Source: Psilocybe cubensis (lineage: Eukaryota). Taken from it: a stretch of 64,000 nt of DNA. Shown here in pieces: positions 1 through 64,000 of the stretch. The translations under genes and the position numbers were made by a program. The stretch is from positions 1,550,001 through 1,614,000 of the forward strand of contig CM039003.1 in the NCBI GenBank assembly GCA_017499595.2, given 5' to 3'. The notes under the pieces were generated by a model. The model had not been told where the DNA came from. It saw nothing but the letters and a program-made list of their open reading frames with translations, and made no database searches. Numbering within the stretch: the stretch's first letter is position 1; every line of letters begins with the position of its first letter.

Positions 1-316
1 ATCCAGATGGGAAGCGACCATGTAAGGACTCTCGATTTCAATTTATCTACGCATCCAAACTAATATCTTCTGGATCAAGCTTTAAAATTTCGTTTAGTTT
101 TGGAAATGAGCATCAGGGGCCTTCCCTCAAAGCGCGGCGCCTCACTCCAAACGCCAGACGCAGATTGTCCAATTGAACTGGACATAACTGCTGCTTGATT
201 GTTTTTCTTGCTCCTCATCTTCGTTGACCATTATCTGGAACATTTTTACTATGCACACGGACCTCTATATCACCATCCCACGATCTTTAATCCCACATGT
301 TCTCACCATCAGCGTT

Positions 317-2194
317 ATGCCCTTTCATCGTTTTCCTAGTCCAACGGACGGTATAAATCAATAATAATCTTTGGTCAGGACTGTTTTCAATTTTATTCAT
401 AAATCTAGCATTGTTTCGCTCTCTGTTTTTTTTAATTGTAAATACATGTGCATACTGATACACAGATACGAAAGTGAACATTTTCGATGATGGTATGTTA
501 ACGTTCCAGTCAGCCTCCGGTCTCGATCGCAATTCTGTAAACTATTTCAGGGGAAGAATACAACGAGATCATTAACTCGGACTCCTTGGTAGGCTTCCAA
601 GATATGCACCATCGTACACCTTCTGCATTCAATCGAAAAGTCAGCTCCAACGTACGAAGACGCTCGGGTGGTGCAACGTCCCTCAAGAACCGCGCCGATC
701 GTGCACCTGCTGGCGAAGACGATTCATTCCCCAGCGTACGCTCACAACCAACTGTAGCATTCATGTCCCGAGGCGATCGCTCTGCCCGTTCCACCGTAAA
801 CCTCGATGCATCATCGGCTCGGACTCAGAGGGAAGCACCTCCATCCCTCCCTCGCTTCGAAGGTACGAGAAGCGTGTTAAAGCTTTGCGTATTTTTGTTG
901 ATTTCAAATCAGATCAAGGCTACCATGTATTTACAAGCATGTGTACGTCGGACGAAGCCAGCGTGAGCGAGTATAGCGGCAACTCTCGTTTCATCAATGA
1001 TGAAGTGGCCTCTGCTTCTGCCGGAACTGCGTTAGAAGGCGTTAGTTCTGGCCAAATCGCTTCGTCTGATACATCTCCATCTGAAGACCCTTCAGTGTGC
1101 ATCTCTAGCGAAGACTCGAGGCCTACCGATAGCGCAGAACCGCCCAGTGGCAATACGAAGATGATGCCAGTCGCTACTACTGATCCGGGCCATTCTGGTT
1201 TGATCCCTTCGATTGGAACGACGAACAAGTTTACGAACAAATGGCCTAAACCGACGACGTTGAAGTCTTTTGAGGTCCTTCCTAAAGGTTCGAAAGGTGT
1301 TTTCATTGGAGCTATGGGGACTTTTCACACTGGAACTCCGGCTCTCGAGAAAGGGCAGGGAGCTATGACTCCCAACAATCCTACACCCAAATGGTCAGCA
1401 TTCAAGTGGTGCCTTTTCATATCTATCATGTCGGTTTTTGCATATGGAACCATGACAATGATCACGGCATTAATGACTTGGTTTAATGGTCAGTTGTGAT
1501 TTACCTTCGCCTTACTTTTATTAACGCTTTCCAATACCAAGCATGGGAGAAGGCAAATGTAATGGTCGTGGCTGACAACGACATTCTTATTCTAATGACA
1601 CTCTCCGCTTCTGCACTCCTTTTAACCGCAAGCTTTGGCATTGCTGGTATATTCCTGAACTCACGGAAAATCCTTGCGATTTACACCTTTTTGCTATGGC
1701 CAGCATTCTTATCCATCCTTGCCGTTGGTTACAATAGCTATAGGCGTTCCCATCTTGCACTCGACCGCAAACTCGATTACTCCTGGAGCCGCTTTTATAC
1801 ATCATTGGGAAGGCGTATGATCCAAGATGCCCTACAATGCTGTGGTTACTTCAGCTCTATGCACGAAGCTACTCCAAGCAAACGGTGCTACTTGCGGACG
1901 CCTTTGCCGGGGTGTAAAGGTGGCTTGTATGCCTTTGAAAAAAGCAACCTTGGGATGATTTCAAAGGTGACATTTTCTCTAGCGCCTCTTCATCTCGTCA
2001 ACATGGTTGTGGCCTTGTTATCTGCCAACCATGTCACCCGCGTTTTCGGCAAACGAATCATCCCAAAGCAATATCGTCTAAGCCCTAACGATGTGAAAGC
2101 AGAAGCTGAGAAACTCCTTGGCCCTGCTTTTGTGGAGTCCAGCTATCTTGTCGAAGGCGATGATAATGACTCGGAGCACAAGTCTAGGGGTTAG
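317..2194 (+). CDS. Tsp2-type fungal tetraspanin with long disordered N-terminus (multi-exon)
   Basis: C-terminal exon has hydrophobic TM segments and the tetraspanin EC2 motif IQDALQCCGY plus further Cys (CYLRTPLPGCK). In-frame introns read at about 351-465, 493-550, 863-912 and 1488-1541. The start ATG at 317 is inferred and uncertain. Confidence 0.75.
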
Positions 2195-2634
2195 GGACCT
2201 AGGGCCGTAATCGAGCTGTAAGATACATCGCTGCTCAACTCGAATGCAATCCCGATCTGCGAATCTCTGCAAATATAATCTGGTTCATGCAAACATTAAT
2301 TTCTTTGTACAGTATGTCCATCATATAGTTCAAACATCAAATGGAAAGAAGCTTTCTAATGTGAATAAATTACGTTGGGCTCGTTGCTAATATATCAAAC
2401 AATACTCGGTCCCTGCCTGAGTATGTGGTTGAATGGGGTAAAGCGTATAAGATTCTGCTTATTGCATTGGAATCTTTGCTGAACTAGCCAGATAGGTACT
2501 TTTACCGAGGCTCTACGGAGGTGTAACTGCAGGTTCTGGTGGGCACGGCTTGTTCCTGGCATCGCAGATTGGACTCGGTGTTTGGGTTGTTGTAAAACCA
2601 GGGAGCGTAGAGCCGGATCCTGAGAGGCCAGAGT

Positions 2635-3185
2635 CTACGTTGGGGTAGCAGTATACATGATGTGACTCGCACAAAATGGGGCGCAAAACAAGGTCTGGCA
2701 CCGAATGTACTTCTGGTTGAATAATTAAATCCTTGTCAACTAACCTCATCTGGTATATTTATCTTGGACTTACTGCCACGGTTTCCCGAGTCGCGCGAAT
2801 CCTCAGCCTTTTCCATGTCATGACTGGCATGATCTTTCACAACTTTGGCAGTTTCCTTGCCGTTCGTTTGATTTGATTCAACTTCATATATCGCGTACGC
2901 GACACCTCCCGGAAAACATGACGATGGGGTTGAAGATACAATTCTCAGAGCCTCACATGATGTCCAACTGTGGGTTCTTTGCCTCTCCCTGCGTCTTTGT
3001 AATATATGAAGCCCCACCACCGCTAAAATCAAAAAGCACAACACAAATACCAACACTGGATATAGACATGATTATTTCTGTATATAGGGAAGGTACGTCA
3101 AAGAGAACTTACCAACTAGAATAATGTCGATAATGGTGTCTTGCAGAGAATCAGAGGACAGATTCCTGCGATGGATAGCAGACAT
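2635..3185 (-). CDS. small single-pass membrane protein, hypothetical
   Basis: ATG 3185 (MSAIHRRNLSSDSLQDTIIDIILV) splices through GTAAGT...CCAG into VLVFVLCFLILAVVGLHILQRRRERQR, a TM helix followed by a basic stop-transfer run. The 3' end is uncertain. Confidence 0.5.
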
Positions 3186-4312
3186 GATCGCTGAGAAGTT
3201 GGGATGGTGAACTCCAGTGATATCAATTGCTCTTTGATGCCTTTATAAGAAGAGAATCCTTGCTTTGACCTTGCACAGGAATAAACGGCCTCAGGGCTGG
3301 TATTGGAATACAAACAGAGATGAATAGGATAAATTTACTACATTAGGCTCAGCTTCACCAGACATGGAGCATCATTACCCAGGAATGGATATATGGGCGC
3401 CTAATTCTTTCGGAATAGGCAAGGAAATTTTGAAAGCTGTTCGTCGGAACTCAAAACATCAATTCCGAGATAAGTAGTATTATTTCTTAATAAGGGTATA
3501 GTTTATAACTCACACAGTTCCGGTAAAACTGGCAAGAAAACATAATCTCGCAAAGTAAAGAGGCTTTAGCAAGAAATAGTTGAAGATGAAAGAGAATTTG
3601 TGTAATCGACGTACACGAATGAGATTGAAGGACACTTCGCGAAGGGTGTATAGAGTGCATTAAAATTTAATTAGGGATCATGTTCGCAGCTTCAAAGATG
3701 TGCTATGTGGACATGCACGGGGCCTGATTGATGGACTGTAGGTGGCAGATTCCACTTTGCTAAGTACGAAGTTCCCGATCCGTCAATACACTAGAGAAGG
3801 AAACAAACGAGCAGGCGTGTTGGAAAAGATACATGTATTGTCTTCAAATGACATCGGTAGTCGTTTGACTCCGTGATACTCCCCCTAAATACGGAAGATG
3901 TCTTCTTATTTGATGACAGGTTTGACTTACTTGTGACAGTCGCTGTTTGGAATATATCCCCTCGAATACGCCTAGTATGAGAATGTGGAAGCTGATGTTA
4001 GCTTTGATATTAGTAGTCATAACGCAATTCAAGACAAGTCTTGCGTGCTTTATGGTACGACGCTATCAATCAATCCAACTATCATTGTACTATGACATGG
4101 CCCGTTAAGCAGTGTAGTAACATATCTTTGGATAATATCGTCGTCCATTGCCATTATTATTGATTGGTTTACAAAGTGAGTCATTATTGATCGACCTTCG
4201 AGCCGCATTCTTAGCTCTTCCATATTGCAGGCCCGGCTGTCTGGCGCTCAGCGGATATGTTTGGATTTAAGCGCCCATAAAATCACTCACGTGCCTGGTA
4301 TCCATCAGGATG

Positions 4313-4337
4313 TTCGGGTTGAGTGACTCAACCCGAA
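4313..4337. promoter_or_regulatory. perfect 12-bp inverted repeat containing TGACTCA (AP-1/Gcn4-like site)
   Basis: TTCGGGTTGAGT-G-ACTCAACCCGAA; a second TGAGTCA at 4177-4183. Function is inferred only. Confidence 0.35.
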
Positions 4338-5437
4338 TGAATGTTGTATATTGGTTGTATAGTATGTCTGTTATCATTGCATGAATTCCGAGTCATCAAT
4401 AACGTTGAAAGTGACTAACTGATAAGAGCTCCAGAGTAAGCGGCGGCGCCTGAGTGATTCATCTCAGCACAACGATCAATAGATTAGTGGCCAGGCGTTG
4501 CGGCCTTCGACATCAAGATTGGACAATACCTGGGAATGAAACGAGTGGTCCAGCAGTTCCACTACCTCCTGCCCCGCTTATTTGAGCGCACCCAATATAA
4601 AACTGTAGGTAGGGAAAAGCACATGAACCATGGTCCCAACATTCAAACCTACCTTTACATGGTCTAATGATTTGCGAATATGAAATCCATATGGAATTGG
4701 TCATGGTGCATCATCGTACGCATCTTTTAAGTTGCTATACTAATTTGTGATTTTTCAGAATCGTACTTGAAGTTTCTACCTATAAGAAATATAGAGGGGT
4801 ATGGCTATACGACCAGGTCATCATGATACAGATCAAAGGTACTACTATAACCCATACACTAAAGCTTAAATTTCAATTTTCAGAAGAAACGGAGCACGGG
4901 AAGGTGGATAAACCGAATCAGTGGTCAAACCGAACGTCTGGTCAATGATAGTATGCCTGAGCTTTTGTGTCAATGCAATACCAATATATATATATACTCA
5001 GGATTTGCACAAGCGGAGGTTAAAGCACGACACTCGTGCTGAGGAAACGCAAGATAGGAACGGAGAATCGTATCCAATGGGAACACTTGGAGGGACTGAC
5101 CACTACCTGCGATGGATGTCGCTAGCCCTAAACAAATACTGATATTGTCACGTCACGCCGACCAGTAATTAGATCTGGTGGCAACTCATCAATATAATCA
5201 AACCGACATTGCTTTTTTGATCACCCAAAAATTCGAAATATGCCTGAAAATGTTGTAATCGAGGCTGAAAAACACTGTAATTGGGCCTGAAAAATATGGT
5301 AACACTTAGTAACACTGGAGAAATAACATAATAAATTGCAGCCCAACTTTCTGTGCAAAGCACGGGTACACTGCTAGTAAGTTATAATTTCAAAAATACA
5401 GACAACATAGCAAAGAACTTACGTTAAGCAAGTGATG

Positions 5438-6161
5438 TTACGGTGTCCCGACGTCCGGAGGCCTTTGTATCACTGTCATGGGGCATTCTCGAGCTAAGAT
5501 TTCAGCGTCCACAGGAATTGGAATCAGCTGGAACCCAGTTGCGGCCATATCAGATGTCTCACCTCTCTGAGTAAAAACGGGATGATCTTCGGGAAGAAGT
5601 ACCGTGACTAACCTGTATCCAGCACGCTCGTTACCTCCAAGCCTGCTGTTACTTCTTGTTCTTTCTCGGTTACTACGATTTTCTCTTCCCTGGGCCAATG
5701 GTGGCGGGGTAACTATTAAGTGTTGGCCTCCGACCGGATTTACAGTTGAGGCTATTTCAGGAGGACGAATATGTAATGGGGTGGAAGTGGAAGGTTCGTC
5801 CCCGCGATCAAGGTTTGCTGTTAACAGCGGTGATTGAATAGATAGTTGAGGACACGAGTGCAGAGGTGACTGCGATAAGATGTCTCGTTCATTTTGGTCA
5901 TGAGAGGAGGTCAGAGTGATTGGACGTCCTTCAACATGTGGCCGAGGTGCAGAACTTGGTATCAGGGAATCGTCTTGTGGTCGTACATGGGGTAGTGAGA
6001 TAGTTTCTGTACGACAAGAGGTGTCCCGCCTCTTTCTAGAAAACCAATCTTTAAGAGAGCAAAATATGCACCACAAGGTACAAATTGCTGTAACTAATAG
6101 TGGCCGTCAATGGGTTGCGAAGTGGTAAATGTTAAGTTGACGTACGACCAGCGATGACCAT
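5438..6161 (-). CDS. hypothetical Pro/Ser/Arg-rich protein
   Basis: 212-aa ORF 5438-6076. A short first exon from ATG 6161 can splice in frame via GTACGT...ACAG. No family recognised. Confidence 0.4.
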
Positions 6162-6975
6162 GAGTATCAAGAATGCCCAGACCACCATCAGGCCACAAGG
6201 AGGGAAGGGGAGCAAGAAGGGAGACCTCATATTGAGTATTTGCCAGCCTTAAAGGTACCTGCTTGAAAACTGTGACCTTACTAGTAAACTACGAACAGCC
6301 TTTTACACAGCAAGCAGAGAGAAAAGGACAGCTAAAACAGCAAATGCATAGCGGATTTGTAGTAAGAGATATGCTGACTACTGAGCCTCAACTTGTGTTG
6401 CATTGCCTAGGCCCTGGCCCATTAAGGAATGCCCTGCCTGTCAATGATGATGTTCCTTTGCGAGATATCACAACCAGTTACAGCAATTGTAGGGAGAAGC
6501 ATATAGAAGTTGCTAAAGTTCGAAATTTGAAGAGTCCCCTCAAAATACTAGCATGGGACCAAAGTAAACTGGTTGAAAGGAAAGCAAAGCAAGTCGTAAA
6601 GGCGATTCGAACCGGAAGCATAATCAAACTTGACATCACACTTTCACGTGACCTCTCTATGATTCCAACGCGTAAACGGCTCGATGCTATTCTCTTCCCA
6701 GCGGACAGTCACCAGTATTTAATGTTCCGACGCTGATCAGGATATTCATCACTGGGCTGATACAGTCATCCACTTTTTATATCTTCTGTTAATCTTACCG
6801 GCAATCTCTGGCACCGAAGTGTTAGTTCCATGGAGTGCGATCGTATTTACACAGTTTTAAGCTGATCACTGTGGTTCTTGTACATTTCGTTCAGGAGCCA
6901 TCTCTGATATCCAAGACACTCCTCGACTTCTATTTCTTTTTACTCAAGGCTTCAAATACCTACACCTAGTGGATC

Positions 6976-9900
6976 ATGGAGAAGCCAACACCGCCTCAAT
7001 TCAACATACCGCTCTCTTTCCCCAGCATATCTATCCTGAGTAATGGTTCATACACCTCTCAACCCCAAACAAGCGCTTTGGAGAAAAGCTTAGCAAATTC
7101 TACTCCGACAGCGTCAGCTTCATGGGGTTTGTCGAAATCGGCAACGTCAAACAAAGAGAGGAATAAGTTGGTCGTTGTTGGCTGTAAAGATGGAACGGCG
7201 TATGTTTTACAGACTTCATTGCCATCGTTTTCTACTCCAAGTGACCGATCCCAATCCAAAGAGCTCCCAAGTTCAAAGAGTGCCACACGGACAGCCAAGT
7301 CTTTCCCGTCCAGTTCAGGCACTTCTTCCCCAACTCTTTCCTCTTTCCCTCTTTCCCCGACTTTTAGCGTCACAGCCAAACCCCGTGTTGTATCTGGAGT
7401 CACCACTGACTCCGTTGAAGCACCCAAAAATTATGTGGATTTTGACGACGAGCCTGATAGATTGAAAGACATCCTAAAGGGCAAAAACCCTCGAGATCGA
7501 CACAGCATTTCAGAGAATAGCTCTGACAGAAATCCTAGATCGGTTACACCATCCATTATTGAACCAGTATCTGTCTCGAAGCGTAAAGGCGCTGCGCCGA
7601 GGTCTTTGTTGTCAGCCACAAATTCTCGGGCTCCCACTCCGACGTCTTTTTCTTCTCCTAATTCGCCCATGGAGTCGGATTCGGTATCGAACTCTAATCC
7701 CGACCTTGCTCGTGACGAGGTTTGCACTTTGCTCTATCACGTAATTCCATCGCAGTCCGGCTGTGGTTATCCTGTGCGCTCGATCATATTCCTCCACGAC
7801 GGAGATCTTTTTGCAGTTCTTCAAGAAAATGGGTAAGTCATGATATCTTGGTATGTCAGGATAATAAATCATGTTCTTTGCCCAGAAATCTGTATATATT
7901 CTCGTCAGAGGATGGATATTGTGTTGCCTCCTTTAAAATTGGCGAGGACATCCAATCAAATTCACAAAAAGGACACAAGGAACGTACTGGACCTAGAGAT
8001 GTATGGTCGTGGTCCAGTATAAATATCGCTTACGTTGAAGAGGTGCAGCCTTCGTCTGACATACTTCTTCTATAGCAAAGGTACTAAATTGCACAGTCAG
8101 TTATTATATTAGCGACTGCTGCTAATAACAATGATATATCGGCTCCTAATTCTGACAATGAGGGCGTCTCTGCCACTTCACTATGCGCGCTCCTCGAATT
8201 CGTACTCACACCATCGGGTGCTTCTCTTCATAAACTTGGACAATGGGATGTCAATGGTCCCGCTAGTGGGAACGGTATTCATGGGAAATCTGACGGTATG
8301 TGTCGCTCGCCATTTTCGGATTTTTTGAGGACTTATGTTCAACAGGCACGTTTACCTTTTTCTCGACAAGCCATAATGGTCACTTGATTCTGAAAGAGTT
8401 GAACCTCAAGGGTTTGCCTTCTCCGCCTGTCAAAACCACATCAGAAACTGAAGGAAACCACTACGGGCCACATCTATCAACACTTCCCATTCCAAATCCA
8501 TTCAAATCGATGATGACGCGTTCTACGGAACACCTGGTCACTGACAGTAGCGAAATCCATATGCCTCCAGTAAACGGGTTCAAGCCGACGCTAGGTGAAC
8601 CACACGATATTGGAACCATTATAGAGGATACGGCACTGTCAGGGCTCGTAACACGCCACTCAGCGGATGGAAATTTTTTTGCTCTAGCTTGGTCTCATAG
8701 AGAGCTTGCCGTCAGTCATTTTTTCTGCCAATTCTTTGCTTTTGTTGAATGTCTCACAGATGTTTCAATTCTCACATCAATCAATAACGGTACTTTCTTG
8801 CATTCCTGTCAATGAAATTGAAGATGCAGCATGGGTTAACGATGAGATCTTCGTGCTATCATTCGAGGTAGCTTTCCACTTCTATGCCTTTTAAATTCTG
8901 TTTAAGTTAATTTTCTGCAGGAAAAATTGGAACAGTATCGACTAAAGTCCGTTAATTCAGATAATGACAGTGTTGATAATGTTGCATCGGCCAGCTCCAC
9001 TGCGCATCTACAGTACGTCATCCCTTAACTGCAGCAATTGCAAGTGACTTATTTACTGTAGAGCAGAACTCATTTACACTCTGAACGTCGGCGAACACGA
9101 TACTATCAATTTCTGTCACGATTCTGCGGTACTTACGAAGTTTACGAATTTCCCACAGGAGAAACAATTAATCGCGTACAACCTTTCAAACCACAAATTC
9201 ATACGAGACCCACACCAAGTTCCCAAGGTTCTCTGGAGCGTGCCTGCACCGACAACCCCCCCTTCAAATCCGTTTCTCACGTCGATGCTCTCTTTGGAAT
9301 TAGAGCTAATTATCCAAGGGTATTGTGAGTCTTGTTGAAGTTTAACTTTCTCTACTCTGACCTATCTTTGCTATGCAAGCCGATGGACTCTTACGCCAGT
9401 TCTCATTGGCTCAAATGACCCGCAAGACTGATACCTCGTTAATTGAAGCTTCGTCCTCTTCGAAGACGTCAGACCGTCGTTTAAATGGATCGCTTGTCGG
9501 GTTGCATTTAGTCCAAAACCCCAGAACAAGGGAAAAATTCATAGTAGGAGGTGCAGATGATGGCTCTATTGCCTTCTGGTCATTAAGGTCATTTTACCGT
9601 ATTACATACACTTTTTTTTGCTTAACTATGTTGTTCGCAGTAAATTCGAGCTGGTTGCCCGATGGACTGTGTTCGTTACGCCTCTGGCAAAGGTCATCCA
9701 ATTTGAAGCGGATACTACTGGCCCTTTGCGTGGTTGTGCACTATGCGTTGCCCGTGATGGGACCATTGCTGTTATAATTGTCGACGGGTTTCATTTGTAA
9801 TTATTTCATTCGTCCACAATTAATGATGAACCTAACAGTTGTATTACAGCCGCTATCTCATCCCAGGGTCAGTTGCTCCTCTGAAACGCGTGTGCCTCGG

Positions 9901-12221
9901 AGGAAATAATCTGTTGGTGATTTACGAAGACCGACGTGCCCGGTTATGGGACTCTCAAACTAAGGAGTTGTGGCGTTCCTTTGGAGAGGACAAGGTCGAG
10001 GAACTGTTGAGTCAAGGTGGATGGATTGATATGTAAGTCGACCTTCACGATGTAATTATTTTTCTAGATAAAGCTTTTTAGGTCTTTGGACAAAGATGCA
10101 TCTGTTCCAAAAAGTGTTTGGACTCCTGTAGGGGATTCAATTGACAAACAAGATGCTGGTGAGTTTTTTTATATTCATTTTCTGTCAACACTCACCCAGA
10201 TACTTGTTAGCTGCTTCACTGGTTCTTAACCTCGAGAAAATCATAGTTGACTCAATTCAGGTTACGAAAACTATCAGCACCAGCCGGGATGAAGTGCGCG
10301 AGATTTTACTGACACTTGAAAGACTCCGCCTCCTACTCTCGGTTCTTATAACACCTGGTCTTAACTCCGATGTGGACTCGATCTGTTATGGAAAATTAGG
10401 TGCCTATCCCTCGTCCGCGTTGGTTGGGCTCTCTAGGTCAGTCACAATTCATGGGTTTTCGAATCGTCAACTCATATCGGTTCTTAGTCCTGGGTCCACA
10501 ACGCTTGTACAGCATGACCGGCCTCAAGACGTGTGGCGGATTTCAAGCGTTCTAACGGCATCTCGAGCATTGGCAATTATTGCAGTCCTCCGTGCCATGA
10601 GCCTCTTTGAAGGTATTCAATTTTCTTGACTGCCTGAATCACATTTACCAAACTAATTCATATTTTATTAAGATCTAACCGAAGGGGCAACAACAGTCAT
10701 ATCATTTTACTCCGCCTCTCTTTCGACTTGTGTTGGTTCCCAATTTAAAGTCCCAAGTCTGGAGTTCCTTGGAAAACTTTGGTTTGAAGCTTCCAGTAGG
10801 TCTAAAGACAATTTTGCAAAGATTAACACTTATCTTGAATTTATGGTAGATGAACTAAGACAGCCAATTCGAACTCTTTTCAACGCGACTGTCTCCAACA
10901 TGACAGATGAAGAATCTATTGCGATTACGGAGAAGTGGCAGCATTGTGGTAAGTGAAGATATTAATTATTTTCTGTCATGGTCCTAAACCTCCTGTTTCT
11001 AGTACCTTCACTGCAACCTGATGCAGAGAAGGAAACCGAGAGTGCTGCCTTGGCCTTGTTTATCTGTGGATCTATTGCGTCAGAGAAGTTTACTCTTCTA
11101 TCTCCTAGGTGAAGCTCTTTTGCATCGTCGTCTTTTTTTCTCGTTCTGACGATATAATGTTGTAGCGCATTAACAGATATATCGAAATCTATCAGTCTCT
11201 ATCTAACTGATGAAAAATCTGTCTATCGAATATTAGCCGTCGACCTCTGTTCCCGTGGCTTCAATGTTTGGCAACACTACATTGACGCAATGGATATCCT
11301 TCGATCGTTATTTGATTTGGCCACGAGCGTGCGCAAGGATTCGATATCTGTGCAAAACATAGGGACGCAAGCAAGATTAGCGGTTTTGTCTATTGCATCA
11401 AACAATATGCCCTTATTCATGGGCACACTTTGTCTGGATATTCTTTCTCCACCTTCCGTCGAGCACCAGCGGTCCGTATTACAAATTCTAGCCTTTTTGA
11501 TTAGAAAGGTTTTTCGTCTTTCTCTTGATATTTTTACATCTGTACTAATCGCATCTCAGCGACCGTACATCTTACAACCTAGCCTTCCTCGTTTGATGGA
11601 GGCCGTCGTGAAATCTTTGGATCCTAACTCGACGTCAAATCGTGAAGTAGTACTGGATACCGCCACCGAGATCATCGGTTATGTTGTTAAAACGTGGGCA
11701 TTTTTCTGCTCCGCTTAGCTAATATTGTATTGAAAATATGGATTTAGATACCCATCGGTAGACTTTCATATGGCTACACAAAGGCTAGCCGTGGGTACGA
11801 ATGAAGGAGCCGTTGTGATGTACGATTGCAAGAACGCTATCCGATTATACGTACTTGAAGGGCACAAGAAACCTATAACAGCTTGTAGCTTCTCGCCTGA
11901 TGGAAGAAGGCTGATTACAATTTCGTTGAAGGACTCTAGTGTCCTTGTATGGAAAGTCGGCTCGAGCTTTGCGAGTTTCTTCAACCCTGGCGCTCCACCC
12001 CGACAAGGCCATGGAGGATCACAACCATTCAAAACACTAAACTTCAATATCGGCTCTGAAGGTTGGCCATTATTTTCACTGGATAATATCCCCCTACTAA
12101 CGAAAAAATTACAGCCGACATGACGACTGCGGAGACACTGGAACTAGTTCGAATCGAGTGGATCGCAGATAGAAGCGTTAGAGTCAAGATACGTCAAAGT
12201 GTCATGACTTTTAGCACTTGA
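6976..12221 (+). CDS. large WD40 protein, WDR7/rabconnectin-3beta-like (multi-exon)
   Basis: WD repeats (IVGGADDGSIAFWS; LEGHKKPITACSFSPDGRRL...VLVWK), a central helical region (LPRLMEAVVKSLDPN) and C-terminal WD repeats match the WDR7 family architecture. Stop TGA 12219-12221. Confidence 0.75.
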
Positions 12222-12390
12222 GCTTGGGTTATTCCTACGGCGCACCTTCGGACACTTTTGCTTCCTTCTCCTGCTTCATCAATTTATTCAAATTTCGTTA
12301 TTTACAGAGACCTCTTAATTGTACATATACCCCATTACATAGTGGACACTTTTAGTTTAGTAATGCAACAGGACCAGAGGAACCATGCTC

Positions 12391-14743
12391 TCAATTATCG
12401 AGGTTGCACTGCCCATCCCTCAAAGCACACCATTGGGGCTGAAGAGCGATAGCATTGATTCCTCTTTGCACCATCCTGAAGCGTAGGTCGTGCAGGCGAG
12501 GCAATGCAGATTGGCCATTAATTGGAGTGCCGTCAGGGAGTTTTGCGCCTGTCCAAAATATCTAGACAAAGGAGAACATTAAAGGATATTATAATCTAGT
12601 AGGCATATGATCATACCTCAGCAGAAGCTGCCGCTCGTGGCCAGACGATGCTGTCAAGATTTTCCGGTGAAGATTGTTCTGCCCATAAAAGTTGCTCTCC
12701 TGTAGTGTAATACCGTAATTAGCGATTCTATCGTCTTAATCGGAAGGAACCTGCGTACCTCCAAGAACAAGAGGCACTTCAGCAGCACTGAGATTGGCTA
12801 GAGGGTCGAAGGTGTATGCCTGCTTTGATTTTAGCATGCCTGACTTTAAATGAAGTGACTGTTTATACCTTTTGCCATGACTTGAAAGGGTCACACCAGC
12901 TATTTCTGTTAGATTGAAAGCAGTTTGAATATCAAGTTTAAGTGGGATGTTGGGTCTCTTACGCCGTTGCGTCTTTTCCAATCCATTCCCCAGCACCGCA
13001 GTCCTAAAATAATCATTAAATCTAGTTTTTTTAATGATAAAAGACGTAAACGAACCAGATAGAAGAAGTCAGAAGGTCCATGAACAAGTCTGAGACCCTT
13101 GGCAGCCACAGCTGCTGCATTTTGAGATGAAATCCAGACCCTATCGACGTAGGATTCCTTCAGATTCAGTTCACCCTGACAAAAGGCCAAACCTACATAA
13201 CAACTGTTTGATTTGACAAGGTAACATTATGCTCAAGTGCCATCTCTAGAATAAATATCAATGTATCAAGATACTCTGTTCAGATATATACGAAAGGTCA
13301 CACCTTCCCAAACAACGGGAGTCTTTCCAATACTTTTTAGGGCATCATGCGTTGCTTGTGTAAACGTATCAAGAGCTTGTTCCAAAGTTTTTCCAGATGC
13401 TTTGAGTTCTGCTTGGGTTTGGGCATCTTGTGTGTAACAGTTAACGTTGAGCTCGTCACCACCTGTACTGAACATTGTTGATGGAAGTGTCTTTGCGATG
13501 GACGTGATTAAAGAGGCAGTGAAGTTGGTGGTAGCCGCAGAGGCAAGGCGTAGCTGCCCAGCTGGCGGTTCATTTGCAAATGACTCCCATGGTGTAGCTT
13601 GAGCACATGCGATATGCTCTGGATGCGAGGTCGATATTACGGCTGTGTGTCCAGGTGTGTCAATTTCCTGTTGCGTGTTGAATAAAATAAAAACAGGATG
13701 TTAAAATAAGTAATAACTTACTACTAGAACATCAATTCCCCGCTTTTAAATCAATCAGCGAAGAGGCCTAACACGGATGTTCCACAATACTTACAGCACC
13801 GGCATAAGTAACGATGTCCTGAACATCTTCACTAGAGTAAATCTCTTGGCTAGAATATGCCCCTTTTTGTGACAATTCAGGAAATCCGGGGATGGTCAAT
13901 GGGAAGCTCTGAGAGTCGGTAACGTGCCAATGGAATTGGCTCATCTAATAAAAAATTATTAGAGTAATTGACAGTTGATTGTCATGATGCACCTACTTTA
14001 ACCATGCTCATGGCATCCAAAGTCCGTTTGATGTCGCTAACAGCGAAGCTGGAATGGGTTTAATATGAGAGTAAAGCACACATCACTGTTTTAGTCTTAC
14101 AAATTTCGCGATGTATCCAACATGAAGCCTCGGTAAGGCTAGACAAAAATATATAAGGATACGAACCAAACACATTTAGTTTACGTACGTATGCTGGGGA
14201 GTCATTGGTAATGGTCACTGGTGCTTGGAAAGTGTAAGTGACTCCTGTAGAATCGTCGTAAAACAGTTGCTCAAAGGTGGTTAATCCGCGGAACAACCCT
14301 AAAGCCGAGTTAGCAGTGATGGTAGCTGTGCCTCCATTCGAGCTCGGTAATTCTAAGGAGTACGATTCGCTCCTTTTCTCAATATCTTTTGTGGCCTCTT
14401 GCATAATGGAATTGATGGTCTTTCCGGCACTTGATGTCAAGGAAAGAGTCAACTTTGAAAGGGATGGTGCATGTGCTAACGCAGCGCTATCAGTAGCACC
14501 GCGCCCAACAACAAGCCTTTGAAGTTTGTCGGATCGCAAACGCGTTTTTGTACGCGAAATGGCGTCCTGAAGATCCTGAGGCACCTTCGAGATTCCATTG
14601 ACGTGAATATCAAATCCAGGAGATAATTTCACCAGAGTAGAGCCTGTTTGAAGTGAGCGAGGAATTGGCCATAGTGCAAATGCCGAGTCACAAATGCCCA
14701 GGCTGAAGGTGAGAAGAAGTATTGGACAGTTCAAAATCTTCAT
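12391..14743 (-). CDS. secreted beta-N-acetylhexosaminidase, glycoside hydrolase family 20
   Basis: Signal peptide then ALWPIP; RGFMLDTSRN; EIDTPGH; catalytic GGDE; GGEQLLWAEQ; VWPRAAA; C-terminal LQPQWC. Confidence 0.93.
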
Positions 14744-15564
14744 GTGGAGGATAATGATTAGGGGCCAAAGCTGGTACCACGACGTGGCCTAACGTTTTAT
14801 AGTACTTAGGTGGCGAGATAGTTCGTACGTACGGCAGGCAGCAAGCGGTCAGCCGACCCAGACAACTTGGTAAAGTAATCTTAAAAATAGAAAACATTGT
14901 GGAGGTCGTTGTTGGCATATCTTCTATCTGTACTTCTGTGCGTATGGAGAGATCAGAGAAGCATCGTAGTCGACGGCAGCGTGAGTAAAACATACCCCCA
15001 GAGCTAAGTCGAATTCTATGGCTAAATTTATGGTTGCCTGTCTAGCATCATAGTTGTATTGTGCAGTATTTGACTGTAGCAAAGTGTGCTCGACTTTAAA
15101 CCCGAATGGATGATATTTCATGTTTAAAAGTCAGTGCCAGCGTGGCACCCGGTGTCCACACTGCGAAAGGTTAAGTAGAAGCCCGATATGAATAGCACAA
15201 TCCATGCTGCCTGCACGCAGCTAAGCAGAACAAGAGTGGTGCCCACGGCTGGCACCCATGCCTGACCACGGTGGCCACGAATTACAAAATTGCTTTGGAA
15301 TGGCAACCGTTTTGTAATGTCCCGTCTACTCGTGTGTTTAAGATAGGCTGAAGTGCGCACGTCATCGTAGTCTGTCTGAAGGGTGTCTTCATGTAGATCA
15401 TTTAGGTTGCATCCAAATTGGCAAAGCAATAGTAACAGAACGACTGTGAAAGCAAGCCCTAAATCTCCGCTTAAAAACAATTATGTAAGCCACTTGCGCG
15501 AAAGGTTGTGAAAGTAGAGCTGAGTCTTGCATCCTTTGCCAAAGATTCATATTCAACCCTTCAT

Positions 15565-17347
15565 ATGCCAGCAGAGCTTCCTGGTCTTTACTGGGACGAA
15601 AATCGGAACCGCTACTTCCCTTTATCTTCGCGACCCAAGTTACCACCTCCTCCAGTTAGCACAATTTCAAGCAACCTTCGGAAGGACTGTCAGTCAGCCA
15701 AACCACAAGTTAGCTCGCAATCACGTTCTCCCTCATCGAAGAAGAGGAAACATCAAAATGAACCATGGCATACAACCACACGGATGCTCTCTTGTAATGA
15801 CTACACAAAAATGTTGAAAGATGCACAGTAAGCTAGTTATAGCTCGTATTATCCATTGGTATTTGCTGATTTCATCGTCAGTGAGTTTCTCTGCTTTCAA
15901 TACGCATCTACCTCCCGTGTAACCTTAGAAAGGCTGCCTACACTTGGTCCCATACAGTCCTTTTGTGTAGGTCGGCATTTAGGTCAAAACTTGTCTATGG
16001 TTGACTAATCTATGAAGCAAACCTGTAGTCGACTCGTGTTGGGGACACCACTTGGCATATTTGCGGAGACAGTCAAGGGTGGATCTATACCAGGCAAATT
16101 CCGAATACCCAATGTGTTGGTGATTTGCACCGTTGGACAGCGGACCCTATTATGAGGTCCTCTGACCCAGTATGTCGCTTCTTTTTAGGCAATATCTTGA
16201 CTCATTTGGCCTAGATATCCTCAATATCTGCATCAGGATCACATTGCGTGTACGCCTCTGTGCCTTTCAATGGATCCACTGTCAAAGCTCAAAGAAAAAA
16301 TGCAGAATTTCTTGTTTGGGACCTGGGAAGGTGATGGTGCAAAATATGCTTGATCCAGAGTACGTTTGACCATAACTGTTCAAATACCTTCTAAACTGAC
16401 GTAGACATGCAACGATAGGCTTCTCTTTTTGTTAAAATTCAACTCTCTTAACGACATATGGACTTGCCACCTTCAAGGATCCTCTTTGATTCTAGGTGTG
16501 AATTATCGCAGTCTTTTACACATATCATCTGAAAGGCAAACCAGGGGCCAGCAGAAAGGCTGCTTATATTTCTGATATTGATGTTTCAAGAGTACCTGAG
16601 CATTTGGCCACCGGTAGCGATGTTTTCTCTATCACTCGACAAAATGTTAGTCTTCGCAGATTCCTTGCAAACCTGACTCGTTCTGATGGTAGTTCTCAGT
16701 CCCTAGTGTATACAGGTTCACGAACAGGGAGCATACATCGTTTTGACCTCCGTACATCCAAAAACAGAAGTCACATTCTTTTTGACGATCGCTTTGGAAC
16801 ATCTCCTAGAAGTTCTGTTGTTCACTTAGATATGATTCGAGATCATGAATTGCTAACGAGTCATTCCAATGGAGACGTAAGTTTTTCCGTGTTGTTGATT
16901 GGCCCATTTTTCATTTGTTCTATAGCTTCTTACATACGACGTTCGATTTACGACGAAGTCTACCAAATCATTTCCTGTTAAATCCTTTGAAGGGCATGTC
17001 AACTCATATACTCATAATCTAGTTCGTCCCCGCTTGAGCTCCATCGTTCGAACTGCAAATCTAACATAAACCATTAGGGAATAGCAGTCGACCATGAACG
17101 AGATCTACTATACGCAGCAGGTCAAGACAACCATATACGAGCTTGGTCATTGCGCACAGGCTTGCCACTGGCACCTCAAATAACAAACAAACGCGGAAAC
17201 CCTCTCACTACTGCGTTTTCTGACCCGATATTTTCTTTGCAAGTTGCGGACGAGGCTGGAAAAGATGGTGTTTCCCTATGGGCGACTTCGGGTCGTGAGC
17301 TGTACGAATTCCATCTAGGACAGCGTGGATTAGGGCCTAAGGGTTGA
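15565..17347 (+). CDS. DCAF4/WDR21-like WD40 protein
   Basis: N-terminal ELPGLYWDENRNRYF motif, VYTGSRTGSIHRFDLR, FEGHVNS and LYAAGQDNHIRAWSL are typical of this family. Confidence 0.7.
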
Positions 17348-18557
17348 TGTTTCTGGGCTATTCTCCGCTCCCGCCTTTTTACATGAATTCCAGTGAAAGG
17401 CCTTCCCAAAGCGGAGCAGGATATATCTATCAGGTCTCAGTGTGTGTTAGCCCCAGCTAATATCAGTTGTGCCTATTTTCCCCAGTGAAGGGGAGCTCAT
17501 GCTTACATTAATTGATTCATGTATTTAAAGATATCAAATTCGTCTCCTGAGTCCTGTGCGCTTCCGTGGATGAAGACCGGCGATGCATCTAAAAGTAGTA
17601 ACTATATAGCTATATGAGGCAATTACATCAACTGCAGAAGCATCATACAACCACACAACTGGAAACAGATCAAGTATAACAAACAAAAAGAAGTCCGTGG
17701 TCCAAACATCGAAAATTCCTAACCAGGTATTGATAAAGATACGACGAATACTACACAATGGAATCGCTACCAGCAAGTGGACTCAGCAAATTTATTACAT
17801 CGTAGCTTAGAGGACTTGGGTGCATAATGGGGATTACGCATCAGTTAGTCAATCGGATATGGAAGTGGATAACATACATCAAAAGCTAATAATGCATAGG
17901 ATGCAGAATGAAATCTCGCTATCTCCGGGAATTGATTAGGACTTCTCCGCGGCTGATGATGTTCGAGTAGAGACCATTACGATTCATATGCAGGTTTAAA
18001 AAGGTTGATAAAACTGATGCTTCTTGATTGAAATAATGAAATAATAATTCAATTTCTGTACCGTACTTGGAGTCGGCCTCAATTTAATTCATTCCCGGAC
18101 CATATTGCAGTGCACTTTGTGATTAGAGATAACGGCTCGTAAAAGAGCCACCCGCGACTGCGACGCGATCACATTACCACTAATACTATCAATTAAACCT
18201 GTATTCACCTCTCATTTCTTTGGCCTAGACATTCATAATGGCCTTGCGAATCCGGGCTAGAAGCACGCTATCATGCAGGTGCCAGTGCTACAAACTCCAC
18301 TATAAATGAAGTTCTAACTTGTTTGAGTATACATAAAACCTGCTGATTCAAAATCTAATAGGTCTAGCAGATTGCATAGTCTGCCCTGAGTAGTTTTTAC
18401 TGCGGACTGTCCGATGTCATTTAGGATTTATTCGCAAAATCGAGTGCCGCTGACGCCTATCTGGTGGCCCCTAATTGATGGCGCACGTGCCGTAACAAGC
18501 CTGCCCTAAATGAGATTCGGGTCGTATATAACAATTTCCGTTTCCTCCGTTTTCCCC

Positions 18558-19000
18558 AGGAGAGCGGTCTCTCCCAGCCTCAAGTACTCGAGAGATCTAC
18601 GGTGCGCGATTACGGCTTTCTCCCAATGCATTGTGCATTTCTAACACTTTGCGATGTTTCTAGTCCTGCGATCTCGTAGTGTCATGTTCGCAAAGAGTTA
18701 CAAGACGGTTGTCGTGGTGAGGGCGTGATACCCCGTGCGTTTCTTGTCCATACTTTCTTCCGAGGTTTTTCAACTCACATTGCTTCTCTACCAGTCACCC
18801 GGTGAAATAGCGACTTGGTTGACTTGGGAGAGGTTTATCTCCGTCATCTATCCAGGCGTTGTGTCTGCGGAGCACAGATATTCGGGCCGAACCCAGTTAA
18901 TGACCGCCCTTTTGGGCTGGGCTCGCGAAACAAAAATCGCAGCTGGCTAGCGTCCGGGCTGTCTGCTCCCCCCGAAGTAATCGGGGTATAAGCAGAAAAT
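18558..19000 (+). ncRNA. candidate structured non-coding RNA of unassigned class
   Basis: TATATAA at 18525-18531, then serial hairpins (18559-18574, 18647-18695, 18700-18747, 18784-18832, 18839-18872, 18888-18925, 18963-18995) with G-U pairs mostly favouring the + strand. No convincing ORF. Confidence 0.4.
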
Positions 19001-19406
19001 TTTCAAATCAAATAACCCAGGCCATCCTCTTCCGACGATGCTGGACAACTTCACCTCGTGGTTTATTCTATGTCGTAGTGTAGATTGCGCTGTTCGGGTC
19101 GTTGACTGGTTCCCATTGAACGAATATATGGGTTTCAGAGCAATTTTTCAGTGGGATTATGAGGTGTATATTCTCCAGATGGAATGTTTGCTTGAAACAT
19201 CTGGATTTATAAAGGCAGTGGGCGCCAATCCGTGCTGATTGATCGACCGTATGCAATGCAAAGGGGATAGGTATTCTTGATTTGGTGAAGTATGTATGGT
19301 CATTCCAGTGGCAGTGGGGGCAGAGCAGAGCAGTAAGCAGATACATGGTACATACATTGCTAATCAATTGAGCATCGTAGGATTATAGTGGTGATATCAA
19401 CTTGGT

Positions 19407-20564
19407 TTATGAGAAAGCAACTCCACTCTTCCCGGCGTCGCGGAAGATGCTCAACGCCTCCCACGCTTTCCCAGAAGTAACACTTTCACGCGCAAGTTGC
19501 GCACCTTCCTTATAATCCTTCGCGATGCCCGCTACCACCAACAACGCAGAGGCATTCATAAGCACAAAGTCCAGTACAGGGACGAGCTTCTCAGGTATGT
19601 TTTCCCCAGATGTGAGCAGCGTCGTGAACGTCTCCGCGTTCTCTTGCGGTCCACCTCCCCCCACAGCGGTGAGCGGGTGTGCAGGCAGGCCAAAGTCCGC
19701 AGGCGTCAGCGTGGTCGCTGTCACATTCCCATCCTTGAGCTCCCAGGCGTGCGTGGGGCCCGCACAGCTGATCTCGTCAAGACCCTCGAAGCCGCACACG
19801 ACCAGCGCGCGCTCAACGCCGCCTTCTCGCAGCGAATGGGCGAAGGTCTGCCCGATCTCACGTTCTGCGACGCCAAGGACCATTCCACGGGGACAGGCTG
19901 GGTTGATGAGGGGTCCAAGGACGTTGAACATGGTGCGGAAGGGGAGAGACTTGCGGTATGGCGCGATCATGGCGAGCGCAGGGTGGTAATGCGGCGCGAG
20001 GATGAACGTGAAGGGGATGCGGGGGATCGGTGTGGGCAAGCCCGGCGTGGGTGCGACGAAGAGACATTCTAGGGACTCGAGCAGGTCGGCGGAGCCAGAC
20101 GACGAGGTCGATGCGCGACTCCCATGCTAATAACGCATAATGAAAGATGTGTCGGCTAGATTGGCGCAAGATACGATCAAAGCCTAATAACGCACCTTGA
20201 TAACACGCGCTCCTGCACCTGCAGCCACCACCGCTGCTGTCGTGCTAACATTAAACAGGTTGTAGCCGTCCCCACCAGTCCCGACGATGTCGACCACAAA
20301 ATCGCCCTCAGCGTCCTGTACCGAAGCCTTCAACGCACGTGCGCGCAACACGCTGGCTGCTGCTGCCAACGACTCCGGCCGTCTCTCCACCCTATGGATA
20401 TGGAGCGCAGTCAAGAACGCCCCGATCTGTGCTGGATGTAGGATATCGGGTGTGAACAAGTGATTGAGCGCCTGTTTGAGATCATCCGCTGAAAAATACT
20501 CTGGTGTCTGGACGAGTTTGTTCAGCAGCGGCCGGAACGACTGCGCGGTATATTCGCTGGCCAT
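19407..20564 (-). CDS. TRP4: anthranilate phosphoribosyltransferase
   Basis: DIVGTGGDGYNLFNVST, KHGSRASTSSSGSADLL (across a single intron at about 20127-20195), FRTMFNVLGPLINP and GLDEIS. Confidence 0.96.
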
Positions 20565-21340
20565 GGGATCAGGGGTGGGCAACGTCTGGTTTAGATAGGG
20601 ATACGACATCGCTGGGGACGTTTTTACGAGCTTTAAATAGTGGAATCGCTCCCAGGCTGACTCCTTGGGATGAAAGGAAACTTGAAGGGTCTTCGGAGGG
20701 TCAATAAATAACAGCCCCATTCCGTACCCGAATCGCCGGCCCTTTTACCTTTTCGCACTTGATCGTCCGACAGACCTCTCGCTTCGCTCTCGCATTCGAT
20801 GAGATTGAGAGACTCATTATTGAGGATGGCGAATAACCTGGCAGCTTCCATATCGGCGAGCGAATTTGAAGATTTCATTTTCACCCAATGAGCTCTGGTA
20901 AGTGGCAGGTCTACAAGATTCCGTGACATTGGCTAAGCGTTAGGGCCACAACTTGAGACTTGCGTAACCCGAAATTTTCAATTCATGATACTCTAGTTCA
21001 GTAGTTCAATATGCGCACTTTGCCATATCTATCGGGTCTTTACAAAAACCGCCGCATAAGATGTTTCGTAAATGAATAAACATCGAGGTGGCAAATTAAA
21101 CCCCGAAAGTTTACTTCGTCGCTTTCTAGGGCACTGGTCCTCCGATTCCACAGGTCGACTTCCACAATGAAATCACGTACACTGGGATAGAACCAGATTG
21201 CAAGGAATATACCCGAAAAATATTTTATAAAAATTCGAAACAAATCTACTTGCTAATGACAAAAGTCCCTTCCTTATGTATGTAGGTCCTTAACTTTGTG
21301 TTCTCCACTCGTATTTCATCCCATTCATTAACTTACCAGC

Positions 21341-24076
21341 TCACGGAAGAGCGAGGAACAAAGGTAGCAACTTGGAGAAGTTGGGTGTACCAACACCTAA
21401 GTCAGACACAATAAGTATCTCACTGAAACACCAAAACAAAAGGGAGTACTGACCAGTGACGGGGTCCCATCCAGTGGTGCTAAAAGGTATGTCAGTAAAA
21501 GGGAAGTGATTTGATTCAAGGCACATACGCAGTGAATCCAGCAGTCCCTATCATTCGTGGTCAGTCTTTCCATTAAAAGTCATCTAATTCAACAAAACTC
21601 ACCGCATCCCTGGTTACCTCCAGACGTGATATCGTTAAATGCGGAGGCAAAGGCAGAAGAGTAGATCTTCAGTGGTGTAAATTATCAATAGCTGTGGTGA
21701 CTGCAAACCTGAAATCTACGTACCGAAGGGTTAATGAATCCGACAGGACCTTTTCCAGCTGCGAGACGGGCATCGTTGATAAGGGTGATCAGAGAGCCGA
21801 CCACCGGCGAAGAAGCGGACGTTCCGAAGACAAGGCTGAATGTACCGTCGATACCGATGACATAGTTCGCTCTGTGATCGGGTCGGTACACCTAATTATA
21901 TGCGCACTTTGTGGCCACTTACCCATTGGCAGAGAGATCAGGGAAGCCTCTGGACTTTCCAGTGCTGTTGAATACGGTAGAGGCAAACGGTGGCTTATGT
22001 TCTGTCAAAAAGTTGGTTACTGCTGTTTGCTGGTAGGACGGAATTCTAGGTACGTTGACAATGCTAAGCACATTTATTTCTAGAACCGATTATCTTCACT
22101 CACGCAAAGATGTTGGAGAAACCACCACCGGAGAAGATGACTTGCTCGCAGGCACCTTCAGGATCGTTGACAGTGCTTCCTGGATTGACTTGTGTAGCAC
22201 CAACTGCGGTCACGAAGGGACAGGTGACCTTGATAGGGAATGTTATAGATATGAAGCACGGTAATAAAAACATCCACGTACTGGGAATCCAGGATTGAAG
22301 ACAGTTCCTCCTCTGTTTACGGGTTGATCTGAACAGCAAATTATGAATTATTGTCACAGTATATATAAGTGGGTGTCACTCACGCTTAGTATTGAGGCAA
22401 ACGCCGCCTCCACCAGCAACACCATCGTCACCACTACTGTAAAGGACAGTGGTTCCCAGCAAACCGAGCTAACGCAGAATAAATGAGAACATATTTGAAA
22501 AAGTGACAATGTAACAAGTGGCGTACCTTAGCATACTCGGTGCATTGGCGGTTAGCAAATGCGGGAGTGACAGAGACTTCGTCTTGGCCGTAGGACACTG
22601 AGACGACGAAAGGTGGTGCAACAATACCGCACGATTCCGGGCCTTTGAATCCACCTTTAGCAGGGTCGGGATATATTCCGTCCTACGTGCACATTAGATG
22701 ATTGAAAATGGAAAAAGGTCGGGCTCAAATCGTACCTGTGTAGGGTCATCTCCACCTTCGAAGGTACAGAAAGAGCCGTCAACAGCATCAAGCCAGTTAT
22801 CAAACCCAGCACCTATAGACGACTCGTATCAGCTTCAAACCTTTCATGGAGGTAGATACTTGAAATGACAAACCTTCAACGAGATCTCCGGTCTGGAGAA
22901 GTGTGATAGGTTGAGGGGCAGTAAGACCCATAGCGTACTCGAGGTCCAAATCACTTTCACCATTGAAATCAAAGCTTTGCTGAGTGGTTTGGACGACAGC
23001 TAAATTAAATGATTAGCCATTTATACTACGTCGCTTAATGATCAGTAAACTTACCCCCATCAATAAGAACATTGACAGGACGAACGCCGACGAGGCTTGG
23101 GGAGAAATTCCTAAAATCATCAGGATCAATTTGTCATTCCGGATAATCAAACATGACAGTCTTGCCTGAAGAAGAGATCAAGGTCTGGGCCCAAGAATGC
23201 CTGAGGAGTGAATTCCACTGTTCAAGATATTGTATGAGCATCTCTTGTGAATGGAAAGAAACTGGAAGCATATACCAATGCCGTAAGAGTTCTTCGCTGT
23301 TGCGACAGGGGTGTAATTGACGGCATACAGAGCGCGAAGGCAGTCGAGAGTGATGTTCTCATCGCAGTTCTCGAGAGAAGGAGTTATAGTGACGAGTTTA
23401 TCAGACTTCTTGGGTCCGGTTCTAGCTGAGGGCATGCCTAGACCTCCTCCGCGTTTCCTTATGGCCAATGGAGATGGACGATGGTTGAATTGAACGGTAG
23501 GCCTGATTAAGTCGATGTGATCACGGATGTGGCCAGGGAGGGAGTAGTTGTGGCATCCTAAAATGTGGATATCAGTTGAAAAAAAAATGATGAATGGTCA
23601 AGATTTGACTGACCAAACTGCTCGTCACCCGATGGGTGAGTGTATACGTGATATTCTGTGTTCAAGAGTTCCTCAACCTCGGCGGTGGTAGCATCCATCG
23701 AGATCCATCCCTTGTTGGCAGAAAGACGTAGGCGATCTCGAGAGAACCCTGAGTCAACGAGCCACTTGGTGACGGCAGAGATTGTGTCGTCACTGGGTGC
23801 AAACAGATCTACAACCTCGGCGGGACTATAGTGTTTACCGAAGGTTGGTGACTCTGGGTGAGATACTGCCATCAGAAGCTCTTCGACACGGTGGAGATTC
23901 TGCTGGGTAAGCCCAAATCGCATAGGCAGAATCTTGTTTGCATCGAGTCGATGGGATAGCTCCCAGTCGACGGGCTCTGTAGCCCTCTTTTCGTGCACGA
24001 AGAGGGGTGCCCTCTTGGAGGGTGCTGCATACGCCACACCCGCAAGAGCTACGAGAACGGAGATGTTGAAGCGCAT
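21341..24076 (-). CDS. sedolisin / tripeptidyl-peptidase, peptidase family S53 (paralog 1)
   Basis: Signal peptide, HEKR prodomain, GESDLDLEY (Glu/Asp), SSGDDG, GTSASSP (Ser) and GWDPVTGVGTP. Confidence 0.93.
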
Positions 24077-25432
24077 TGTATGACCTGCGTAGTGCACAAG
24101 CACAGCGAAGATCAATATTTGGATTGGTGAAAGCTTTATACCATCGACGGATAAGCCTCGTTCTAAGCACTGAATTGACGAGGCCGGTACATGGATACAT
24201 GCCGCTCTCTTCCAGTACCGGGTTGAGAAAAATTAACAGCGTATCGCATGGGTGATAAAGACGATAAACCTATCAAAGAATACGACGAGGGAATTAGGGG
24301 TCGACATTAGAAACGAGCACGCGCCAATGAGCCTTTTCGTTCACTGCTTGGGAAGAAATTGGTATACTCCCAATTAAAATAGCTGTACTCTTGTAGAAGA
24401 TCGTTATTCTTGGAAAACCTTTGCCAAAACCGGTATTAGTCACGTATTGTGATGCATGATGGTTGTATTAGAGTATGTACCTTCAGCATATTTATGGCCC
24501 GCAGCGCACAAGACCAAGTGGTCCCAAACGTGACAAACCATTGAAGCGATAAGAAAGCTCAGAAGGAGATGAACACATTTAAAAGCCTATAGCTGAGAGA
24601 CGCCATGCAAAGATAACATCGAAGCATCTCGTCTCGGAGAATTAGAGAGCTTGTTCATGGTTGATTGGTCCTTGAATCAATAGCAAGTGTAAAATCAATG
24701 CCAATCAGCAATGCAAACAGTAGGTTCCGTAGTAGTAAAGTCTCAGCCTATCACTTCTTGAAGATAGAAGACCAAGGATGGCCTAAAATAAGGAGTACCG
24801 GAAGGTTACCGTCCCCAATTGGTGGTATTTTCGATTTACCATGGGAATATCATGACGCAGAAATAAACACGGAGCGCGGTGATAATGAATCCGTTATGCA
24901 CTAGTAGCTGTGAGAAGAGCTCCACGGAAAACATTTACGATACGAGTAGCGCGACCGCGTTGCCCTTTGGTGGATCGTGAGGGCACTATGGGTTAAAAGG
25001 TTTGAATTTGGATGATGACTTTCGGGTGATGACGTTTAACGTTAAAGTTGAAGACGCCAGGTTATGGATATATCCGATCAGAATTATGTGTGAAACTAGC
25101 AGTATTTGGAGACGTGCGGAGCTCTCGGTGCATTGACGACAGTACTCGCGCTGAGTAAACGTTGAACGACGGCAGTGGAAAGACACAGTAGACAGCACTG
25201 CCACAATCTCGAATCACATCTGTGCCTGTCGGAGGCTGAAATTTAATCTCACAATCCCGGCAATGTCCGGAAGAAAAAAGAACTTTGACAAGCTGCCGAC
25301 AAGAACCTCAAACATGGCTTTAATGGCTTGGGGTTAACGTCGACATCAGTCCCTTCCCTTATATTTCCGTCTTATTGAGTACAAGTATGACGAATACGCA
25401 GAAACTGAGCAAGTTCTGCTATAAAAATCTTC

Positions 25433-28307
25433 TCACGGCAACACCAGCGCAAGCACGAGGAGCTTGGAAAGATTTGGTGTACCGACACCTAGATTTCATT
25501 GGTCGATACATAGCCTAAAAAGATGAAAGTGCGTGCAGCATACCTGTAACGGGATCCCAGCCTGTCGTGCTAACGTAGAATTAATGGTTAGAAAAACCTT
25601 CATTGAAAAATCATGTATCATTCTCTTACGCAGTAAATCCGGGAGTGCCTGAATGGGTTGGCGTCTGAATAAGCCACTTGAAACCCTTTATAACGAGTTA
25701 CTCACCGCATCCCCTATTTCCACCTGAGGTGATATCATTGAATGCAGGTTTAAATAGTGGGTTGTATATCTGCATATTATAGGTTAATGGAAGACCAGGT
25801 TTCAGACGTTAAGAAAACTCGCTAGTGGATTCAAGAAACCGACTGGGCGCTTGCCTATAGCGAGGCGAGCGTCATTGACAAGAGTGAATATAGACCCAAC
25901 CACTGGAGAGGAGGCTGACGTCCCGAAAACAAGGCTAAAGTTTCCATCGATACCTTAAGTGGAGAATGGGGCTCGCATCGGACAACACAAGAAAGTAACA
26001 GGAGCATCACTGACCAATGACGTAGTTGGCCCTGGGTCAAATTTCACCTGATTTCAGCAACAGGTTGACATTTGTAAGTGAAGGAAATTACCCATTGGCG
26101 GAGATGTCAGGGAATGCTCGAGCCTTGTTATACAATCAGCGGATGGCATACAATATGCTTAGAATTTATCAGACCCACATTACCAGTATTGTTGAACTCT
26201 CCGTTGGTGAAAGGGGGTGGATGGTTCTTCAAAAACGACTTGACCGCATCAGCTTGGAAGGAAGGAAGTCTAGAGCATTTTAGTGCAGCGATGATTTAAT
26301 CTGAGACAAAACTTACGGGAATATATTAGAAAAGCCGCCCCCAGAGAATATGACCTGTTCACAAGCCCCCTCGGGATCGTTGACAGTGGATCCAGGGTTT
26401 ACTTGAGTAGCTCCGACTGCGGTAACAAAGGGACAGGATGCCTATGACTCATAAAAATACAGATGCTTTTAGTGGATTGAAAGACTTACAGGAAAGCCTG
26501 GATTGAAGACTGTGCCATTATTTTTCACAGGTTGGTCTATAAATAGATGCGTCGTTAACTCCTTGAGCTACAAGTTGACTTGTGGGTATACGTACGTTGG
26601 GCATTGAGACAAACTCCCCCGTTTCCGGCGACACCGTTATCGCCACTGCTATGAAACACTGTAGTGCCCATAAGCCCGAGCTACGTATCGATGCATAAGT
26701 GTATTAGTTAAATTTAGCTATACAACGGAAGCATACCTTCGCGTATTCAGAACATTGCCTGTTTGCAAAAGCAGATGTCACAGTGGACTCGTCCTGAAGA
26801 TAAGAGACAGACACAGTATGGGGAGGCGCAACAATGCCACATGATTCGGGCCCTGGAATGGTATCCTATAAGACCTTTGATTCGCACTCAAAGATGGAAA
26901 GCTTGCCAGTAAACCCTCCGGGAAGAGTATCAGGGTAGATTCCATCCTGAATAAATTAGCTATAGTTCATATTTTAAAAAGGTAGGGAAGCAAAATTTAC
27001 TTGTTCAGGATCATCACCTCCTTCGAATGTACAGAAGGACCCGTCAACAGCATCAAGCCAATTGTCAAAACCGGCGCCTAAGTTGGCATGTCAATTTATT
27101 GATTTCATAGAAAATTATTGTAATTTGACCAACCTTCAACAAGATCTCCAGTCTGCAAAAGTGTAATTGGCTGAGGATTTGTTAAAGACATGGCATATTC
27201 AAGATCGAGGTCGCTTTCCCCATTAACGTCAAAATCTTGTTCAGTGGTTTGAACGACAGCTCCATCGATCAACACAGGGATGGGGCGGGTGCCGACTTGG
27301 CTGGGCGAAAAGTTGCTAACATTAAAGAAATCTATTCGGTTATGTTTTCCAAAGGAGAAGATCTGATGACAAACCCGAAAAATAGATCGAGATCTTTTTC
27401 TAGGAAAGATTGAGGTGTGAATTCAACTGAAGGTATTGGAGTCGATGTCAGTACTTTTCCATTGAGGAATCGGAAGCAATATAACTACCTATACCATAGC
27501 TGTTCTTCTTTGTTGCAACTGGCTTATATTTAATGGAATACAGTGCCCTCAAACAATCTGGTGTGATAAATTTATCGCAGTTTTCCAGAGAGGGAGTGAT
27601 CGCGACCGCCTTGCTAGCTTTCTTGGGACCAGTGAAGATTGATGGCGCGCCCAGGTTTGGTCCAGAACGCCTCTGCAGGACGTTGGCAGTGGGACGATGA
27701 TTGAAATGGACGGTGGGCTTTATCAAATCGATGTGTCCTTTAACATGAGCAGGAACGGAATAACTATGGCAGCCTTTGAACCGGAAAATATTCTGGTGTC
27801 AGTCGAGGTCCGGATATCTAACAGGACAGTTCCAATATGTAGCTCACCAATTTGTTCGTCGCCAGAGGGGTGGGTATAGACGTGGTACTCAGTCTGGAGA
27901 AGCTCTTCAGCTTCAGCTGTGGTAACGTTGAGATGTATCCATCCTTTGTTGGATGAGAGACGCAAACGGTCTCTGGAAATGCCAGATTCAGTTAACCACC
28001 GTGTCACTGTCGCAATTGACTCGGCACTGGGCGCAAAGAGGTCCACCACCTCAGCAGGCGTGTAATGTTGTCCATACAATGGTGATTCAGGATGAGATAC
28101 TTGCATCAACAGCTCCTCTAAGCGATGCATATTTTGCTGTGCCAGGCCAAAACGCATAGGTAGGATTCTGTGGGGTTCAAGACGGCGGGCACGAGTCCAT
28201 TCAAGAGGCTCGGCTGCTCGTCGTTCATGGACGACATGAGAGCGAGGAGAGGGCACCGCAATGGCACACGCCGCAAACAAAAGGGCTGAAAATGCGGTGA
28301 CACGCAT
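25433..28307 (-). CDS. sedolisin / tripeptidyl-peptidase, peptidase family S53 (paralog 2)
   Basis: Signal peptide, HERR prodomain, GESDLDLEY, SSGDNG, GTSASSP and GWDPVTGVGTP. One GC-AG intron at 25770-25822. Confidence 0.92.
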
Positions 28308-29030
28308 TCCACAGGCAGAGGAAGAAAACTTCGTTTCTAAGAAAGAACGAAGTTATTGCCGATGCTTGTTTTAAATGAATCCTCTGACAATTATAATCAT
28401 TCCATTTACTTTGTGTGTCCTTTATCGTATGGCACGCCTATGGTAGCCGCGTTTGGTACAGAGATATATCTGTGAACCCCAGACGGCTGCGCGCCGGGGT
28501 CTGACAGCTCGAGGAAGCCAAAATACAGATAACAAGGTGTGCTGCTTGTGACCACATTGAAGTACGCGGGTATCTTCAATGGCTGCAAGTACAAATATTT
28601 GGTGAGTATTGCAACGATGAAATGAACATACCGCACAAACTGTCTATGAGTTACAATTGCATGGGTATAATTAAACTCTGGAGGTGATAACTAGACCATT
28701 AGTATTGTGTCCATGTGGTATGCCTAGGAACATGCGCATAGCCGTTCGTCAGCACATTCTCCTGGTAGACACAGGTGGGATTACATGCTTACCCCGTATC
28801 AATTAGTGTGAGCAAACCAACAGAAATTACACACGAAGTCAACCTGTATCTCACAGAACGAGCGATAAATTTAGCGAACGGCATGACTTGACGCTGGGGG
28901 CCGTTATCCAGCTGGAGTAAGGGCCGCAAGAGAATTTGCGCCAGTGTTAGATCGACTGCGCTTTGCGCTTTCTAGAAAAGCTATATTCGAGAACGCGATG
29001 ACACCGTGCCACACCGTTTCATTTTCTTGG

Positions 29031-30280
29031 TCAAACTCTACAATTGTCTAGATTGAAAATGAGAACATCTTCAGCGCCAATGGCGACCAGTTCATCCATC
29101 ACTGTGGCAGCCTTCTTCTTTTCCACCATGCTGCTCACAGCGACCCAGTTTTCTTCTTCCAGAGGGCTAACAGTCGGAGCTCTTCGTCCTGGGGTGATTT
29201 GAAGAGCGGCAGTGAGATTGTCACGGGAGATGTTGTATTGACAGATAACATATTTTGCCGCAGCGATCACACCAGAGATTCGTCTCGTGATAAGGTCGAT
29301 GAGATTCTTCAAGTGTGGGTGTTTAGGGGTAGATGACCGGATAAGAACAGCTTCTGTATCGAGTACAGTGGCTATCGCGTGAAGGCCGGCGGCCCTCATT
29401 GTATCGCCAGACTCTAAACAAAGGGTAAGCCACGTCAAAATTTGAGAAGAGGAAAAATACGGACCGACAAGATCAACTGATTGAAGATAAATAACGATAG
29501 TTAGACAAAGTAACTTGAGTAACGATCCCAACGTACCGATCCCATCCGCTAGCCCAAGAGCGCAAGCAGCTTCAACACTTCCTCCTACATATTCAATTTT
29601 TGTCCTCTGATCACCCTGGAGATTTAGGCGGTCGTCGATCTCCTTGAAATATTGTTCCGAAAGGACGTTGAAGCTCGTAACCACTCTTTTACCCGCAAGA
29701 TCTTCAACAGTTTTAATTGACCCCGCCTCCGGGACCTGAACCTGTAGTGAACATTTTCCGAATCCAAGTCGTAGCTCCTCAACGACCAAGTCCTGCATTT
29801 CTGCCTCGAGAATAACATCGTGCCCTGTGATTCCGAGATCAACGTTTCCTTTGCCAACGAAAGAAGGGATATCTGATGCTGGAAGGAAGACACTTGGGCA
29901 TGCTTATTAGATAAAATATGGCCAGAAGTGGGACGCGGACTCACAGAGCGATGTTGTGATTCAAAGAAACGCAGACATCTAATCGGTTGGGTCTTCGGAA
30001 TTGGATATCAGCGCCTGTAATCTATTGTAAGGTCATCGCGTCTAAGTTTATTACACAATTGAGCATACCGGCCAAAAGAGACAGGCATTTTTCGTGTAGT
30101 CTTCCTATTCAACCCATTGATTGATGTCCGGACACAGCACATGCCTCAACAAAGGTGTCGCACCTTTCTTTGGGATCGCAAAAAGCAATCGACCATCGAG
30201 GGATTCAGCGTCTGATTCAGACAGAAGGTTTAGAAGGAGTTTCAAGTAAGCATAGTAAATTGCTCACTCATTAATGACAT
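29031..30280 (-). CDS. HIS1: ATP phosphoribosyltransferase
   Basis: RLLFAIPKKGRL, DIPSFVGKGNVDLGITGHD, GSVEAACALGLADGIVDLVESGDTMRAAGL and C-terminal TPGRRAPTVSPL...GAEDVL. Confidence 0.96.
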
Positions 30281-31219
30281 TTCCTCGACAGCCTCCTCCC
30301 GTTGATGCACAGAGGTATCCCGAAGGTGAAGAGAACGCAATGGAAGTTGGTTGTGACTTATCTCGGCGCGCGTTCGGGGTACTATTAAATTTTGCCGAAA
30401 TCAGATCGCGCCCGGACCGAAGTTGAGTGGCTGTACACTTCCTCCTCACCAATTACAGTCTCGGACGACATTGAAGTTGTTTCTCAGTGCAGCGTTCAAA
30501 ACGGGGTTCTTGTTTTCAATTTTTCCAACTCTACGGATTCTTATATCTGTTTTCATCGCTTCTTTCCGGAAATTGCGGAATAATGATGAAAAGCCTTCTT
30601 GGGTTCAACATTTCGCCATTGGAACCATCTTGAGCGTGGATCATGTAAGTAACTTGTGTCAGGTGGTTCACAATGGTTCTCCCTGGGTCGGTATTCTAAA
30701 GGAATTGGATTGCCATATCCAGACTACGGATAAGAAGGAGAGCTAAAAAAGTTCCAAAATAGGCATGTCTAGCGGTGAAAATCTCGAGGTTTTCTAGGGT
30801 TGTTTGATGTGGCATTCACTTTAAAATCTGGACATGACTTCAACCCCTGGGTTCAGAATGCACAAGTCAATGATATGGCCTACCTGATACCTCAGAGGCC
30901 GACAGTCATTGAAATCCCTTCTTCTATTAGTATGGTCCTTTCATTTTACCTCATCAGTGGTGCATCTATTACCTTACTACCACATCGGACCAAGCCTTCA
31001 CTTGAGTAATTTCACTGGCCTGCTTCCTCACGAGAAGGAAAAGAATTCACTCCTCTCTATTCGTGGAGCTGCACCCTTCTAGACTTCTCTGGAAAGACCA
31101 ACTGGTACCACTTTCCTGCCCGGAATTTGCCACACATGTTCCCATATTTAAGCGCCCAGAGGGATGGTTCATATAGCTTGCTGCCACGTCGACCCTTTTC
31201 CTCGTCCTTCTTGGATCTT

Positions 31220-32618
31220 ATGTTCGATAATCCATACCAATCTCCCTGGAGAGGCTCTATTGTTATGGCACCTAGTGGACGTTACCTGGACCAAGCCCCA
31301 AGGCAGGGAAGAGCATCCTTACGACTGTCGACAGGCTCTTCTACCAGCGAAGAACTACCACCTGACAGGGACATTATGGAGGGTCTCGTCGATACACCTC
31401 TTAGTCCTATATCTGTTCCGGACATAGATTCTGACCAGGAGGAAATTCAAGTCACGGATTGCAGTTTCATTGGTTCTTACAGTTGGCTAAAGGGTGACTC
31501 TCCTGCCATACTTGTTCCAGGTCAGCATATCCTGTAATAACTTTATATTATCATTGATTCACACTATCACCTCATCTTCAGGGTCGCCACCGCTTTGGCA
31601 AAACAGACCTGTTCCTTACACGATTCCTCCGGACACGGGTGTTCAGTATGTTGATCAAAATGGATTTCGAATGCCAAAACAAATCCTTCTACCGCTCATA
31701 GAGGCAGTTAACAAAGTCAAGAAGATGGAGTTCGATTGGAGTTCTGTCGATTTCGTAACAGACAGGAACAATCTCCGTAAAATTACCCGATGGGTTGGAC
31801 GAGGAGACGTTCGCGATTTCCGGATCGATTTACAGCTTGCTGGGAACAAGACTGTGTTGATGAACCGATGGGAGAAACGCACTCGTGAAGTGTTCAGTGG
31901 ACGTACTTACGGTTTCAGTTTTGAGAAGGCCTCCACTAGTCACACGCCGGAATGCAAGGATAGTGTGGGTCACCATCGAATAATTGCGTATGTAAGTGGA
32001 TGGTTACTCATCAATACACTTGTATCGCAAAATTCATGAGACCTTTTTCAGGACCTAAATGGACTAAAAATGGTCGTTAGATTCGAAGTCGATGCCGCTA
32101 TCCCACCTCCCGCAAAATACCCCCGGAGAAGTATTTCCAGTATAGACGAATTGACAGCGTCGATAAACAAAATCGCCTTGTCTCGTGCTAGTTCACAGTC
32201 AGGAAAGCTACAAATATACGAAGGGGGAAGCCAAGTATCTTCGACAGCCGTCGTCGAGCTCACCACACGATCACAGAATAATATAAAATTAAATGGGTTC
32301 GACTGGAAGGAGGCATATCCACAGCTCTTTTTCTCTCAAACCGCCCATCATTTTCTTGCCATTCATAACCGTGGGCGTTTTGTCGACATTCAGAAACGTA
32401 AACTATCTTCGGACGAGCTCCAAGCTGTCCAGGAAGATTCTCAAGTTGAATTAAAGAAGGTTAGGAGGGCTCTGGATTTGATCAAGCAGGTCGTCATCGA
32501 GAATGGACTCGAGGGCCGCATAAGCTTGGTGTGCCGCGGGGGCGAGATGAAAGTATACAAGAGGATTAGCGATGACAGTTGCCTTCCGGAAAACGCGTTC
32601 AAATTATTTGAGGCTTGA
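31220..32618 (+). CDS. conserved fungal hypothetical protein with DXO/Rai1-like motif pattern
   Basis: DFVTDRNNLRKI, YGFSFEK, VRFEVDA, VELTT and YPQLFFS. Introns at about 31521-31581 and 31992-32051. The start codon is uncertain. Confidence 0.65.
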
Positions 32619-32970
32619 TTTGCCGTACTTGTCTGTCATCACTTTGACCGACATGGGATGTGTATCTGCGGATGACCTTAGGACGACCTGATGGTGTGGA
32701 AGATCCCTTTACAGGAAATCGAGCATAGGGTTTGAAAAGTATTTGAATGACCTTCTGTGAAAGTGGATACGAGTTTTTCATGTTGTAGTCACGTTGGAGC
32801 CACATATGAAATCATCTTTATGTTTGGATAACATCGAGTGTTGAAAGGACTCCACACGGTCGAGGTTATTAGTTGCCTCGCCACATCGCCCTTGGGTTTA
32901 AATCACAACACTCACATAACAGGATCCATTTTACAGTCTTCAAAATTCTGAACGACTTGCCTACAAGAAC

Positions 32971-34210
32971 ATGACAGGAAGAACGAGGGAGGAAGAAAAA
33001 CAACAGTCCAGCGAGCCATATCGAGAAGGTCATAACAAACAAGAGACAACAAACTCATTTAGCCCAATTGCAACATCGACAGCGACAGCGACAAGTCCTG
33101 CTTTTCCTGAACTTCACTTTGAATATCGATACCTTTATATCTTCTTATATGCTTTATTCCTGCTCGTGTGCAATGTCATTATACCATGTGTTTTGTTCTA
33201 CCCGCTCATTGGTCGTGCGTCCCAAACCTGTGATGCAATCTAGTTTTATTTTACTGACCTTCTACGCATATCTTCTCCCTAGTCACCAACCTAACGAGAA
33301 AAGCGGTTATTGGAATATCATCAGCAGCACTGGGAATTTCTTCCTGCTTTGATTCACCTGCTCGCCTATATCGACGTACGTGGCCACTTCAATACCCTAT
33401 TCCACCATTTTTTCATTCCACTTTCGTCTCGAATAGTTGTTCGTTACCGTCGCGATTATGGCCCTCTTGGAGACGATGTCTGGTGGCACCTTGATTTTTC
33501 AATGTGGATATATACGATCGCCCTACTCATTTTTGCCATCCCACTTGCAATCGCCCCGGCCATACCCCTATTGTGCGCAGTTCCCGTCTAACTTTCTCAA
33601 ATAATCCAAAACGCCTTATTCTCAATTTGGTCTACAGTAACTTCTTTTTGATGTCAACAGTCATGCTTGTCGGTCCACTTGGCTTTATATTTTTCATCTC
33701 GCTATTCCGGCCCAAGTTGCCCTTCCGTTGTTCCTCTGATCCCGCTGGGGTAAAAATGAAACCCGCGGTTTTTTACGTCATGGAAGATGTCGCTTCCGTG
33801 GATTTCAAGCACGGAAGGCAGTTTAGGAGAGATTTACACCAACGGTATGTGTCCCCCTTACAGCTAAGTAATTCTTGTATCTTCATGCCTTTCTGGACAC
33901 TAGGTGGAATTCATCCCCTCCATTTCAGAAACTAATGATGAATCTTACTATATACTGGACGATATCGGCCGTCATATATTGTGGGGTTACTGCTGCTGTA
34001 TCTTGGGCAACCCCCTTGGAATTCGCATTTGCATGGACGCTCGGACAACTCTTTGTATGGGCCCGTCTAAGTGCCCTGGGGTGCCGGGTGTTATCGAAGC
34101 GGGGCCTGCGAAAAGAAAGGGAGTGGTGGGCCAGGCAAATGGAACATCAAAAGGACCTACAACGTTCTGTGGAATTGAAGGAAAATACCTTTGCCGAACG
34201 ACATGTATAA
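32971..34210 (+). CDS. multi-pass membrane protein, unknown function
   Basis: Spliced exons give about 6 hydrophobic segments, with conserved-looking YVMEDVASVDFKHGRQFRRDLHQRWNSSPPFQKL. Confidence 0.7.
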
Positions 34211-35169
34211 ATGTTTGTACCTGATTCATCTTTAGCGATACTTCACTTACCCAAAATATCAGGGCTCCTATCTTCAGCTAGTACTATGTAATGATGCATC
34301 TATCATACATTCGTTTTCCCAATGGAATTAATTCGAATTGAACAAGAGTATACATGATTTCCTCACAAAGCGCTCGCAATGTCGAATTCGACTACAAGAG
34401 GGTGACTAACAAAATAATCACACGGCGTCTCTATTAAAAACGATTACATCTTCCACGATGCGATAATTTTAACTCGTTCCTACTCGTTCTCTGACAAGAT
34501 CCAAACTGTCGGCCAATTGTCGGGTACTAAAATATACATGAATTCGACTTTGTTTTGACGTCGTCTTCGTCCTCGAGAAGTTAATGGGGCTCGTCAGATT
34601 TTCTGCTGCGTACATCCAATGGCAGATGATCCTTCGTCTATCGCACATTACCAATGCCGACCCTATCTCCTTCTCACGCAATCCATTGCTGGCTTGGATT
34701 CAATTCGTTTGGGTACAACTTCTTCGTCCGATACTCGGGAAAGATTCAAGGGGAACTCAGCTTCGGTGTTCGATGCTCCTTTTGCCCTTGAGATGACACA
34801 GAACAAGGACCACATTGTTATGGAATACCACAGCAGCCACGCGAGCGAGCAAATTCCACTAAGCCGGAAATCGCATCTCACTAGCCTATTTTTAGATGTT
34901 CCCAAGAATGTTATTACCCATCGCAAACACCATATGCTAGATGTGCTTCTCGTGAAAATAACTCTTTATCTGCCACTCGCCAATGACTTTCTGCAGGGTG
35001 ATCACTTAATTTCTTCCCTTGCTGATGGACAGGCCGTTTTCCATGACGGATATGATGCCTGACGTCTGTTATATATGGCCGACCTTGTACTCTGCTCTGT
35101 ATTTAATCGTTGGGTGTTCACCAACTAGATCCATCGAGCAGACTCGAACTGCTCGCATCTGTGCCCACG

Positions 35170-38100
35170 ATGCGTCGTTCCTTCATTTCCTTGGTGGCCC
35201 TTTCTGGTATCGCTTTTGCAATACCATCGCCCCGCTCTTCGCATGTTCTGCACGAGAAGAGGGCAATGGAACCCACCGACTGGGCTAAGAGTCGTCGTGT
35301 CGACCCTGACTGGGTTTTGCCTATGCGATTTGGGCTGGTCCAGTCGAACCTGGATAAGATAGAAGATATGCTCATGTCGGTATCTTCGCCGCATTCGCCT
35401 ACGTATGGTCAACACTTTACCCCGGAGCAGATTCGCGACACATTCGCACCTAGCCAGGACACTATCGACTCCGTCACAGAATGGCTCGTCAGCTCTGGTA
35501 TTTCTCGAGACCGACTTCGCCTTTCTCACAACAAAGGATGGATACATCTTGATGCTACCACATCCGAGGTCGAGGATCTCCTCAAAGCCGAGTACCATGT
35601 GTACACGCACACTAGTAGCGGCGTCGAGCAGATAGGTTACTCATTTTGATTTGTTATTGAGAAGTTTAATACCGACAACCTTTTATTAAAGGTTGCCACA
35701 ATTATTCAGTACCCGCCCACGTCCAGAAGCATGTCGATCTCATCAAACCTACAATACAATTTAACCACCGCATAGGCGCTAACGCGATGTCGAAGAGGTT
35801 TGGTGGCATCGGAAAGCCTTCCATCGGAAATGGACCTAAGAAATCTAACAAAGCCGTTACCATCACCCCAACACTATCGACCTGTGACAAGATGATTACT
35901 CTTGATTGTTTAAGAGCGTTGTACAATATCAATTATACGCCAGTGGCTACGGATAAAAATTCGTTCGGTGTTGGTAAGTGTTAGACCTGGAAATTTGTGG
36001 GATAGTAACCTGATGTGGCACATTCCTTTAGTTGAATTCACTCCCCAGGCGTTCCTTCCAGGAGACCTAGATTTATTCTTCAGGTATTTTTCGTTTTGGA
36101 CACTGTCATGGAGCATATACTCAACTCCACACAATCAGAAACTTCTCGCCCAGTCTCGTTGGCGTCAGACCTAAATCTGTCTTAATCGATGGAGGTGTGT
36201 AACTTTGACCTATAGTGTCAATAGCAATGCTCATCAATACCTTCTGCATTACAGCCGTCGTTCAGAACACGTCACAGAGTTTTGATTTCAATGGAGAAAG
36301 TGACTTGGATCTTCAATACGCCATGGGTCTGACAGCACCCCAAGAGGTGACCCTTCTACAGACTGGAGATCTTTCCCAAGGTTCGTTCTGATAGATATAT
36401 GCGTGTCGCCATTCTTCTTCAGCAGGTTTATTCTGATCCCGTTACTTAGGGGCTGGATTTGACAATTGGCTTGATGCTCTTGACGGATCATTCTGCACTT
36501 TTGATGGCGGAGATGATCCTGAACAGGTCTGTGGACTTGGAAATGATGATCATAAAATATATGTTCACCAAGTTATATAGGATGGAATTTACCCAGATGC
36601 CGCCGGATGTAAGTTTTGATTCAGCTTATATATGACTTCATGAATTTTCGCTGATACTCACCGTTATGTAACAGCCCCTGCTTCATGTGGAATCATAAAC
36701 CCACCTAATGTTGTGTCTATCTCATATGGCCAAGACGAAGCAACCGCCTCGGTTCATTATGCTACCAGACAGTGCAACGAGTACGCCAAGGTTAGCTGGC
36801 TTGCATCCTCCTACTAGTTTACTATGCTCCTAATCACTTTTCATTATTTAGCTGGGTATGCTGGGGACTACGGTGGTCTACAGCTCTGGGGACAATGGTG
36901 TTGCTGGATTCGATAATATATGTCTGGATAGCAATCGTGAGTTCTAAATGTCAACCCATTAAATACATGCTAACTCTGGCCAGACAACGAGGGTACTACT
37001 GCTAATAAAGTATTCAATCCCGAGTTTCCTGTAAGAAATCATGTGTTATATGCCGCAAAGTTTTCCCTAAACATAACTTGGTTTCAGGCCTCTTGTCCAT
37101 TCGTCACAGCCGTCGGTGCTACCCAAGTTAACCCAGGTGCTAGTGTTAACGATCCCGAAGGCGCCTGCGAGCAAGTCATTTTCTCTGGCGGAGGCTTCTC
37201 CAACATCTTCCCGTACGCACCTATGACTAAGTGGAATCAGTAGTTTCTGACCACAATTTAGGATGCCTTCGTACCAAGCAAATGCTGTTAAAGCTTACAC
37301 CGCGGTGCATTTGACACCGTCTCCGTTCTTGCCCGGTCAGTTTAATGATTCAGGGAATGTAAGAAGACCCTTAGTGTATTTCCTTTCTATGAATGGTGTT
37401 ACTGACGATTTTTGCAGGCTCGAGCTTTCCCAGATGTGGCTGCTAACGGGTATGTCCATTTCATATTCATTGAAATATGTTATTTGACAGAAATCCTCAC
37501 AGTGCCAACTATGTTATCGGTCCGTGAAAGCTTTTTTTTCGCAAATGAAGACAGGTCTGAACAATTTTCAATGAAGGCATCGACGGTCAATTTGGCCTTG
37601 TATTTGGGACATCCGCATCAGCACCCGTCTTCGCGTCAATGATCACACTTGTCAACGATGCCCGTCTGGCGCTTAATAAGAAACCACTTGGATTCATCAA
37701 TCCTTTGGTGTGTAGGATTATAACTCTATGCAACCATATGGCTAACGTTAATTATGAAGCTATATGACCCCATTTTTGCACCTGCATTCAACGACATCAC
37801 ACAGGGCGGCAACCGTGGATGCGGTTAGTATAATACATATGACGAGATCAACCATGTACTGATGCACGCCTTCATTGGTCCAGGTACCCCTGGATTCACC
37901 GCGTAAGTATAAGCTCTATGTCATTTTGGGTATCCTCTAACCTTGTAAATGGTTTACAGCACTCTTGGGTGGGATCCTGTCACCGGTAAGGAGAAAATGA
38001 AATTTTATGATGATTATCCTCTTTCTAAGTCTACTCTCAAGGCGTCGGCACACCCAACTTTGAGAGACTTCTCAGTATTTTCGGCAAATCTATTCCCTGA
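35170..38100 (+). CDS. sedolisin / tripeptidyl-peptidase, peptidase family S53 (paralog 3)
   Basis: Signal peptide, HEKR prodomain, GESDLDLQY, SSGDNG, GTSASAP and GWDPVTGVGTP. Confidence 0.93.
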
Positions 38101-38313
38101 TTTACTAGTGGGTCTTGGTAACATATTCATTGGCATTTAATGTCAGTGATAGCCTGTGGCTACCTGAATAACCTTATGGACTTTCAAGGAAATTTTGTAT
38201 ATATCAAATGTAAATTATTCTAGCTTGAAAAAAAAAATTGTTTTCAGTATACCCCCTCTTTAGTATGGTGATATCGCTTGCACTGTCACCAACCAGTGCA
38301 GAACAGGGACCAC

Positions 38314-39065
38314 TTAGGCGCCCAACCATATTTTGCTGATTTGTATCTATTTGTCGTCGATATCAATGTCTTTCCCGAACAACCTTCTTTTTTTGACTCT
38401 AGAAAATCAGCCTTTGATTCAATTGAGTAAGTAGCGTCTACTCAGTGCTAAATACCTCTAAATTTTTTCAATTCCCTTTGATATTTGTTAACCTGTCAGC
38501 TATCACTATGACCTCTGTTCCAAACCATAAATATGTGAGTATTAGAACTCCTAAATAGCGTGATGGTACAGCTAGGAGACATGTGGATTGAGGAAAGGTT
38601 GGACGAATGAACAGACCTTCTTTGATAACGGTCACATGACACACAGAGGTACCCGCAGTGATACTTAGACCTATTATGTGAACAGCATTATCGGCTTGTC
38701 AGAAAATTGGTCTATATGAAGTGTAAATAGCTTATAGCTTGGAGGTACCATTTACTCAGTATATCGTGTCTTTTATCAGCTAGTTTGTCAACCACTTGAA
38801 AAATAGGGGCTATTTAGGCGCCCAACCGTGGTTTGTAATTATTTGCCGTTGACGTCAACGGCTGTTTCCCGATCAAACCAACCTTCTTTTTTGGGACTAG
38901 CGGGTCAGCCTCTGATTCAAATAGCACCCATTGGACGTAAATATGTCTAAATTTCTTCCATTTCCCTCCAACCTGACATTCAGTAGATTTAGTAAATTCG
39001 TTATCCCGCCACCTATCATCATGACCTCTGTTTCAAACCCTGATTTCGTGAGCATCGGAACTCGC
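38314..39065 (+). repeat. imperfect direct repeat, about 240-250 bp units at 38314-38550 and 38814-39065, covering promoter and first exon
   Basis: Shared TTAGGCGCCCAACC, TTTCCCGA...AACCTTCTTTTTT, TCAGCCT(T/C)TGATTCAA and ATGACCTCTGTT(C/T)CAAACC...GTGAG. Confidence 0.85.
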
Positions 39066-40389
39066 AAACATACTGGTCACTCTGAGAATCCGAGACTATA
39101 ACGCTCAAATCTTCTCTTTTACAGACGAATGCAATGGATCGCATCGATTCAGGAGAAACTAACGAATCTCCTTTCGGGTCTAACCTTGTCACCCCAACTG
39201 AGGAGGATTTAGAAGCGTACACCAATCGAGGCATCCACCAGCGATTTGACGTTGCTAAAACGATCCTCGGTTATTTCGGCAACAAGAGCATGAATGGCGA
39301 AGATGAGCTAGGATATGAAGAACCCTGTTCGGATGTCATCAGACTTCAACCCATGAAGCAATCCGTCGAAGAAGTATCTATCACTGTTGAGCAGAACCAT
39401 TCTTTGGAAGACGTAGTCCGTCCCAAAGAGGAGGATGAAACTGCGTATGGGCAGGACCCAGATGAATCAAAATTTGTGTGTTCCAAGTCCTCCCTACTTC
39501 ATTGATGCCTTACCTATTAGCAGACGTCATTAAACGATGATACCATTGATACCATTCCTTCCCCCATCTCCGAGTGTGCCATATCATCTTTATCTAGTAC
39601 GGATTCCATTCGACCAAGAAAAGGGGTATGAAGTCTCCTTTTTCACAGTTTCTCAAAACATCCTGATGCTCCATCGAAAGAGCATCTATAATTTACCAAA
39701 CACTCACATTGAGGTAGAAGCACCGCAGACAAGTGGTTTCTCCGAGGTAGTTTGTTCTCGCTATTTACTCTAATGTCACGTTGAAAGGCTTCACACAGAC
39801 CGAGCTGCTTGATGTAGCAGACGTCGACAGTCAGGCCAAAGCCCAACATTTACTCCACACCGACCATAAAATAGAGTCCGACCCGAGAGCTCTTCTAATT
39901 GGCGCGATATCCGAGTGTCTTGTGGATTTCCTCTTTTTTTGTATCCGAGTCTCGTTGTTTTTACCCTGGTGTGTGGCTGTCGGAGGCGCTCTCATCTTAT
40001 CCCCGGAGCTACTGGAACCTCTTGCTTTTGGAACAGGTTATATCGAACCCCTATCTGGCATCCGCCGCTATTCTCACTGGGCGACCTACGGTTTTCAGCA
40101 CATCACTTCCTTCTTCACTCTGATTGGCGCGCTGGTGTGGGTGTTTCCTTCCATTGGGTATCTAGCTATCGGCGGCATGCTGGCCCAATTCTGCTTCACT
40201 TGGCACGGTTTCCTATTCGACTCTACTATTCCACTTGGTGAAAATGATCTCCAGACAGTATACCTATTGGCCACCACCACTTGGCTTAACCATGATGACA
40301 CCATTAACATCAAAAAAGTCAATGATTCATATTATTATTCAACTAGGAGCTTAACATCCGATTCTGTCAATGAGTTGCTGGAAGGCTGA
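39021..40389 (+). CDS. hypothetical protein with acidic N-terminus and C-terminal TM segments
   Basis: 27-nt first exon (MTSVSNPDF), intron 39048-39124, then further exons. The last exon has hydrophobic helices. Confidence 0.6.
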
Positions 40390-40643
40390 GGTTGACGTTA
40401 CTTGGCATACATGTAGTTTGTACCTTGTTTTTTTACATCCGTTCTGTATTAGTGTATAATCTATTTCTGTGAAGTTCTTTACTTGCATATATACAATCTT
40501 TGAAAACCTGAACTTCGAGGTACGTAGAAATAAGATATCGGCAAGATATCCGAGTGCATGGCTTAATAAAATACAATACTATTTGAAAGCAATATGCGGC
40601 CAGGAATGCCCCAAGAAGTAGAGGTGTATATACCGAGGTAAAT

Positions 40644-43191
40644 TTACTCTACATCCACGTTGATAATTTTGATATCTTCATATGGTTTATCCAGTTTGTT
40701 CGTTTTGACATTTTCAATCGTATGCACAACCTCCAGCCCAGAGAGCACACGACCAAAGATTGTATGCTTCTTGTCCAGCCATGGCGTTGCATTGGTCGTA
40801 ATGAAGAACTGCGAACCGTTGGTATTTGGGCCAGCATTCGCCATGCTCACCGTGTAAGGGCTACGAAAGTTACAACTATTAGAGAAAAAAATATTACTCG
40901 CTGAAAAAGAGAGTACTCACCGATCATGTTTCAAATCATCTGCGAACTCATCCTCGAACTCTTTATTCCAAATCGACGTTCCACCTGTACCATCTCCGAG
41001 CGGGTCTCCCGTCTGGATCATAAACTTGGGAATGACACGATGGAAGATGACACCTTCAAAGTAGCCGCTACGAGCATGGCCGACAAAGTTTTCCACTGCT
41101 TTGGGAGCTTGCTGGGGGAACAGCCGCATGTGAATATCGCCGACTGTGGTATGAATTGTGGCAGAATTTGCGAGAGGGGATGGTCCGGTGCGTTGGGCGA
41201 CGCTAGCGGCAGCAACAGTTTGCTCTTCGCGCGTCGGGCGTTCGTTGAAAACGTCACGCTCACCGGATTTGTTGTCCCTGTAGAATGGTTAGAGACAGTG
41301 GGATGAAAAATTATCTGAATCGAAGACATACTCAGGTTCTGAACGCGTGAAGAGGTAAAAGCGTGATCTTTTGTAGCCAGTGCAGAAAAGTGTTGGATCT
41401 CGTTGTCCTTTATCCGCCAGAATGGGATTGGCTGATGCGGCCATGGCCTATTAGTAGGGAAAGATATCAATGACTAGATCATAGGCTTAGAGGATGTTTA
41501 ATATGTACCATGGTGGTTATTGACTTTTTAGCCGGTGCTCCCTGGTATAATGTAAGATTCAAAAATCGCACAGCTTCGTCTTTCCCGAGCAACCTAACCA
41601 CCCGATTTGTGAAGGTGTTCACAACTATGATGCAATGAATAAACGTATTCATATCAACGTACAGGAGACTTACCTTTGATGCCCAGCAAAGAGGGATAGA
41701 CGATCATTGCACCGCTCTCGTCCCAGACTGCGTTGCTCCAACGTCCAGGGATATAACCATCAGGGCCCGGCAGCTCCAGCTCTCTTTCTACCGCCAATCT
41801 CCTTCCAAACTCCATGTCCTCGACACGATACACCGCTGTCCCAGCTTGCTGCATCTCTTGGATAGCCTCCAGTGATTCGTCATATTTCCGCGACATCCTT
41901 CCACTAAAGAAGTTGAATACTCGTATTTGCCGGTCAGGTAGAGAAAAAGTGACAAAGGAGGATGAGTCGGGTGAGAGTGTTATGCATGTTGGTGTGGAAC
42001 GACTCTGTAAAACAATGTTTAATAGACTGCGAAGACCTGATGAGATTGGGAATACCTTCTTGAATTCATATAGATCAGTTTCGCTCTTGTATTGCCATAA
42101 TTTTTTAACGTTTTTGGGCAGAGCATAAGGTTCGGTGGGCTGCCAATATTCAATGAATCCCCCTTCATCTGCTGATATCACAGTGTCATATCTATCACTG
42201 TACTAGAAAAAATAGATGAGTTTGCGTAATTGATCAAAACAAAGTATTACATACTGTCATAACATGTACAGGAAATCGATGTATCGATTGAACTGTCTCC
42301 AAGGGTGTGTCGCCTCCACGTCCGTCGTACAGGCGGATAACACCGGACGTGGCATCTGCACTGAACTCGAATAAACGACCCGGAACCATGGATGAGAAGA
42401 ACGCGTATCACGTACACTGCAAGTAAACCTTGCGCCTGCCCTCTTCTATGCACCCAGCAGCATGACTGGGGCTTGAAGCCAAGTTTTATGATGTTGATCA
42501 TGTCTAACAAAGTGTGAGGGTTGCTGATGGTGTGCGTAGGAAGGGTGTAGGTACCCACCGAAGTTAACTACATCGAACAGTTTGGCAGTCATATCTTCCG
42601 ACACTGTTGCAAAAAGCTGGCCATCGGCGCTTGCGGATACAGCAGTCACTGGCACAAGATGTGCGCGGTAGACCTTCACAAACTCGATGCCGTGTTCTTG
42701 TTTCTTCCATATTTTGACCACACCGTCGATAGAAGTTGTGATGAGAAACTCGGTTCTGACATGAAGAAAGGAATGTAAGCAGTTATTCCAAATGTAATAG
42801 AAACTGAGTTGACTGGAGTATTCACTTTGTCACTACGCAGAAATTGGCCACGTCGCGGTGCATAAAGGATTTGTAGTATTGATTCGCGTCAGGCAAGTGG
42901 TTTAAGTAGAGTCGTTCATGTGGAAGAACTGGGAGAGTTATTAGCGCAAGATCTTCATGAACAGACACATCAGTTTTCGATCGTACCCTTTCTCTTTTTC
43001 TTGTTGGCACTACCTGCCTCAGCGGCAGAGAGGGGCATGGGACCGACATCGTCGTCGTCGGAATCGTCATCCACTGTCACTTTTTTATTGGCTGGTTCCG
43101 AATCTTCAGCTGCATTGTCGTCATTGCCATTGTTTCGCGCCCGTTTCCCCAACACAGACGCGTCGTGTTCCTCTGAAGATGATTCGGACAT
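40644..43191 (-). CDS. PPWD1: WD40-repeat cyclophilin peptidyl-prolyl isomerase (PPWD1/Cyp15-like)
   Basis: YYKSFMHRD and [12 protein letters not shown]-terminal WD region; cyclophilin [22 protein letters not shown] and [17 protein letters not shown]...[12 protein letters not shown]. Confidence 0.93.
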
Positions 43192-43498
43192 AGAATTAGA
43201 ATTGAAGAGGATGTGGCTGGGCCTGGCCATCACATTAGCACCGTGGGAATATGACATGAACTAACCCTGCAAGCGACACGCTTTCGTTTTCTTTCGTGCT
43301 CATCACCATTATTATCTCAAGCAATTTCGCTTATTTCTCGATATTTCTATGGATCCGAATCTGACTTGCTCTCTCGGAATATCTTATGCCAAATCTTGTC
43401 GGCCGTTTCAATGGTTCTGTCCTTGGGCTTCACTGTTTATTTGCTTTCTTCAACAAATCAACCAGCTTTTCTTTCAACTTTGAACTACGCATAACAAC

Positions 43499-44660
<1,162 letters not shown>

Positions 44661-45886
44661 GATAAAAAATTTGGGTGTCTTGAATGGTACAGGCACCTAT
44701 GCGAATTGATGTCTTTTATATGTTCTCTGCCTGGGAGAAGTTCTCAAATAGCGTCCGTGATAAGCTCTTGGTATGTGTTTCATTATTATACAAAAAGCGC
44801 ACGATGATAACATCCTCTTGAAGATTATACCTCGTTAGGGAAACTAGACTCTGATATTTATGACTTTGGAGCCACTTGAAGCCGAGATTCGTATGGATTT
44901 TATGTTCTTGGACTCGTGCCTACTAACGGATCCGTTCCGACTCAATTAGAATCACGCTTCTTTCTCCTCTTTCGGGTTATGGAAGAGGGTCAGAAAGTTC
45001 TTCGTTGTTCTATAGATCTTTCAGGCTCCTGACTCTGCCTTCAATCCAATGGAAGTCCTTGGATTGGCGCATTCCAAGCTTTGCTCCCTGTTTAAATGTG
45101 GATGCGATGGTTTGGATAATCAGAGTGGTTCCTGCATTTTTGATGAAGTCCCATGCTAAACGGATCGATAACATTAGGCCTCCCAACGCCATCGAATGTC
45201 GGTTTAGAACGGCGTCATAAGAGGATCATTGATCCACCCGATAAGATTTTTTAGAGTACTAATAGGTTCCAGATCATATTCTTTTCTTCTCGGACGTGCT
45301 CATATGTTTTGTTTGAGGATCAGGTAGCTGGTGTTTGTGGGCGCGAAGGATATATATTATACGTCCCTATTCACCATCATATCTATGCCTTTCTACAACA
45401 GTTATCAATGTAGAGTACAACACATGGAAGGAAGAACGCGACCTCCATTCCCTTTACACCCCTAGGCTTATCTTGACCCATTTATACGGGGGTTTAACTG
45501 ATTCTCGACTCAATGAAGGTTTCATTACCGTACTCGATGCAGTTATGAAACGCCCCGCACACCCGGTATCGCTAAATTAGTGAGCATTATATAGCCCTAT
45601 AGCACCCGATCTTGTTCCCATTCTTCACACCATTACCTTCCTCCGTTCCCAGCAGCTGTTGTTTATCGAAAACCAAGATATTGGACGTTTATTCTGACAG
45701 CGACCAAGAACTGGCCTGACGAGCGTCTCTATACACCGACTTTGTGCTGCCGTCCGGCTTTATTCGGTCATAACCTATCCAGTTCAGAGTCCAAACCGGC
45801 CCCTAATTCTGTCTAATTGTAATTTGTCAACAATTTTGTAGCCGCCCTCTCAAGTCTTTCATTTCGTTCTAGTTGTAAACGTTATC

Positions 45887-47048
45887 ATGCCATCTCTAAA
45901 CTTCACCACCGGGGAGGATCCACTATCTTTAGACCGGATCCGTTCTGTTTTGGTCAGACTCGAGGACACCATAATCTTTTCGCTCATCGAGCGTGCCCAG
46001 TTCGCGCACAACCCTCGCATGTACCAGAAAGATGCATTCAAGGAGCTCACAGATCTGGGGTTTCATGGCAGTTGGCTGGAGTGGTTTCTGAAAGAGATTG
46101 AAACTTTTCACGGTAATGCATGCATTGATGCTCATACATTCCGATAGTTTCTGACACAGGCGCACAACGCGCTACTTGTTCAGCGAAAGCAAGACGGTAC
46201 ACCAGGTGAGCAGCCATACACACGCACCCGAGCTTTCTCTTTACTGAGGCGCACCTACTAGCCCTGACGAATATCCATTCTCCTCTGATCTCCCAGCACC
46301 CGTGCTTCCACTTTTAGACTTCCCTAAGATCCTGTACCCAAACAAAATCAATGCTAACCCGTCCATTCTCTCCTTCTATACCAACGCGATTGTACCCCGG
46401 ATAACACGTCGAGCAACACTCTCACTCGCAGCGCAGAAGCGTGCACATGGGATCACCGGTAGCGCCGAGTTTGAGGACGACGGTAATTACGGAAGTGCGG
46501 CCACCCTTGATGTAGAAATCCTCCAGTCAATCAGCAAACGCGTACATTACGGTGAGTAGTCGACTACAATCTAGTACCTTCCTGACTATCAGGATGACCG
46601 CTCACTGAACCTGCTCTTTATATGTCCTTAGGCAAATTTGTTTCCGAATCTAAATTTGTAGAGAATCCAGCGGCTTTCATCCCGCATATTCGTAGCCGGA
46701 ACAGGGAGGCGCTGGAGGGTTTGATCACGAAACCCGAGGTGGAACGTAAACTACTCGTCCGACTGCACAAGAAGGCCACGACCTACGCGCAGGATATCGT
46801 TGGAGATGGGGAAGCCCCAGTGAATGGTGTCGGCAAGTCGAGTGCGTCAAGTAAAATTGACGTTGATTGTGTAGTGGACCTCTACGAAAGTTATATCATT
46901 CCCTTGACAAAGGAAGTAGAGGTAAGTTATGAGACATTGCATTTCGAGTATCATTTCTAAACTGTACCAGGTTGACTATTTACTTTGCCGCTTGGACGGA
47001 CTCTCGCAAGAGGAGATAAACAATCTATCTAAACCTAAAGCTTCGTGA
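45887..47048 (+). CDS. ARO7: chorismate mutase (eukaryotic type)
   Basis: [57 protein letters not shown] and [14 protein letters not shown]. Confidence 0.96.
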
Positions 47049-47515
47049 TAGCCAATACTAGAATCTATAGTGCTCCATGTATTTTGAATGTATACGTTTT
47101 GGATAAATGGTAGAATTGTTCTTATTTGGGTTCATCTGTATAGACAGGTCAAATGTAGTATGTATTGATAGTTAACATGAGCTGTGTACACGTGGATATA
47201 CTCAAATAGAAGAGAAGAGATAATCCAGATCCGCAAGTTAATTCCTCCAGGTAGAACTTGAAAAAATATAGCAAGAGAGCAACGAAACGGCAAAGGGAAC
47301 TGGAAGGTGGTAGCAAGTGTGGTGGGCATACAGCATAAAGCGTGACAGAGAATGAAGGAGAATAAACTAAGTAAACAATGCACAGTCCAATGTCAAGGAC
47401 GCAGGGGTATTTGTCATAGAAGTGGTAAAGGGGCGAAGTATATCAAAAGGGCAACGAAAGGAAATAATGACAGGTAAAAATAAGAGATGCATAGATCAAA
47501 CTGATATCACAGAAA

Positions 47516-49725
47516 TCACAATCCTAGCTCTGTCAATCACAAAGTCAGATTCTCCGCTGTTGTGATGTTCAATTGTAGTATTGATATTTTGCTCACCTTC
47601 CAACAAACGTTGTCTTTCTTCATCAGTAATATTGCTGGTTGCGCGCCGCGCTAAAAGTTTCTCAGTTCTGTACTTTTCATACAAAACCTCTTTGGTATGT
47701 ATTTTGAGAAGCTATGAAATGTGTGAGAACGTGTGTCAATGCAAGCCAGCAAAGCAAGACAAACCTTCAAATGAGTAGATAAAACAGCTGTGCGCAACGC
47801 AGCAAAGTCGCAATGATTGGGGTCAAGTACATCAACGGTTCCCCAGCGGAATTTCCGGACAAAGACGCCCTTCAAATCTTCTGGAGGACTATGTAAGAAT
47901 GTATAGTTCCGCACACTATGTACCGAAGCAGGGGTCTCGGGCACGCCTTCGTGGCCGTCCTCAGAGGGCTGAACAATTGGAGAGGAGGGTAGCGCCAAGT
48001 TAGAATGCTCCGGCGATTGTCGCCTTGCGCGACGTTTAGTTGGCTCGGGGGCTATAAGCGCGAACGGGAGCAGGGTGGAAAGGTCGGTCTTCGCTACGAT
48101 ATGGGCGGAGAAACGGACATTGGCAACGCTATCCTTATCGTTCACGTCTGGAGACACGGGGCGGCGGTCGTCCTCGACGGCCTGCGAAAGATCGCGGCGG
48201 GAGCGTGAACGAGAAAGGGCTCTGTGTCGCGTGGAACGGAGTTTGATGACGGGACGAGATTTTCTTTCTTCGTCTTCCTCGTCGCTGTCAGCTTCCTCAG
48301 GAATAGGGCTTGCATGACCGTTTCCATTTGTTTCTTCGTCAGGGAGAGCAAATTGGGTTTGTCTTTTAGGAGTCGCCTTGGGTTCAGCCTTCTTCGTGGG
48401 TCCAAACACGCCAAAATCAATTCCTGCTTCTCCAAGACCCGTGCGCACTGTAAATGAAATGAGAAAATTAGAGTAGTCAGCTTCGTGTTCGCATTTAACG
48501 TCGAAGAAGCTGTTCAAACTTACCAGCCTCCTTGACGGCAGCCAGTTTTTCGTCAGTCAGGGAGTCAGCACGAGCGATCACAGGTAGGACGTTGGCACGC
48601 GCTGTCAGTCTTCGGATTACACGTATTTCAGCGGGAGACATCGTTAGCGCAGAATCTTCTTCATCCTCAGACTCATCCCCAGATGACGTGTCAGCTACGA
48701 GGTCTGGTGGCGTTCGTGCAGAGAGCGTCGTTGCCGAACGTGTTTTCGCGGGTATGGACAACGACTCTCCCCTAGCAGCTGCAGTCATGATAGAATCCGG
48801 GTCGACCATGTAGATGCAGCTAATTGGGAGATCTTAGTCTACAAACTACAGTGAATGTTCGATTAACACTCACAGGTGGATATGCTGATCTCCCTTGCTT
48901 TGTCGTACAACTTTGGACTCCTAAAGGGATACTCAGAATCCAGGTATGGGGCGTCGTCAAAGGTTAATGGGGTACGTACCTCGCTCATGGTATCCGCGTA
49001 CTGCGCGTCGATATACTTGAGGACATTGTTGACCTGGCGTTCGAGCTTTAATTCATGTCCTTCCAAAAAGTCGAGGCCAGGCGTGTCGATGACTGAAAAC
49101 AACACCCTATCAAAGCGCGACTCGCATATTTCGATGCAAGCGGTCTGAATAGCTTGCGTGGTCTTCGTCGAGCCCTTCAAAAACCGTTCCACTGCAGCTT
49201 TCTGGTCGACTGTGGCCCCGGGAGAGGTGTCCGCGGTTTCCAACAATAGCCGGAGCAACGATGTCTTGCCAGTTCCCTTTCCTCCTACCACCTACAAGTA
49301 TCCACAAAGGTCGGTGATGCACGGTACAAAGAAAATTCTATGCTTACCATAAGATTGAACGTGGGTGGGATGCGAGCCCGTCGCTGGCTGTACCTGCCAG
49401 CCGGTGGAGGAGGGACATGTTTGTCAAAGGTTGCCGGCGGCCCCGCCATATATATGGAAGATATCGCACCAGCACCCTGAGTCGCCCTCCCTGTGGACGG
49501 CCGAAACGGTTTATGGAAGGGTATTGTAGCTTCGCTCTGCAAAGAGGTTTTGGCCGCACCTTGTGGGGGAACTGCATCGGGCAGCGACTCCTGGCGTATG
49601 GCGGTAATATCCACAAGATCTTCGGGCCATGGGATGCCCTGGCTATTCAGCTCTGGCAGAGAAGGCGAAGTGCGGATGCGAGGCGACTCGGGCGCCTGCT
49701 TGGGCTTGCGACGGAAGGAAAACAT
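47516..49725 (-). CDS. atypical septin-like GTPase (no C-terminal coiled coil, long inserts)
   Basis: FNLMVVGGKGTGKTS (G1), IDTPG (G3), HLCIYMVDP, NVLPVIARAD (G4), LPFALI, RKFRWGTVDVLDPNHCDFAALR and LYEKYR. Confidence 0.88.
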
Positions 49726-50293
49726 AACGAATCGCCAACAACTTGTTTTTCTCAGGGAACCAAGTTGTCAAGGCGAAAATGCCTGGAAAAAAAGAAGAAA
49801 TATAAAAGGGAGAAATAACGAAAGGAGCGTTGGCAAGTGACAGTGATTGGCCACAAGTGAGTAAGTAAGCGGCAAAGCAACTCTGGAAAACCTGACGCCG
49901 CTGACGAGACAGGGAATCGGAAGACAAAGAGAGCAACAAAACAAAGCTGATTTTCCCGCCATTGGGTCAAGGCACAATGATTCCATGATTGGATCACACA
50001 TATATGAATGCCTCCGAACAACCATCTACAATGTCTATCCTACTTATCAAAACACAAAAGCAATAACTATATTTCAACGACAACCATGGTCGGCAAACAA
50101 ATATACATACAGATCCACTGCTATCAAGACAGGAAGAAAAGAAAAAAGATAGCGAGAGTTACTGCCTATAGAGCCCAATACTTTAAACCCTTGAAAACAG
50201 TCAAAACCAAAAACCAACGAGACATGGGGGAGTAGGACAGATGGTGGGGGGAATAGTAATCTACAAACGAGAACAAGTGATTGAAATGGGCGT

Positions 50294-53200
50294 TTAGGGT
50301 ATACCAGCAGGCGCCGGGTGATTATCCATCCTCATTTTCTTTGGGGCCCGGCTGATATCGCCATGTTCCATGGGCCTTTTTAAATCAACCTCGTCGCCAA
50401 AGTGCATCTCCACATCCCGGCTATCGTGCAAATCATTTCCGGTAGATGGTGTTGGTATCATTCTCGACGAAGGAGGTGACACTGACCGAGGAGAGTCGGG
50501 CTTCGACGTTGACGAGCGACGTGATTTCTTTTGCCCAGGTCCGTTCGAATAGGCTGATTCATGCACATAATTGCAGTCGAGCTGTCGACGGGCGCAACTC
50601 GCGCACGCGGGATGTGCTCCGTCGCACTTTGTCTTGCGAGCTATAAAAAGGCATAGAAATAGACGTATTAGACTTCATCACATGCGCGCGCAGAAGAGGT
50701 ACAAAACAGGTATCAAAAGGCCTAAAAACACGCACCTCGACAGTAATTACACGCCACAACCTTTGGTCCGGAGCTGGTAGATTGCCGACCAATTTTTCCG
50801 GGGACAGTGGCTGCTCGTTTCCGTTGTGCAGCTTGAAGGTCGGAGGCAGGTCTGATGGGAGGGAGGTTCGGGGCAGACATCGGTGCAGGTGTGGGAGGTT
50901 CTGTCATAGGTAAAGTCGCGATATGGGGTACCTCGTTGTCGGGGAAATACCTGCGCGAACTTTCTCCCATGGATGCAGAGTCCACTTTGAGTCGAGAGGA
51001 GGAAGCGGCCGAAGAATCATCACGGCGCTCGCTCATGGTAGACATAGACGGTAAAGAAGGTGTGTACCCCTCATGCTGGTGTCGTCCAACATTGGAACTT
51101 CGGCGTGAAGGGGTTTGGGAGGGAATTTCAGGAGAAAGAGAAGGCTCATCTGCCTCGGCAGATCTCTCGTCTCCACTGTCGCTGCCGCTTTCGTCGCCTT
51201 TCCTCTGTCTCTGTGTCCCACGTCGTTTATTTTGGGGCATATAGTCACAAGGATTGTTACGTTTCAAACATTGGCCGCAAGTAGGACGGCCTCCGTCGCA
51301 TTTCAATTTCCTCGCTGTAGCCAGAAAGCTTCTTCAGAATGTTGTTGAGAGAGACAGAATGGAAGAAAAGCATACAGCGACAAAAGTTGCATGCAACTGT
51401 TATCTTTTTGGAACGTGGCGGCTTTACCCCTAGTAAACCAGGAACAGAAGACATGTCAGTAGATCGCCCACACATAACAGATATCGGATCTATACGTACT
51501 GGCCATAGCAGCTCTACCGGCGCTGCTGGCAGGGATAGACTCTGGAAGGTTAGTACGAGGTGGGGGTGCGCTGCGAACATCACCAGGATATCCGTCGTGT
51601 CGCTGTTGTTGTTGTTGAGGCGGTTGTTGTTGTACAGTAATAGAACGAGGATGCGCAAGAGGCTGAGGAGCAGTGTCGATAGCCAAGATAGGTCTAGATG
51701 TGTGTTGCATAGTAGGGATGTGGGATAGGTGTGAAATGTTGGACGAATGCCGAGAGGTAGGGCGCTGCAGGGTATATTCCGACCTAAATTTCTCAAACAA
51801 ATATAATCGGGTATAACGCTGTAGAGTCTATCATATCATCAAGAAAGGGTCGGGGGTAAGAAAAGTAACATCAGAGATTGAGATTTCGGATGAGTGTGAT
51901 GCTTCTTACCTCCATGTGATGAAAAATAGCGGCGCGGAGCGAGAGAAAGTCACTGTGGGCAGAATCCAGAACATCCAGGGTGCCCCATCTGTAAGAGCGG
52001 ATGAATTTGCCGCGGGGGTAGGGAGAAGGAATTGAATAGTGTGTAGACGGCGTGTATTGTTGCACCAGCTCATGTCGGGACAGCGTCCTTCTAGAAACGC
52101 CGTCACTATGAGAATACATGTCTGGAGAAATAAGAGCATAGGGTAGGCGGAGCAATGGCGGCGACGTAGGCGACGTCGGGGGCGTGCTGTTGGCTGCTGA
52201 AGCTCCGTTGGGACCGTGCCCATACCCGTTCGAAGAGTCGGGCCTATTGGCAGAGTTTGGCCGTTCGTCCTGGGGATACGGTGTACTATCCGTATCAAAT
52301 ATCCCGAAGCCAATGCCAGCGTCGGCGAGATCCCTGCGTATGGCGAGTTTGACAGCCGCCAATCGATCATTCGATAAGATATCCGCTCTGGCGATCACAG
52401 GGAGGACATTGACACGTCCTGACAGACGGCGTATGGCCGCGATGTCGGCCTGGGGGAGGGTAGGACGGGCAAGGAGAGGGTTAGTAGTCACAGGGGGCTC
52501 GAGAATTACGGGCTCATGGTCGGGCTGTGAGAAGCTGTTGGTGCGTGTTCGGGGAATGAGCGGGGCAGGAGGCCCCGGAACTGACGGCGGTACAATCTGG
52601 TCCGGGTCCAAAAAGTAGATGCAGCTGCGCATTGTGTGGGATGAGGCTGGGCGGTGAGCAGACGATGAGATGCATTGAACACGTACAGATGAACATAACG
52701 GTCACCGCTCTGCGCTTTCCATTCCTATGTAAAAGGAAAAATGGATTGTCAATAACGGCGGGGAGGCAGGGGGAAGAGTAACAAATAGGCGCCTCACATC
52801 ATCAAGACCTTCCGCGAAACGGGAATCTATATGCCGCAAGGTTTCGGTAAGGATACGGTCTGCAGCAACCTCGTCTCGAAAGTCCAGAGAAGGAGTATCG
52901 ATGAGAGTGAGCCCCAGCGGTTGATGCTGGCCCGTGCCGTCATCGAGAAGAATATCTATGGAGGCCGCCCGTATGTACGAGGTATGGCCACTGCACCCCT
53001 GGACAAACTTTGCGACCGACGCCAACTGATCCTTGGTAACCCGCTGGGAGACGACACTGGTATCGAGGATCAGACGAAGAAACGATGTTTTACCTGATCC
53101 GAGCGCAAACAGAACGGTCAGCATTGAGGACGGAACCCCGGAGTTTCATAACCACCAGGCCGTGTTGCGCGACGCTTTTGCACGATTCGCGCTCGCAAGA

Positions 53201-53462
53201 CACACCGGGGCGGAATTGGAAATTAGGAGACTGACCTCCTCGACAGCCCGCGACGAGCAGATTGAATTCTGGGCGAATATTGTCTGTTATGGGGAACGGA
53301 ATATGGGCCAGTGGCAAAGATTAGGCGTTGTGGTAGCTTACCTGGGGCTTCGTGTTTGTGAACGGACCCAGCAGTACTAGCTCCTGGATATTGACCTGGG
53401 ACGCCCTGCAGCGTTGAACGGTCGTGGTCGTCGTGGCGGATCCGGTGGTCAGAGTTGTTCAT
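50294..53462 (-). CDS. septin-like GTPase domain fused to two Zn(II)2Cys6 binuclear clusters (predicted 841 aa, 9 exons)
   Basis: Exons 53462-53342, 53283-53236, 53093-52798, 52724-52687, 52624-51910, 51827-51500, 51429-51376, 51314-50736 and 50640-50294. All introns are GT-AG and the summed 2526 nt stay in one frame. Septin motifs are followed by CNFCRSRKLKCDGGRPTCGQCLKRNNPC and CNYCRARKTKCDGAHPACASCARRQLDC. Confidence 0.78.
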
Positions 53463-54026
53463 GGAGGTGGACAACGAACGGCGGAAGGCCAGAACGGGGA
53501 AAGCAGGATTGCCCGCAAACACGCAAAGTGCAAGCGCGGTGATTTCGTCTTGATGCGAATGAACCGAATCTCGCTCTTTGCCACCGAACCAATCGGAACA
53601 AATCAAGGTCCACTCCAACTTAACATTTCCGTGTTCTTATGTCCAAATAATTATCAGGGTCTCTCTAAAAAATAAAATAAACTATCTGCTAGATACAGCA
53701 TGAAAATACAAGTAGATTTATTACGGTGAAAAGTGTCGTCCAGAACACCAAGTTTAGGGTACGAATATCGTGGGAGCGGTCGGTATGCGCCTCAAGTGCG
53801 CAAATAAGGGGCTAAGAAAAGAGTGGATAGCAACAGAATACGTAAGTGGAAGACTCCCCAGGAGGATCTGTCATTGGCGGACACCGAAAAAATGAATGTG
53901 GGGAAGCTAGAGGCACGGAATCAAAATATTGTTTTTCTGATGCAACCGACTCGAGCACAGCCAACGGGCGGCAGGGTTCGTAGACGTTGAATAAAATGTT
54001 TCCCGGCATGCTGATCCGTACCGTGA

Positions 54027-55511
54027 TTAACCCATACTTCGATGTATGTTTTCTGCATCCGTCCGATCTCCAGTGTCTGTTTCCCGTTCACGGGAAGCAT
54101 AAAGGCCCGGATGATCTTCTTTCGGGGGAGGAGGGGTCATGTACTGCGGTGACACCTCCGGAGGCTGAAAGGCAAAGTTGTCGAGCGCCATCACGGAAGT
54201 GTAGGGACGAACTTCCGGGGCGAGAGCATCCAATTCATGCTCGGGCACGGAGCTAGACGGACGGTGGGCAACATTTCTAGATGTTGACATGGCTCTTCTC
54301 GAGCGGGTTCCTTTCGGAGCTTTACCAGGACCACGGCGTCGTTGATTAGAGACATACTCGCATTGAAACTTGCGGACCGTGCAATTCCAACAGGAGGGCT
54401 TGGCACCGTTACAGCGAAGCTTTCGACCTGTCGTGTGTGTGTAAAAAAAAAAAGTCAAAAGATGTGACGGTTATTGTATTGATATGTTTCTCACCTCGGC
54501 AAAAGTTGCACGCTACGGCCGTCTTTTTGATGTTTCTAGATTTCCGAGCGCCCTCGTCAGCGGAAAGAGACTCTGCCCTGCGGCGCTTGCCTTCATGGGC
54601 TCCACCGGGGGCAGTGTCGGGGTCAGTGTCGACAGAACGTGGAATAGAACTAGACCGGTACGCAGAAGAATTCAAGTTTGGGCTCCTCAAGTATGCAGAG
54701 CTGGGGGCCGATAGAGAGAGAGAACCGACAGGGGCATAAGTATAGGCATCTTGGCGATTAAACATGGACGCGTCTTCCTGGGGCAACATGGTGAATTGCT
54801 GCTGAGCAGGGGGGAGACTCTCGAATTGATAAGATGGGTGTTGATTGATGTTATACGGTACAGCTATTTATGGAATCAGAGAGTATAACATTAAAAAAAA
54901 GTGGAATAAAAAAACATACCTGAGGGCCAATACTGGTCGGTCCTCTCGAGAAAGTTTTGTTCTGACACACGCGCAGATGGAGCTCGTCTGTCAGAATACT
55001 GTAGCTGCTGCTGCTGCTGGGCACTGTCATGATAGGGACGGCGCTCTGAGAACTGGCTCTCGGTGGGCGGCTGTCGCTCGGTCCACGGCAGCCTCTCGGG
55101 GTACGGCTCTCTTTCGGGGTACGGCAGCCTTTCGGTGGAGGACTGCCTATACGGCTCCCTGGTGGGGTAGTGATCCCTGGCCGGATAAAAGGCTCTGTCT
55201 GTGTAGTAATCCCTTTCGGAGAGCCGGTCGTGGGCCTCCGGAGGATAGAGCCTGTCTCGGCCAGGATAGTAGTCTGGATACGGGTGTGTGGCAGAGCGAG
55301 CGAGGGAAGAAGGGCCTGGCTCACCGTCAGCCCAGGTGGGAGAACGGGACTGTGGGGGATAGAGATGGGTGAAAGGGGGTGAGACGGGGTGGTCGGCGTC
55401 GTCGAGAAGGGTTGTGCGGGTAGAAGAGTCCCTTGGCTGCTGGGGCGCTGTGTAAAGGTGGGGAATGAGGCTGCTGGGAAGGGAGCTCTGGCGGAACTGG
55501 TCGCGGTCCAT
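54027..55511 (-). CDS. Zn(II)2Cys6 transcription factor-like protein
   Basis: Exons 55511-54920, 54863-54495 and 54427-54027; CNFCRGRKLRCNGAKPSCWNCTVRKFQCEY followed by RRRGPGK. The 3' end is uncertain. Confidence 0.85.
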
Positions 55512-55688
55512 GAGAGGGCATTGGAGAGTCGCATTGGCCTCGACACATTCATCTCATCCGCATTGCGATCACTCGAAAGACATGTTTGACCATTTCCTAT
55601 TCTTTCTACCAAGTTGGTCCCGCCTTCCATTTTCGGCTACTTATGTCCGATCCTCTCACAATCCATTTCTCAATTTTCTCCAGTCACC

Positions 55689-58600
55689 ATGCCCAACCCT
55701 GCCCGCTTCGTCCGCGCCTTTTCCACAGCTGCGCCATGCAGGCACTCGATGCCCATCATGAACAGATACAGCAGGCTTGTCACTCAGCCCAAGGATCAGG
55801 GCGCCAGTCAGGTATGTTGACTTTGTGAAAGCTTCTCAACCTCACACCCTCCAGGCCATGCTCTATGCAACAGACGGCATCGCGTCCGACGAAGACTTTA
55901 ACAAAGCCATGGTCGGCGTAGCCAGTGTCTGGTGTGTCTCTTCTCCTTTGCATCGTCTCTCTCCAGCTGAACACACGCCAGGTACGAAGGAAACCCGTGC
56001 GTCTCGTGCTTCCTCGCGCGCGCTTTTGTCCTGATTTCCTCCAAATAGATGCAACAAACACCTTTTGGGTCTGGGCCAAGAGATTAAAGCTTCCCTTGCC
56101 CAGTCCAACTTGATTGGATACCAATTTGGCACCGTCGGTGTCAGCGATGGCATTAGCATGGGCACCAAGGGAATGTCCTACTCCCTCCAGTCCCGAGACC
56201 TCATCGCAGATCAGGTAGAAACAGCCGCAGGTGGCCATCATCTAGACGGCATGGTCGTAGTTCCTGGCTGCGACAAGAATATGCCAGGTGTCCTCATTGC
56301 CCGTCAGTCCTCCGCTCTCTCCTTATATTCCATCTTCTAAACATATACCAAATCTCCGATCCGTCCTCCCTTCCATGTTTTTCTTCCGTCACGGACACGT
56401 CAATCCATACATTCAACAACTTCCGTATCCTCAGTGGGCCGACTCAACCGTCCCGGTCTGATGGTCTATGGTGGTACTATTCGCGCAGGCTCGTGCGAAG
56501 GTGCGCCACAGCTCGACATCGTGTCTGCTTTCCAATCATACGGCAAGTATCTCCAGGACGGCAAGACTCCTGCAGCCGAAACTGAGCGCTACAATACTGT
56601 CCGACACGCCTGTCCCGGGCCTGGCGCGTGTGGAGGTGTAAGTCCTGACAGTCTTTCTTTTCCTGTTTAGTTTATACAACTGTTCATCATAGATGTACAC
56701 TGCCAATACGATGGCCTCTGCAATCGAGGCTTTGGGCATGACTCTACCGGGGTCCTCCTCTTTCCCTGCTGAATCAAAGGAGAAGCACGATGAATGTGCC
56801 TCTGTGGGACCCGTCATGTATAACCTCATCGCCAAAAACATTCTTCCAAGGCAGATCATGACCCGTTCCGCATTCGAGAACGCAATGGTGCGAACTCTGC
56901 TGTTTGTTTTTGAATCACTGCGCATCCTAATTGATTATACCTCCGTTTTCCTATCCCTTTTTGGTCTCCTTTTCGTTCTGTTTCCGTCTGGCTCTCTTTT
57001 GTCTCCTTGGCTTCCTCTGGCTCTATTTACTTCCGTGTCCGCTGATCTCGTTGATTTCCGTTATCCTGTCAATCCCAACTATGCTTGTATTTGCTTTGAA
57101 CTGCGCATATACTCATCATCACCCTCTTTCTCGGTTGATCAAAATGTCAGGTTTTGACTATGGTCCTCGGAGGTTCTACTAACGCGGTTCTCCATCTTAT
57201 CGCAATGGCTCACTCGGTCGGTATTAAACTGAGCATCGACGACTTCCAGAACGTGTCAGACCGTGTTCCCTTCCTAGCGGACATCAAGCCTAGCGGCAAG
57301 TATGTCATGGAGGATGTGTACAAACTCGGTGGTATTCCAAGTGCGTGCCATTTAATTATTATTTATACATCCTGTATCTCTCGAGAAAGATGTGTACTGA
57401 CATTGATTAACCGAATAAACCTGTTAGAGATCCTTGCGTTCCTGTTAAAGAACAAGATGATTGACGGCAACAACATGACTGTGACTGGAAAGACTCTGGG
57501 TGAGAACTTGGAAGAGTGGACTTACAAACACGGAGAACTCGATAGCACCCAAGACGTCATTCGACCTCTGGACAACCCCATGAAGGCTACCGGACACATC
57601 AGGTAAATATCTTTGCATCAGGCTAATTTTATCGCCTCTGTCGCCTTTGCCGACCCAAGTTAATGTCTCTCCCGTGTCGCCCTCCCCCTTTGTCATCACG
57701 TATGGGCCCCGCATTCTTCTCCGCTTCATGTCGCCGCGTTGTTTCCTGTGCCTCACGCATGTCTGTCCATCGGGGAGATATTCGCTTCTGTGTCGAGTTG
57801 ATCTGTTGCACGCTTCACGATGTTTCGTATTTTCAAATACCCTTTCACCATCAACCTATTCATTCATTTTTTCATCTTCCAAAAATACGGTGACTGACTA
57901 TCGCATGGTTCCCTTTCTTTTCTTTTAGGATCTTGAAAGGCAACCTTGCACCAGGTGGCGCAGTGGCCAAGATCACGGGCAAGGAAGGATTGGGCTTTGT
58001 TGGCAAAGCCCGCACATTTGACACGGAAGATGATTTTGTCAAAGCCGTCGAGTCCGGCTCAATCAAAAAAGGAGAAAAGACTGTGGTCATTCTCAGGTAT
58101 CTGGGCCCCCAGGGTGGACCAGGTGAGTTTTCTTTGTCTTCATTCCCCATTATGCCGTTATTTCTTTTTATCTCTCTCTCTTTCTCTTTGGGTCTTTCTT
58201 GGGGTTTGTCTTGTGTTTGTTTTGTCTGTTTGACGGATGTCCGGCTGAGAAGACTGAAATTATCTGTGGTGCTTCTGATTTGCGGCGTTGCTTCTTGAGC
58301 GCAAGTACAATCCCATTCATCCTTTCCTTGATGAACGTGGTTGGATCCTGCACTGGCATATGACCCTTACCATCACCAAACTGTTCTTGGGTTCCCTGTC
58401 GTAATATCTAATCTTGCGTTTTGATGCGACTCTGCACCATTGTGTCGCATTGTTTTTTTTGTTTCCTGTTTATGCGTTCCGCCCCTCTGCTCCGTGTCTC
58501 AAGGATGAGCAGTACCCTTCGACGCTTTAACGCGCTTGTTCGTGCTGTTTTACCTCGGCTCCACACACTCTCTGTTTTTCCCGTCGTTTCTTGACGATGT

Positions 58601-59887
58601 TATGTGATGATATGATTAACTCATATGTGCGAACTTTTTGTTCTTTTTCCATCCTTTGCTCGGCTTGGATGTGAATAGGTATGCCTGAGATGCTCAAGCC
58701 CACGAGTCTGATAATGGGCGCCGGTCTCGGTCTCGACGTTGCATGTCTCACGGATGGACGATTCTCTGGAGGGTGAGTGTTTTTTTCATTTTATTTGTCT
58801 TACCTTTTTTTTTTTTGGCAGTTTTTTTTGGCCTTTTTTTTTTTACTTCACGGCATATAGATGCCAGTCAAAAAGATAACGATACTTTTTAAAAACTTTT
58901 TGAAAGCCTTCTAGTTTCCCTTCCCTTGTTACACCCTTGTCAAATTATCGCGTTTAAAATGACAAGTGACAAGTGAAGGTGACAACGACAACGACACCGG
59001 AATGACAGAAACGCATTTTTTTTCGGTGTTTTAAGGGCCTTATTTTGTACCTTGTTTTTTTTTTTTTCTTTTACGGGTTGGCCGAGCGCCGCGATGCTTC
59101 TGGCGCATTTTGTTTGTTATGTTGTTTTTGTTTTTTTTTCTCGTGGTCGGTTGGCAACGCCCAACAACGACAACGACGATGACGATGACGATGACTTGTT
59201 CTGCATTCGCATCTCTGAAATTCGGATGCTCCCCTCACCCATTCCCCGCCTGCGCATCATGGTGCATCGTGATCCCTCTGATGGTAGGGTATGATGAAAC
59301 TTGTTATATGCGCGGTTGCACAACATAGAACAACCGAGTTCATTTCCCTTTTTTTTCGTTCCCTCGTGCTTCGGTGCTTCGGATTTTGTATTGCTATTGC
59401 TATTACATGAGCGGGAATCGCACACACCGTAACACTTCCTTTTGACACGTTGCGTTTTAATTTTGATTTCATTCCCCGCTTTCTGTTTTTGTTTTTTACA
59501 ATTTCATCAAACATTTTTCTTTTGTTTGTTTGTCACTTTTTTGATTTTGATTTTTCTATTACATTTTGTCCTGACTTTTTTCCCCGTCTTTTTTTTTGCG
59601 GTGCACCCCCCATTCTAATCAACGTTCTTTTCAGATCGCACGGGTTCTGTATCGGCCATGTTGTACCGGAGGCGCAGGTAGGAGGGCCTATCGCGCTCGT
59701 GCAGGACGGGGATATCATCGCTGTCGACGCCGTCAAAAACACGCTCGAACTCCGCGTCTCGGAAGAAGAGCTGGCGAGGCGCAGGAAGGAGTGGAAGGCG
59801 CCTCCGCTCAAAGTCAGCCAGGGCACCCTGTACAAATACACCAAGGTGGTTACCGACGCCAGCCACGGGTGTGTGACAGATGCGTAA
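55689..59887 (+). CDS. ILV3: dihydroxy-acid dehydratase, mitochondrial
   Basis: Arg-rich presequence, [66 protein letters not shown] and [11 protein letters not shown]...GHVVPEA. Includes a 15-nt micro-exon at 55982-55996. Confidence 0.96.
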
Positions 59888-61534
59888 AAAAAAACAAAGG
59901 GCAACCCCCCGCCTCCACCCTCCCACCTTTTCGTCGCGCGGTTTTTTTGGTGGGGCGTGTGTGTGTGCTTTGAGGTTTATTTCACCTCTTTTAAAAAATA
60001 AAGCTTTTTTTAAAAAGAAGAATCTGTAGATTTGGAGACGGAAGGAACTCGAAAGGCAGTTTGAATTGAAGGCCTACAGCTTAGTACCCCCTATGTCGGG
60101 CACTGTTCTGCATTATTCTGGCGGATGTAAAAAGAAAGAATTGAAGAAACATCCGCTGGTCGATCAGATCCGCTCCCCCGACATAGCCACACCCGCACGC
60201 CTTGGGTGCTCATTCCTCGTGTTTTTTCCTCTCTGCCTCCATTTCTTCGCCCTGAAGGTTCACGGAGTCAAACTAATGGTAATTCGCTCAGCTCCCGACC
60301 AACAAAAATCCATTCCCTATATAAAAGTAATCTTCTTTATCTACTATATTTTTTTCCTCGACTGCTTTTAATGCCGTCTCATGTCCCACATCCCTGTCCT
60401 TTTCGAACTCGTTTATGGAAACCAGTGTCGCACTTTAGAGCGGCTTTTAACAAACGTACAGGTTCTAATAAGAGCTCCGGTTATAACATACGAATTTGCT
60501 ATCGGAAACTCCGGCAGTCTGGATCATGTACATACTTGGATTATATCTGGTGGGTGGAGGCTTTAGGAATAATGCAACCTGCAGGTTTGTGCTTCGTCGA
60601 TAACATCATTTGTAATGGAATTCTGTTGTCATGTTCGCAGATGGATGGTCTTCCCAGTCTGAGAAGACTCCATTCTTTCATTCTTATTAATGTACCCGAC
60701 CGTCTGCGAAACTTTGTATAGAGATTAAAGGTGGTGAGACTCGCAGTTGAGACATTGACCGCAGTCGCGGCACAATTGCCTCCTGATTTTTTTTTGACCA
60801 TGGAACAATTGGCATACCTGTGAATAGTGGGGATGCAGATGGCAAAGCAGTCCAAGTAGCACGAATATTTACCTCCCCGCCCCGAATCTCACGGCGTGAA
60901 GAGAAATATAATGCCAGGGAATATAAACCAGATTGTCTCCCGGCGCTTTCTCACAAATTTAATGCTGGAAGTGGCTGACATCCATCCCAGAAACCAAAAA
61001 AGCTCCCAAGTATAGTTTATTTTGCTCTGGCAGACTGAGCGACGCGTCACGGGCACTCTCTGTCTCCGACTGTGCAGTCCAGACTTCAAAACCCCATTCC
61101 CCAGCATTCCATTCTTTCCCTGAGCAGCGGTGGGGTCGTATGTCCTCTGATATGCGTTTGATGTGTCGTTCGGCTCTCCGTCTCTTTTTGGTATCGGCCT
61201 AAGCCATAGATTTAGACGCGCCGATCTGCGCTTGCCTAAATTGATTTAATTTCAAATATCCACACCAATTCCCCCGCCACATGAGGCTCGCAATCGGTAA
61301 TGCCATCAACTGCAACTATGAAGGAGCTTCGACTTGATTTCCCTTCACTGCCTACTTATGAGATAGGACACATAGATAAGAAATCCTGGGAGACCAGCAT
61401 CGACAATGAATGTGAGTATCAGGCACACAGTCAATACAAACCGTAGACTCGTTCAAAAACATTGTCGTTGAATCCACAGGAAGAAAAAAGAGGGAGACAA
61501 CTTGTGCGTACAGAGACAAAAGATATGGAGGATT

Positions 61535-63691
61535 TCAGCTCTTCGTCTTGCGTACGATGCGCTTTTTTTCTGCCTTTGGCATTTTGTGCTTTCGCTTCTC
61601 TTTAGCTTCGGCCTTCACTTGCTTTTTACGCTCCTGGAGAGATAGGAAATTTTTAGGGAGGCAGCTGCCCTCCATAACTTCCCAAACTCACCTTTTTGGC
61701 CTCTTTGTCCTCATGTCTGTGACCTCGAGGTTTCTTTTCCACAAACACCTTTTCACCATTTTCTCCTCCGTCTTCATCCTCGTCTTCATCGTCTTCGTCC
61801 TCACTGCTACTTTCGTCCACTGTATCTTGGTTCTTGACGTCTTGACCCTCACCGGCATCAAATCTAACTGAAGATATCGGAGCCGCATCAGAATCGTTGA
61901 CAGATGTCTTGGGTGCCTTAGGTTTACTGTTACTGCCAATCCCCCCACCGGAGATTTCTTCTTTCTTGTCCGAGGATGATACCAGACCGATTGTGTCAGC
62001 ATATATCAGGCCATCTCCCCTTTTATACTTTTCGACGTCACGTTCAGGGTCGTATACCTCGTTCAGCGTTCGCGGGATGAACGATTGTAAGAACACAGCG
62101 TCTTCATGCGCAGTGTCTTCCGATTTGGTTTTTTGAGATGTTGAAACGTCATTAAAGCCTGATTCACCGTCTTCTCCAGCACGGTCCTCGGTTTCTGCGT
62201 CTTGGTCCTCCGCCCTTTCAGCCAGCAATTTTTTCAAAACCTCTTCATCGCTGACGCCCTCTTCTTCCGTCAATTTCTCCTTGGTAACAAATTCGAAACA
62301 TCTCCTCAGACCGAGGCATGTCACGCCTAGTCTTCCGAAGAAATCCTCGACATTCTTGATATCGTTACGCAAGAAATCAAAGGCGGATGGATGGTCATGT
62401 TCTACACTTTGAGAAACATCGATGATCCAGAGATGTCCTTCGTGATACATGATGTTGTATTCTGAAAGATCGGCATGAACAAGTTTGCAAACGTGGAACA
62501 TACGGCGCACAACGAGCACGAGTTCCTCGTATAGCTGTCCTACGTTTTCTGGGGGGAGGGAGGCGTCTTTCATACGTGGTGATGCCCTGGAGATATACTA
62601 AGAAAAATGTATGAAAAGAAAAATTTAAACAGGATGCTGACCAGCCATCTTTATCGCCCACAAAGGTCATCACTAAGACGTTTTCACGAACTTCGACTGG
62701 GTCAGGAGCACGAATACCAGCGGCCACCAGCCGCTTTAGATTACGCATTTCTTTTTCGGCCCACATCCGCACCATTTTACGAGGATTGCGACTGTATCCC
62801 TTGCGAAAACGGAATTCGCCAGTGACATATTTGTCACGGTCTTTAAAGACCAAAATTGATGTTTTATAAATCTTGAGCGCTAAATGTGTCTTTTCGGGTG
62901 TCAAGGCGTGATAAACATTGGCCTATGAGAGTGGTTGAGTACGAAAACCCAAACACCGTATAGGTTGCGCACCTCTTTTCCGGTACTAACACAACCATTT
63001 ACTTCATCGATTAATCCTCTCCCAATCATCTTGAATAAGATCAGACGTGTACGAGGATCGAGAACCTGCTCATTCGTAGCGCGATCGCTCTTGTCCTTAA
63101 GGTTAGCATGAGCACTGGGTCCTTTTCTATTCACTCCCACACCCATCACATATGGGACATCGATTTTAGCAAGGCGCGAGTTGTATTTGGCGAGCGCGGC
63201 TAATTGATCGTTGGTACGGTCCTTCGCAGTGCCACCAGCCACCTTTGAGGATAGGTTAGAGGAAGATACAGTAGATGTCTTGGGATGGTTGACAGGAGGT
63301 AGTAAAGCAACAGCTTCAGACCTGTTGAAAGCAGAGGAGACACCTTGGGCATTGCCTGTGCGCACAGCTGTGTGTTGGCGTAGACGATTATACTGTTTTG
63401 TAAAATCTAGGAATGAACTTTCGGAAGGACGAATCGGGGGTATGCATATGAATTTCACTAACCCCGTTCTGCGTTTTCCCAATCCTCGTCCTCTACCCTG
63501 TTATCGTAATATTCATCGTCCTCGTCGTCGATTTCATCTTCGTCCTCTGTATCTGGCCAATCCAAAACATGGGCTTCTGTTGCAGGATCATAGGTATCGA
63601 TATAGGCCTGGCCCTCTCGATTTGTCGGTTCGTTTCCTTCTTCAGCATCATCAAATTGACCAGGGACGATAGGAGGAGTTAGGGATGTCAT
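61535..63691 (-). CDS. RIO1: RIO1-family atypical kinase
   Basis: [73 protein letters not shown] and a Lys-rich tail. Confidence 0.96.
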
Positions 63692-63820
63692 GGTAGCAAT
63701 TAACTATTTCTGCTCAATCATGGTGCGCGATTAAAAAAATAGGGTCACGTGCGGATGACTTCATCCGCTCCTAAATTAGGCGATGGCTGGTTTCTTGCAG
63801 ACTGCCACGACCATCATTCA

Positions 63821-64000
63821 ATGGATACTCTCCGTCGCCGGATTCCATTCAAACTCTCGGAAGATGATGACACAGGACTGGAGAATGACATTCTTGACGA
63901 GCAAGGTGAGTACTTACTTAACAGAGAAACCGACAATATTGATCCAGCTCACGGCTACATACTAAGAACAAGAAGAGTTAATCGACGAATTGCGCCGGGA
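63821..64000 (+). CDS. 5' part of a hypothetical protein (truncated by window end)
   Basis: ATG 63821 MDTLRRRIPFKLSEDDDTGLENDILDEQ, GTGAGT...AAG intron, then EQEELIDELRR in frame. Confidence 0.55.
   Translation, partial: MDTLRRRIPFKLSEDDDTGLENDILDEQGEYLLNRETDNIDPAHGYILRTRRVNRRIAPG

Follow-up and report, generated by a model that had tools for sequence, protein, structure and literature searches.

A Psilocybe cubensis gene joining a non-core septin-like module to two Zn2Cys6 clusters, almost certainly the orthologue of the hemicellulose regulator Bhr1

This study identified, in a 64-kb window of the Psilocybe cubensis genome (64,000 nt, the whole stretch of DNA that was analysed), a single gene with a single mRNA and a single 841-residue protein, in which a septin-like module is followed by two Zn2Cys6 clusters. 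The gene is almost certainly the orthologue of Bhr1 ('basidiomycete hemicellulose regulator') of Dichomitus squalens, published in Microbiol Spectr in July 2026 (PMC13532241). The explanation as a whole, namely a Bhr1 orthologue made as one gene and one protein with a regulatory septin module and DNA-binding clusters, is very likely to hold. A sequence-only reading of the window had called the combination outside textbook architectures and left it uncertain whether it had been described. This uncertainty is settled by that publication and by annotations in well over a hundred genomes.

The finding is a rediscovery, made independently from raw sequence; specialists had described the architecture as novel in 2026. 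It shows that this architecture is found not only in wood-rotters but also in a mushroom living on dung and litter. Relative to the main text of the Bhr1 paper, the splice errors in the public protein model P0001, the kinship of the module with a non-core septin-only family and a three-gene block are new.

Results

The features of the gene are listed in Table 1. Its reading frame of 2526 nt runs over nine exons from the ATG at 53462-53460 to the TAA at 50296-50294, and all eight introns begin with GT and end with AG. In position and phase, the introns on both sides of exon 4 agree with introns of the downstream septin gene. Exon 5 contains the start of the septin unique element, at 51993.

Table 1. 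Features of the Bhr1-type gene and its neighbours (positions within the window).
Feature	Position	Strand	Content	Evidence
Bhr1-type gene coding region	50294..53462	(-)	9 exons, 841 aa, stop included	splice joints all seen in spliced X1 and X2 contigs
5' untranslated part	53463..53518	(-)	minimum length	spliced contigs end at 53518 (X1) and 53514 (X2)
Exon 1	53342..53462	(-)	start codon, disordered N-terminus	model and spliced contigs
Exon 2	53236..53283	(-)	first strand of G domain, first half of Walker A loop	model and spliced contigs
Exon 3	52798..53093	(-)	GKTS of P-loop, switch I threonine, G3 motif DTPS at 52899-52888	
Exon 4	52687..52724	(-)	38-nt mini-exon	model and spliced contigs
Exon 5	51910..52624	(-)	conserved insert with RxRxxS at 52551-52534; G4 motif ARAD at 52392-52381	Pfam Septin 1.4e-15
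Exon 6	51500..51827	(-)	last helix of septin domain to 51771, then Q/P-rich linker	
70-nt intron	51430..51499	(-)	GTACGT...CTAG	skipped in X1 and X2 contigs, present in X3 and X5
Exon 7	51376..51429	(-)	basic stretch, first two cysteines of cluster 1	
Zn2Cys6 cluster 1	51247..51391	(-)	residues 529-556; includes intron 51375-51315	six cysteines in 117-121 of 118-121 aligned relatives
Exon 8	50736..51314	(-)	remainder of cluster 1, disordered acidic/Ser-rich spacer, first two cysteines of cluster 2	Pfam Zn_clus 2.1e-6
Zn2Cys6 cluster 2	50573..50751	(-)	residues 722-749; includes intron 50735-50641	six cysteines in 119-120 of 120-121 aligned relatives
Exon 9	50294..50640	(-)	remainder of cluster 2, disordered tail, conserved basic KKMR motif at 50341-50330, stop	Pfam Zn_clus 4.2e-7
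3' untranslated part	50000..50293	(-)	minimum	X2 contig extends 106 nt beyond, to about 49894
Downstream septin-only gene	47516..49725	(-)	7 exons, 614 aa, intact G1 and G3; neighbour, outside the Bhr1-type gene	homology model on P0219
Upstream small gene, one Zn2Cys6 cluster	54030..55511	(-)	limits approximate; neighbour, outside the Bhr1-type gene	introns partly modelled

One contig each in X1 and X2 (2848 and 2978 nt) runs from 53518 and 53514 to 50028 and below 50000, respectively, with exactly the eight modelled introns missing; the DNA-like runs X3 and X5 show the unspliced form with zero skips. X1 and X2 come from one study and their label 'RNA?' is a guess, the intron-free contigs being taken as cDNA-like and not as a measure of expression level; contig ends are not true transcript ends. 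In this one study, X1 and X2 leave the stretch 53519-53702 uncovered, a weak hint that the upstream Zn2Cys6 gene is a separate transcript.

These data confirm that the fusion is real, is transcribed as one unit and, as shown below, is conserved in relatives. The sequence-only reading had let the septin domain end at ...HHME and run on into a Q/P-rich linker, joined in frame by the 70-nt intron to two complete six-cysteine clusters. The order is correct, with an 82-nt intron added between ...HHME (ending at 51910) and TLQRY..., ahead of the linker; the 70-nt splice is seen in both cDNA-like contigs, and both clusters are complete and match Pfam Zn_clus (Table 1).

Both clusters have the spacing CX2CX6CX6CX2CX6C, which lies within the Gal4-type pattern CX2CX6CX5-12CX2CX6-8C, and they are separated by about 165 disordered residues. 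The protein resembles Gal4-type Zn2Cys6 factors in this canonical six-cysteine spacing and in the PF00172 matches of both clusters; it differs from them in that the clusters are doubled and C-terminal and in that the fungal-specific middle homology region (PF04082) had no match with E of 0.1 or below in the six scanned pieces, exons 1 and 2 lying outside these. Reading of the sequence, as distinct from a prediction, gave no evident coiled coil after either cluster. An intron interrupts each cluster (Table 1), a feature that the sequence-only reading did not have.

A search for the joint architecture, as that reading had proposed, found PF00735 and PF00172 together in 103 of 120 and 120 of 120 relatives among the matches listed (two listings), usually one per species. 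Among groups of related metagenome contigs, all 40 that could be evaluated have Zn-cluster coding sequence after the septin part and on its strand. The linkage of the two domains is far beyond chance.

Published Bhr1 has three partial PF00735 matches and two C-terminal PF00172 matches in a cDNA-confirmed protein of 833 aa (PMC13532241). The P. cubensis protein shares with it the divergent N-terminal septin-like module, the two C-terminal Zn2Cys6 clusters, a length of about 830-840 aa, the same G1 and G3 divergence and a restriction to Agaricomycetes; the published survey covered 150 genomes (PMC13532241). D. squalens P0131, the 790-aa NCBI model of a D. squalens strain (the protein of the paper being JGI Dicsqu464_2_3079262, 833 aa), is 50% identical to the Galerina orthologue P0003 over 735 columns, through both clusters. 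In a tree of 34 rows, the P. cubensis protein groups with Galerina (support 99), and P0131 falls within the same 15-row group (82; 98 with P0237 included); this tree, rooted at midpoint without a core-septin outgroup, holds 14 of the many Bhr1-type proteins and leaves out P0298, P0205, P0314, P0265 (very long), P0232 and P0275. The differences from Bhr1 are those of species, that is, 50% identity between Agaricales and Polyporales members, and of gene structure, since the D. squalens gene has a 995-nt intron (PMC13532241) whereas the longest intron of the P. cubensis gene is 142 nt.

The N-terminal module has the septin fold. PF00735 matches exon 5 with 57.8 bits (cut-off 26.2) and exon 3 weakly with 14.4 bits, and PDB sequence matches were septins in 43 of 43 cases (best E 2.3e-17), the third alignment block spanning the septin unique element. 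The structure model of the Bhr1-type protein P0019 (pLDDT 69.5, pTM 0.67) retrieved septins only among the Foldseek matches listed, with target TM values of 0.62-0.77.

The nucleotide-binding motifs were counted in an alignment of 121 rows of relatives. G1 (Walker A) reads AGxxxGK[TS], which fits [AG]xxxxGK[ST] and not the septin form GxxGxGK[ST]; its Lys is present in 118 of 120 and its Thr or Ser in 120 of 120, and the switch I Thr in 119 of 120. G3 is DTPS instead of DxxG, the fourth residue being Ser in 118, Ala in 2 and Gly in none of 120. The G4 Asp is invariant (121/121), and the G4 Lys position is occupied by Arg (96), Cys (15), Lys (9) or Thr (1); the loss of the lysine from 112 of 121 rows may mean altered guanine binding. 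The Bhr1 paper rates G4 as 'matched' (PMC13532241), and the D. squalens NCBI model reads ARAD. The Trp of the septin unique element is kept in 121 of 121. An RxRxxS motif in a disordered loop of the module (R193 in 121, R195 in 120 and S198 in 120 of 121) is, speculatively, a candidate kinase input.

On sequence comparison, the nearest relatives of the module are a non-core septin-only family and not core septins. Its best 150 representatives comprise Bhr1-type or septin-only members with no core septin, and P0019 aligns with the septin-only P0219 in two segments totalling about 200 bits, whereas no solved core septin exceeds 66 bits. The module descends from, or is sister to, this family. The two have in common a sequence signature near G4 and the Trp strand, the location of their inserts and three introns of the same position and phase; the septin-only proteins differ in keeping G1 GxxGxGK[ST] and G3 DTPG, in a long N-terminal extension and in having no DNA-binding domain. 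They were found across Basidiomycota, with named members including Tremella, Calocera and a Pucciniomycotina yeast. The family probably corresponds to Group 5 (AspE-type) septins; this label is a lead by description, from the long N-terminal extension, the lack of a coiled coil and the most divergent motifs (PMC8801916, PMC6323724) together with an Atlas listing of related Ascomycota clusters. P0237 was considered as a septin-only sister of the Bhr1 family and rejected, both clusters being present with unspliced introns.

With core septins (Cdc3/10/11/12, human SEPT2/6/7/9), the module shares the GTPase fold, the septin unique element and the G-interface Asp, Arg, Trp and His (PMC6323724). It differs from them in the missing G3 glycine, the altered G1 and the large conserved inserts, and the protein has no C-terminal coiled coil; core septins also form a clade separate from Bhr1 in the published tree (PMC13532241). 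The idea of a filament-forming core septin, implied by the sequence-only reading, is not supported by these data, as the module lies outside the core, has no G3 glycine and is nearest to the septin-only family.

A block of small Zn2Cys6 gene, fusion gene and septin-only gene (Table 1) recurs in many independent contigs and in several named genomes. The septin-only gene lies a few hundred bases downstream of the fusion gene, at most about 170 nt beyond the end of the X2 contig. A term search of the main text of the Bhr1 paper (PMC13532241) gave no mention of synteny, neighbouring or adjacent genes, dimers or duplication. Ten long open frames from the rest of the window, scanned against Pfam, proved to be ordinary genes, with no sign of a mating-type or other special locus. 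In our tree, the Bhr1 module joins at an unresolved base under the midpoint root, a position that speaks neither for nor against a recent tandem duplication or an origin inside the Agaricomycete septin-only clade.

A predicted complex of a Bhr1-type module with a neighbour-type septin scored 0.76 against 0.00 for the best of three controls, a mark that solved complexes reach in 51 of 78 cases and mismatched pairs in 2 of 108; stand-ins from two other organisms were used, and the prediction does not distinguish homodimer from heterodimer. At least 52% of contacts are common to the runs, and the partner pLDDT is at least 64. On both sides, the predicted contacts lie in the G4 region and on the Trp strand, that is, at the G interface. 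This predicted pairing may simply reflect the solved septin G-interface dimers.

Discussion

Based on this evidence, the protein has, from N- to C-terminus, a nucleotide-binding module of septin fold, a disordered linker, two Gal4-type clusters and, at the C-terminal end, a basic motif. It is rather likely that the clusters bind DNA and that the protein activates target genes, which in D. squalens are (hemi-)cellulase genes. The transcription-factor role proposed in the sequence-only reading is backed by genetics in D. squalens, where Bhr1 activates (hemi-)cellulase genes on mannose-rich substrates (PMC13532241). The function is known only in this white-rot fungus, and the P. cubensis factor may have other targets. 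As no coiled coil is evident after either cluster, the two clusters, joined in one chain, could read half-sites as an intrinsic pair.

The septin module would be the regulatory or assembly part of the protein. The chances appear about even that it binds guanine nucleotide, probably without efficient hydrolysis, and pairs with another septin-fold module through the G interface. Dimerisation across this interface is reported for the Group 5 septin KpAspE (bioRxiv 10.1101/2024.05.23.595546); because the module is nearer to the non-core septin-only family, such dimerisation would be the property that the fusion exploits. The partner could be a second copy of the Bhr1-type protein; that it is the septin-only protein encoded directly downstream is possible but doubtful. 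The Bhr1 paper draws an analogy with MalT-type bacterial proteins, which likewise carry nucleotide-binding and DNA-binding modules in one chain (PMC13532241); it is an analogy only, as their NTPase is of the STAND class and not a septin, and their DNA-binding fold is unrelated.

The conserved three-gene block suggests how the fusion originated and nominates the downstream septin as a candidate partner. The block might be the footprint of a duplicated two-gene unit in which the middle genes fused, kept by selection for co-regulation. In a corresponding two-septin switch, the module without the G3 glycine, probably locked in one nucleotide state, would pair with the catalytically intact, Group-5-like downstream septin, as predicted, and the nucleotide cycle or assembly of the latter would set the activity of the DNA-binding half. 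This reading of block and switch together is unlikely.

Several alternatives to the regulatory module have to be weighed. The module could be a pseudo-GTPase without nucleotide switching, a fixed fold serving stability, constitutive dimerisation or docking, with regulation through expression level or phosphorylation. The G3 glycine missing in 120 of 120 and the replaced G4 lysine argue for this, a 'pseudo' P-loop NTPase was also suggested for Bhr1, and the D. squalens transcript responds to glucose, the response by which the gene was chosen (PMC13532241). Nevertheless, the Walker A Lys and Thr/Ser, switch I Thr (119/120) and G4 Asp (121/121) hardly vary in the family. Such constancy is difficult to account for if the module does not bind nucleotide, and we regard a pure scaffold as a minority possibility.

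A septin-tethered or cleaved factor is improbable. Here, septin filaments at septa or the cortex would hold the DNA-binding half out of the nucleus until release, coupling septation or morphogenesis to transcription; the septin fold with its retained G-interface residues, the predicted pairing with another septin-fold protein and the altered colony morphology of the D. squalens bhr1 mutant on some sugars (PMC13532241) are consistent with it. However, the module falls apart from the core septins in the published tree (PMC13532241) and in the searches made here, whose best 150 representatives include none of them, and Group 5 septins are reported to stay outside core filaments (PMC8801916). No cleavage site or membrane-binding element was identified in the Bhr1-type protein, and the reported phenotype of Bhr1 is substrate-specific expression of enzyme genes and not septation (PMC13532241). 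The link to septation or morphogenesis drawn in the sequence-only reading thus found no support, Bhr1 being a regulator of (hemi-)cellulase genes.

The idea that a reader or gene caller merged a septin gene with a neighbouring zinc-cluster factor gene in error is almost certainly wrong and is refuted as far as contigs can show: PF00735 stands alone in 17 of 120 relatives among the matches listed, but a single spliced contig covers both halves in X1 and again in X2, the linker has no stop codon, the clusters follow in 40 of 40 evaluable contig groups, the 33,550-nt contig of one septin-only entry has the clusters downstream, and, among five such entries examined, one ends in a spurious tail and four stop at the donor site of exon 5 or shortly beyond it, a sign that the genes were called without splicing.

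The single-gene model also bears on the public annotation. P0001, annotated as 'Septin-like protein spn3 [Psilocybe cubensis]', matches the gene with 100% identity over exon 5, and this protein model is wrong at two splice sites, reading on into the intron after exon 2 and lacking exon 7, so that part of the P-loop and two cysteines are lost. As P0001 is mis-spliced at the P-loop and the first zinc cluster, motif or domain surveys that use it would be misled.

Gene structure and transcript evidence

The analysis showed that the fusion of a septin-type part with two zinc clusters, as claimed by the sequence-only reading, is correct and real, and that it is ordinary in the sense that its family is conserved, already annotated and newly described in the literature. 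The gene comprises a single 2526-nt frame with eight introns of 58-142 nt, all GT...AG. All of the landmarks of that reading, namely the HHME end of the septin part, the Q/P-rich linker and the 70-nt intron leading to cluster 1, are present in the nine-exon model, in which HHME is followed by an 82-nt intron and then by TLQRY... and the linker. Introns also interrupt clusters 1 and 2, each right after the second Cys and the next Arg, a feature absent from that reading. Pfam Septin was matched by exon 5 (E 1.4e-15, 57.8 bits), and Zn_clus by exon 8 (E 2.1e-6) and exon 9 (E 4.2e-7).

Coordinates of the features in the window
Feature	Position	Strand	Description
Upstream small gene	~55511-54030	minus	One Zn2Cys6 cluster near C-terminus; adjoins fusion gene
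Fusion gene	53462-50294	minus	ATG at 53462; nine exons, 841 residues; stop 50296-50294
Intron 2	53094-53235	minus	Read into by P0001
RxRxxS motif	52534-52551	minus	Residues 193-198
End of septin part	51910	minus	...HHME
Linker intron	51499-51430	minus	70 nt; connects linker with cluster 1
Exon 7	51376-51429	minus	Omitted by P0001
Intron in cluster 1	51375-51315	minus	
Intron in cluster 2	50735-50641	minus	
Downstream septin-only gene	49725-47516	minus	Seven exons, 614 aa; homology model without transcript check
Dihydroxy-acid-dehydratase-like frame	55760-57600	plus	Above the block; judged by eye

Five public sequencing runs from two studies contain this stretch, and four were examined: X1 and X2 from one study, whose label 'RNA?' is the tool's guess, and X3 and X5 from the other. 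X1 and X2 each yielded one contig (2848 and 2978 nt), running from 53518 down to 50028 and from 53514 to 106 nt beyond 50000, respectively. Both omit precisely the eight modelled introns, including the linker intron, whose removal had been proposed as a check on the fusion, and X3 and X5 hold the same DNA in unspliced form, with zero joints. Therefore, the septin part, the linker and both clusters lie on one spliced molecule, as read from contigs that have no power to reveal transcript ends or rare isoforms. The spliced X2 contig reaches ~49894, leaving ~170 nt or less before the downstream septin gene's start codon; regulatory sequence may be common to both genes, or read-through may connect them.

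As deposited, P0001 of P. cubensis (858 aa) departs from the transcript-backed model at two places. It continues into intron 2, which replaces the exon-3-encoded part of the P-loop and the next helix, and it omits exon 7, with which the first two Cys of cluster 1 are gone; P0001 is thus without part of its P-loop and two cluster 1 cysteines. The X1 and X2 joints support the 841-aa model over P0001 at both places.

Family identity and function

Over exon 5, the gene matches P0001, annotated as 'Septin-like protein spn3 [Psilocybe cubensis]', with 100% identity. PF00735 and PF00172 occur together in 103 of the 120 relatives listed, and a Trametes query gave both in 120/120 among the matches listed, as a rule one per species and spanning Agaricales, Boletales, Polyporales, Russulales and other orders. 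The 17 septin-only entries of the 120 listed are short models. Four of the five inspected end at or just past the exon 5 donor, which is what unspliced gene calling would give, and the fifth has a spurious tail. Related metagenome loci numbered 80 and formed 55 groups at 97% nucleotide identity; all 40 groups having 1.5 kb or more of flank carry Zn-cluster coding sequence after the septin part, on its strand. The refuting condition set in the sequence-only reading, orthologues always encoded as two genes, thus fails.

The sequence-only reading could not say whether this architecture had been described, and it had already been published: a full-text search gave one paper on it (PMC13532241, Microbiol Spectr, July 2026). 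In that paper, the Dichomitus squalens protein Dicsqu464_2_3079262 was named Bhr1, with a cDNA-confirmed 833-aa model containing three partial hits to septin and, at the C-terminus, two Zn2Cys6 domains, divergent G1 and G3 motifs, and a clade separate from the core septins; 41 cluster-bearing members, all Agaricomycetes, were counted in 150 genomes. P0131, the NCBI model of D. squalens (790 aa), and the Galerina orthologue aligned across 735 columns with 50% identity, both clusters included, and the tree placed P0131 in one group with the window's protein. Based on this evidence, we file the fusion gene as the putative P. cubensis Bhr1 orthologue, the comparison being made through P0131 and not through the published sequence itself. 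A divergent Bhr1-type protein from a Logan contig (P0237) retains core-septin-like AKAD and YPWG motifs in its septin part and both clusters with introns unspliced; it forms a basal branch of the Bhr1 group (support 98).

The proposed link from septation and morphogenesis to transcription lacks support, the phenotype reported for Bhr1 in PMC13532241 being that a CRISPR mutant lost (hemi-)cellulase induction on substrates rich in mannose. The fusion protein would best be read as a Bhr1-type transcriptional activator, in which the septin-fold module is predicted to bind nucleotide and to pair through its G interface; the same paper describes both its DNA binding and the part played by the NTPase domain as still unresolved.

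The septin-type module

The module was examined through P0019, a Bhr1-type protein of Candolleomyces. All 43 matches in a PDB sequence search were septins (best E 2.3e-17), aligned in three blocks with the septin unique element among them. The AlphaFold model (61-row alignment; mean pLDDT 69.5, pTM 0.67) had a confident core and disordered loops, and all Foldseek matches listed were septin GTPase domains (target TM 0.62-0.77). Over 121 aligned rows, conservation was seen for the Walker A Lys (118/120), the next Thr or Ser (120/120), a switch I Thr (119/120), the Asp of G4 (121/121) and the Trp of the interface (121/121). The G3 motif is DTPS, with Ser as the fourth residue in 118/120, Ala in 2/120 and Gly in 0/120, and the G4 Lys position holds Arg in 96 of the 121 rows, Cys in 15, Lys in 9 and Thr in 1. 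An RxRxxS motif followed by a hydrophobic residue, kept in 120-121 of 121 rows, sits in a conserved, disordered insert separating the S2 and S3 regions and may be a basophilic, AGC-kinase-type site, judging from the motif.

An exhaustive search with exon 5 against 1.84 billion representatives returned 327 proteins at E <=0.001. The best 150 of the 327 share one common signature around G4 and the Trp strand, wherever the region is present, and are either Bhr1-type or members of a septin-only family with intact G1 (GxxGxGK[ST]) and G3 (DTPG). P0019 scored 129 + 72 bits against P0219, a member of this family, versus at most 66 bits against solved core septins. Among the named members of the family are proteins from Tulasnella, Serendipita, an Auriculariales isolate, Suillus, Schizophyllum, Coniophora, Vararia, Calocera, Tremella and a Pucciniomycotina yeast, and the Atlas lists related Ascomycota clusters. 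The septin-only family's long N-terminal extension, absence of a coiled coil and divergent motifs agree with the description of Group 5 septins in reviews (PMC8801916, PMC6323724); the family is probably Group 5-like, judged by these described features.

A complex predicted between P0019 residues 40-425 and P0219 residues 125-605, chains from two organisms, neither of them P. cubensis, scored 0.76 (best of three controls 0.00), a mark attained by 51/78 solved complexes and 2/108 mismatched pairs. Contact agreement among runs was at least 52% and partner pLDDT at least 64, and the confident contacts joined the G4 region and Trp strand of both chains, namely the G interface of septins. Substantial caveats apply: septin G dimers are among the solved structures, so that the score may simply mirror them, and it is silent on which family member binds, so that a homodimer is equally open. 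G-interface dimerisation has been reported for the Group 5 septin KpAspE (bioRxiv 10.1101/2024.05.23.595546), which makes such pairing plausible for this lineage.

Gene neighbourhood and proposed origin

The neighbours bear on both the mechanism and the origin of the fusion gene. The gene immediately downstream keeps G1 and G3 intact, has a long N-terminal extension and belongs to the septin-only family, in which the nearest relatives of the fusion gene's septin module are found. The relatives of the upstream gene were without a name or 'hypothetical' in 60/60 cases. Of the 23 metagenome groups having 4 kb or more of flank, 17 show a septin-only gene on the same strand no further than 4 kb downstream, the misses being L033, L037, L051, L056, L059-61 and L067-72; several shorter loci show it as well. 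The upstream cluster gene lies within 3 kb in 23/28 evaluable groups. Named genomes give the same picture. Over-long models merge the fusion gene with the downstream septin gene in Panaeolus and two Tephrocybe, and the upstream gene with the fusion gene in Amanita, Lanmaoa and one other. The fusion and septin-only proteins of Vararia have consecutive accessions, and the upstream and fusion genes have consecutive locus tags or IDs in seven species.

Three introns of the septin part match those of the downstream gene in position and phase, including both mini-exon flanks, and a phase-1 intron, read directly, occupies the identical spot in all three zinc clusters (two in the fusion gene, one in the upstream gene). 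We hypothesize that a two-gene unit was duplicated and its middle genes fused, which would give exactly the observed gene order. The tree is neutral on this origin because it has no outgroup and does not resolve the base at which the Bhr1 branch joins.

The genes around the block look like ordinary housekeeping genes. Elsewhere in the window, we observed HisG, an anthranilate-phosphoribosyltransferase-type domain, a GH20 hexosaminidase, a sedolisin pro-domain, a RIO kinase and a tetraspanin.
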